Below are positions 1 through 64,000 of a DNA stretch of 64,000 nt, one piece after another. Position numbers and translations under genes: made by a program. Where the stretch lies: positions 31,180,917 to 31,244,916 of the forward strand of contig JARFYF010000022.1 of NCBI GenBank assembly GCA_030265395.1, in the 5' to 3' direction. Source of the stretch: Rhina ancylostomus. Its lineage: Eukaryota. Position 1 is the first letter of the stretch. Each line of letters begins with the position of its first letter. Below the pieces are notes generated by a model. It was not told the origin of the DNA and did no database searches. It saw only the letters and a program-made list of their open reading frames with translations.

Positions 1-829
1 AAATGCAGCTAAAAGGGAGAATGAGAAGAACCAAAATAAACTGGAGGGCACAGTTCTTAAAGGGTAAGAGAACAGAGAGCTGCGGATGTACATCAGAGTA
101 GTTGAATGTCGCCAGGCAGGGTGAGAAGTGGTTTAAAAAAAACTTCAGTGATCTTGGTGTTTCTGAGTACTTCCGAAGCACTGAGTACAAAACAAGGGAG
201 TTGCAACAGTCCTGATCTGGCCTCCACGCTTTAGGTAGGATGTAAAAAGCTCTAAAAAAATCTCTTCATGTCACAATGTTGATCCAGAGCAAACTCACAG
301 AGAACCCAAATGCGGCACACTGNNNNNNNNNNNNNNNNNNNNNNNNNNNNNNNNNNNNNNNNNNNNNNNNNNNNNNNNNNNNNNNNNNNNNNNNNNNNNN
401 NNNNNNNNNNNNNNNNNNNNNNTGGAATCCATGTGCTGGACAACAAGGCATTAATGGAGCCAAATTGAGGACCAGAACTCAGAACCATGACACTTCCAGG
501 GAAGAGATCTGGTTCCAGGGATATTCCTCATGTCACTTTTGAATTATTTTCAATTTTCTCCCCCTTCCCCAATGTGAACAGTAACTCTCCATCTCCTGTG
601 TCTAGCTTTGTCATGATTTTAACTCATCAGATCTCCTTACAACCTTCTCTGCTCCAAAGAGAGCAACTCCATCTTCTGTTCACTCACTTAACTTAAGTCC
701 CTCATTCCTGGAATCACCTTGGAAAATCTGTTCTGCACCTTCTCCAAAGCCTTTACATCCTCTTTAAAAGTGTGAGCATAGTTCCTGCTCACTGTGAGGC
801 AAAGGATTGATAGGTTACTAAAAACCAGA

Positions 830-965
830 ACAGAATAAAAGCTTGAGGGGCTCAGCAGGACAGGCAGCACGTATGGGGGGAAATGGACAGATGAAGGGTC
901 TAACCCAAAACATCAATGGTTTGGGTGTTGCTCCAGATTCCAACATCTACAGTCTTCCGTGTCTC
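830..965. mobile_element. Short Penelope-terminus-derived element
   Basis: ctcagcaggacaggcagca ... gatgaagggtctaacccaaaacatc ... gctccagattccaacatctacagtc; the same terminal motif recurs at ~3255-3355, 28845-29040 and elsewhere in the window. Confidence 0.55.
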
Positions 966-1139
966 CAGAATAAAAGCTTGCCTGCCCGCACAGTCAATGG
1001 CAACACTGCAAGTCCAAACTACTGCTTTCATTCTTAAGCCTTCCTTAGTCAGACACCACACTCATCTGGCTTACTCTAATTTTATCTTTCTCCTATCCAA
1101 CATTCTCTCCACAACCAGCCTGAAAGAGAACCTGGTGCA

Positions 1140-3040
1140 ATGATTGTATCCCATCCTAATTTATTTGAGTATAAGTGGCTCTGAATCTAGTCAAACCTGA
1201 GATGCACCTCTGTCTATGAAGAGGCCCGCTGCACGTGTGTTGGTTTGATGGGACAAGGATCCTTGGAACTGTTCTATATCAGTAACTGCACTTTCCCATG
1301 TGATCAACCTTCTGAGTGAAAAGGGAGTATTTGTGTGACTACCCTGCACTGCGACTATTAGTACAGATACTGACTTGTCCTGTATGCCAGAGATTTCTTG
1401 CTTCACTCCAGTCCAACGTGAAGGGTTTATTAATAGCGTAATGGTATTATGGTGAAATGGCAGTAAGGGGGTCAACGGAACAATTACATTATTATGTAGC
1501 ATGGTTTGGGTATGATATCTACCCTTATCAGAACAACTCATATAGTTTATGAATCAAGTTAACCAGTGACAAAAACTTCATAACACCCTAATGAATGCAG
1601 AAGTATAAACACATTTAGGAGATCCCACAATTGGGGGATATTGGTATGAATACTTAAATCCTTGGATTAGAACCTTGCCACATATTCTAATCACGGTGCA
1701 ATTGGTCGTTACTCACGGGTTGTCAATTGAGGCCTTTCTATAATGTCAAAAACAGAGACAGAAAACCTTGGCCAGATCCACTGCAAAGACAATTGCTAAG
1801 GACCAAAGGAAGAACCTGCTTCAGCCTAAAGGAAGAAAGATTAAAAGATTAACACTGTGAAAGGTGTTTTAAGGTAAAATAGTCATCAAACATTGAACTT
1901 TGTTTTGTCTTATCAGACTTATTGACTCTTCACATGTAGAGAAAGGAGTGTACTGTGTAACCACAACAGTAAAATCTCTTACCTTTGGAAATTATCTGAC
2001 ATGCACAATTATGCACCTAACATTTTATATTGTGCCTACTTAGGTAGAATTGATAGGATACAGAATCCTTCAAAGAGCATTGATATATTTAACTAATTGC
2101 CAGATGTAAACATGGAAAAACACGTTAGCAAATTTAGCTCCGCTATTGACTTGGCTGAAACTGAAGTCCAGGGTAAAATAACCTTAGTTATCTTGATGTC
2201 ACCCAGCATGTATTATGGAAATAAAAATTAAATGGGGGAAGACATGCAAAGCACCATATCTACACCATAGTGACACCAGTCATGGTACTGGTGGAAGATA
2301 ATTGAGATAAATCCCTGGATAAAAGCTGTGTCCCATGTACTGGTTGTGATGCAATCAATCACTGTAATCTGCTGCTTCCATTAGTGAGAGAGAAATGAAG
2401 GCAGAAAAAGCAGCAGATGAAATTAATGCACAAAGTTTTGGTTCAGCAGGAATGCATAAAGGTGGTTAGAAGTGACTGTTGCCACTGAAAGGTCAGGTCA
2501 TGAGCCACTTGGTGGCAGATTCTTGTCATGAATCCTGTAGCAAGAATGCATTTAACTCATGATAATCCAACATTGGCTAAGAATCGATCAAAATTTCTAT
2601 CCCAGCATGTTATAATTAACCAAGGGATTTTTAATGAACATAAAATAGCATGTGAGATTGTAAGAAATGAGCCGTGTTTCCTTCCTTGAACTCCTGTGCT
2701 GTGGCCGTCTGCGTGACAAACTGATCAATAGTGAGGTAGCAATCTTGGTTCCACCAAGTTCAGATTCATCCCCAAAACCTTTGGAAATGTGACTGCTCAA
2801 ATTGGTTAGAAACTGAGCACATTTCTCATCATTTCTCATCATATCTCTCTTCTATGATCATGGTTGAGGCAGAAAACAGGATGTACTTCCCTTGAGACTT
2901 ACAGCAAACAAAAGAGAGTAAGGTAAAGGTGGTACAGTTCAAGGGGTCACTGGGGGTGGTGGAGGTTTCACATCATTCAGAGTGTTGCAGCTGTAACTTT
3001 GTACTACAAAATGAGAATTTGGGGCAAACATTAACAACCT
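1140..3040 (+). mobile_element. Decayed array of three env-like / membrane glycoprotein modules (putative ERV/LTR-element 3' region)
   Basis: Internal protein-level similarity: EKGVxCVTT at 1318-1343 and 1939-1965; NPWIRTLPHILITVQ at 1657-1701 vs NPWIKAVSHVLVVMQ at 2310-2354; WYWWK at 2283 vs WGWWR at 2951. Intronless, with many stops and frameshifts. Family identity is inferred. Confidence 0.55.
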
Positions 3041-3239
3041 GGTAGAAGTTGCAGACAAGGTTGGTCCCCTGTACACATGGGAACAGATGCCTTCAAGTGA
3101 TCATTCTGATGAGTTCAGTTTGAAATCATCTGGTGTTAAAGAGAGCTGTACATGTGAGTAATATTTCAATTAAAAGGGCAGCTTACAAGAAATTAAGTTA
3201 GAGTGACCGCCTACACAGACAGGAATAAATTCCATTGAG

Positions 3240-3355
3240 CGACGCACATCGACTATCCCTCTGCCTCCACGGATGTTGTCTGACCCGTTGAGGTCCTCTT
3301 GCAGTTTGTTATTTTTGCTCCAGATTCCAGCATCTGCAGTCTCTTGTGTCTTCAG
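3240..3355 (+). mobile_element. Penelope-terminus-derived fragment
   Basis: gatgttgtctgacccgttgag...gctccagattccagcatctgcagtctcttgtgtct, shared with 28960-29040. Confidence 0.55.
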
Positions 3356-3705
3356 CTTCCTTTGAATGATCACGAGAGTGAGTTAGGTTCAGAGTACGAG
3401 TTAGAGAAAAGTACTTGTGAGATAGATTACTATTTAATTCGTGAAAACTCATGAGGGTACAGAAATCATATTGGTCCATAGCATTTTGTTGTATTTTATA
3501 CCACATAATCTTTGTGAATTTCTTGTAATATCAAATATTAAATTACTTGCAGTATTTGAGTCTATTTTCTTTGTAGTATGTTCTCAATCTTAAGAAATTT
3601 TCAGAATAGTTCTGGGTTGTTCTGTTCTGTCTAATTTTATCAAATTTTTTGAACAAAAAAATTGGTCAAAATGAACTGATGATCTTAATCAAGACCAAAA
3701 TTATA

Positions 3706-3835
3706 AGTAATAGAGTCATACAGTATAGAAACAAGCCCTTTGGCCACAGTGGTCTATGCCGACCAAGATGCCCACCCAAGCTAGTTCCGTTTGCCAGCAT
3801 TTGGCTGATAACCTTCCAAACCCTTCCTATCCATG
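3706..3835 (-). mobile_element. CR1/HE1-type 3' tail fragment
   Basis: tagagtcatacagtatagaaacaagcccttt..., the reverse complement of the CR1/V-SINE 3' end seen elsewhere in the window. Confidence 0.6.
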
Positions 3836-4589
3836 TACATTTTCCCCTCTCAGGCCCAACATTATCACCACAACCAGTTGCAGAGCCTCACACTCCATTT
3901 AACAACCAAATCCTCACCAGGCCTGACAACCACTCCCTTTATCATTAACACAACATTGGTCTCGTGTTGTTTGTGGCCTGCTGTTCTTTATCTCCATTTC
4001 ATCTATCTCACTCTCCGTGCTCTCTGCTGCTAACTGCAGTACTCACAGTCTCCATGTTCTGTAACTATGCCCACAAGAGAGTGCAATTGGCATTTTTGTG
4101 TTCCGCTCGATTCACTCTGAATTGGTATGCAGCTCCCATTGCAGTTAATCACCGCTGGTCCATCTCTTGCACTTTATTCTTTCTTTTTTTGTTCATTGAC
4201 AAGCCGATCACCCTACGTTCCATCAGGGAGCTTGAGAAGTTTTGGTTCCCCTCGTTCCATGACAAATGCCACTGACGGAGCCACAACAACAATAGGGGAA
4301 GCAGGACTGGTGTGCTGTGTGACTGTGAAGGGCTCGAGAAAAATTGCTGCTGTTTGTCATTTGTGATGCTGTTAATAACTCTACGAGAAGTTGAGCATTT
4401 TTTTTTTCTGGAGTCAAATGTACAATGGCTTTAGCCTTTTCTATTTCTGACCTGGAGCCAAAACACCCCCCTTTAACCAGACATCTGACTTCAAGCTCTC
4501 CTCAGATCATCACATGGATACTGCTCTTAGTGCAGAATCTAATTGACAGGGAGCAGCATCTTAGAACTGCTTTCCTCAAGCAACCCCAC

Positions 4590-4845
4590 ACTACGACCAC
4601 GTGGGTTTCCTCTAGGTGCTCCAGTTTCCCCCCACATCTCAAAGATGAGCAGATTGGTAAGTTATTTGGTCATTGTAAATTGCACCTCGTATGCAGATGA
4701 GTGGTAGAATTTGGGGGGTGGGTGGTTGATGAGAATATGAGGAGCACAATAAATAGGATTAATGTTGGATTAGTGTGAATGAGTGGTTGATGATTGGTGT
4801 AGATTCGGTGGGCCGTAGGGCCCGTTTCTGTGCTGTCTCTCTCTC
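4590..4845 (+). mobile_element. V-SINE (HE1-like), 5'-truncated
   Basis: V-domain gtgggtttcctctaggtgctccagtttccccccacatctcaaaga and CR1-derived tail tcggtgggccgtagggcccgtttctgtgctgt. Confidence 0.7.
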
Positions 4846-5394
4846 TGACACATCCTTAACTTCCCAGAAGTAGGATCACAGGCGTCATGCCCCTGCACCT
4901 GGTCATTATGTTGGCTGTTTCGGCTGCCTTCAGTTAACTTGGCAGCAGTTGCTCCACTATAGTTACTTACGTCATCATGTAATCCCTCTTAATCAATGTT
5001 ATAGTGGAAATCTTTGCACAAACTTGCACGTTGCTTGTTGTTAGACTATAATTAACAGCATCAGTGCAATTTAAGCAATTGCAAATTTCTTTTCTCAGGT
5101 TCACATTACTGATATATTCAGACACAGCATGCTTCAACTCTGATATTCATGGAAACTGTATGATTCTATTAAAATTCCAGGCTATTTTATTATCATTCCA
5201 TCTCATTTGCCACAAAGATTGCAGTGGATTGGGGCAAGGTGATTTGTTATCACAGTTTTCTGACTTTCCACCCCTACCCCACTCAGTTCTTCAAAGAGGA
5301 TAAGGCACAGTCTGTGGAGACAATGTATGTCCACAAATGCTTTGTGGTGGCCTTTTCCTTACAGTCAGTGTGTGCTATGTAACCACAATCAAAG

Positions 5395-5960
5395 ACATTT
5401 ACAGCACGAGGACATCGTTTGGCTCATTGTGTTAATGCCAAGCAAACATGAACATTAGTTTAATCCAAGCTCTCATTTCTCAATCCCTGGCCTTGTATTT
5501 ATAACTCTAAGTGTTGAGAGTTTCTGTCTTCATCAAATTTTAGGCAGCGAGTTTCAGATCCCCACTACTTGTTGAGTGAAAAATTTCCTCCCACAATCTA
5601 TCCAATCCTTCTTGCAATTAAATTAAATGCATGTCCCTTTGATCTTCTCTAGCAAAATGAATCATTCCTGTTCATCTTGCCTTTGCCTCAATTTTATACT
5701 TAACCCCAGCCTAAACAGCCTCTCCACATAGCTATAATTCTACAATCCAGGTAGCATTGTTCAGGCATCTCCTCTCCATACCTTCTCCAGTACTTACAGA
5801 ATTGTCCACCATTCTGGAACTGTAGGCAAACTTGTGCTTTATACAATTCATGCATGATTTCTAAGTCTTGTACAAAAAAGACAAGCATCCATAGGTCTTA
5901 TAACCCATCATATCTCACTCTCCTGGTACCTTCAGCGATCTGTGGACATGGAGTCTAACA
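5395..5960 (-). mobile_element. Old CR1 LINE 3' fragment
   Basis: Degenerate similarity to the reverse complement of the CR1 ORF2 C-terminus (minus ORF 5700-5888 has LYKAQVCLQFQ...QF). Confidence 0.55.
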
Positions 5961-7054
5961 TCCCAGTCCTGGTTCAGGGTTTCAACCTGAATTGGCAGCC
6001 ATCCCTTTGCCTCCACAGATGCCTCGAGCCACTGAGTTCCTCCAGCAATCTGTTGTTTTGCTCCAATATCAATGTTCCCCCTCTACCTCATAGCATACTA
6101 CCAATTACTGTACGTTTTCTTTATTTGACTGCCCCGGATGCAGTACTTCACACTTCAGATTTAATTCCACTTACCATTTTTGTATCAATCTAACCAGTCC
6201 ATTGAGACCTCCCAGCAGTGTAGAACTCCCTTCCTTCATCATCAACCACGTTGCTCTTTTGGTATTTTTGACAGATTTTTCAGCTATCATCCCTTAAATT
6301 ATATACACCATGAAAAGGGGCTTGATATGGAGTCCTGTAGTTGCCTCCAGTCACTAAAACTTCCTTCAGCCATCATCATTTCCTTTCTCTCATCCATTTG
6401 ATGTTGAATTTAAGATCAATTTTAATGCTGAACCTTAGAGTTTTCATCTTTTAATGCAGCTTGAAGACCAATTCAGGGAATGGAAATCAAACTAAAAGTT
6501 CAGCGAGGTCTCCATCAGTTGCATTTGTCTTGAAGGAAGTAGAGCTTGTATCTTGCATCTACTTGGTTGCATGCATTGAATGGCAAATGAATAAATGATG
6601 CAAGAGCAGAACCAGACTGAATAACTGCAGTCAGATGCACATAAAGTAGGAGAGAGCCAGCAGTGGAGGAGCAGCAGCAGAAGAAAATGCCCACTGTTTT
6701 TCTGGTGGGAAACTTTTGAGTGTGGTGGCTGCAGCTGAGAGAGCGAGGAACGTGCAGGCATGAGACTGTTGAGTTATGATGAAGATGAAGGAATGTCTGA
6801 ATATGGTAACTTTGGCACCTGTAGAAATTATGAGTCCATTTGCTGCTAATTGCAATAAGATTGGATGTTGGATCGGGAGAAAGTGGGAGAATTTTAGCAA
6901 GTGTTAATTTTGGCTAGTGGAAGCATTCTGCATTGTGTTATTCATTTAGAGGATGTGGGCATCACTGGAAAGTTGAATAATCTTGTTTCAGTTTTCCTTT
7001 TGACTCCTGCCACTTCCTCCTTCCTATCTGGACGTCCCTCCCTCCCCATCCAAA

Positions 7055-7240
7055 CATTATCAGAATTATACAGTACAGAAACAGGCCCTTCAGCCCACCA
7101 TATCTATACTGACCATCAAGTCCTATTTATACTAATCCCATTTACCAGCACTTGGATCGCAGCCTGTTATGCCTTGCTGATTCAAATGCTTGTCCAGATA
7201 CTTCTTAAATGTAGTGAGATAACCTGCCTCCTCCACCTTC
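7055..7240 (-). mobile_element. CR1/HE1-type 3' tail fragment
   Basis: tacagtacagaaacaggcccttcagcccacca... tail motif. Confidence 0.6.
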
Positions 7241-7679
7241 GCTGTCAATTAAGCAGCTCCATCAGATTACTAGAAGGAAATACAGGGTCAGTGCATGGCA
7301 ACTTAATACTTGAATTTGAGAGCCTAACCCTAACTACCTTCCCCTTAAACAGATCAGTACATCCTTCCTTATGTCGGTAACTGAAGTTGAACATATTTCC
7401 ACTGGGGACAGAGCAACAGATGAAACAACTCCAACCCGTTGCATTGCAATCTGCCTTGAGCTAATGGGTATTTCCATTCATCTTTTTAAATTAATTTTTG
7501 CATCCATGTTGCACAATATATGCACATCTTTAGTTAAAAAGGAAATGATCAGAGATCGTTTCATGCAGACCAATTTCTTTGCAAGTATGGCCTTCGCTTA
7601 TCCACACCTTGTAGAATGGAACTGACTTCTTACACATATCCTTCCTGTACCTACTGGACGTAAAGAGCAAAACCCAAGT

Positions 7680-7721
7680 CAGAAGATACAAAACCATGTG
7701 ATTTTTGAAACTGACTTTATT
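7680..7721 (-). terminator. Polyadenylation signal AATAAA with downstream GU/U-rich element
   Basis: Minus strand reads AATAAA (7721-7716) gtcagtttcaaaaatca catggttttgtatctt: CA ~17 nt downstream then a T/GT-rich tract; UGUA motif upstream near 7800. Confidence 0.7.
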
Positions 7722-10653
7722 AAAAACAAGTTATATATTTAACAGTTATGGAGTCACATTTAGTCCATTAGGATGTGGACAGGATTTGGATAGAAATACT
7801 GTACATCTTCATTTAGTTAAAGAAAAAACATGATCAGGACATACATTTGGTTCTTAGATCTAAAGGCGGTATAGATCAGTCAAGGCAACAATTTTGCTCC
7901 CCACTGTGCTTTTTTGTTTTGCTACAGTTACAATTAATACAGCATAGCATCAAGTGGCGGCAAAATGAAATGTCATCAAATTATGGTAACAGTGGGACCC
8001 TCCTGTCCCCTACACAGGTCATATGCAAAATTTCACCGTCTCCCATTTAAGAACTTCTTTGCAAAGGTTTATCAGAATCTCTGCAAATATTTTTCAATGA
8101 TAGTATAAGCAATACATAAAGGCAGTTTATCACTAATGTTTAAATTTCATTTTTCTCCTCAAAGAGTCCTAAATTCAACCTACTGTAGTGAAAATTAATG
8201 CTTTAGTTTCACATTCAGCTACTGTGAAGGTGGTTCTGTTGAAACTACCCATTTGAAACTATCGTCAGCTTGGGAAATCATGAACAATCATCTATTGATT
8301 TTAATGGTTATTTATTCATCTTCAGTAAGGGTGTAGATATGGAATTTTAAAATGTTAAGGACAAGTTTATTTACATTAAAATAGACATAAGCAGCTAAAT
8401 TTCATTTTCACCATATAAAAGTTATGTTTAATAAGTAATTAATGTGCACGCACTCAGCTAGAAAGGTTGAGCAAGGCACAAAAATGATTTTCTTTTAACA
8501 GGTGTCATATAGAAATGGTACAGCATCTCTTCTGCTGTTCAGGATCAACACTTTTGTCTGGATCTTACAGATCTATCAAAATTTATATTTTTTAACCTCT
8601 GTTGTCTTGAAGTTGAAAGTAGTGTATTTTCAGTGGAATATATGCAATATTTGAAAAAAGCAAACTTGGAAACCCAAGGTGATGTTCACACATTTGAGAC
8701 TGAAATTTGCTATGTTACAGATCTGAATTTGGTTCGTTAGAAACAACCTATTAAATAAATTGGCAACAGACACATGACATTTACCTGGTGCAAACTAAGC
8801 TGTGATATATGCAACAAATCAATATTTGGATAGAAGTGGGGGGAAAAAATCATCGAAAGAGCCGTAAACGTCTAAGATTAGAACAGTCGAAGCATTTAAG
8901 TAAATCATCCTGCTCTTGATGCAGTCAACAAACACTAAGTCAATAAGACATTATAAAGAAACAAAATACTACTTGGTCAGTTTGTGCAAATCTATCATTC
9001 AGAGGTACCCATGGTTGCAGAGGCAACAGCAAGTTTGCAGCAACTGTGGGCTTCTGCAGAGTTATTTACAGACTGGGGCAAATGTCAAGTCTGCCAGTTT
9101 TATGACCAACTTCAACTCTGCTGTGAGAGAAGACGAGTTGAATTGAGGAAATACAATCACCTTCCATTTTACTGCCTTGAACAATTCCACATTTCCAAGT
9201 TAACTGCCGAATCTTGCACATAATTCAGCAGCAAAAATGTTGCCTAGGAATGCAATCCAGTGGTGCATGAACTGAGTGTCATGTGCAGGGCATAGCTGAA
9301 AGGCAGATGGTTAAAGGAAGGTTCAATTAACTGTTCTGGTGCAGTGGAAGTGTTAGCAAACCTTCCCCAGAATTTTTGTATTTTCACCAAAAGTTTTCAC
9401 CAAACACACACATACACACTTCTCAGAAAAGTTTTTACCCCTATTATTTCCATTGCACTTCCCTACGTGGCTTGTCATCCTTCAGGAATTTTTTTTCTGG
9501 CAACATATTGATTTGAACCCCAGAATATCAGTCAAGCGACTGAAGTGTGTTAGAAAGTAAACTGTAGCTTATAAAATTACTACTCATGGTGCTTTTCTGC
9601 AAGAGTTATAGCAACAAAAAAATAACCACAGGTGAAACCGACTTGCATATTTGATGTGCCTTTTCAATTTTACAACTTATTTTTCTGCATGCATGTCTAG
9701 TACTGTAACAGTAAAGCAATAGAGAAAATATATCCCAAGAAATCCACGTTTCGTCCAATAGTTGAAATCTTTTGAATTTTGCTATTAGCAATACTTATTT
9801 ATGTGACTGCAAAGTCACAGATTCTCTCAACTCAGATTTTGGACCCAGGAAGAATAGTAAAGGATTTGCAATTCAATTCATAACTTCACTCTTATACTTT
9901 GGCATTCACTGTTCAGCTTCACCTTTCACACAATTGTTATCTCATGACCATGTCTGAGATACCTAATGGTTGAGCAAGCCTTCCCATGCACTCATTTTGT
10001 TCGCTTTTGAGTTATTACTTGTTATGTCTGCCTACAGGGTCATTTGTCTTGGATCTTCTTCAATGGCAAAACCCACAGAAAACACGGAAGCCACACCACC
10101 ACAAATGAAAGGTCTCCTTCACAGTGCATATACTCTACCTGTGTTTTAACAGATATTCCTTGGGGCAGTAACACTTGTATCCTTTTTGTTTTCATTTCCA
10201 CTAAAAGCAGCCCAGTGATATAAAGTTACAGCAATTAATCTCCTTGTGCCTGGTCTTACTTGTGCTGTTCCCTGGGAAATATTACATGTCTGAGTAAGCC
10301 AGTGAATTTAGCACCTTGAATTTAATTGAGAGTTAACAGAGAAAGGCATTGTTGCACACTGTAAATTGTTAAGTGCTTCTACAGTTTCTTTTGGCACACA
10401 CAATTTCCCACCATCCTGTCATCAGAGAAATTAAGATATTAAATGAAGGTGACATTAAGTGCATGCAACTGTATTTTTCGAGATTTTATCAAACTGATTG
10501 GTCCACTGGCGATGTGCATCAGCTGAAATTGCTGTTTGTCCACAGTTAGTCTTCTTTCAAGTAAATTGCAGGAGTCTGGTTGGATTTCTCTTTGCAAATT
10601 GTTCCACTTTTCACATACTTTGTGCAAAGCATGGTAGGGAGGGGAGTGGTCAG
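7698..10653 (-). other. PIK3C2A: PIK3C2A 3'UTR (~2.95 kb, predicted)
   Basis: AT-rich stretch with no recognisable TE between the stop codon and a canonical polyA signal; exact end is inferred. Confidence 0.65.
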
Positions 10654-10836
10654 TTACCCGCTGGTTGCAGCAGTCAATTTGTACCAGTTAATGGTTTCCT
10701 TGCTCAAGTCAAATTCCTTCAGAATTAACGTAATGCCACCAAGGTAAACATTTTCACGCAATGACTCTGCACTTAACACGCTGAGTTGCAATTCCCTCTG
10801 TTTGAGTGATTCTTTACTGTATCCACTGTACACCAA
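10654..10836 (-). CDS. PIK3C2A: PIK3C2A last coding exon: [60 protein letters not shown]
   Basis: cttatag|TTG acceptor; TAA at 10656-10654; closely matches the human C-terminus except for the last residues. Confidence 0.96.
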
Positions 10837-12072
10837 CTATAAGAGAAAAGATACATTGAACATGTTTCTATATTCTGAGATTGTGAGAGCTCCAAGTTAG
10901 CAGTGGAGGAATCTTACAAGATTACATGAATTTTCCCAATAAAGGTACTGCAGTATCAGCTGAAAACCTTCAATCATGTGTGCATAATTTTTTCTCCACA
11001 TTAGTCATTTATGATAATAACTCCCAGTGTGGGGAAGTGATCCCAGTACAGCCATAAGTAGATGTGCATGTTCAGTGTTATTTTGCAAAGCAGAGCAAGA
11101 CAGTCTGTTAGCTTTGTTGCAACTGGCCAGTGCTATGCTCCAGTAGATACCCCAGAGATCATTATTTGATACACGTTTTGAAATTCATGAAACAATAACT
11201 GTCTATTTAGACAATGTCTTTTGGCCAACTAAATAATTAAGATATTCTATAAACAGGGAGAAGGAATAGATAGGGGAATTGCCCAAGGGTGACTTAGAGT
11301 GACAATCCAAAGCTGTCCAGATGGAAGGGAATGGAACGCAACCCAAACTGTGGGATGTGTAATTAATATGTTCACATGGCTGGGTCAGTCTATACAGGTG
11401 CCTGCACTCTCCAACGTCTCTCTGGCCCTGGCCAAGAACTTAACTCGCCTCAAAAACAGAGAAGCACAAACTGATTTTTGAGTTGGTCTAAAAGCATTCT
11501 AACTCTTCACAGTGGAAAGGTCACAAAAGAGCTCCAGGGCTGAATGTTTCCTTAAGTAGACGAGCGAATATCACTACAAACTGGAGCTAGTAAGATTTCT
11601 TAAGGATGTAAAGCAACTGTTCTGTAATCTTTGATTTGGGAAAGAGTTGTTTGAACCACCAAGTGGTATTTGAAGCATATGGAAAAATGATTGGTATCAG
11701 TGATTATGAGGCAGTGGGATCAGAAAATCCCAATTGGTTTACTAACATTACAAAGGGAAGGAAAGCCTTTGCTTAATCTTTGGTTAAGTAAGTGCTCCAA
11801 CAAAGAATTACTCGGAAGCTAATATTTTCATCCCCATTGCACACTGGCATTGGCACACTGACAGGAGCTGCTGATCTTCATCTGTTTACAATGAGGGAAG
11901 ATATTCACAAGCTTTTGTGTCGGTCACTTGTCTCAATTAAGTGAAATTCTCCTCGCGCAGATTCACCCAAGATTCTGTATTTCTTCCTTTCAGAAATAGC
12001 ATTGCGATTACTGTTCTTCCAGCTTTAAGCACTTGCTCATAGGTCAAAAGGTAAACTTTCTAAAGGGGTTCA

Positions 12073-12258
<186 letters not shown>

Positions 12259-12556
12259 CTACAATTAAAATATTAATTTTAAAAAATCAAGCAAAATATT
12301 AAGTGTTTCATCATTAAAAACTTGGCTAAAATTATACAGCAAATGTTTACTATGATACTACACAGAGGTGTAGAGAAGGTGAAAAAGGAAGAAGGACCAA
12401 AGCAGGTAAGTGAAGGGTGAGAGAACAAATGAGAAAGGCTGAACTCCAATTTTAATTTGGTTACACTTAAGGGACACAGAAGCTAAAGTTCATGGTTGTA
12501 CATAAATCAAGGAAATGGGTCAGGGAGCCATAGCTTTGAGTGTAATTGTCACTTAC

Positions 12557-12666
12557 CAAGTCTCGTATGTGCATTACCATGATGAATAGTGTGCTGTTCC
12601 TGTATGAAATGGACAGTTTAACTTCTCCACCTACTTGACCCGAATTGGCTGATGGTGGAACTATTT
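12557..12666 (-). CDS. PIK3C2A: PIK3C2A exon (C-terminal C2): [36 protein letters not shown]
   Basis: tgcacag|AA ... TTG|gtaagt; 110 nt, phase 1-0; a second in-frame AG lies 6 nt downstream. Confidence 0.94.
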
Positions 12667-14609
12667 CTGTGCAGATACAAGTTCAAAAAATTTAATTACC
12701 CTTGGGAATTTACATAGTGAAGTAATGAATCATGAAACATTATCAATGGTTTCCACCCCAGACCATTTACTACTTTGACTTTGCTCCACTAAGAATGATA
12801 TTTTTAAATCTCTCTTTCTCAAGAGCCCAAAATGAGCCACACAAACTTGGAAAGCTTCAAATTATCTCAAACATGCTCAGCCTTGGTGGTAGGAGAGCAA
12901 AAACAGTGCTGCATCCTGGGGAAGTGTTGAGTGTGAAAGGATGTGCAAGAGAAAGATAGGGAAAAAGTCAGCTACAGGTCCTGCTCCTGATCACTTGAGT
13001 AACCTACCCCAGATCGTGCTTGTGACAATATTGCTTAACTCTGGGACATGATCAGCTATATTGCACATGGAAAAAGGAAACTGTGAACACCTTACTGTTT
13101 GGATAGACGGAGTTAATACATTTAACAAAGTGCAGTTGAACTCTCAGTGATTATTAAATGGTCAATTCAATGCTCAGCGTGGAAATCAGGACCTGGGTAA
13201 TGAAGGAATTAATAGGTTAGGCCCAAAAATAAAAAATCTGGAAAAATGTCACAATTCTATATCTAATTTCCATTTCTGCTCTCTTTCACTGCATTTCTCT
13301 AAACAACAATATAGCTTATGGGAAAGTATCTTTCCGGTTGCTATTTAATACTAGTTAGCAAGTTCTATTTAAGCTCTGTGGTTACCAGCTCTCGAGTTTG
13401 AAGTGGAGATGACAGGATAAAGAGTTGGGCCAGGATGTCAAACAGAGACTTAAGACTATGTTGGGTTTTAAAAGAAATAGGTTGCCCTAATGCTCACATT
13501 ACGGATGTCCTCTCAGCTGCTCAGCATACAGCATGTTGTCTTCCTGTCTGTACAAATTAAAAATAGTCAGGACTTCCGTTAGGGGAAAAAAAGAACGTGG
13601 AGAAAGTTTCCCTTAAAGGCAAACAACTTTCCCTTAAATAAAATGTTTCACATTTTGCTTTACTCTCTCCAGAGTGTAAGAGCACTGTGCCTAAGTACTA
13701 TATAATATAGTTCTATAATAGTATTTAATAAACATAATTCTGCTGCAGTTATTTTTCTCCCTTTGGCCTGCAGGTTTCTGATGATAGATAAAAAAATAAA
13801 ATCAGAGGGAATAACATTCAAGTCTGGAAGCCTGTTCATGAACTGAGCAATGCCTGGGTGGGAGTAGAGGTGGTGGTTTAGGAATTTTCAGTCAATTCTA
13901 AGGCTCCATTGCAGATTGCTCATATGCCAAGTGAAGCACGATTCATCAAAAATTTTGTAGTGCACAATTAATAATGATGCCAACCACCAATCAAGTTTGG
14001 TCACAAGATTACAAAATTGAATCTTGGCAATTTAGCCACAGACAGTCCTAATTATTGTCGGATTTATTGGCCTACACTTTCATGTCTGTCATGCAATGGG
14101 GTCTTTGAAAATCCAATTTCCTTATTTAGGACAAAAAGCTGCTCAAAATCAGAATATCCCAGAGCAAACTGTAAAACTAAATAATTGTGATCTAACAATG
14201 CTGGTTAAGGTTTTCACAATCAAAAGCTTGATGAAGCAGCCACATTACTAAGAATACAGCTGACTGTTGCAATTTCTGGACATAAAGAAAAAACTTAAGA
14301 AGCGAGACTGATATCAACCTGAACAACTAAATCAGGATTGGTGGCTTGGTCAGAAGTTTCACTTACAAGAAACTTGCACATCTGCACCTTTTCATACAAA
14401 TCTAGATTGCAATTTGGATTTCGCAAAGCATCAAGTTGTTTCACAGGTTGCAACACATTAGTGGATATGGTAACAAGTATGGATTTTTTAAAAAAAAACA
14501 CGCCTCAACAAGTTGATAAATACTGCATTCACAAGATGAATATATGCCACTATCACAAGTAAACTGCAAAATGATACATGCCAGCCAAACAAAATTTCAT
14601 TTGCAATAC

Positions 14610-14691
14610 CTGCAGGCTTGACTATTCCATCTATTCCTTCAGCCTTTTCATCCCGGCCTAGTGGGTGGAAAAAGGTGTAGACGAGATCACA
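14610..14691 (-). CDS. PIK3C2A: PIK3C2A exon: CDLVYTFFHPLGRDEKAEGIDGIVKPA(E)
   Basis: tttcag|TGT ... G|gtattg; 82 nt, phase 0-1. Confidence 0.94.
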
Positions 14692-14976
14692 CTGAAAATT
14701 AACAACAACAACAAAAGTTTTTATTGTTTACTTTGATAGCTTTTTCAAGTATATAGTTCAGAACAAAAGTGCATGTGGCCATTTTAGGAGCAAGGTAGTG
14801 CATGGGGTGAAAAAACACCATTCCTGATGTGTTTCTTTTAAACCAGGCCAGTCATGGCGAGAGGACCATACATCCTGGTCAGTGTGCATCCAAGAATGGA
14901 GAAAACAGAATGTGTCCAGGCAGGTGTTGGGTTTCGAAGAGTCTTAATTTTGATTCCAATTCCACTCAGCACTTAC

Positions 14977-15094
14977 CTCAGCTACTTCAGTCGAGCTATT
15001 CATCAGACATTGCACATAATTGTTCAGCTCCACCTTCCGCTTGGAGGCCACATCCTTAATGTGAGTTCGGCCGAGGACCACTTTGTTGGGGAAG
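14977..15094 (-). CDS. PIK3C2A: PIK3C2A exon (PX): [39 protein letters not shown]
   Basis: ttccag|C ... GAG|gtaagt; 118 nt, phase 2-0. Confidence 0.97.
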
Positions 15095-15179
15095 CTGGAA
15101 AAACAATAGCTTTTGTCTAAATTGCCGTAAACAAAAAGTTCATAACTTGAAGTATTTCTTATGTGTATTCAACACCCAC

Positions 15180-15304
15180 CCTGGAAGCTTCCACAGTGGA
15201 AAGAGGATGCCTAGTTTGTTGTGGAGCTCTTGGAATTCATCAAACGTTCTGAAGATGAACATTGGTGCAATCTGTCCTTCCCGCAATATTCTCACCACAT
15301 ATAT
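15180..15304 (-). CDS. PIK3C2A: PIK3C2A exon (PX): [41 protein letters not shown](G)
   Basis: tgcacag|ATA ... GG|gtgggt; 125 nt, phase 0-2; followed by an 85-nt intron. Confidence 0.97.
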
Positions 15305-17058
15305 CTGTGCAGTAAGAGTGACAGCCATTAAGACATCTCTTGCCTGAGCTACCATAAACTTTATTGTCAAANNNNNNNNNNNNNNNNNNNNNNNNNNNNN
15401 NNNNNNNNNNNNNNNNNNNNNNNNNNNNNNNNNNNNNNNNNNNNNNNNNNNNNNNNNNNNNNNNNNNNNNNATTGTCAAAAAGCATCTAGAATGCAGACA
15501 TAGAGGTTCTGGCCAAACAAGAATTCCTTGTTAACCAAGTTAATGAAGACAACAGTAGGTGTAAACCTAAATCAAACCTAATCATCCCTTAAATCAACAT
15601 CCACACAATTGCAATTCTTCTGGCAAGTCACTCAAAAGCAAGAGGGAAGCTCAAGTTCATGTCAATCTTCTTTCTTTGACTGGAGAAATTTATAGTAGTT
15701 CAGATGCTGGCAGTTTCAGCACTCTCCAATTAGCTCAGCACAACTAAGGGGTTTTATTTTAGCATCTTCTTTTGTATGTGGTTCAATGCAACATCACATG
15801 ATGCAGTTTTGCAAGAAGAATCCAACTGGAATTCTGAGAGCTTCTTTCATTTAAAATAATAGGGCATAATATTTCTTGCATTTTGAATATAACCTGCAGT
15901 GAGGCATTGCGCTAAATTTCTTTAAAAATAACCATGATTTTAATAATATAAATAATATATGCTTTGATGAGGTAACTGACACACTAAGTCTACTGACAAA
16001 CAGAACCCCAACCTTCAATATATCAGTGCTGCATGGAAGCTATTCCCAAGTTAAACTCATTGTTTGATATCCAGATATGGCTTTTTGTCTGCTTCCCCTC
16101 AATCTTCAGAACTTTAATCTTGAGATTATATTTAAAGCAAATGCATTAATTATTAAAGGCATTAATTACTATCACAATATCATTGAAATTTGGGAGTGAG
16201 GGAGGTTGTAGGGTGAGGTCAGTGACTGCTGAAAGTGGAGGATGAGTATCTAACTTTGTAAGTCGGAAAACGTAGAGGCATTGTGGAGTTGATCTCAGGC
16301 TTTGCTGAATCTTGGTGGCCAGTCATGACGTTCACTTCTGACTCAATACTTCATTGGCAGCCCTGGTGATTTGTGCAGCAAGTTCTTTCTTAGTAACTTC
16401 AGAACAGGATTTTCTTGCTCACCAAAATGGGACAAATTCTCTCATTGGAGTTGAAAGCAAGGTCATTTTGGGAGTCGACTCTGGAATATATACCCCTCCA
16501 AATATTCTTAACTGAGAACCGAAACTTCAACAAATGAAGAAATGCTTCATGAGTAGCCTCTTTTGGCCAGGATATTATTCATTCTGTGGTCTTTAAGCAA
16601 AGGAATAATTACAAAAGGAATTGGTCTTCAACTACTTTTATACTGGCTGCAAAACATCGTTCTAGTGGAAATGATCCTGTTGTTGGAAAGCTTATTGTCG
16701 TGTTATGGTCCTCAGCCAACTATATAACATTTTTCCCCCATCCCCTTTTCAGTGCAATCACTTCCAACTGGTTGTGCAGCCCAAAGCAATCCTCCATCTC
16801 CACAAGGAAAGCGTTTCCTTTTCCTGATGCTCCCAATACTGCCTCACATCAGGAAATGTATGGGGAAATCACAGGCACATCCCCTTCCTTCCATCACTCT
16901 CGTCTAGAACCTGCACTTAAGATAAAACATGACAACATTTTGTCTTCGCAGAACTGAATGATAGAAGTGGATTGACTGCAACTTGGACTAGCACGAGTGT
17001 TAGGCACTCGTGTGCATTTGTGGAATCTGTAGTGTCAGAGAAGCTGCCTTTTACTTAC

Positions 17059-17266
17059 ATAGTATTTGTCAGGGTTGTACCTCTTCTGGTAGGTGTAAAC
17101 GGTCACTTCTTTGATTCGCCCATCTTGTTTGAGAGAATACGTTTTTGGAGAGAACGAGAGGATGGCTTGCTCATTGGATGGTAACCCTGAAAACCGCAAC
17201 TGTGCCAAGTTGTGAATGAGGAAGTTAAACTTGGTGGCCATACTGCCCAAACTGGATTCTATCAAC
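17059..17266 (-). CDS. PIK3C2A: PIK3C2A exon (end of kinase, start of PX): [27 protein letters not shown]...[11 protein letters not shown]
   Basis: ttcag|G ... TAT|gtaagt; 208 nt, phase 2-0. Confidence 0.97.
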
Positions 17267-17535
17267 CTGAAGGGAAATAGGATTTTAAAGAGAAAAAAAA
17301 AGTTATGTTGCATCTATTTCAGTTTCTTAGCATAGTTGGGCAAATCTTTGGTGCTCAGTGTACTGAGAGGTTATTCAATATGAGCTGAATACCACAATTT
17401 CAGGAAGTGATCTGCTGGAGGATTACTCCTGCAAGTACAAAGTTAGTACTTTACCATGGGGGAGGACACCTTCCTTATATGGTCATTTCACCCTTCTTTT
17501 GCTTTAATTTGGAGAGTGTGTTTAGTTCACTTTAC

Positions 17536-17645
17536 CTGGTGAAAAAGATGGTGGCTTCGGCATCAGTGGTCTGGGGCTGCAGTGCATCTTGGACATATTT
17601 CAGATCCTGTACGTTGGTGAGCTCAGGTAATCCAGAAGACAGCAT
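17536..17645 (-). CDS. PIK3C2A: PIK3C2A exon: [36 protein letters not shown](R)
   Basis: ttcccag|ATG ... AG|gtaaag; 110 nt, phase 0-2. Confidence 0.97.
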
Positions 17646-18193
17646 CTGGGAAACAAAAAAAAAATCACAATTAAAACATGATAAACGCTAGTGGAAATGC
17701 TCACTGTATCATGTATCAGTCACTAGGTCATCAACATGGAAGTGGTCAATTTAAAGTATGAAATCATTGAAGCACAACAAAACCTAATAGAAAAGGGGAC
17801 TGTGCAGCAATATGTCAATACAGAAAAGTAAATTAGATATACATTTTAAGTTTTTAAAAAGTAAAATTTTACTGCTTTTCTTAAGATAATTTCCAGTTAC
17901 CACAGTAGCATCATAATACAGAATAAAGAACTTTAAAGGTTGCATCAACTTCTGCAGATATCCAAAAGGTGGCTGCAGTGCTTGATACTTTAACCTTCCC
18001 ATTTCTGGCCAAGTCCCAAGGAATGAGACTTGTGTGCATTGACGTTCAACCTGCAACCAAAGCACGAACTAGTTGCTGAAGACTCTACGCTCGTCCAGCA
18101 TCTTGTTTCATTTGTTGAACTTGAGATGGCTGCTCTGTTTTACCCAAGTGTTGCCCAAATATTGACTCTGGGACAAATCAGAGTATGCATTAC

Positions 18194-18350
18194 CAGTGAG
18201 AGGAGATTCAGGAAGTGGTTGGCATGCTTGCGGATGAGATTATACGACTGACAGCACAAATCCACAAACAACTGGAATCGGCTGGTTGGCTTCTCCCCAC
18301 CATTAATTACATAAGCCATATCAGAGGTCAGTACGAAAGGAGCTCGATCT
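18194..18350 (-). CDS. PIK3C2A: PIK3C2A exon: [52 protein letters not shown]
   Basis: ttcag|A ... CTG|gtaatg; 157 nt, phase 2-0. Confidence 0.97.
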
Positions 18351-18779
18351 CTGAAGGAAAAAGAAGACTGTGTTCAATTCACAAATTACTACGTTTGTTG
18401 TATTTTTTCCACTGGTGTTGCATTGTATAATACAACAACAATATACAACAAGCAAGATTATGCTTTAATCTTGACACATACCAACAGTAATCACTGCTGC
18501 TGATCAGGACCAGGAATCTAGTTAACTTGTTCCCTTATCCACTTTCATTTGGTTGGAAACAACACATTGTATGAGCTTCTTCAGCTAACTCAGCCCAAAC
18601 CACAGATCTAGCTGCAGATTTTACTCCAAGACAACAGTTTGAATACAAAACAAGCAGCCACTCTGTGTCAGCAAAATTCCTACCGCTTAAAAAAAAATTT
18701 AAGGAACCAATACTAAAAATTTAAAACAAAAGATTCAACGTTAACCACATGATTGCTTTATTTGCATTATCAAAACAAA

Positions 18780-19260
18780 ATTGATGCTAAGTCAAATAAG
18801 ATGACTCAAAGCTCGATCAGAGAAGGCAGAAAGAGAGTCAGGTTGAGAATCTGGTCAGGAAATTCCCCAATATCTGGGCCAGAAAGTTCAAAGCAGGCCC
18901 ATCGGTGGGGGTGCCATTAAATTTAGAGATGATCAAGGAGGCAAAATTGGAGGAAATGTCAAGGAGGTTATGGGGCCAGAGACAATTGCAAAGATGGAGG
19001 ATAAACCACAGAGAAGAGCATGTAACAAACAATATTCCTTTGTCTGGTACTGTGATGTGAGTTGATGGGTAGATGTTGCAATTATGATTTGACAACAGTT
19101 TTGGATGACTTCAATTTTTTTTTTACAAAGAGTAGAAGGGAAAACAGCTAGGAGTGCACGGAAATAGTCAAGACTACAGATACTGGGAAAGGATGGTGGG
19201 GTAAAGGAACCATGGGTTGACAAGAGAGGTGAAACATATAGACAAGAGGAAGAAGGAAGC
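18780..19260 (-). mobile_element. Probable old L2-type LINE fragment
   Basis: Purine-rich degenerate plus-strand pattern typical of antisense L2 3' regions; no intact ORF. Confidence 0.35.
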
Positions 19261-19263
19261 ATA

Positions 19264-21198
19264 CTTAAGGATTAGGAAGCAAAAATCAGGCAGGGCTCTT
19301 GGAGAATTACACAGTAGCTAGGAAGGAGCTCAAGAAGGGACTTAGGAGAGCTAGAAGGGGACATGAGAAGGCCTTGGTGTGTAGAGTTAGGGAAAACCCC
19401 AAGGCGTTCTACACATACATGAAGAACAGGAGGATGACTAGAGTGAGGGTAGGACATCTGAGGAATAAAGGGGGCAAACATGTGCCTTGAGGCAGAGGAG
19501 GTAGGGGAGGTCCTGAATGAATACTTTGCTTCAGTGTTCACTAGGGAGAGGGACTATGATGAATGTGAGGTTGGCGTAGAACAGGCTAATGTGCTGGAGC
19601 TTGTTGAAGTTAAGAAAGAGGTAGCGTTGGAGCTTCTGAAAAACATTAGGATAGATAAGTACCCAGGGCCAGACGTGATATATCCCAAATTACTACGGGA
19701 AGTGAGGGAAGAGTTCGCTGGGGGGGTTGACAATGATATTTGTGTTCTCCCTGGCCATAGGAGTGATACTGGAGGATTGCAAATGTTGTCCACGTTCAAG
19801 AAAGGTAACAGGGATAATCTTGGGAATTGAAGACGAGCGAGTCTTACGTCAGTGGTAGGCAAGTTATTGGAGGGGATTCTTAGGGACAGGATTTACAAGC
19901 ATTTGGAGAAACAAAGTCTTATCAGCAGGGCTTTGAGAGGGGCAGGTCATGCCTCACAAAATTGAGTTTTTCGAGGAGGTGACAAAACAAATTGATGAAG
20001 GTAGAGTGATGGATGTGCTGTATATGGAGTTTACTAAAGTGTTTGACAAGGTTCCCCATGGTAGGCCCATGCAGAAAGTCATGAGACATGGGATCCATGG
20101 AGAGTTGGCTGCGTGGATTTGGAATTGGTTTGCCCGCAGAAGGCAGAGGGTGGTAGCAGATGGAGAGAATTCTGCCTGGAGGACGGTAACTTGTGGTGTT
20201 CCGCAGGGATCTGTTCTGGGACCCCTGCTCTTTATGATTTTTATAGATGACTTGGTTGAGGAAGTGGAAGGGTGGGTCAGTAAGTTTGTAGATGACATGA
20301 AGGTTGGAGGTGTTGTGAGTAGTGTAGAAGGTTGTTGCAGGTTACAATGGGATATATACAGGATGTAGAGTTGGGTGGAGAAATGGCAGATGGAGTTCAA
20401 TCTGGAAAAGTGTGAAGTTATACATTTTGGAAGAATGGACTTGAAGGTGGAGTACAAGGTTAATGGCAGGGTTCTTAGCAGTGTGGAGGAACAGAGAGAT
20501 AGTGGGATCCAAGTACATAGATCCCTCAAGGTTGCCGCACAAGTTGATAGGGTGGTTAAGATGGCCTTCATTAACCAGGGGATTGAGATCAAGAGCCGCG
20601 AGGTAAAACTCTGGTTAGGCCACACTTGGAGTATTGTGTTCAGTTCTGGTCACCTCATTATAGTAAGGATGTGGAAGCATGTCGAAGCTTTAGAGACTGT
20701 GTGGAGGAGATTTACCAGAATGCTGCCTGGATTGGAGAGCATGTCTTCTGAGGAAAGGTTGAGTGATTTAGGGCTTCTCTCTTTGGAGTGACGCAGGATG
20801 AGAGGCAGCTTGATAGAGGCGAAGAAGATTATGAGGGGCATAGATAGAGTGGACAGCCAGCACCTTTTCCCCAGGGTGGCAATGGCCAATGTGAGAGGTC
20901 ATTAGTTTAAGGTGAGCAGAAGAAAGTTTAGGGGAAATGTCAGAGGTAGGTGTTTTTCTTTTAAATACACAGAGCATGGTTGGTGCCTGGAATACACGGC
21001 TGGGGGTAGTGGTAGGGATTGATACAATAGGGAAACTTATAAGACTCTTAGCTAGGCACATGAATGTAAGAAAAAAGGAGGGTTATGGGCTGTGTAGGAG
21101 GGAAGTGTTAGATTGATCAGGGAGTAGGTGTTTACATAGGTCGGCACAACATTGTGGGTTGAAGGGCCAATACTGTGCTGTACTGTTCTATGCTCTAT
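19264..21198 (+). mobile_element. CR1 LINE, 5'-truncated (~1.9 kb), RT and C-terminus with frameshifts and stops
   Basis: ORF fragments 19299-20791 give ENPKAFYTY, PGPDVIYPKLLRE, FTKVFDKVPH, GVPQGSVLGPLLFMIFIDDL, SKFVDD (FADD-like), WQMEFNLEKCEV; ends in a short TGTTCTA-like repeat tail. Confidence 0.93.
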
Positions 21199-21257
21199 AC
21201 CGAACAGACAAAGAAAAATCCAGACTGGAGTTAAGAATAACATTAAGAGGAAATTTA

Positions 21258-21443
<186 letters not shown>

Positions 21444-21559
21444 TTAAAATACAATTTTTGGAATCTTGCAAATATAGGCATTGAATAATTCTCTAAATTT
21501 AAAATATAATCCAGGTCTTCCCAACAAAACTGCTGGAGTATTTATGCAGTGAAAATGCT

Positions 21560-21760
21560 CGAAAACCAAAATAATTGCAGATACTGGGGATCAGAAATAA
21601 GAAACAGAAAATACTGGAAATAGCAGCTCAGCCAATAGCTGTGGAAAAAGGAGTTAATGCTTCAGATTGATAAGGCTTCTTTTGAAGGAGGATTTGAAGA
21701 AGGGTCATTGACCTAAAATGTTATTTCACTTTCCTCAGATCTTTCCACAGATTTGAGTAC
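21560..21760. mobile_element. Penelope-terminus-derived inverted-repeat element
   Basis: gcagatactgggg...aaatactggaaatagcagctcag ... ttgaagaagggtcattgacctaaaatgtta ... ttccacagat. Confidence 0.45.
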
Positions 21761-22049
21761 TCATGGCAAGGCTAGAATCCACTCAACCATACTCCATGCC
21801 AAAATAACACATTTTTCCCCTGCTAATTATTATGATTTCACTTGAAATGAATTTTAGTAATCTCAACCTTGCTGCTCATGATTTCCGACAAGAGCAGAGA
21901 GTGAAAACAAGTAAAAACAAATATCAAGTTTCACCAACCATTGATCATTTTTGGTTTGAGCAATAATGATAGTGCAAAAGACTTCAAAAATATATCACGG
22001 GGACAGGACTGTCAGAATGCCAGTTTACACTGTCAGATACTCCAAATCT

Positions 22050-22340
22050 GGGAGTGTTCACTTTAGAAGGAGCTAAACATTGCTCTACTACTGAAACTAC
22101 AAGTGCTGTTATACAGATCCAAAGTTAAATTGAGATGTCATCTGTTAAAACTGTCATTTTTCAAACAAAAGATGGAACTTTACTTTCAAACAATGTCACC
22201 CGAAACAGATGAATCAGTCACTAACTGCAACTGCAGCTTGAAGAACTTGCCATGATAAAAATCACTGCTGCCTTTGCTAACGTCTGCTGAAGTCATTAGA
22301 TTTCAAAATAAGTGATTGTATTTGAAGCAACTTCTCCAAG
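22050..22340 (+). mobile_element. Possible ancient DeuSINE (SacSINE1/AmnSINE1-like) remnant
   Basis: aaacagatgaatcagtcactaactgcaactgcagcttgaagaacttgccatgataaaaatcactgctgcctttgc...ttcaaaataagtgattg resembles the Deu-domain by eye; highly diverged. Confidence 0.35.
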
Positions 22341-22459
22341 AAAATATTTGGAACAAACAGCCCCAATCTGAAGAGTGATACCAAGTGAGATGGTCCCACT
22401 CCTGCAAGATGAACATGCCATTGTTGTTTGGGTACCGCCACTCAGCCCCAACGTACCCG

Positions 22460-22745
22460 TTGAGTGAATGAGTGAGCATTAGGGAGTGCGTATGAGTGTT
22501 CACACAGGAATGCAAGCGAGTCAATGGGTGAATGAGAAACGAAGAAGTCTCTGAACTGTGCGCACCTCTGTGTGTGATTGAATGAGTGTGTATGTGTGTG
22601 CGCGAGCACGCGCAGTGAATGAATAAATGTGAGATTGACAGTATGGATTTAAATGCAAAAACATACAAGTGACTGTGCATGTGTGTGCGCAGAATGTGTG
22701 TTTTTGTGTGCCCATACATACATGTACATAACAAGCCTGTGCAGC
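22460..22745 (+). repeat. Degenerate TG/TGAA-rich low-complexity tract
   Basis: Runs such as tgagtgaatgagtgag, tgtgtgtgattgaatgagtgtgtatgtgtgtgcgcg. Confidence 0.7.
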
Positions 22746-22986
22746 AAAGCCTGGTCTCCAATCGTTTTGGACCTTGTCACCATTGGACCAGGACCCTACT
22801 TGATTCAAGTCCATGTGATAACTGGTTTGCCACATTACAAGATTTGGCTCTTCAGAACTAGAGCAGAAGTCATTCATCCTCAACTATGATCATTCTGAGC
22901 ACTATACAAATCTGAAAAAAATATACCAGGTGGAAACCCCCCCCCACACCCAGCAGGCAGCACCACACCAGCNNNNNNNNNNTCAC

Positions 22987-23123
22987 CTTCTCATATTCTT
23001 CTTCTGTGGGATTGTATTTCCGAAGCCACTCAGCTAGTGGTTTATCCTTAAAGGAGCCAGTTACTCCATACTCAACCTGGATTTTTCTAAGAGTTTCTGA
23101 AGCTGGTACAAGTTCAACCATAC
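22987..23123 (-). CDS. PIK3C2A: PIK3C2A exon (kinase hinge): [45 protein letters not shown]
   Basis: ctttag|GT ... AAG|gtga (followed by a 10-N gap); 137 nt, phase 1-0. Confidence 0.96.
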
Positions 23124-23785
23124 CTAAAGAGAGGGGAATGAAGTCTCATTGAGAAACAATCCTTCAACACAGCACATTTTAATCCTCCCATTAATTCTAT
23201 CCTGCCATGAATGGAATTATAAACATTTCAGATTGCATTTGTACCTCCTTGGCTGCTAAGTTATTCAGAATGTTTCAAACTAACATTTGATTTTGTTCCA
23301 GTATCTGTTTAAACATTTAACTTTTGTCACCATCCACTATCATCTTATAATTGCAATATCATCTTAAATATTTACAGACATCAGCAAGTTTCTACAAAAC
23401 TATTTGGAGTTTAAGAAAAATTAGCATCAGGTGGCCTTTGTGTTGGTGGCATGTGGGAGCAGTGGGAATGTGAAAGAAGCAAGCCCAACCAAATTTCTGC
23501 AAGTAGATTGGTGAGCACCAGATTGCCACTGAAATTAACAGAGATTTTGTAGCAGGACTTACATTCAAGATGTGCAGTTTGTTTTTATTTTTTTGCCATG
23601 TTTATTTTACCAGAATTTAAATTTGGACAAAATTCTTTTTCTTGTACGACTGTGCTGGGGAAAATGTTTACACATGATCGCAGTTGCAATGAAGTGCAAA
23701 GAAACTGGGTTTAAGTTTTAAACAATTTGTTACAAAAATGTGCAGTCTTACGAAAGACAAGCACACATTCCCAAATATAACATAC

Positions 23786-23915
23786 CTCTATCCTTTCCTG
23801 TGGAGATGCATTTGAAAATCACCATGCGCAAGTCCAATCCCTCCTGAAGCCAGATTTTGTCCATAATCTTGATCATCTGGAGTGCCAGCATGTCTTGTCG
23901 CAAATCTTCCCCAAT
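23786..23915 (-). CDS. PIK3C2A: PIK3C2A exon (kinase): [43 protein letters not shown](G)
   Basis: aacacag|ATT ... G|gtatgt; 130 nt, phase 0-1. Confidence 0.97.
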
Positions 23916-24388
23916 CTGTGTTCAAGCAGGAACATTACTGTACAAGCCTATAAACGAGCATTTGTCAATCACTGTCAAACTTGTAGTTAAAGATGCCATG
24001 AACTAACTGGAAAGCTGGTTGTGACAATGACACATAAAACTTGATTACTATTTCTATGGTAAAAATAGTGCAAATGTACAAATCTAAAAATATTCATATT
24101 GTTTTCATTCCAATTATCTAACAGTGGTAAACTTGAAAAGCCATTTCTTCTGCAAATGGACTAAAGACTGGAAGGTTATAAAGGTATATCAGTAACGAAG
24201 ACACAGGCTCCAATGATCTTAGCATTTAAAATGTGGAAGCAAATCATGACCTTGATAAGTAAAGGGTGGAACTGCAAACACAGTGATCTATTTGCTTCAG
24301 CTGACTTGGCAGGCTAGAACACAATTTCTTGACTTCTTGCCACTCATAATTTTAACAAGATTAAGTTTGACTGCAAATGTCAACATAC

Positions 24389-24481
24389 CTTAAACATAAC
24401 ATTGATTTCATCCCCCAGTGGGTCAGCATTCACCAGTGTTAACTTTAGTGGAACTGCATTGGAGTTGAAGAAGGAGCAAGC
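24389..24481 (-). CDS. PIK3C2A: PIK3C2A exon (kinase N-lobe): [31 protein letters not shown]
   Basis: tttatag|GCT ... AAG|gtatgt; 93 nt; ends at the catalytic lysine. Confidence 0.96.
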
Positions 24482-24547
24482 CTATAAACAGAAATAGGAA
24501 GTTGTGTTAATTATTAAGTATCAGAGCTTTCAACACTTTGCAATGAT

Positions 24548-25085
24548 GTATCATGGCTTGGTACGGTAACTGCTCTGCTGAGGACCGCAAGAAACTGCAG
24601 AGAGTTGTGGACACAGCCTAGCGCAACACGGACACCAGCCTCCCCTCCTTGGGCTCTGTCTTTACCTCTCGTTGTTTTGGCGAAGCAGCCAGCATAATCA
24701 AAGACCTCACCCACCCAGGACATTCTCCCTTCTCTACTCTTCCATCGGGTAGAAGATACAGGAGCCTGAGGACACGTACCACCAGACTTAAGGACAGCGT
24801 CTAACCCACTGTGAAAAGATTATTGAATGGTTCCCTTATAAAATGAGATGGACTATGACTTCACGATCTACCTTGTTGTGACCTTGCACCTTATTGCACT
24901 GCACTTTCTCTGGAGCTGTGACACTTCACTCTGTATTGTTATTGTTTTTACCTGTACTACATTCATGCATTCTGTACTAACTCAATGTAACTGCACTGTG
25001 TAATGAATTAACCTGTATGATCGGTATGCAAGACAAGTTTGTCCACTGTACCTTGGTACAAGTGACAATAATATACCAATACCAA
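24548..25085 (+). mobile_element. Rex1/Babar-type LINE 3' fragment
   Basis: Encodes a degenerate AWYGNCSAEDRKKLQRVV...A+SIIKD+THPGH...LPSGRRYRSL C-terminus; 3'UTR ends in (TACCAA)n. Confidence 0.8.
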
Positions 25086-25419
25086 GGTGTAACCAAACTC
25101 TGGATTCCTGCATTGCATCATTTGCTCCGTGATTGTGAAAGAGCCGATCTATATGCAACTCTTTCTGTTGCTAGAGTTAGCCTCAGCATGACCTGTATTG
25201 ATCTAGGCCTTGGCTTCTTAATGCTGTTCACAAACTCTGACTCTGAAGTGCAGATGTGTGGACCTTGAGGTAGTGAGCGATGTCTCGGGATATAAAATTA
25301 AAACCAGACCTCATCAGGGCCAGGTGTTCCAATTTTTTTGATACTCAACCAGCAGTATCTAGAATCCCACAAGCACTCAACCCAGCAGTGCAGGGCCCCA
25401 CCCGAGCATTTAACTGAGT

Positions 25420-25780
25420 TATAGACTCGTACAACACAGAAACAGGCCTTGGCCCCATTGCACCCATACTAACCTTTTGTCCATCTACACTAGTCCCATT
25501 TACCTGCATTAGGACCCTCTCCTCCTATGCCTTGCCTACTTAAGTGCCTGTCTAACTGCCTCTAAGACGCAGCAATTGTATCTGACTCCATGAGCTCCTC
25601 TGCCAATGTGTTCCAGAGATCTTACTCTCTCTGTGTAAGAAAACTTGCCCCTCAGATCCCCTTTGAAACTCCTTCCTCTCACCTTTATCCTATGTCCTCT
25701 TGTTTTTGATGCCCATGCCATGGGAAAAGATTTGGAATATCTACCCTGTCTATGCAACTAAAAACTCATAATTTTATAAA
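25420..25780 (-). mobile_element. CR1 3' fragment
   Basis: Minus ORF 25536-25757: SKTRGHRIKVRGRSFKGDLRGKF. Confidence 0.8.
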
Positions 25781-26019
25781 GTATATAAAGGTATATCTCC
25801 TCTGTGCTCTCTCCAGTGCAATCACTGATCTCTGCTTTTCTTTGTGAAATGAAGTGGGTGTGTGCGGCACTGAACCAGTCACATTCATTTATATACAGTT
25901 CTCTGCGGCTCCACGTCCGTATGAATTAACCTTCTGTACTTTTTTGTTATTTTCATTTATGTGAAATGAGTTCACCTCTACCTCATTGGGACAATAAATT
26001 CTAGCTGTGTCAATGTTAC

Positions 26020-26470
26020 TGTTACAAACCAGCAGCAAAAGAAACACACCGAGACATGTATAAGTGTTAAAATCTGCTTTATTAATAACTACTTATGATA
26101 ATAAGTAAAATAAAAGTAAAAATGTTAAACCCCGAACATTAACTCCAAAAACTAACTAAACATGTCGTGTGTGTGTGTGTGTGTGTGTGGCAAATTCCCA
26201 AACTCCANNNNNNNNNNNNNNNNNNNNNNNNNNNNNNNNNNNNNNNNNNNNNNNNNNNNNNNNNNNNNNNNNNNNNNNNNNNNNNNNNNNNNNNNNNNNN
26301 NNNNNNNCCTGTGTTTGTCCTGAGGAAGTATCCTGACTCCAGTCTTGTATCGGTGTGCTGCATTTGGGTTCTCTGAGTTTGCCCTTGATCAACATTGTGA
26401 CAGCTTGTGACCCACCAATATCATTAATTGTTCAGTCTCCTCAGTTTAGGGGTAAATAGGGATACAAATT
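26020..26470. mobile_element. Possible solo LTR interrupted by an assembly gap
   Basis: Begins TGTTAC, contains a minus-strand AATAAA and a (TG)n run, candidate CA ends at 26402 or 26466; no TSD found. Confidence 0.3.
26167..26189 (+). repeat. (GT)n microsatellite
   Basis: gtgtgtgtgtgtgtgtgtgtgtg. Confidence 0.95.
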
Positions 26471-26575
26471 GCAGTGTGTCCTGTGAATGAATAAACCATG
26501 TAAATTAGTGAAGATAAGTATTTGAAAAAAGAATTTCAACAGGTCTGATTTCTCAATACGATTAAATTCATTCTT

Positions 26576-26812
26576 TATAGAACAATAGAGGCCCTTCGGC
26601 CCACCATGTTGTGCCACCCATCAAACCACACCTCACACTTTCTAACCCCTTCCTCCCACGTATCCCTCTATCCCACATTCCTCCATATGCCTATCCATCA
26701 ACCTCTTGAACCTGTCCAACGTATCCGCCTCCACCACCACCCCAGGCAGTGCATTCCATGCACCAACCACTCTGGATGAAAAACCTCCCTCTGACATCTC
26801 CCCTGAACTTCC
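26576..26812 (-). mobile_element. CR1 3' fragment
   Basis: Similar to 53854-54110 (ccaccaccaccccaggcagtgcattccatgcaccaaccactct). Confidence 0.8.
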
Positions 26813-27170
26813 TAGGAGTTCACTTATAACTTATAAGGAGTGATTCCATGAATTAAAGAATGCTAATATTAAAAAACTTTGCTCAGTGCTGTAAAGGATT
26901 TTAGGTGCTCCATTCACATGGCTTATATAGTGCACACTTCAAACACCATGGAAACACGGTGTAGAGTTTTATGGTACAGTCTGAAATAAGATTGTACCTT
27001 CCTGGCCATTATTCTTTCCAACAAGCTTTCAGCAATTTCTTTAACAGATTGAAAGTCCAGATTGAAAGAAATTTGTATCACATCCTTTGCAGAACTCCAG
27101 TATGGAAAATCTGTGCAAAAGAATTTACTTAGAGTTCCAAATTTCTTTCAATCTGGATTTTTAATCTGTT

Positions 27171-27602
27171 AAACATAGAACATAGAACATTACAGCACAG
27201 TACAGGCCCTTGGGCCTACAATGTTGTGCCAACATTTTATCCTGCTCTATAAGATCTATCTAACCCTTTCCTCCCACATAGCCCTCCATTTTTCTATCAT
27301 TCATGTGTCTATCTAAGAGTCTCTTAAATGTCCCTAATGTATCTTCCCCCACCACCTCTGACAGCTGTGCATTCCACACACCCACCACTCTCTGTGTAAA
27401 AGACTTACCCCTGACATCCCCCTTATACCTTCCTCCAATCACCTTAAAATTATGCCCCCTCGTGTGAGCCATTTTCGCCCTGCGGAAACGTCTCTGACTG
27501 TCCACTCGATCTATGCCTCCTACCATCTTGTGCACCTCTATCAAGTCACCTCTCATCCTCCTTCACTCCAAAGAGAAAAGCCCTAGCTCACTCAACCTAT
27601 CC
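27171..27602 (-). mobile_element. CR1 3' fragment, relatively young
   Basis: Minus ORF 27260-27556 MRGDLIEVHKMVGGIDRVDSQR...RGHNFKVIGGRYKGDVRGKSFTQRVV; (CATAGAA)n tail. Confidence 0.9.
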
Positions 27603-27604
27603 CA

Positions 27605-27745
27605 CTACCTTAATTGTAACACTTTATTCTGCATTCTGTAATTGCTTTTCCCTTGTGCTACCTCAATGCACTGATGTGGTAAAATGGCATGCACAACAAA
27701 CTTTTACACTGTACCTCAGTACATGTGACAATAATAAACCAATTT
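27605..27745 (+). mobile_element. Rex1-type 3'UTR tail fragment
   Basis: actgtacctcagtacatgtgacaataataaaccaat matches the end of 24548-25085. Confidence 0.65.
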
Positions 27746-28463
27746 TGACCATCTGTCCCTTTGTGCCGTCCCACAACCGAGACTGGAGGCTCAGAGAGTG
27801 AGGAGATTGGTGGTGGGGTCTCTTATCCTGTCCACACTGTGGCGACAGTGAGACAATCCCGTCCAATAGGCAGAGGCAGCTCTACTGAGAGATGCTCCCT
27901 GATGTAGCCTGATGTCACTCCAGTGAGTAAGCCTTTAGTCAGGAAACTGGAAGCAATATCATTTGCCTCAAGGCGCTAGTCTGACAAACTCCGGGTAGGC
28001 TGGTGCTTAGAGGAGGAGGCGATGACAATCAGCGACTCAGAAACTAGCGACTCATCACAGGAGAGGCACAGCTTAACTTAGAGGCAATTAGTTAGGAAAC
28101 TTCATCTCCATAATAAGTAGCAGCTAAGTCGACCACTTCCATTTTTGGTTGTGGTATTGAGGAACCTGGGCTTCCGCCACACCATCATCACAGCAACAGA
28201 AGCACAATGCAGGAACGCAGGCAGAATACAGCCCCGTCCCAGGGCTCTTGTAATGGTCGCTCAATGATCCCTTTGGAACATGTACTGAGGGAGTTCACAC
28301 TTGCCAGGTTTCACCTCCTGAGTTGGTTGGAGGGCGGTAGGAGGATGACACCACATTCCTGGGATGTGTGGTGTCCAGTATCGGACATCTGGACCCCTGT
28401 TGAGAACCGTTCTAGCTTCAACCCCATCTGCTCCCACTCTGCGATTCACGTAACCCGTTCTGG

Positions 28464-28598
28464 ACCCACTGTGATGGGACGACTGAACGATGAGATGGAC
28501 TCAACCTCACGATCTACCTTGTGACCTTGCACCTTATTGCACTGCACTTCCTCTGTGGCTGTGACACTTTACTCTGTACTGTTACTGTTTTTACCTTG
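28464..28598 (+). mobile_element. Rex1-type 3'UTR fragment
   Basis: atgagatggact...cacgatctaccttgtgaccttgcaccttattgcactgcactt... nearly identical to 24843-24952. Confidence 0.8.
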
Positions 28599-28844
28599 AG
28601 TTGCAAGTTAAATATCCATTATAAAGCTCCATCCTCTGGCTTCAGACGTATCAAAAATAAAAAGTACATTCATGTGCATCATGTACTACTTTGCAAATTA
28701 GCAAGGTCCATGAAGGTGTTGCATGAATGCCAGATTTTAATTGAGATTCCATTTGGCACAATTATCCCTAAAGTATCTGTTAATTTTATAGCATCACCAA
28801 ACCAAAATAAAACTTGTATTTGAATGAGGTAAATTAAGAAGAAA

Positions 28845-29040
28845 CAATCTACTGGAAGAACTCAGCAGGTCGAACAGCATCTGTGGGAAGAAAGGAATTG
28901 TCGACATTTTGGATTACATAGTTTAACCCGTAACATTGACAATTTGATTCCCCACCCCAGATGCTGCTCGATCCGCCAAATTCCTCCAGTATTGTTTGTT
29001 GCTCCAGATTCCAGCATCTGTTGATTTTTGTGTCTCCAAA
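28845..29040. mobile_element. Palindromic Penelope-terminus-derived element
   Basis: Inverted arms actggaagaactcagcaggtcgaacagcatctg (28851-28883) and cagatgctgctcgatccgccaaattcctccagt (~28958-28990). Confidence 0.65.
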
Positions 29041-29413
29041 TTAAAAAGAAATATAATTTCAAAAGTTCTGCTTTTACAACTACAAATTTTAAGTAAAATA
29101 ATATGCAAGCTTCTTGGCAGATACAGGTAAAACTATTTGCTAAAGAGAATTAATCACGTAAATCAAAATGCCAATACATGAACTCAATTTAAAAATTCAA
29201 AGCAATTCAAAACATGCCAAAGCTGCTAAGATGACAAATCTAAAGATTAATACTTGTAACAACTGAACAATTAAGTACTGCAGGATGTAACGAGACTAAA
29301 ACTACCAATTTCAGAGCTTTGTGTTGTTACTATCATCAAAGATGGCCCAATAATGAGAATATAAAACAATGCTTAAACTGCATTTCAATGAAGTTTTGAT
29401 AGGTTGTGGATAC

Positions 29414-29515
29414 CTTAACATTTAATTCTTTTGCTACAAGGCTTGGATTGAGAGGCAATCGACACTTATTTTTGAAGAATGTCTGTACACGGTCCATGCC
29501 TTCCTGAAGAACAGC
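29414..29515 (-). CDS. PIK3C2A: PIK3C2A exon: [34 protein letters not shown]
   Basis: ttcttaaaag|GCT ... AAG|gtatcc; 102 nt, phase 0-0. Confidence 0.93.
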
Positions 29516-30477
29516 CTTTTAAGAAAAAAAATACTGGAATTTTAGTTATATTGCAAAGTTATTCCACCTCTTGAGCTTGAAGCTGATTAATATTCCCCCA
29601 GTGTTGACAATATAACATCATCACAGCTTTTGAGATTTCACTAACTTTAAAGCAGCAAGATATTTTCCCCTATTTGTTTGCAAAAAATCAGATTTTCCCA
29701 TTTTGTCTACACATTAACACTCTTGCATTTTACAAGTAAAAGAGTATTGTTAAATATCAGTCAAATTTAACAAAGCAAATGATTTCTAGCAAGGTACAGA
29801 TGATCAGTATGAGGATAAGCAACAATAAGGGAAGATCCAGGTACAGGAAGGATTTTTCTTTACAGCCTTAATGTAAATCAGTGCTCAAGGGCATTGGTTG
29901 AGGCAAAATGATTTTCCCCCTCACTGGTTGGTCAAGCTCATACTGCATGCATAACAATGCACAAAAGCCAGTCATTTATTCTTTCAGCAATGAATGTGTA
30001 GCACATGCTCTTAAGGTCCTTTGGGCAGAAGGAAGGAAACCAAAAATTGCAGGGGAAATAAATACAGCAGAACACAAAGGTTAAGCAAATAAACAAACCT
30101 CCCATAAGTGGATCAAGCTTTAATTGCTTAGCAACTTAAATTTTATATAAAAAGGAAGCTGGGGAGCAATTTCACATTTCATTTTTGCATAAGATATAAC
30201 ATTTCTACCAGTGCTAACAGAGTATGTCCTGGTTATACAAGTGCAGGAGGCATGAAAGACTAAACAAAATTTCAGGGGATTGGAGTGAGGGGGAGGAAGG
30301 AAAGAAAATGGGGTGAGTACATGGCTATTTTAAATGCAAAGTGGAGTTATAATTAGTGCTGTTGCAAACTTACAGTTCATGTTTACAATAACCATGTTGA
30401 TGAGCTTGGTACGTAAACTTGCAGAGACATGTAGTGTTTAGAATATTTTTGTTGATCTGTTCATTCTGATGCCATAC

Positions 30478-30658
30478 CTGCCTTGCTGATCCACTGGCTT
30501 GGCGAACTTTCTCTGCTACCACTCCCAGTTTCCGTACAAGTCTGGTCTGCATTTCAAACTCTTCTCTTAAGCCCTTCCCACATATACAAAGTAGGGCACC
30601 CAAAAGGAGTTCGTAACGTACCCCAAAATATGGGTCATGAAGTGCATTATTCAACAGC
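30478..30658 (-). CDS. PIK3C2A: PIK3C2A exon: [23 protein letters not shown]...[14 protein letters not shown]
   Basis: ctacag|G ... CAG|gtatgg; 181 nt, phase 2-0. Confidence 0.95.
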
Positions 30659-31599
30659 CTGTAGAGTTAGAGCATAATTAAATAATTCAAAATGGGTCTT
30701 CCAGGTACGATTGTGCTGAGCATCTATCAAGGTGATACAAATGGAAGGGTCAAGCAACTTGTTAGCAACATTAATCTGTCAAGAAATGCTGTAGTCTGCA
30801 TTGCACAATTATACATGAATAGTCGTAGATCCACCAGGTTAATCACCTGCCTCAAAAATGATTATTTGTGATACTACATTTCAAGTTTAACAATGTAGAT
30901 ACACGAAAAAAACAAGTACTTAATACCTCTCTAGCATCTAGGATCGATCCTTAAGATTGTAGAGTGCAAATATTCACAAAAGAATGGCTTTGAAAGTAAA
31001 TAATTTTGGGCACATTAAGCTGTCAATTATTGGAAAGCAGCTTGAAAGTTATGTTCCACAGACATCTTGACTGAGAAAGGTTTACTAGAGACTAAAATTA
31101 ATACAGTATAAGATCATGTGTGATGAAGAAAGTTGTTAATGGTAAACAACCTCATTGACATCAAAATCTGGATATTTACAAAGCTTATTTTTTGAAAAAT
31201 GTGACTGAATTTGCAAAGATTTTTGTGGGATCTTGTACAAGGAATTAATTGTGTTTAATAGGCACAGCATCACTGCAAGGCCAGCATCAACTGTCCATGA
31301 GGTTTAATTGTCCCTTCTGGTTTAAGGTGCTTCAACAGTGCTGATGGGGAGATTCCAGGATTTAGCAACAATTAAAGACCAGTAATATATTTCCGAGTCT
31401 GGACGGAATGTGACTTGGCAAGTAAAGCATAGATGATGAGTCCACATTGGTGAAATTCTTGCCCTTCTTGGTGGCAGAGGTCATTGGCTTGGGAGACACT
31501 GGCAGAGTACCAGAGGTAAGTAAAAGCAGTGCATTCTATAGATGATAGGGAGAATTAATATTTAGGATGCATTGTCCTGCATGATAATGAGCTTCTCAA

Positions 31600-32080
31600 T
31601 TGTTGTTAAAGCTGCTCTCATTCAGTCCTCTGATCTACATTTGTAGTCTTATTTGCGTGGCTGGTCCCAGTTGAGTCCTAAGATATTGACGGTAGTGGAC
31701 CAGCAATTCTAATGCCACTGAACATCAACTATAGATGGTTAGATTCTCTTGTTGGAGATGGTCATGGGCCTGCCATTGTGTGACATGAATGTTATCTGTC
31801 ATTTATCAGCCCATGCCTAACAGTTGTGCAATTCTTGCTGCACGCAAGCACAGACAGCTTCATTTACTGAGGAATTGCAAATATAATTGAACTTTGCACC
31901 GCGAGTTCCCCACTTCTGACCTGATGGAAAGTAGATCATTGATAACGCAGCTGAAGATGGTTGGGCTGAGTATGCTGCCTTGAAGAACTCTTGCAGTGAA
32001 GCCCTGAGGATGGAATGATTGATCTCCAACAACCACAGCCATCTTCCTTTGTGTAAGGAATGACTCCAACCATTGGAGGC
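31600..32080 (-). mobile_element. CR1/L2-clade LINE RT fragment
   Basis: Minus ORF 31860-32069: ESFLTQRKMAVVVGDQS...VLQGSILSPTIFSCVINDL. Confidence 0.8.
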
Positions 32081-34484
32081 TGCCTTTGATGACAATATTT
32101 CTTTATGAATCTCTTGAAAGTTCACAACCACTCATATTCTTTGCTTTTGTTAGGATTTATTGCAAGGGCAATCCAAAATAAATGCACTACATTCCTCTTG
32201 TACGAGAGGAATTGTGATTTGGAGTATAATGTATTGCTTTGGCACCCATACAGGCTGGTTGAAAAGTAACAAAGGAGTTGACTACTCTAATACACGAATT
32301 GTCTACGGCATAGAAGGTGGCCATTTGGATTATTGGATCTATGCTGGCTCTTAATCGAGCTTTTCTTTCAGCTCTACTACTCCACCCCTTTCCCATGGCT
32401 CTCCAAATTATTCTCTCAACTGTCTGTACAGTTGATTTTGTTTTCACCATCCATGCAGGCAGTGAATTCCAGATCCTAACTACTCCTGGTATCAAAGTAA
32501 ATTTTGTTACAATACAACTGTTCACTGATCGAGTTTTTTTCTTCTCCTCCTGTAACTTGCTGCAGTGGGTGGGGAGCAGAGTATCAAGAATAAGGCAAAC
32601 TTGGATTCCTGATGGGCTTTAATGGCTCCTCCATCTATTTTTCTTCAATACATGTTCACTTTTAACAAATGGCGAACATCAAGATTTAGTTGGTTTCCTT
32701 TCATACCATTATTACTTTAATGAGGATTCCAAAAGACAATATGTACCAGAAAGTGCAACCTTCTTTTCCTGACAAAAGTCACAGACTTCATTAGTCTGCA
32801 ACAATGGAAAGCACAGTAGATTTAGCAGTCAAAATTGTCAGGAGTTGATTAAAGGACCTGCCTTCAAGAACCCAAAATAAAAACCAGAGATATAATATCA
32901 ATATCAGCTATTGAAAAATAATGGTATTTGTTCTTAGCTCTGGTTCCTTAAGTCTGACGGGTATTGGGTCTGTTACTCAGCAACTGATGAAAAAATGATG
33001 ATGATTGAAGGTGAGGCAAACAATCCAAGTCGATACAAATGAGCTCCAATAATTATTAAGTTAATTTTATCATCAGCATAAAACAAATTTTCACAGGTTT
33101 ATTGTTTTAAGTCTTGAATCATAGGGTCTGTACACATACATTGTAAATCCCGAAATAAATTTTACAGAATTACTTAGTTGGCTGCAGGAGAGAAATGATT
33201 TAAAAGTATTGGTCTTCATTGTGGCTAAATATAGCAAATCCAGCAAGCCCACAGAGAAACTGCCACTGTAAATGCAATATCCATTCATCATGAACAGGAG
33301 CTCCAATACTGGCCATGCTCAAATTGGGAATGGGAAAGGCTAAATCGACTATTTCAATCAAATTCAATTATATCCCTTCAATAACAGACAAGGAGACAAT
33401 TTTGCCCATTACTCATGAAAACGATTTGGTCGATTACAATGATGCTCAAAACATCTCCTTATGCATTTTCCAGTTTTCCTGGCTTTGGGCCAATTTCTAC
33501 AAGCGCTACAGTGTGTGTTTATTTCTGGTCCCTAATTGGAATTCAGCTGTAAAGGCATCTGTTCATACTTAGGTGATGAGTGGTGGTGGTATGACTTCAC
33601 GGTTGGAGTAATGTGTACCAATTGGAGACTAATTTCAGGAAGCTAATCAGAAGCCACTACACACAACACCACATTTAGCTCTATAACCACAGAAGCTTCA
33701 GTGTTTCATTGATCCAAATTATTCAGAGGGTATTTATGGAGAATGAAAGCACAAACAAAACAACTTACATTCTTAATGTTCTAAAGATATCCTAAATTCC
33801 TTTATTGGAATCAAAATTGATACCAAGAAAAGGAGAATATATGCAGAGGGTGATTAAAATCTTCATCTAAGAGTTAGGCTTTAAGCATCAAGCGTATAGG
33901 CATCTATAGTATCTGTACCTCTCAGCATGCTAATATTTACTGTATGTCTTGTTTCACATTAGTCATGGTACATGTCAAAACAATGGCCAAATATTCTTGG
34001 TAACAGTGAAGAAAATGGAAACATATGCACCAGGATTTAGTAACCCACAAGATAGCTGTGAATTAACCCTTTTACCCCTCTCTANNNNNNNNNNTTGCAA
34101 TTGGGCATTAACTCTTGGGGGGTCTGTTGCATCCAGCTACAGTGACAGCATCCAGTGGCTGGGTTGCCTTTTGCATTGAGGAATGTTCATAGGCAACAAA
34201 CTAGGGAATTATAAAGCGAAGGTTAAATATTTATGACATGATATAGAGTGCAAAATAAATATTGGAACATACACAAGATTTAGAAACTATAAACAGCCCG
34301 AACAAAATAAACTTAATAAATTAAAACTACTTTTACTATAAAAAGGGATGGATTTCTGAAACATTGAGGGAATGACAGTCCACAGATATAAAATGTATTT
34401 TTAGGCTAGAGGAATTATTCTGCGATTAAAACTTTCAAATATACTGCATGCAACATAGCTTATGATTTTTGGAAGACTTTTGAG

Positions 34485-34712
34485 GGGCACATTGTCACAG
34501 TGGCTAGAACTGATAACTCCTAGCTCCAATGACCCAGGTTTGATCCTGACCTCTGGTGCCGTCTGTGTGGAGTTTGCACATTTTCCTGTGACCATATAGG
34601 TTTGCTCTGGTTTCCTCCCACATTCCAAGAATGTGTGGGTTGGTAAGTTAACTAGCTACTATAGAGTGCCCTTAGTGTGTAAGTGAGTGGTAGAAGCTGG
34701 GGGAGTTGAGGG
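34485..34712 (+). mobile_element. V-SINE (HE1-like) with tRNA-derived head
   Basis: gggcac...cagtgg (A-box-like), ggtttgatcc (B-box-like), gtctgtgtggagtttgcac, ggtttcctcccacattcca V-domain. Confidence 0.8.
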
Positions 34713-35942
34713 AGACTTGTTGTAAAATAACCTCAGTTATTTTTCACCACAACACCTGGTACTTTTTTTTTTAGAAAAAATAAACCAATTTAATTTAAAT
34801 CTAAATGAACCACTACCAACTCCTACCTTTGATTCCCAAGGGAGGCTGTTATGTCGAGTGATGGTGAAATTTATTTCTTAGATCAGTTGGGAATCATTTT
34901 GGTGAATGTGCAAGGGGTAAAAGTTAGAGATCTTGATGGGCTACAGAGCTTGAGTTAGGGAGGAATGAAGAAGTAAATGTATGTGAAGGAAAATGTTAAA
35001 TTTGAAACAACGATGGACCAAGAGCCAATGTAGCTCAGTGAGCACGAGAATAAAAGTGAGTAGAACTCAATGAGTGTTAGAATACAGGAAGACTTGGGAT
35101 GAACTCAAATTCGTGGAAAATAGAAGACAAAGAGATGGCAGAAAGCATTGGAATATGCAAGTCTGGCCCTAACAAAATCTTGTTTCCAACTGCATTACTT
35201 CCAACCAACCAATCACTTCTACATGACTAGCCTCTCTCTCCCCCTCAGGGAAGGCCAAAGATAGAACTGTAGAGAACTTAAGTGTCTGCACTAGGCTGTG
35301 CTACACAGGTAGCAACAAAGATAGTTGCTTTGACTGTTTAAAAGGCAACAGAGGGCTTTTACATTTGGTAAATGGGGGTAAATCCTGATTGTTAAATATG
35401 AAATTGAAGGATTCATACTTATATAAAGATAGTACTTGACCAAGTTCAAAATCAACACTAACAAAGCTAGGGGAATGAAAGCATCCAGCTTACAGTTATA
35501 TCACACTATAAAAATTATAAGCATTTGCCAAGGAAAAAAGCAAAATCAATATCAGATTTTATTACTATGCATCTGGATGCCAATGTAGGGTGACATGTGT
35601 TTTTCATTGTTGGCTTTGATATACTCTTATTTTTGCTGTGTTGTAAATCATTCCTGCATTAGTGAATGTTATTTGATAACTGTGTCAGTAATTAATTGCC
35701 TTACAGAGAAGCTACAGTCCCTTCAAATAAAAATGTATATCCAATTATCGCTCATCATAATGGATTGAACTGAATACCATTATAGAACTTTTCTATTTGT
35801 TTAGGTACAGTGGGAAGAAAATCTTTGGTGGAAAATGATTAAAATAACCCATTATCAGACCTCTGAAGTACACTTCTTCCAAGCAAGTTAGCCAAGAAAT
35901 AATATTCATTATGCACACAAAGTTTGAAAGTTATCTTCTTAC

Positions 35943-36037
35943 CAGTATAAATGATGTGCTACACAAACATTTCCCAGAGCTCGAGATAAAAGGAATTTCA
36001 CTAAGGCGTTATCCAGGTAACACTCATGCTTCACAGC
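35943..36037 (-). CDS. PIK3C2A: PIK3C2A exon (helical domain): [31 protein letters not shown](W)
   Basis: tttatag|GCT ... TG|gtaaga; 95 nt, phase 0-2. Confidence 0.95.
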
Positions 36038-36600
36038 CTATAAATAAAACAAACAGCAACAATGTAAATCACACTACCTTCAGCAAACACAAAATTCTAA
36101 CCCTTCAAATAACACAAATACCTTTGAGAACAACAGGAAGACATACACTTTAAAATATATGTTCTGTAAGTGATGAGTATTTTTCAGGGATTGTTTTGCC
36201 CTATACTGTGTTAAGTTAGAAATATACACACAAAAAATATTTTTGACTCAAAAGCAAAATAGTTCGGCTGCTATAAGTCTGAAAGAAAAATGGCAAATGA
36301 TGGAAATACTCAATAGGTCAGGCATCATCTGCAGACTAATTTTAATGCTTTTGGTCAATAACTTTTTAATCAAAATAATATTAAAAAATATATATTTTAA
36401 GTAAGGAAGGAGATTTAGTTAGGGAATCACAACTTTATAACTGCTGGGAATGTTTCAATTTAGATAAATCCTCATCTGATTCCATCTCCCCAGAAACTGT
36501 ATAAAAATTTGCCTGTAGCTAACAGGATTTACATTAGAAAATGATTCTGAAATATGTAACAGTACAAGTGTTACAGATTACAAACAAGCAAATAACATAC

Positions 36601-36694
36601 CTCCACAAATTGAGGCAGATAATCAACCAGTTCATCGTCAGTCATTTGTTCAATCCAATTCACTGCTGTACTTCTCACTTCTTTATCTGCAAAC
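36601..36694 (-). CDS. PIK3C2A: PIK3C2A exon (helical domain): [31 protein letters not shown]
   Basis: tttatag|G ... GAG|gtatgt; 94 nt, phase 2-0. Confidence 0.95.
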
Positions 36695-39089
36695 CTATAA
36701 AGAACACTCATGACCAAATGCTCCAAGCATGCTACTTTAAACTTTAGTAGAGGCTTTACTTCATCTATTCAATGGAAATGTGAGGGAAACGAAATGGCAT
36801 TAGTGCAGAGTTAGTGTAAATGGGTGCTTGATGATTGGCAAAGACTTGATAGGCTGAGTGGCCTGTTTCCATATTGTATGACTCTATGAATTTAAAATTA
36901 AATTCTTCAAACATCCAGTTCCAGTAAAGCATATATACAATATATAATCTTAGTTGTTCACAGCTAGTTGTAAGTTTAGAAGTTCCCCAGAGATAGATGA
37001 AGCACATGTAGATCCTTACATTCGAGTTTTGTTATGGCTGGAACAGGCAATTTGAAATGTTTAATTAAAATTTACATCATTGTTTGGGGAACTATGGTGC
37101 TTGGACATTTTGCTTTTCGCGCCAGTGTGTTACGAGTTACAGTTGGTCATGTAAAGACAAAATCAGGCAAAAGACAGAATGGGCCAGTGGCTGGAAAAGT
37201 GGACAGGGAAAAAGGAGGAATTAAAATCCTAGCTAAATCAAAATGCAAACATTTTGGGAATAGGAAATAGAGGTCAGATAATTTCAGACAGAATGTCTTA
37301 GTCAAGAGGGAAAATGACAGTGGATTTCTTCAAATAGATCAGTAAATATCGAGGATGCAGTTTCTTGCTCATAGGTGGACTGTGTAAAAGCCAGAGTCTG
37401 CCCTCACCAAATGCTTACAGTTTATGGACTTCCCACAATGAGTTGCAAATAGCATTCCTGAATATGAGCTGTGGTTTGAACTTAGTAGGTGTGGATAACA
37501 ATTGCAGTACATCTCTTGCTGCCCAGCTCAGAACAGTGAACTCAAAATGCTTGCACCTAAAACTTGCTGCATAACGATGTCCTCACTTGGAAGGCAAAAG
37601 GATCATTTTGGTATCAGGAATATTAAACTGATAATTCAAAATACACAGCCAAGGGAATCAACCGAGAAAGGGAGTAGTTGAATATGTCACAGCTCTATTA
37701 AAAACTGAATTGGACATTCCAAGATGCCATATGAACATAGAATCTCAGTCATAAAAATGTGCAAAAATTCAATTGGTTCATTTTCACCTTTGGTCAATGA
37801 GATCCTGAATCCTAGACAACTCCTTTGAGAAACATGCAATCTGAGTGTAGCTCTTACTGTTAATTTTGTTATTTTAAATACACTATAATGTTAGTTCAGG
37901 AAACAAACTGCATGTCGTCTTAGGGTGGAACATTCAATTTTTATTTCATCATCCCATTTGATTCCAAGGAAAGTAAAAAAGTTGGAAAAAAACATTGAAC
38001 ATTTAAAAGAAAACCTTTTCAATGTTTTGTTCTCCCCCAAAATCTCACTCATAATACGGGAATTGTCACGCAAGTTGTGATTGAGCAGTCTGGGCTTACT
38101 TTCTCTCCTGTTACGAAGAATAAGAGCTGATCTCATTAAAATGGTAAGTTTTCTAAAGGGCCTACCAGGGTGAATGCTGGGGCAAGTCAAAAACCAGTGG
38201 TCACAGAACAAGTTTCATTTGGCTTGCTAGGGCTGAAGTGAGGAGAGATTTCTTAAGTGAATGGGTTATTTAGAATTCTCTTCCTAAGACTGTAGATGCT
38301 CAGAAGAAAGTCAAGACACAGATGCTGTATTTTTGGTCTAAGGAAACTAAAGAAATCCAAGATAGTGTGGGAAGGTGGAGTTGAGGTAAAGGATTAGCCA
38401 CTTCTTGATTGAACAGCTAAGTGACTATTCCTCATCCTATTTCCTATATTTATATATGGGTGTTACTGGCAAGGCCAGCATTTAAAGGGCACCCCTAATC
38501 TTCATGGTGCACCATGGTTTTAAATGAGCTGTGAAACATTGATAGAGGTCTGGAGGGACGGAGGACAGATCAAGTGTAAACAGCACATTTCATGCCCCAG
38601 AATATATTAGTTTACCAGATGCAATCTGCCAATTTCAAGATGACCAGTAAAGCAAGAAGTAATTAAACACAAAAATATCTGGAAGAATAAACTGAACTTG
38701 TATTCCACATCTGCCATGGTGGAAGCCAATACTTCCCTCTGGATCATTTGCCTCCAAGCACAATGATATCATGCCTCTGCATTTTGAGCGAACAGTTCAA
38801 CAGGGATTATCGAGTATCAAGGTCACTTTGTACAGACTCATCCCAATGGAGTAGTGATCACGGGGATTGGCGAGGGTATTTAACAACTGACTTGTCATGT
38901 TCAACAACTTCAACATGGATCAGAGAACAGATCTCCAAAAGAGTACTTTAGTTTCAGAATTCTGACTGGAGAGTTACCAAAAGTAGGATCTCTGGCCAAT
39001 ACCCACCAGCAGCAGGTCAGAGAAATAAAACTAAGAAACACCATCATGCTTTTTAAAGAAATAATTCAGACATTAGTCAGAAATCTTAC

Positions 39090-39278
39090 TTGGAATCCAG
39101 CAGCTCCAGAGCAGAGATGGGAGGGAGCGGTGTCCATTGATGGAGAAGAGAGTAGATCTCTGGCAGAGCATCCCAGTCCCAACTTGGTGCACTAGCAAGA
39201 ATCTTGGGAAGGCTGTTAACATGGGAAAAGCAGTACTGCCTCTTATCCCACAAAAGTTCTTTCTCTGCCTTGGACAGT
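39090..39278 (-). CDS. PIK3C2A: PIK3C2A exon (helical domain): [35 protein letters not shown]...ISALELLDS(K)
   Basis: tctgcag|A ... AA|gtaaga; 189 nt, phase 2-2. Confidence 0.95.
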
Positions 39279-39429
39279 CTGCAGATAAGTAAAAGTGCTT
39301 GTTAAAACAATCATTTTCATTATGCTTCCTATAGAGGGTGCACAATTTTCTCCATAAAATGATAACCACTATATCCTCCAAAGGAGTAGGCATGTTGCAT
39401 TACATTCTTAGGTCACTAGCCATTCCTCT

Positions 39430-39915
39430 GGTATCTAGCCTAGAGGGACATAATTCACACAAGAGTCGATAGGATGAGAGCTGCTTCAACAACACTCAAG
39501 ATGCTCAACACCATACAGGACATTGCAGCTCACTTGATAGGCACTCCGCCCACAACCATTCACTCACTCCATAATCAAGCCACAGTAGCAGCAGTCTGCA
39601 CCATCTTGAGGATGCACTGCAGCTATCCATTTAGACGGCACCTTCCAAACTCATGACCTCTACCAGCTTGTAGGACAAAGGCAGCAAAAGCATGGGANNN
39701 NNNNNNNAGCACTTGGAAGTTACCTTCCAAGTTACACAGCATGCTGACTTGGAAACATATCACTGTTGCTGGGTCAAAATCCTGGAACTGTCCCTAACAG
39801 CACTGTGGGTATACCCCACCTCAAGAACTGCACTGATTCAAGGTGGCAGTTTCTTACAGGCAATTTGGGATGGGCAATTAAATGGCTGGAGAAGCCCAGA
39901 TCCCTTGAGTGAATT
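39430..39915 (+). mobile_element. CR1/L2-clade LINE 3' fragment
   Basis: ORF 39474-39656: AASTTLKMLNTIQDIAAHLIGTP...IHSLH...AAVCTILRMHC. Confidence 0.75.
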
Positions 39916-41154
39916 TTTTTTAAAAAATGGCCACTATTAGGAGGCTATTGCATCATGCAAACCCACAATGTCAACTATCCCTCTTCTGGAGGAACTCAGT
40001 GGGTTAGGCAGCATCTGTGGAGGCAGTTTGTTTTGGCACAATGAAGCTCAGTTGTGATATAGCTCCAAGGCTGACTATATGCATAGACATTTTATCTGGG
40101 CTCATGCATTAAGGAATTACTACTTAAGATGATTACTGAGACTGCTGGCTCCTGTAGGCATGGTACCAGTCTGCTGGCACCACAGAAATTGAGGGTATTA
40201 CTTGGAGCTATATTGTAAGTACCTAATGTACACTTAAATTCCACTGTAATTTTTTCCAGTCATATTATGTTTGTACCTAAACAAGTCACTGAAAGACAGA
40301 GTATTAGAATCAATGCATTAGAGAACAGAAATCCAAACGATAGTCAACAGCTCAGAATGCAGAAATCTCTGCAGACTTTAAGTAAGTTTAAATAGCAACT
40401 GAATTTCCGAAGTATTTCTTCATATTATGATCTGATATAGTGACGGTAAAGAATAGAAACAGCCTTCTAGATGTGGCACCAGAGTTANNNNNNAAGTCCA
40501 CAATTGATGGCAATACTGCTACAGAGGAAGGAAGGAAAGAATTAGATACATAGTAGCTCTGCTATAAGCATCTGGCCTTGGATATGGAAAAATATGCACT
40601 GACGTGACCCTGGATCCACCCACATTTCCGTCCTGCTAAGAAGCTAGTTTTTGTTGCACAAACAATTCAATTCAGATTAACCAACTCAGCAGACTGGGAA
40701 TTGGACTTGGGATATTCTGGTCTGTTTGGTTAAATGATATGTTGTTTTCACCAACAAATGTCTGGAGAGCAAAACACATACCAGTGTTGATGGAATACTG
40801 GCTCTGAAAGGCATTCTGTCTTTCAGATGCAGTATTAATCTTTTTGGGGTCAAAGCTAAAAATAAATATTGCCTTTGTCATTATGAAATCAGCCAAGTAA
40901 ATCTATGAAAGAATTCATTTTCAAAACTTGGCACCATTTCAACTCTTTTTGATCAACAAATTCGCTGCAGCTTGAAAGACATACTGGATGAACATCAGTT
41001 ATTTTGTATTATTTCATTTATTTAAAAGCTATGATTGCATATCCAAATTAATATGAACTTTATATGCTGAACTATACACACAATGCATTGAATACAGCCT
41101 TGCATGCACAGCAAAATCAAATATAAAACTGAACTGTCCACAGGAAGAACCTAC

Positions 41155-41294
41155 TCAAGTGTCAAGTCTTTAGCAAACACATCAAGAAGCTGTTTCTGGA
41201 AACCTTGATCAAGTGTTTCAAACCCAAGCTCAATCATTCGGCTGGTCTCTGGAGGATAGTAGAGAATATCGAACACGAATGATGGAAAATCCAC
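41155..41294 (-). CDS. PIK3C2A: PIK3C2A exon: VDFPSFVFDILYYPPETSRMIELGFETLDQGFQKQLLDVFAKDLTL(E)
   Basis: atttag|GTG ... GA|gtaggt; 140 nt, phase 0-2. Confidence 0.9.
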
Positions 41295-41447
41295 CTAAAT
41301 TGAAAAACAAGGTTAGAGTCTGCTGCCTTGTGGCATCTGTTCTACACAAAGAAAGAGAGAATATAAAACACACAATGATACAGAAAGTAAACTAGATCTA
41401 CTGCTGCAATATAAAATATTTTTTTGTTTCAATGATAAAAGCAGAAG

Positions 41448-42155
41448 ACTCAACATCAGGAAGACCAAGGAATTGATTGTGGACTTCAGGAAGGGAAAGT
41501 CAGGAGAACTCACAACAGTCGTCACTGAGGAGTCAGTGGTGGAAAAGGTGAGCAGCTTCAAGTTCCTGGGTGTCAACATCTCAGAGGATCTATCCTGGGC
41601 CCAACACATTGATGCAATCACGAAGAAGACACTCCAGCGGCTCTACTTCATTAGGAGTTTGAGGAGATGTCACCAAAGACTCTTGCAAGTTTCTATAAAT
41701 GTACGTGGAGAGCATTCTGACTCTCTGCCTGGTATAGAGGCTCCAATGAGCAGGATTGCAAAGAGGCTGCAGAGGGTTGTAAACTCAACCAGCTCCATCA
41801 TAGGCACAACCCTCCCCGCCATGGAGGACATCTTCAAGAGGTGGTATGTCAAGGCAGCAGCATCCATCATTAAGGGCCCTCACCATCTTGGACATGCCCT
41901 CTTCTCATTACTACCATCAGGGAAGAGGTACAGGAGCCTGAAGACCCACACTCAGTTTAGGAACAGTTTCCTCCCCTCCGCTATCAGATTTCTGAATGGT
42001 CCATGAACACTACCTCATTATTCCTCTTTTGCACTATTTATCTATCTATTTATTTATTTGTAACTTATTGTAACTTTTGTGTCTTGCACTGTACTGCTGC
42101 CACAAAACAACACATTTCACAACATATGTCAGTGATAATAAACTTGATTCTGATT
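41448..42155 (+). mobile_element. Rex1/Babar LINE, 5'-truncated
   Basis: ORF 41473-42006 and the codons just upstream: KTKELIVDFRK...FKFLGVNISEDLSWAQHI...QRLYFIRSLRR...LPSGKRYRSL...FRNSFLPSAIRFLN; short GATTCT-like repeat tail. Confidence 0.9.
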
Positions 42156-42606
42156 ATTTAAAGGACTTCAAGGAGTCAACAGTTGTTTGCAAGGAAATAT
42201 AAATGCTTGGTTCAGCTTCAATATTGGCAAAAAAAGTACATAAACTGTTCTGAGAGAGAACAGCATAAGCCAACTTGGCATTAACTAAAATGCGGGTGTT
42301 GTGATGGGAAATCATTGGAGTTCATTGATGTCCAGTTCAATTTTAAAGTCAGCATTGTTTAATTTTGGCTGAAATATGTCCTTGGTTTTGGTCATTCATT
42401 AGCAAAGTTTGCTTAGTTAAATTAACACAGTTTAATTTCTCTCTAAAATAGTTTGTTCCCTTTGGTAACAAAATGCCACCTCTAGTTACTTTCTGCAATT
42501 TCAATTTACAAGTCAAACAAGGTTTTCATGGAAAAGTACAGAGTTGAAAATATCACTAGATGACAATTTTAGAGATTAAATTTCTTCCAGGATGAGCTAA
42601 ACTCAC

Positions 42607-42718
42607 CTGTAACACAACTTTCTCCATTGAGCTCCCCTTTTTATTGATGGTCCCACTACCTGGATTCCCAAAGTCTGTTGTCCAGAGACCAAGTAGCTTT
42701 CTTCCACTTGTCAACACA
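42607..42718 (-). CDS. PIK3C2A: PIK3C2A exon: VLTSGRKLLGLWTTDFGNPGSGTINKKGSSMEKVVLQ
   Basis: tttggtag|T ... CAG|gtgagt; 112 nt, phase 2-0. Confidence 0.92.
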
Positions 42719-43582
42719 CTACCAAATAAAACAGATACATTAAAGACACAGGTGGAAACTTGTGTCAAAATATAATGGGCAAATTGTGTTTGATCTATCT
42801 TGTGCTTTGCAGATGCATGGACATTGTGGTTACATAACTCCCAAGGTTTTGGAGGAGTTGCAGCTGCAGGCCCTCAAAGTGGAGCAGTCTACAAGTAGCG
42901 AGAAGACCTTGGGCCCAATGGCCACATTTCCATACTCCTAATTCTACCTCTCTCGGTTATTCCATTACTGTCAATTTAACATTTCTTTTTGCACTACTTC
43001 AGATTGCACTACAATCTTTGCATCATTGTGCTGTGTTGTGCTCGTCACTGCATTTATGCATAAGAATTTCTTTGCACCCTGATATTTTTGACAATGAACT
43101 AATCTGATCTGGTTGCTCATCTGGCCAGAAGACCTTTCCTATTGTTTCTGTATATTTCCAATATTCAGAAATAGTTGAAATATATTTAAATAAGTGAATA
43201 AAATACAAAACATTCAAAATAAATGTTTATACAAACACTTATCTAAAGTAAATCAAAGGAAAATAAAGCAAATGATTTGGCTTTTTCTTCCCTTTTAATG
43301 AAGGTGGATAAACTCCATCTATGGCTGAGCATAAACTGGAATAGCTAGGTATGAAGTGTATCTGTTTTCTTGTCTCAGTATCATCAGGAATTCCATTGGA
43401 TTCAGCATGCTGCTCAGCTGTGGAAGTCTAGAATGTACAAACATGTGAATGGCAACACAGTAGTGGTTCCTTATAGATCCCCCATCTGAAAATCAGCACA
43501 ATCCAAGAAAATATAGGAGCAATGGGATAACCATCTAACTTGTCACATTGTATTAAGGCGATAAAAAGAATATGATTATTAC

Positions 43583-43750
43583 CGATTAAAGTCAAAGAGA
43601 GGCATAGAGACTCGACCAAGGTACTCTGGTCCCTTCCTTTGTTTATTTGAATCCGGTGATCCAGCTGCTGAGGGATTCGGAACTCCATACAAAGTAAGAC
43701 TTAGCATTGATTCAAGGGCCAACTGTGAAATCTGAACAGGGAAGCTGATT
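43583..43750 (-). CDS. PIK3C2A: PIK3C2A exon (N-C2): [23 protein letters not shown]...[26 protein letters not shown](R)
   Basis: cttccag|A ... CG|gtaata; 168 nt, phase 2-2. Confidence 0.95.
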
Positions 43751-46109
43751 CTGGAAGGCAAGGTCAATAAATGGCTGGTAAAGCACTACAAACATTGCAG
43801 CAATGCTTCTTTGAACCTGTTAGGTTGGCCAGGTTGGAAACTAAACAAAATTCCAAGGATAATCATAACATTTTCATATTAACCCTATGGACCAATATAA
43901 ACTGAGAAACATTTTATTAAAATACATCAATCATAACCCTTATATAGAATGGAACAGAAAAAGACATCCTCAAAGAAAATGAGGCATTACCAGTTTCATT
44001 GGGAGACTTAAGTTGCAGCTTTATGACCAATTTAGCACTGGTGACCTAGTTTCAGAATCATTAACATTAAAGTTGCTCCTACTCAAGTGCAGTGAAAACC
44101 ACAAATTGCTTCTATTCAATAGTTTTGCATTCCTTGAATTACTTATGACGTGCAGTCTAAATTTAGCTTTGTGAGAAAATGTTTTTTTTCTCAAAAAAAT
44201 AGTATCTGCTAATCTTTTTTAAAAGATACTTTCGCCTCTTCATTATAGAGAGAATTAGCAAATTTGCCTTTCACTCCAAAGTTAAAATTAATATTCATAG
44301 AGTGCAATTCTGCATTCGTTCATGTGCTTGGTGGCAAGTCCTTCATCATTATACTCACTGAAAGCTGCACTTCCCTGCAAGTTCACCCAATCTGCAGGGA
44401 TAGCAAGCCCACAATATGATTAATCAAAGGAAACAGCTGAACTATTCCTTGTTGAAGATGTGGGTGAAAACTCGCCCAACAGGCAATACCGATAGATTAA
44501 GAGGAAAGCTACAAATAATGGTTGGCAGCTCTTTCTGACCTTTCATTTGCTCAATATCTGGGCACATTAATACCAAAAAAGTGAAAGTCAGGGAGAGAAG
44601 GTCAAAAGCTCACAAAGCATTTGAAAGATTGTCCTCTTAACTTGCTCTTTAGTGACCATTTTGCATCGATCCCATTGACCATTTTGAACTGCAGCCAATT
44701 TAAGTGAACTCATTTCTATGCCACTGAGAATCAGTCTTAACTCACTTTTCCTCAATGTCATCATTTCCATTAAGGTGTTCCTCTCCATCCACTCCCATTC
44801 CTGCCCTTCCTTTCATCACTAAGAGGTAGACATCATTAATCAAATTACACAATGATTTGATAAAATCATTGTACAAGTCTATGTAAACATGCTAATCTTA
44901 AAGATATGCAAACCTCATATTAGGAGGGAAAACTACAAATAATGCATTCATCTCATTTCAGAAAGATTTGAAATTCAGCAGTTATATAATAGGTTGAGCC
45001 AATCTCTAAGTGGTCGATAAATAAAGAATCCCAATTTTGGAATAAAGGCTGTTACAGTTAGAAACACCCAACTTATGGGTTCCTGTATANNNNNNNNNNT
45101 TGATAATATTAAATTCAAAAGTCTGATGTACATATAAATGTCATTTCAATGAAGGGCACAACTAATTTCCTCAGTCTTGTGTGATTTTGGTGCCATTCAT
45201 TACAATACTGTGGAGATACAGTTACTGCATCAAGTGATTTTTGTGTATTTTCCAACACAAGGACAAAATTCAACTTCTGTCAAAACAGAACCTGTCCATT
45301 ACCCGGATATGGCTTGTACTTAAATGCAGATGGCAAGATGAAATTTAAAATAGAAAGGAAAGGAAAAATATCTTTATAGTATTGATATTCATTCTTAGCC
45401 TACAGCCATACATTGCTAGATGAAAGGGAGACTAAAATCACTGCTCATGGCATTTTGATTTTCATAAACAAGGTTCAGGAATTAAGAACCTGGAACTTGC
45501 CTTTGGATTCCAAGTCAACTCTTTTACATACAAGCCATCAGTGGAACCTAACTGGGCTAATTTTCTCTTCCACCTTCCTCCAGCACACTTCCCCCTCCTC
45601 CATCAATGCCCCCAGTTCCTACTCCTACATCTTCCTATTTCTCCTGGTGGTAGTAAGCATAGCACCAGTATGATTCTGTGCATATCAGCTCAGGTCTTGC
45701 ACCTTATCCAAACAGTCCATCATTCTTCATGCTTAAACGTGTGCTGTTGATAAGATGACCACTGAACACACATAACAGTCAAGCACAAACCAGTCTTCAA
45801 GCAGTCTAAAACAATCAAGTATGAATTGCAGAATTGAACAGCACCATTACAAACAGCTATTTATAAGAGGTCACCTATTGCAGCCAAACTCACTCAATAT
45901 AGTTCAGCATATAGCAAATGAACCCGTAATGTGCCATTCTTTAAGTGGCTTGGCACAACAGCCAACTTTTTAATTGACTGGACCATCAGGAGATCCAAGT
46001 CTGACAGCAAATGGAAAAAATATGAAAGTTGCCTACACTTCAAAGGGCATTGCAAAACTCACTCAATTGATACGCATTTCTGCAACAGCAGCAAGTGAAG
46101 GTTAGTTGT

Positions 46110-46300
46110 TAAAAACAGAAAATGCAGTAAATGCTTCACAAATCAGCCAGGACCTATGGTGAGAGAAAACAGTTAACACTTCAGGTCAATGACTTTGAAG
46201 TTCTAATGTAGATCGGTGCTCTGAAACATTATATTTGTTTCTCTTTCCCTAAATGCTGCTGACCAGAGTATTTCAAGAAATTTGTTATTTCAGATTCCCA
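46110..46300. mobile_element. Penelope-terminus-derived inverted-repeat element
   Basis: aaaacagaaaatgcag...gttaacacttcaggtcaatgac / ctgaaacattat...aatgctgctgaccagagtatttc. Confidence 0.45.
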
Positions 46301-46349
46301 CCATTCCAAGGACTCTATTTAGTGCATGTAAAACAGAAAATATACTCAC

Positions 46350-46472
46350 AGCTCATCCCATTTGATGTGGTAGAAAAAACTGCGGTATGTCCCAACCTTC
46401 TTGGATTGCACTGGTTTAAACAGATCCTTTCCATTATGTGTCAATGAACATATCAAGAAGTATTTCTCAAAA
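46350..46472 (-). CDS. PIK3C2A: PIK3C2A exon (N-C2): [40 protein letters not shown](L)
   Basis: ctcctcag|T ... CT|gtgagt; 123 nt, phase 2-2. Confidence 0.95.
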
Positions 46473-48734
46473 CTGAGGAGAAAATATGCACCCAATATCA
46501 GTAGAATTACATTTAACTTAAGTATATTCTTGATTACAGCTTGGGAAATAAAATAACATAGGATTATATATCAAATTTAAACTTGAAGTGCATGCAAGAA
46601 TCATTTACCAACTTCAGTATAATAACTAGGAGACACAGTAAATATACTGGAAAAAACATTTCACTATGATTTGTGAATGAAAACTGATTATTGGGTAGTG
46701 TGTGTGTTTTTTCTTTTAATTTCTATCATTTCAATTTCTGTTCCTCACCCGCTGGGATACAGTTACACAGACTGGGCCAAGGCAAATAAATCACTCTTAA
46801 ATCTATAGTAAGCACCCAAACTCAGTTTAATGGATATACTTGAAGGTGTGTGAAAGAAACAACTTCCCTGTTCTACATCCTTTCCAAAAATGCCTCGTTC
46901 CCACCCTTGGTCATTGAGTTTCGATTAACCAGTTTATGACTGGAATATATTTACATGCACATATTCCTCCCCAAAGTACTTTCCCATACATACCAATTTA
47001 AAATAGAAGACCACTTGTGTGTAACTTGGATGAAGTAACAGAGAACTGGTCCCAATTTGAATTCATATTATGGTAAAATACTTGAGTCAACTTTTTGACT
47101 ACCAACAATTGCCCTTTCTGCATGTGGGTTGACCAATGTAAACCACGAAAACATAGCTGACTGTGCAGTTGAAACGAGGCAAGTTTCCAACCAAAAAAAA
47201 AAATCACCCACAAATGCCAAGTTACATATCGGAGGGCTTTATGGAAGGAGAACTCCATGGTATCTTGGCAAAAGATGCATGGAACAAGATCTAAATCTTT
47301 ACCTCAAAGTGATTATTCAGAAACAACTTTACAGTCATGCAATGTTTTAATAAGAGACTGTCAGGGCTGAACTGTTACAGGATACATCTCACATCTTTAT
47401 GCTGCAGCAACTGATTCATTCTGGTTAGTCCTACTAAAAAGTGGACTGAGTTGATCATACTGTTATGAGCACGGTTTTTATTTTTCAAAGAGAATGTTAT
47501 CACATGAAGAAGTCCCATCCCCTGCACAAGTAATGCAGACATCATTAAGACATTAACTTTTGGGCACAATAACCATGACCGACCAGTTTAGTTCCACAGC
47601 TCTTCACCCCTTTCCACTCGCTGGTTTTAGTAGAGTAGTTGTTGCTGGGAGCTCAGGTAAAGTGAAGCAGCATCGTGCTTCCACACCAGCTCTGCAGATA
47701 GTGATGGTCGCAACCAGGAGGCAACTACCGATAATTTGGAACTTCAAGAAAATGGTTGTTAGATATATTACTTGCATGGACACTGCAAGGCCAAATTATC
47801 TTGTAACATTTGGATAACCACTTCAGTTACCGTAATTTTAGAGGACTGCATTGAGGAAATGGCACAAGGTGTTTAAAAAAAAGTAAGACAACCTGAATGG
47901 TGTTCAATACTTAGGTACTACAGTTATTTGTATTTAGTACCAAGATTCAACACCTTTCAATTACCAAATATATTAGGGCTCCACATTATGTGACAAACCT
48001 GAATTACAAAGAACAACAAAATTTGGCGCCCTCAGAATCTATATATTTAGGGATTCCTATTTCTAGCTTTAATGTGATAAATTTGAACACTGGATAAAAC
48101 AAAAGTTCATTGTTATTTCAAATAATGGAGGCTATTTTGTTTTTGAATCGCCAGCCCCATTTTGCCTTTCAGTTGTGTACTACATTTGTAAAACGGTGCT
48201 CTGAAGTGAAAATGTTCCCAATTTCATCAGCGACATAGGGTAATTATTCACTTTGAAAACACAACCTGCTCAAACAAAGGAAAAAGATCTACATTTTTTT
48301 TGTAGAAGATTGTTGTTTTTTCTGGTGAAAAAGACCAAATGAAGTGCATCTTAAGCAACAAGGCACTGAAAACTGTATTAGAATAAAACCTAGTTAAAAC
48401 TGTTGTGCTGCACATCATGTGATATTATCAAATGTAAATGAAAAACAAAAAATTGCAGATGCTAAAAATCTGTTTCAGCATTTACAGTTTAGATATGCAA
48501 TATTATTATATGGTTTCTGTTGCACAGCAACAGAAATGAATATGACTGGAATCAAAAAGGGGTCAACTCAGGATCATGAGGATCAACTACTCTGGACCTC
48601 TTTTCCTATAATTTTACATTAGTCAGAGTACTGCTGGAAAAGAGTTAATTTTAGAGGTGGAAAAATAACCAGCCAGAAAAGAGCTCTCAATTGATTCAGT
48701 AAAATCTTTTAAAATGTGTATTAATATACAAATT

Positions 48735-49930
48735 TTAATCAAGAGAGAACAACAATCCATATCTATTCTGCATTTTAGCATAATAAGGCTCACCAGTGCA
48801 ATTTACATTTTCCCCAAAATGTGGAGACCAGAAATGTATGTAGGACTTGAACTGTGATCCAAGTAGTGTTATATACACATTTATACCTCTCCAAGCTCTT
48901 ACATTTTCTGCTTTGGCAAATAAAGAGGTTCCCTTATGCCCTTTAATCCTTCTTGTCAAGGTATCTTTAAGTACTTTTGGATATAGACAACAAGGTCTCT
49001 CTGTTTCTCCACACTGCTCAATATTCCCACATTTGTTGTGCATTCCTTTCATTCATCACATCTCCCCAAATACATTAGCTTTCACTTCTCTGCAATAATC
49101 TTTACATGACATTACTCTGTCCAACTGGTCAGACATTTACATGTTTCTGCTGAAGTCTAAAGTTTTCCTCTTACCTATCAACCGATCAAGCCTTCTTTAT
49201 ATCACATGCAAGTTTCTTTATCTTTCCCCCTATGTTTAGATTCAAACAATTTAAGATTACTGCAAGAACAAGACCCCTGTGAAACCCTCACAAAAACCCC
49301 TTGCTCCTGCTACTGAGCCAGTTTTGGGCCCAATTTACCATTCCTCCTTGGGCTTGGATCCCATGGGCTTTGACTTTTTTCCCAGCCTTCCACATGGGTT
49401 GTTGTCAAAAGCCTTGCTAAGATCAATGTAAATTATTTTCACTTGCTGCCCTGGTTACTACTTCAACTAAGTTAATTGAGTTGGTCAAACAATTTCTCCT
49501 GAACAAATCAATGCTGAGTGTCCTTTGTCAATCTGTGTCTTTTAAAATGGTTAATACATCCTTGGAATTAATTCCAATAATATGCCCACCATTGAGGTTA
49601 AACTAACTAGCTTGTAATCATTCAGTTTATCCCCCACTCCTTTTCAAGCAAGGGTATGAAATTAGCAACCCTCCAATCCTCTAATACAACTCCTATACTT
49701 AGAGAGGATGAAAAATAATGATCAGAGTTCCTGCAATTTTCTTTCTTGCTTATTTTAACAGCCTAGCATATACTGCACCCAGTCTTAATTTTTATCCACC
49801 TTTTAAGTGTTGAACCTCTTAATACTTCCTCTCTTGCTACGTTTATCACATCCAATATTTTGCACACTTCCTCTTGAACTGAAACATTTGCATCCTCCTC
49901 CTCTTTTCTGAGCCAGCTACTTAGTATTTA
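48735..49930 (-). mobile_element. Old CR1 LINE RT fragment
   Basis: Reverse-strand remnants of the DFxKAFDxVPH and HFWSPHF motifs; heavily decayed. Confidence 0.7.
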
Positions 49931-51015
49931 TTAAGAACCCAATTCGCATCGCCACACATGCTTACTTTTTGCTGCCTAATTGGTTACATCCTTTCCTGAG
50001 TTACCATCTCAATGTAGTTATTGCACATCTTTATATTTTCGTTGATGATTCTTACCTTTATTCATTTCATCTGAACACTTGCTATGCTCTTCTAGATATT
50101 AGTAATTTGAGAGGATTTATGAATTTATGCAAGGCTAATCAGAATAAGAAAATGGCCGTGCTTAAGCTAAGTGATGGTACATTAATGTTCAGTCACATGG
50201 AGTGGTTAAAGTTCAAACACTGCTTCACCAAATCTGTGGTCTGAAAAGTGACTAGTGTCAAGAGGTAAAGCACTAAGTCAAACATATAACATGTCCCACA
50301 ACATGAGAATATCTGACATTTCATAAAAATGTGAATTAATTAAAATTGGCCTGGAAACCTGCATTGTACTGACTATCTTGCCTTCACAGGCTAGGTGGAA
50401 AATAAGGAGATAAGATTTATAGGGAAGGGAACAGAAACTCCTGGAAAGGGTCATACATAAAATCAAGATCACTTAAATGAGTGTGAATATGTTGTACAGT
50501 ATTAAAACTAAGATGCTTTTAAAATGTTGTAATGCTTATAATTTGTAGAGTTCATTTTATGTTAAAGACTTAAAACAATGGTTTAAAAATAACCTCACTT
50601 TACATTACTGTTTTAAATACTTATCAAGCTAAAAGAAAGCATTAAGGAGAAGCTGTGAAATTTGAAGGAATTACTTTACTGCTCTCAGGTCTCACTTCAA
50701 ACAGGCCAATCCCCAACAATATCCCAGGGCTCTTGCTATAATTTTCTGTTCCAGATTTTTTATAGACATTTCTATTTCTGGCAGGGAATGCACAGAAGGG
50801 ACTTCAAAATCTAGGTCAAATTGTCTCTACTAAAATACAGAAAATTGAGCAGCAAATGAGGTAACCTATTTGCAGCTTTTGCTCATCTTTATTAAAAAAG
50901 CAATTCTCTTACTTACATGTTCACATAATTTTTTAAAGCATTTTCTTTATGTGCTGAGTCAATCAGATTTGAAAGGCTGTGGAGATAAGTCTTACAAATT
51001 TTCTTCAACACCCAC

Positions 51016-51238
51016 CTGCTGACCCACATCCCTGGAATCCTATGTGCCGCAAACAGTGTGAACTGCAGGTGTTCTGATGTGGTCCGTGCTTCCTTTGTGC
51101 ACTTAGTACTCTGTGGCAGACTCCCAGTGACACCCAGGCTGTTGCTAAAGGAACTCAAGTAGAGTTGTAGCAGGTCATAGACAGCCAATGTTAGGTCATG
51201 GATGCTTGCCTTCAGAGGATTTACTGCAGGAGGAGATC
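51016..51238 (-). CDS. PIK3C2A: PIK3C2A exon: (G)SPPAVNPLKASIHDLTLAVYDLLQLY...EHLQFTLFAAHRIPGMWVS
   Basis: Acceptor tttcag|GA, donor AG|gtgggt; 223 nt, phase 1-2; start of N-C2 domain (LQFTLFAAH). Confidence 0.92.
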
Positions 51239-52949
51239 CTGAAATCAGAGTACAACACGTCGTATTTAAATCCATGCACTGAAGTTATACAGTTGTGTTT
51301 TGACTTAGCTGAAAGCTCTTGGGGAAAACAAACTACCATCTTGCTATTAAGCTACACCATGCAACTTACCCAAGTTGAATCTAGATACAATTTGGATTCA
51401 TTAAGAGAAAAAAAAAATTAGATGTCCCTTTGTCCTCATCATTTCTAAACAGGGATTAAAACCTAGTACAGTATAGATTATATTAATAAAGGATCATCTG
51501 CTCCATGGTCGGAAGCAAGTGAAGTTTTGCTATTTTAGCAGAAAGAGATCCTCATTCATTTATCATCACCTCTATATATTGGGTCTGATGGTGCTGATTT
51601 GTAATTGATGCACTCGAGGGGAAATGAAGGCTAGAGAAAGAATGTGGATCAGCATGTTCTGCAATTCCATCTCTGTACACTTCAGCATGGGAATACAGAA
51701 TGCACTGAAAATCACATAGCAGTACACCTGACCTTCCAACTCCATCACTGGAGTCAGCACCAAATTCAACAGCCATTCCAAATTGTTCTTAGCTCAGAGC
51801 ACAAACATATTTTACGTGGCTTCTCAGCTTTATTGGCTCCCAATAAATGGCACATCTAATGCAGCTAATCTTCAGTTTAAAAAAAGTGAAGCTAGATTTT
51901 TAAAAAATCTTTTCCTATATTAACATAAAAGTTTTACTTTAAGAAGTTGTTCAAATGAAGTTTCTTAACATTCCCAATCACTAAAAATGTTTAAACACAC
52001 TTGAAGAGGCCTCCTGACAGCACAAGCTGTAAGATGACCATCAGGGATAGTTTGTGCTCAGGATCCACTGACTGAGATTTTCTTGATGCTCTCTGGACCA
52101 CCCCACTCCATGGGAATGCAATGGCAGCAATACCTCAAGGAAACTGGAGGCTGTGCAGCCACCAAAGATTAGTGGGACTGTAAGAATCCCATTGTATGGG
52201 AATGTGAGATGCAGGCAAAGTCAATCTCAATCTAGCCTAATGAGAAATGTTAATTTTGTCAACAGATAAGCAATTCAGCCAAGCTTCCAAAAAATAGCAC
52301 CTTTCATGTGTTCCACAGCTTTTCAGAGATCTACGAAGAATAAATGAAAGGCAATTGCCAGAAGGACAAGAGGATTCAGAGGAATGGCCCAAAGTTTGGT
52401 CAGAAGCAGATTTAAGTAAGATCTGAAAGGAGAAAAGATAAAATGATTTTATGGAATGTCAGACCTGGGTGGCTAAAGGCATGGCTACTGATGGCAAGAC
52501 AAGAGAAGTGTACAGTGAGAGTGTTCTTGGAATAGTGAGAGTCGGAGATGAGTTGTAAGAATGGAAGTTAGAGATAAGGAAGGTCTTGGCTCATGGAATT
52601 AAAACACAGGAAAGATGTCCAAGCAATGAAACATGAGAAACTGATTACTAATAACGATCAGCAAGGATAGATATAATGTAAAGGTGAGATATTGTGGGAT
52701 GTCATGCTTGATAGAGTTTACTACAAGTTGAGATTTAGATGTTGAGATACTAGCCAGGGCAGCATTTGAACTGACAAAGGAATGGATCAAGATTTTTAAT
52801 GGGCTAAAATGGATATAGGGACAGACTTCCGATAGAAAAGATACAAGTTTGGGTCCTTATGGTAATGAGGTAACAAATAATCTGGTTTAATTTAAAATGG
52901 ACTCTAATCCCATTTCCCATTTAAAGTATACTTCTTAGCATTAAGGTGA

Positions 52950-53800
52950 CTTTCTTCACTCAAGTTCTGTGGTGGTCAATAGGTGACCCGCAGGAGGTGC
53001 TGGACAGGGTGACCAAATGGCTTGTATGCAAGCTTGTGTGCTCCTTCTGTTTAAGAGGGGCTTCTGTGTGCTTCTAAAAGGGACTCCATAAATGCTGAGA
53101 ATCATCCCAGATGCTCCTTGTCCATTTTGAGTTGGAGGATGACAGCATCCTTCAATAGTTTGGTCTGTCCACCTCATAATCTCTTACCATGATGAGGTTT
53201 CAAGTAGAATGCCCGTTTTGGAGACTGGTGGGCATACAAATAATGTGGCTTCTCCACAACATCCATGTGAGTTCAATTGGAGCTTCAATGCTGAGGATGC
53301 TGACAGCAGTTTGCTTATCCTGCCAGAGGATTTGGAGGATATTGTGGTGACAACATCAGTGGTACGTCTCTAGTGCTTTGAAGCTGACTCAAAGCGTGCA
53401 GAATGGGCAAGGATCACTACTGCTCGGTACAGCATGAGCCTTGTGCTAAGGTTGTGGTCTCAAACCTTTAAAGCCTTTTTCAAAGGCTGTGCTGACGTAC
53501 TGAAGGCAGTAATATCTGACTTCACTACAGGTGGCTTCTGAGAAATGGGAAGTGTACACAATTTCCAGGGTCTCGTTGCATAATTTTGTCTGGGGCAGTG
53601 TTGTACAGTAGGCGAATGATAGTAGAGGATGTTTATTTTAATGCAACGACTATTCTCTTGTACAAAAGCTGACTTGTGCAGAAGTTAATGACTTGGTGCT
53701 CAGCCTGCAACACATGGTCTGTGTACTGTAGCTTAACGACTGAACTCGGTTCTGGTGTGGATGTGACATTTTCCATTTGTTCTGCAGGTTAGCTTCACTC
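52950..53800 (-). mobile_element. RTE-clade LINE 3' fragment
   Basis: Minus translation LKALETYH*CCHHNILQILWQDK...SIEA..., typical of the RTE ORF C-terminus. Confidence 0.7.
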
Positions 53801-53851
53801 CAGCAGAGAGCTAATTGGAGCTTTAAGTGCAGACTGTAGTGAGAAAGCTTT

Positions 53852-54320
53852 ACCATAGAACAATACAGCACAATACAGGCCCTTCAGCCCTCCTGGTGCC
53901 AACCTTTAAACAACACCTAAGACTAACTCACCCCTTCCTCCCACATATCCCCCTATTTTAAATTCCTCCATGTGCTTATCTAACCATCTCTTGAACTTGA
54001 CCAATATATCTACCTCCACCACCACCCCAGGCAGCGCATTCCATGCACCAACCACTCTCTGGGTAAAAAACCTCCCTCTGATATCTCCCTTGAACTTCCC
54101 ACCCATTACTTTNNNNNNNNNNNNNNNNNNNNNNNNNNNNNNNNNNNNNNNNNNNNNNNNNNNNNNNNNNNNNNNNNNNNNNNNNNNNNNNNNNNNNNNN
54201 NNNNNNNNNNNNAGAACTAATCCTTGTGGGACATCGCTAGTCACAGCCCTCTGATCTGAATGCACTCCCTCCACCAAACCCTCTGCCTTCTACAGGCTAG
54301 CCAATTCTAAATCCACACCA
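53852..54320 (-). mobile_element. CR1 3' fragment spanning a 100-N gap
   Basis: Minus ORF 53906-54277: VTSDVPQG ... KVMGGKFKGDIRGRFFTQRVVGAWNALP. Confidence 0.88.
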
Positions 54321-54349
54321 CAGAGGAGTACTGGGGCAACAACAGAGCT

Positions 54350-54490
54350 TCATTTGACTCCAGTCTGAGATGGAGAGACAGAGATCCAGAAAAGGAAGGG
54401 AAGAGTCAAAGACTGACTGTGTGAAGGCGAGGGCAGGGTGGAAATTGATAGCATAAGTCATGAATTTATCATTCTGCATGAGTACAGGAA
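54350..54490 (-). mobile_element. Penelope-like element RT fragment
   Basis: FHPALAFTQSVFDSSLPFLDLCLSIS (PLE RT motif hHPxhxFT...LPFLD). Confidence 0.75.
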
Positions 54491-54529
54491 CAGTACTTGT
54501 GTTCAGTCTGTAGGAGTGGGGGTGACACT

Positions 54530-54960
54530 GAGTTTCCTATTACCTGCCACTTTAATTCTCCATCCCACTCTGACCTATTGTCTGTGGCTTCTAGTACTGT
54601 AATAATGAGGCCCAATGTAACTTGAAGAACAGCATCATCTCTTCCATCTGGGCAGGTTACAGCCTTTGGGACTTAATGTTCATTACTACAACTTCAGGTA
54701 ATTTGATTTCTGTCTGTATCAGTCATACATCTATGATAATGGCTCAGCTATTGGTATTCCCCCCACCCTACCCCTTTTTTCTTCTTTTTTCTCTCTGGGT
54801 GTGGAGGACATGCCCATTCTGACTTGCCAGGCGCATTTGCATTTGTAGCTCCCTCACACTTATCCATGTTCTTTTGTCCTCGCCCTTTACCTGCTTCCAT
54901 TCACTCACTGACCAGATAACCTTTCCTGTTTTAGATTTTTAGCAATTGTGTTTTTGTTTT
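54530..54960 (+). mobile_element. Penelope-like element 3' fragment (GIY-YIG C-terminus)
   Basis: Degenerate HFNSPSHS...LEEQHHLFHLGRLQPLGLN. Confidence 0.75.
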
Positions 54961-55859
54961 GATTTTCACTTAATTAAATTCCACAAGCAATAAAATAGAT
55001 TCATGGGCTTGACAATCAGAATACAATAATCCAATGTATATAAATTATTGATGAAATAACTTTGATGGTATTGCTGGACTACATCTCTCAGATCTCCATC
55101 TAAGGCTTTGAGGTGAAGCTTCCAGACATTTTTTAAGTTCTCTAATCACAAAATAAGTAACAGACAACAATCAGGTTTCAATTTCTAAAGTTTTTTTGTA
55201 AAATTGTAAACTCTTCCAATATGATTGGTCAGATTCAATTTTCTACTCAGTTCAAACACTTTCCTTTTTTTTTAAAAAAAGAACTTTGTAACTGTTAAAT
55301 TGCATTATATTTGACCTCTTAGCTCATTCAAGTATTGTAGTATTTTATGAAGTACTGAATGAGAACTAATACTGGAGGAAAGCAAGATTGAATGCATGAT
55401 ATGCCTTGTTTAGCAATAAACATGATCATATCTGATTGACTTTACTGAGGGTGCGGTTGCGTTGAGTGAATTTGGATCTTGTTTTAACAAAAAATAATTG
55501 GTGCTTGCCAGAAAATAGACATTTGTGTTTTTGACAGCTTTGCAATAAAGCAGCCTAATACTTTATACCTATGTGTTATTTCCAAGAAACCAGACAATTA
55601 AAAAAAACACATTAATCCACTGGTTCCTTTGCAATAGTACTAATTTTAATGCGTTCATTTTGCCTTTCTGTTTAATGGCAATACTGGAGAATACTACTTT
55701 ATCAATTTTTGTTAATGGCTAGTTGTGAACACATTTACTAGGCACTGCTCTTGTTATATGCGTAATAAGGTAGTGCTTCTATAAATCAAGCCGCCAATCA
55801 TCTTGCATACATGACATTAGACTAAATCAAGTCCGGACTGACAAGAAATTAAAGGCCAT

Positions 55860-56045
55860 ATCAGAACCACAAAACAAAAACTTTGGGAACAGATTGTATC
55901 CCAGAAGTTCCAGACACAATTCACAGCATCTTTTCCCACAGTCCCCAAAGAAGAGGGCATGCAAGTGAATTTCAGGGGTGCCACCATTCTGTCAATCTTC
56001 AAAAAAGGAGACAAAACTGGTTGCTGTGACAGCAGAGGGGGCCAG
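55860..56045 (+). mobile_element. RTE-clade LINE internal fragment
   Basis: Degenerate MQVNFRGATILSIFKKGDKTGCCDSRG (RT-proximal IFKKGDxxDCxNYRG motif). Confidence 0.55.
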
Positions 56046-56059
56046 GCTAGCTACTAACA

Positions 56060-56990
56060 TCCATTACAAGCTGAACAACTCCCACATCTATCTTGACCTC
56101 CATCCAGCCTCCAGTTAGGATTTCACGCAGTTCCTTAGTTTCTGTTGTATTTGCTCCAATGATGAGTTTCCGTACATGTGCTTCTGAAATGTCTTCCTTC
56201 TTCCTGAACCATGGCTTCCTCTTTATTGTTATTAACAAAGCCCTTTGACCCACATCTCACCCACTTTCCATGCCTCTGCTCTCATCCCTCTTCTCTGAGG
56301 TGGAACAAAGACAGAGTTCTCCAGGTCCTNNNNNNNNNNAGTGATTCCACCACCAGACACATCTTCCCCTCTCTTCCCTTTTAAGCATTTTGCAGAAACT
56401 GTTCTCTTCGCAACTCCCAGGTCCACCCTTCCACTCCAACCAACCACACCTCTTCTTACAGCACTTTACCTTGCAATGCAAAACTTGTCCTTTCATGTCT
56501 TCTCTTCCCACCATCTGAGGACCCAGATAGCCTTTCCAAATGAATCAGCGATTCACTTGTACTTCTTCCAATGTAGTGTATTACATTCAGTGTTCACAAC
56601 ACTGGAGAAACTAAATGCAGATTGTGTGATTGCTTTGCAGATCACTTTTATTTCTCTCTGGGAGTAGAGCACACGCCCAGCTTGATCTGCCAAGCGCGCC
56701 TTCCTGCTCTGCATTTTGCAACTCCTACATTCTTTGAGTTATGTTCTTTTGTCTGTGCCCTCATGCTCTAACTGCTCTCATTCATTCATTGACCAGATAA
56801 CCTGTTTACAGCTTATCCCTGTGATCACACCAGCTTGACCCTATCAGAGACATCCCTCTCCCCTACTCTCCCTGCAGCTGAACAAACTTCTTTTGTTTCC
56901 TTCCCAGTTTTCAAGCATTAATTCTGTTTCCCTTCCCATGAATATGGTCTGACCTGCTGACTATTTTCAACATTTTCTGCTTCTATTTTA
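56060..56990 (+). mobile_element. Penelope-like element (RT thumb, Cys linker, GIY-YIG endonuclease, terminus), decayed
   Basis: Remnants of QFLxxxxICS, SEMSSFFLNHGF, FTCTSSNVVYYIQC, GETKCRLCDCFADH; terminal gacctgctgactattttcaacattttctg. Confidence 0.8.
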
Positions 56991-57546
56991 AACTGAATTA
57001 AAACAGTTTGATTCTGTGAGCCATGCAGGTAAATGCTCAAAGGTTATATGTTGCGTGCATCAGCCTTCTAAACTTAAACTCAATCTGTTTGTAATTAACC
57101 CAGCACAAAAAGGATGAGTTATGTTTTGTACAAACAACTCATATGATCAATAATTGAAGATAGCATCTAAATATCCTATGCATTTGTGGAAGTAGTACAG
57201 TCACTATCAATACCCAAGAAAACTGAAAATAAAAGCCCCTGCGTCTTCACCAATTGAAATAAGGTAGCTGATAGAAAGTTGTCAGGAACTTGTATTTCTG
57301 GGAATAGAACAGAATTTTGCAGCTAACATGCAAAATTCTTTGCCATTATATTTACATGATACAGATCAAGATAATGCAAAGGCCCCAAAATATATAATTG
57401 CATGCATTTGTTTGGTAATGGATGGCCAAGGAGAAAATCTGTCAAAATAGTACTCAACAGCACAGCCTCATTGCCATAAAGTGAATCACTACACTGTTAA
57501 ATACTTGTAGTAATAAACTTTAAATTTTGCACAAAAGATGACTTAC

Positions 57547-57592
57547 CATTCTTTGCAACATTTGATGAATCGCCACTCTCTTTTGATTTAAC
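57547..57592 (-). CDS. PIK3C2A: PIK3C2A short linker exon: VKSKESGDSSNVAKN(G)
   Basis: Acceptor aatacag|GTT, donor AATG|gtaagt; 46 nt, supplies exactly the phase 0-to-1 shift needed between the flanking exons; sequence itself poorly conserved. Confidence 0.8.
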
Positions 57593-57789
57593 CTGTATTT
57601 GAGAACACATTATAATCAGTTTCCAAAGTCAGATGTGAATTGAAATGCATGAGACTCTAAGGAACTGAACATTGTACAATGTAATGCATGACAATTTCGC
57701 TTCACTTGGAAGATAATTAAGTTACTCATTCAATTTCACATTTATCTCAATGGTCTGGATCTTTTGCTTAAAAGCTGGCAGTTCCACAT

Positions 57790-57895
57790 GGTTTTGAATA
57801 TGTAAAGGGTTTTTTTTTAAACAGGGTTTTGACTATGTAAAGGGTTTTGACTATTTACAGGGTTTTGACTATTTACAGGGTTTTGACTATGTAAT
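57790..57895 (+). repeat. 18-bp minisatellite, ~6 copies, unit GGTTTTGACTAT(G/T)TA(A/C)AG
   Basis: Units start at 57790, 57808 (degenerate), 57825, 57843, 57861, 57879. Confidence 0.9.
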
Positions 57896-59271
57896 TGCAC
57901 AAAAGTTCTGGACTTCCAAAGGCAGAAGTCCGAAACTTCTGCATTGCTGATTGCTGCTCCTGGGAGAATGGTATCCTACCATTGGACTCCTCATGGAGCC
58001 GAGTGGGAAATCAAAGTTCAGAAGATTTCACCAAACTTATGCTAAGAAATCTACCTGTCAAGCAGCAACCCATTCATTTTAATTGTTGGATTTCATTGCT
58101 TTTAAATTTTCCTACTGTTTTTAAGTATTTCAACTCTTAATTTTTTTAAAAAAGTGCTTTTAATTTTTAATAATTTTTAAGTATTTGTGAATGTCATGAA
58201 CATTCACATCCTTCAACAGCTTACAAGTCAGAGCAGGATTTAACCGACTCAGCTTTTGTGGTTCAGGTCTGCCTGTTAAGATTGGCAAAACTCACTGCTG
58301 AATTAGCGGGGACTTACTTCCCAGTGGAAGAATGTGCCTGGGTACTTGGTCACAATAATAGTGGATTTTTGACATTAAACACAAAGCAATCTGAGTTTAC
58401 TCATCAATGGTAGATTGGGGCCAATCTATCAATAGATGGTTTGATACGTACTCAACATCCTATGTTCAAGTACCTTTTTGTCTATTGACCGCAGTTTACA
58501 GAACAAAAGAAACATTCTTGCAAGGATCACACATTTGACTGTCATTACAAAAAAGAATGGCTAGAAAACATGGCTAAAGTAAAAACTTTAAGGACTTCAG
58601 AAGTTTGGCTTGAAGTTTTAAGGTGGCTTCAGAAGTTGGGGATACAATATAGAAGACATTTTCAGAGGAGATGGTCTCCTTGGCTGAAATGTCTACCACT
58701 GGTGGCATAGTAAGTAACACAAAGGACATGGAATCAAACTCAAGACCTTCTGCTCTATGACTTGCTGCTACACTGGGTAACACAGAACATGTATTCAGAC
58801 AACTTTACCCAAAGTCTCCATTTCAGTTAGCTCATTTCCATGACAACATTCCCTTTAGTTTCCTCCTGCTGCCTATTATTTCTTTCTAATGCACTTAGAA
58901 TGATTTCAACAATATACACTGTTCATTAATAGTTCCCATCAGACATTAACACAGGTAATTTAAAGATTCCAGCAATTTACCTTATCAACTATTGTGCTGA
59001 GTTAAATCCAATACAGATTTAACCCTGGTGTGTTATGAATACTGAGAATTGAATACTATGTTCTTAAATTTAATATTTAAGTGAACACTTATTTTCCAAG
59101 TGAAGGAAAATTGTCATGCTTTACGTTGTGCAATTTTCCATACCTCAGTCTCCACTACAAGCTTCAACAGAAACCATCTTAAAAAGAGAACATAATCTCA
59201 TATCAAAAGGATAACATTTCTGCAAGCTTACTCACAAATCACTCTTTATCATATAAATTTAAAAGTACAAT

Positions 59272-59480
59272 GGGAAGCACAGTGGCACAGCTCCAATGAC
59301 ATGTGGGTTGGTAGGTTAATTGCCCCAAGTTTGTAAGTGAGTGATTGAATCTGGGGGAGATGATGGGAGTGCGGGAAGAATAAAACTGGAGTAGCGTACG
59401 ATCAATGTAAATGAGTGTTTGATGGTTGGCACAGACTCGGTGGACTAAAGGGCCCATTTCTGTGCGACAACTATGACATT
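59272..59480 (+). mobile_element. V-SINE (HE1-like) with internal deletion
   Basis: gcacagtggcacag head joined directly to gggttggtaggttaattg... and tail gactcggtggactaaagggcccatttctgtgc. Confidence 0.7.
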
Positions 59481-59689
59481 TGTACAGAAATGCAACCAGC
59501 AACACAGCAGCAGCTTCACCAGAAAATAAGAGAGAAATTACTGAACTCACATGCCTGGGATGCAAGGAAATCTCATGTAGGAGATTCAATTTAACTCAAT
59601 ACTGCAGTATATATGCTGTAACCCAAAGGGGTCATTTTTGTAGAGATTTTTACTACAATTAAATTAATTGAGAAGTGAAGATGCTTTTG

Positions 59690-60750
59690 GTCATTCTGGT
59701 CATCTTTGAATGGATTGAAAACTGGCTGTCTCATACAATAAGACAGAATAAATGGGTCCTTTTCAGACTGGAATGAGGTAACTTGTGTAGTATCATAGGG
59801 ATAATTTCTTGGCCCACAATCATTCACTATTTACAATAATGATCTGGAGTAAGGAACAGTGTGCAAGTTTCCATATTTGTTGATGACAGGAAAATAGGTG
59901 AAAGGAAAGGTTGTGATAAGGATGCTGTGATTCTCCAATGAAAGAAGTAGTTTGAGTGGGTGGGCAGAAGACTGGCAAATGGAGTTTAATATGCACTTCA
60001 GTGAGATGAAGCAAAAGGCAGTTTTTTTTAACTGAATGGAAAGAGACTGAAAGTGAGTGGACTAAGAGGCACACAGGTGTTCTAATGCATGAATCACAAA
60101 AAGCTGGCAGACTAGATCAACAAATTATCAAAAATGCAAACAGCATTTTGGTCTTCATTGCAAAAGGAGTTTAAAAATAGGGAGGTTGTGGTGCAATTTT
60201 ACCAGGTGTTGGTGAGGCCTCAGCTGGAATACTGTGTACAGTTTTGGTCCCCTTACCTTGAAAAGAAAATGTAGTAACATTGGAGGCAGTCCGAAGGAGA
60301 TTCACGAGGCTAATTCCTGGGATGAGAGAATTCTCCTACCAAAGGAGATTAAATACTTTGGGCCTGGAATTTATTCAAACATGCAAGATCCCAAGAGAGC
60401 TTGACAGGGTACATATTGGGATCTTTTCACTAGTGGAAGAGTCTCAAACAAGGGCACATAATTACAAGATAAAGGGGCTAGTCATTTAAAACTGAGGCAC
60501 ATGAAAATTTCTTTTTGCAGAGGGGTGGTGAATCTCTGCAATTTTCTGCCCTGGTGGGTGATGGTAACTGGATCATTAAAAGTATGTAAAGTGAAAGTGA
60601 ATATATATTTGATAGATCAAGGAAGAGGGATACTGAGAAGTGACACAGAAGAGGCGTTGAGGCCAGCATAGTTGAGTCATGATCATACTAAATGCCAGGG
60701 TAGCTTGCATGGCTTGATGGCTCACTTCTGCTCCCATTTTGTGCTCTTGT
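59690..60750 (+). mobile_element. Old CR1 LINE 3' fragment
   Basis: Remnants [43 protein letters not shown]. Confidence 0.85.
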
Positions 60751-62790
60751 ACCTTATCAAGCCAAAAGGAGGGATGAATAAAGAAATTTCAGAGAAGCTT
60801 TCGAAACTGAAAGTGGAGGGGGTAGAAGGACTTGGAAAGAGAATTACTTACTACGGGTCAATGCATCTAAAGTAATGACCCATAAATAGCAATGAGGCTT
60901 GGGAATAGTAAAGAAGAAAGCTAATGGACAAGAGACATACAGCTAAAAAGAGTTAGAGTTGAAGTAAATTTACACAGATAACACAGATAGGGAGGAGCAG
61001 AACAAAACATGAGAATGAATTGCAAAAGTTGTGATTTTGGGAGGACTGGGAGTTCATGTACGTAAGCAGGGACAGAGTTCATGGCTGCATGGTAGGACAT
61101 GGGCAGCAGAGCTTTCGAGAAACTTCAACATATGGAGTATGCAGGATGGAGGTTAAGAGAGCACTGTAATAAAGATGTTGGCTACAGANNNNNNNNNNNN
61201 NNNNNNNNNNNNNNNNNNNNNNNNNNNNNNNNNNNNNNNNNNNNNNNNNNNNNNNNNNNNNNNNNNNNNNNNNNNNNNNNNNNNNNNNGATGTTGGCTAC
61301 AGATGAACAGGTGTTGGAGAAGGGCAAGTTGTTGCTCTGGAGGTGGAGGTGGGTAATGTGTGCCTGGTGCTGACATGGGGATTGGTTATATATCAAATAG
61401 GATACAGACTGCACATAGTCCTTAGAAACACACCATCCCTTATTCTTACAGAAACCAAGCAAAACAATTTTGAACACAATTCAAACATCTTCTCTGATAA
61501 TTTATTCTCCAGCTCTAACATTTTGGTAGTATGTCTGCCTGAATTCATTTCTCAAGTATGACACAAAATTAATAATCAAGGTTATCTAATATTTAAATCC
61601 ATCCTTACTGACAACAACTTACTGAGATGAAAATGCTATAAAATGCTGAGATGCTCCTCAACCTTCCTTTTGATAAAGGAACATTCTTTTATATGTTTAA
61701 ACTAAAAATAAGAAAACAACATTTGGGTATAATGCATTAAAAATTGATGATAATTTTAAGGAGCATCTAGAAATAACCAATACAGGCTTCATTTCCCTTT
61801 TTAATTAGTATTAAGTGGATTCCCTTAGACTGATAATAAACTAGAATCATAGATATCCTCCATATTCTACAAAATATTCAATGGATGGATCGCTTAACCA
61901 CACTATGTGCATTTGATATGGACTGAGAGCACATTGCTACTTAATGACCCATAATACTAGAACGTTAGGGCTACATTACTCCCAGTCTGCTGGGCAATCA
62001 TTTTTGCATTGAAAAAAACACCACAATCTCCCAACTTCAAGCGACACAACAATAATCATGTTACCAACTCAGCAACAACTTTTAACTGCTATTGTGAATG
62101 TTGTGGCTCTTGAACTCATTGCTTCAGACTGATGCTATACATGAGTTCCTCCTCAGTGATTAACAGAGATCAATTGTTATAGTACCATGATTTGTTGATC
62201 AGTTATAACTCCCAGAAGGGAGAATTACCAACTAACAATGATATTGAATGGTCATAAAAAGGTTAAGCAACAATACTCTGAAAGACAAAGCAGTGCCATT
62301 ATTGAAATAAAGTAGGTTTAAGGTTTGAGTTGTATTAAGCTTAGTTTGAGATAATGTTATTATGCAAGTGTTGTGAATTGCTGTGCATCAAAGATTAACA
62401 ATTAAATTTAGTAATGGCCACCTTATTCAATGAGATACGGTGCTGACAAAGGAACAATGTTGCACTCTATACCACCAAAAGTTACTTTGTCTTTGGCGGT
62501 CATTTCCTGCACATCCTTCCCAGTAGGCACTAGAGCAGCAGGTTTGTATATGATAAGTAAGCCAAACTGTTTGAACACTTATCAACTGAACACCAGTAAA
62601 ATGAGTCACATTACTTTAATCCTAGGAATGAGATAACAAATGTAGCCAATTGAATGATAAAACAACAGCAAGAATCTTCAAATATCTCAACTGTAAGGAA
62701 TTCTGCTATTGAGCCAAACTTAGTGTAGAACAGAATATTTTTTCAGTATGGATTAATTAGATGTGGATGCAAAAAATGTGATGATCTTAC

Positions 62791-62937
62791 CTCAACAGTT
62801 TTACTTTTCGGTAGATTAACAACCCGTTTTAATTTCTTTACAGCATCAGTGACAGCCTTGGTCTCTGCACCATCCAACGCACTGCAAATGTCCTTTACAG
62901 ATTGGATAATCTGTTCCATCATTTTGTATTGTTTTCC
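62791..62937 (-). CDS. PIK3C2A: PIK3C2A coding exon (helical bundle region): [49 protein letters not shown]
   Basis: Acceptor ttaacaag|GGA, donor GAG|gtaaga; 147 nt, phase 0-0; matches the human ICSALDGVET...VKKLKRAVNLP segment. Confidence 0.92.
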
Positions 62938-63329
62938 CTTGTTAAAGATTGAACAGCACAGGAATGTTGTACACATTTAGAAAAAAGGCTAACATTACAG
63001 GGCACTATTGTTGAAAGAACTTATTTAGGAAAACATAAGGCACTCCATGTTCACACTTTATTCCACAATAACAAACATGTAATTAAGAATGCTGGTCTAC
63101 ATTTTCAAAGAAGATTGGAATACAATCAGCTGCATTAAAGTTTCCCTTATGCAAGCATTAATACAGGATAGACCATGCTGCTAAACTCAGTCAGCACTTT
63201 TTTCATAAAGGAATTGTAATAATATTCAAGTAAATTACTTGTTTAATTTGGCTGATAAGGATAGAGTAGGTTGTTAATAAGGGCAGCTCAAACTAAATTC
63301 TTGCCAGTTTTCCTTCATCTTGGAAGCCT

Positions 63330-63430
63330 CAGATCTTATAAAGCGTCTCTGACCTGAAACATCAACTCTGTTCTCCTTCCACAGATGCTACCTGGCCAAC
63401 TAAGTGTTCCCAGCATTTTCTCTTTTCACT
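63330..63430 (+). mobile_element. Penelope-terminus-derived fragment
   Basis: gacctgaaacatcaactctgttctccttccacagatgctacctggccaactaagtgttcccagcattttc. Confidence 0.55.
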
Positions 63431-64000
63431 TTGCAAGTCTTAGTAATTGACAAGATAGGGAGGGGAGAAAATGCCGATCTTGCACGTTCTTTGGACTTTG
63501 GAAAGTAGCCCAATCTTAGAGGAAAATATATTCAAACTACCTTGCAATAATTGCTGCAGCAATGGACTCCCCCAGCTGGTGCATTACAAGTTGTCATTAA
63601 GACAAACAAATCTTTACATTCTAGAATGATTCTCAGTGATAGCATGTGATTTTTTTTAAATCCCTTCTTCACAGCAAAGATCGCAAATTACTCCAATTGG
63701 GTAACTGGACTGGAAAAAATGAACTTTATTCCAAATCTCCCTTCACCATTCTTTTCCATAAATATTGACAGAAATGCAGACCTCTAAAGCACACACTTCA
63801 CTGCACAGAAGTGGCCACTCAGTGAATGTTTTTTCACAATATTTGATTCTGGGAATAGTCATCGCTCCATTTCATAGTAGTCAACTAATAGACTGAATTT
63901 CAAATTTTTATCAACATCATTGTTTACCTCTTGCATTGCAGCAGATTAAACTGTCAAAAAACCTCCTTCATACCAGATTAATACCTACTTCCTTTTGAAG

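Follow-up and report, generated by a model that had tools for sequence, protein, structure and literature searches.

A decayed tandem array of membrane-protein paralogues downstream of PIK3C2A in Rhina ancylostomus, a candidate 3' end of an env-bearing LTR retroelement

Retroviruses and env-carrying retrotransposons normally carry one env. Among the described systems closest to the locus presented here, lokiretroviruses are fish-type retroelements whose Env is of the paramyxo/pneumovirus F type; in the available parts of their description, each element has one env, unlike the tandem modules described below, and cartilaginous fish are not among the named hosts, though two are among the genomes listed (PMC7947760). 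Loki elements are recognised by a reverse transcriptase of the Loki clade, by a gag-pol with tether plus RNase H, and by an Env with signal peptide, RXKR, fusion peptide and coiled coil. In foamy virus Env and in F proteins, the C-terminus consists of domain II, HRB and a membrane anchor, according to the accessible text of PMC11468914, and gamma-type retroviral TM is common in sharks and rays, according to the accessible parts of two surveys (10.1101/2021.11.23.469661, PMC12813294). Tandem genes at the 3' end of a fish retrovirus are described in the consulted sections on AciFLERV, a fish foamy-like ERV with acc1a, acc1b and acc2 of 234-253 codons, the first two being paralogous and the third different, a precedent for duplication in a fish retrovirus (PMC5512871). 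In teleost foamy-like ERVs, accessory genes reportedly lack TM motifs (PMC5210030).

In the window, i.e. the whole 64,000-nt stretch of Rhina ancylostomus DNA that was analysed, we found a decayed, intronless tandem array of paralogous single-pass membrane-protein genes on the plus strand, about 7.6 kb from the stop of PIK3C2A, which lies opposite, on the minus strand. The original prediction had placed three env-like modules downstream of this gene, and the location was borne out by its last coding exon. The features needed to follow the argument are:

926-975, strand not applicable: dispersed short repeat upstream of the array, matching 28997-29046, 3315-3355 and 6001-6065
1143-1260, plus strand: probable 5' extension of copy 1, a Cys-containing piece (RCTSVYEEARCTC) without counterpart before copies 2 or 3
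1261-1860, plus strand: copy 1, with Cys/beta-rich blocks, linker, Trp/NPWI block, hydrophobic anchor and basic tail
1866-2480, plus strand: copy 2, with the block order of copy 1, beginning directly after the copy 1 tail
2560-3034, plus strand: probable copy 3, the most decayed, with a C-x7-C-F-x-P block (2642-2686) and a W-x5-H-I-I block (2930-2995)
10654-10836, minus strand: last coding exon of PIK3C2A, E 4.6e-26 to the PI3K-C2 alpha C2 domain (PDB 2b3r)
15143-15370, minus strand: PX exon of PIK3C2A, E 0.0057

The end exons of PIK3C2A, corresponding to its PX and C2 domains, were located on the minus strand at ~15140-15370, 14944-15168, 12467-12682, 12070-12258 and 10654-10836, and the sequence is interrupted at 15372-15471 by an assembly gap, a short flank of which is duplicated. 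Dispersed repeats flank the array on both sides (926-975 and 3255-3355), both with matches elsewhere in the window and the downstream one containing a relative of the upstream one; they may be SINEs. Rfam on 1-16000 and ARAGORN returned nothing. Elsewhere in the window, decayed pieces of non-LTR retrotransposons, presumably CR1-like, were observed at 19462-21227, 26576-27602 and 53854-54316, with mutual matches of 72-82% and an RVT_1 match at 19937-20365 (E 5.5e-14). A 229-codon frame at 41317-42006 (plus strand) has a weak ALKBH8_N match (E 2e-5), and we assume that it closes a LINE ORF2 and does not belong to a host gene. The window also holds a 134-nt imperfect inverted self-match at 27040-27173 (69%, E 6e-10), possibly a hairpin-type small element, and a minisatellite of period 18 with ~6 copies at 57786-57894.

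The units of the array share one order: Cys/beta-rich blocks come first, a linker of ~80-90 codons separates them from a Trp block, and a hydrophobic stretch then leads into the tail, which is basic in copy 1. They follow each other head to tail, without spacer, at a period of ~620-650 nt. No intron is needed at the observed block spacing. The motifs from which the modules had originally been recognised are all present, on the plus strand and about where they had been placed. In copy 1, plus-strand translation gives NCSISVT at 1267, EKGV at 1318, CVTT at 1332, LTCPV at 1370 and CFTP at 1399, followed by the Trp/NPWI block at 1639-1707. While these motif places agree with a first copy spanning ~1140-1790, its end does not, because the basic tail runs on to a stop at 1858. 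Three N-glycosylation sequons lie in the main frame of this copy (1267, 1456 and 1474). Copy 2 contains EKGVYCVTT at 1939, LTC at 1996, a Trp/NPWI block at 2286-2360 and ICCF at 2367, and copy 3 contains IACEIVRNEPCFLP at 2645 and WGWWRFHII at 2951, with a stop at 3032. The conserved Trp follows the LTC/IAC block, counted from its first Cys, at 287, 314 and 300 nt, compared with about 256, 281 and 300 nt in the original prediction.

Every copy is broken, in agreement with the original prediction. Against a stop background of 6.2%, copy 1 shows three frame changes at ~1327-1398 and 5 stops in the 114 codons of 1399-1740, copy 2 shows frame changes near 2105 and 2385 with 4 stops in 159 codons, and copy 3 has 9 stops in 182 codons. 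Copies 1 and 2 each have a single hydrophobic anchor lying between a Trp-rich segment and a tail, as in class I C-termini (19-residue hydropathies of 1.74 and 1.79), and the predicted Cys-rich part is present there too, whereas the anchor of copy 3 is weak (0.73). The heptad-like stretch of the prediction has no measurable periodicity, its moment being reached by 467, 761, 781 and 1480 of 2000 shuffles; a heptad before the anchor could have been erased by decay. Neither a furin motif nor R-x-[KR]-R occurs in the plus frames of 961-3200; the region of env with such a site would be upstream of the truncation. ISD and CX6CC are absent from all three plus frames of the same interval, and copies 2 and 3 have no clear start or signal peptide (hydropathy 0.99 and 0.44).

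Upstream of the first unit, the piece at 1143-1260, which we read as coding and as a probable 5' extension of copy 1, is not similar to the starts of copies 2 or 3 (297/751 and 266/578 nulls) and is cut off on its upstream side by dispersed repeats. Since copy 2 has no room for such a piece, copy 1 looks like the C-terminal end of a longer, 5'-truncated gene. Near its other end lies a 13-nt purine run (1828-1840, plus strand), the sole run of at least 12 nt in 1100-3700, which resembles a polypurine tract, yet is followed by copy 2 and no evident LTR. The minus-strand, 120-codon stop-free ORF opposite copy 1 (1191-1553), which matched nothing in Pfam, we regard as a shadow.

Copies 1 and 2 are true paralogues, and this pair aligns far above shuffled controls at the protein level. 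Their frameshift-aware protein alignment scores 64, compared with maxima of 47 among shuffles (0/100) and 44 among window pieces (0/87), and none of 172 further controls reached this score in either direction. A profile built from the three copy-1 blocks scores 112 on copy 2 with a runner-up of 58, and the reverse profile from copy-2 blocks scores 98 on copy 1 with a runner-up of 56 (428 bins in each case). The NPWI block of each copy finds that of the other as its best match, both among 127,864 six-frame positions and, with 34 of 54 nt identical, at the DNA level in the window; the copy 2 blocks follow those of copy 1 at 622-653 nt. Overall residue identity is low (34/137 aligned), nucleotide identity reaches ~52-66% in gapped alignments, and the DNA comparison alone is marginal, its score being reached by 10/300 shuffles and 1/87 window pieces. 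The likeness is confined to the Cys and Trp blocks; the linkers, the tails and the stretch before EKGV are, each alone, at background (189/459, 98/789 and 90/791 nulls).

This pattern bears on when the copies diverged. In codon-blind DNA alignments, with frames assigned by us, the second codon position was the best conserved in all three informative settings (47/57 vs 37/55 and 33/58, chi-square p 0.012; 48/76 vs 38/72 and 38/76, p 0.229; 56/89 vs 38/88 and 46/88, p 0.031), while two further settings gave no usable alignment. Different codons are used for 8 of the 14 residues shared in the blocks, a count biased by the choice of blocks on protein likeness. Because second positions are the best conserved, the signal, though modest, suggests that the copies diverged under protein constraint, before decay. 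It thereby counts against a scenario in which a single env-like 3' fragment was inserted and then tandem-duplicated in the host genome, its copies decaying neutrally. Such a duplication would suit the head-to-tail units with their steady period and lack of spacer, the identities given above, which roughly fit long neutral decay, and the lack of start signals in copies 2 and 3. It fits poorly with a likeness restricted to the Cys and Trp blocks and with the few stops of copy 2, which represent little decay for such divergence, and we consider it unlikely.

The number of copies is less certain than their kinship: the predicted trio stands firmly for copies 1 and 2, and the third is probably genuine. 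Copy 3 fails every unconstrained test. Its frameshift-aware alignment is not significant (score reached by 24/100 and 9/100 shuffles); the block-profile scan (428 bins) places it at ranks 6 and 15 when copy 1 is used, at 383 and 415 when copy 2 is used, and at 73-181 with both; its scores are reached by 96, 6 and 14 of 172 controls, the two better ones stemming from another spot (2510-2570); and hhalign gives a probability of 0.6%. Its G.xCVTT block is not recognisable (1365/1497 nulls). These failures, together with the weak anchor, speak for a simple pair next to a chance or unrelated sequence, which would fit our preferred explanation in a reduced form. By contrast, two blocks were found at the expected period in a position-constrained test covering 600-680 nt after the copy 2 blocks, a range derived from the spacing between copies 1 and 2. 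The Cys block, at +649 from copy 2, was equalled by 1 of 1496 nulls with copy-1 blocks, 33 with both and 477 with copy 2, and the Trp/His block, at +635, by 3 of 1496, 54 and 574, respectively. Scored with copy 1, each block falls within the top 0.3% of nulls and the two combine to a Fisher p of 5e-5, or 3e-4 including the missing block; the joint profile gives 0.007 and 0.026. The test is passed through copy-1 blocks only, copy 2 blocks giving no support, and our confidence in copy 3 is held at probable because both the blocks and the range were picked after the sequence had been seen. For copy 3 taken by itself, a chance resemblance appears somewhat unlikely.

Around this third unit, the start of its interval (2510-2536, plus strand) reads WWQILVMNP, an echo of the copy 2 Trp block WWKIIEINP reached by 6/172 controls, which could have arisen by chance or by partial duplication, or could be a copy-3 leader. 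Past copy 3, acidic, Ser/Glu-rich and stop-free stretches lie at 3015-3158 and ~3350-3450 (plus strand), split by the repeat 3255-3355; weakly like the copy 2 tail (28/774 nulls), they are possibly a tail or another decayed gene.

Family searches gave no name to the modules. Ten and 11 frame read-throughs of the array, in short and decayed pieces, matched no Pfam family, with only weak matches overall (E 0.05-0.17); NCBIfam yielded no family match and PDB sequences chance-level matches only. Against 1.84 billion representatives, phmmer with the copy-1 piece 1399-1860, a query leaving out the more informative frame 1261-1740, retained 0 at E 0.001. A word-seeded search with one copy-1 piece produced 108 candidates and 0 at E 10, those with two pairwise alignments 11 candidates each and no family, and an Atlas search with one 48-residue copy-2 piece a best value of 0.78 and no family. 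Since exact words or strong scores were required, these empty searches are weak evidence of absence; the neighbouring 60-residue host exon, by contrast, was found at E 1e-26.

This contrast also bears on a cellular origin, with the modules as dead copies of a small membrane-protein family, either as processed pseudogenes or as members of a tandem family with single exons. Vertebrates do have small single-exon genes arranged in tandem, and a type I membrane layout is not virus-specific. The modules nevertheless matched nothing in Pfam, NCBIfam, PDB or the representatives, whereas the host exon was found, and no poly(A) run lies between the units; we hold the cellular origin to be improbable.

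The retroelement context expected by the original prediction, with gag-pol upstream and flanking LTRs, did not appear in the stretches scanned: 18 flanking and opposite-strand frames (1-1144 and 3001-5102) gave 0 meaningful matches to gag, pol or integrase, and 423-15371 contains no LTR pair or LTR-length direct repeat. The 5' part of any element, including a 5' LTR, would lie before base 1. The proposed identity as env of an LTR element thus retains the membrane-protein layout in its favour and has no database match, gag, pol or LTR beside it; the env label would draw on the architecture and on certain teleost env-like proteins of F type, which presumably end with the same motif order as the modules.

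The same lack of LTR, gag or pol nearby would be expected if the modules, as genes for glycoproteins or membrane proteins, came from a virus or mobile element of another kind, such as a non-retroviral EVE or a large DNA element. The module architecture is common to many viral glycoproteins, and vertebrate genomes contain such elements, including fish paramyxovirus-like ones in the accessible part of PMC11521997. No viral glycoprotein was, however, matched in Pfam or PDB. Such viruses are not known to us to carry a fusion-protein tail in tandem paralogous copies, and we judge this source quite unlikely, if slightly more credible than a cellular family. Three independent insertions of one element's 3' end would find a possible polypurine tract in the purine run near the copy 1 end, but the units share a strand and abut with no LTR or spacer between them, and no further module copy exists in the remaining 61 kb of the window, which makes this history scarcely credible.

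Compared with the closest described Env proteins, the modules share with that of Loki elements a beta region rich in Cys, an anchor at the C-terminus and a basic tail, within the available description (PMC7947760). Motif searches and by-eye reading nevertheless found PWI, CVTT, CFTP, YCVT, LTCP and SHVL absent from the Loki Env C-termini in the supplement text compared, with its 23 'Env protein' mentions, and one Loki Env consensus examined whole ends differently, without a Trp block before the anchor, so that the suggested lokiretrovirus link was not supported by this material (PMC7947760). The short, decayed pieces gave no Pfam match to Fusion_gly PF00523, for which an intact Loki Env itself reaches only 2e-7 in the same partial source (PMC7947760). 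By inference only, the modules would fit the C-terminus of F-type proteins, in which a beta-rich domain is followed by a linker/HRB region and then the anchor, as given in the consulted part of PMC11468914; they have no sequence match to F-type proteins, and the short copies would lack fusion peptide and HRA. Gamma-type TM and the modules share a Cys block, a membrane anchor and a tail at the env 3' end. A gamma-type assignment was rejected on the lack of ISD and CX6CC in 961-3200 and of any TLV_coat-type match in Pfam.

The AciFLERV acc genes come after env and are not env-derived, unlike the proposed modules, in the text available, and the module blocks are absent from the acc1a/acc1b/acc2 portions compared by eye and motif, which led us to reject a relationship (PMC5512871). 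Also set aside were Troyka, unrelated in the part consulted (PMC12440569), elephant-shark CmiERV lineage I, whose env is gamma-type by eye in the accessible material (PMC4422223), and a Sebastes env supplement with 0 motif matches. The available portions of 10.1101/2023.10.26.564294, 10.1101/2021.11.23.469661, PMC9040795, PMC11521997, 10.1101/2024.03.25.586437, PMC10699275 and PMC12813294 do not describe such an arrangement. In the literature covered, which included few subscription papers and not Repbase, we found no description of an element whose env-derived paralogues stand in tandem.

Taken together, we give a probability of about one half to the reading in which the array is what remains of the 3' part of a dead LTR retroelement or ERV: a longer env-like gene truncated at its 5' side, plus one or two short paralogues derived from env. 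It is favoured because of the paralogy of copies 1 and 2, the regular period, the second-position bias and the likeness confined to Cys and Trp blocks, as well as the anchors, sequons, basic tail, intronless spacing and absence of a cellular family. It is weakened because no family was named, because gag, pol, integrase, LTR, furin, CX6CC, ISD and heptad signals were not found, because copies 2 and 3 have no clear start or signal peptide and the codon-phase signal is modest, and because copy 3 is unsupported by copy 2 blocks. Under this retroelement reading, the element would have carried one longer envelope-type gene, of which the C-terminal part alone would survive as copy 1, its 5' side having been lost to later repeats. 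One, probably two, short paralogues of ~200 codons would have arisen head to tail by duplication of the env C-terminal part, would have diverged under protein constraint inside the replicating element, and all copies would have decayed after insertion. In the active element, the short copies may have been single-pass surface glycoproteins, with a Cys/beta block, linker, Trp block, anchor and tail, in the role of accessory partner, decoy or receptor blocker and not of fusogen, because they have no room for a fusion peptide or an N-terminal helix. Today, the locus most likely makes nothing.

More tentatively, the array may represent a new lineage of enveloped LTR retroelements in cartilaginous fish, in which a full F-type env is followed by two short paralogues of its C-terminus, each maintained separately and serving as an accessory surface glycoprotein. 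A single dead locus without family assignment limits the present value of this proposal. Surveys seeded with known Env need intact frames, according to the accessible text of PMC12813294. If true, the finding would point to an env family missed by such surveys, and an element keeping short env-derived genes would reveal a route to accessory proteins through env duplication.
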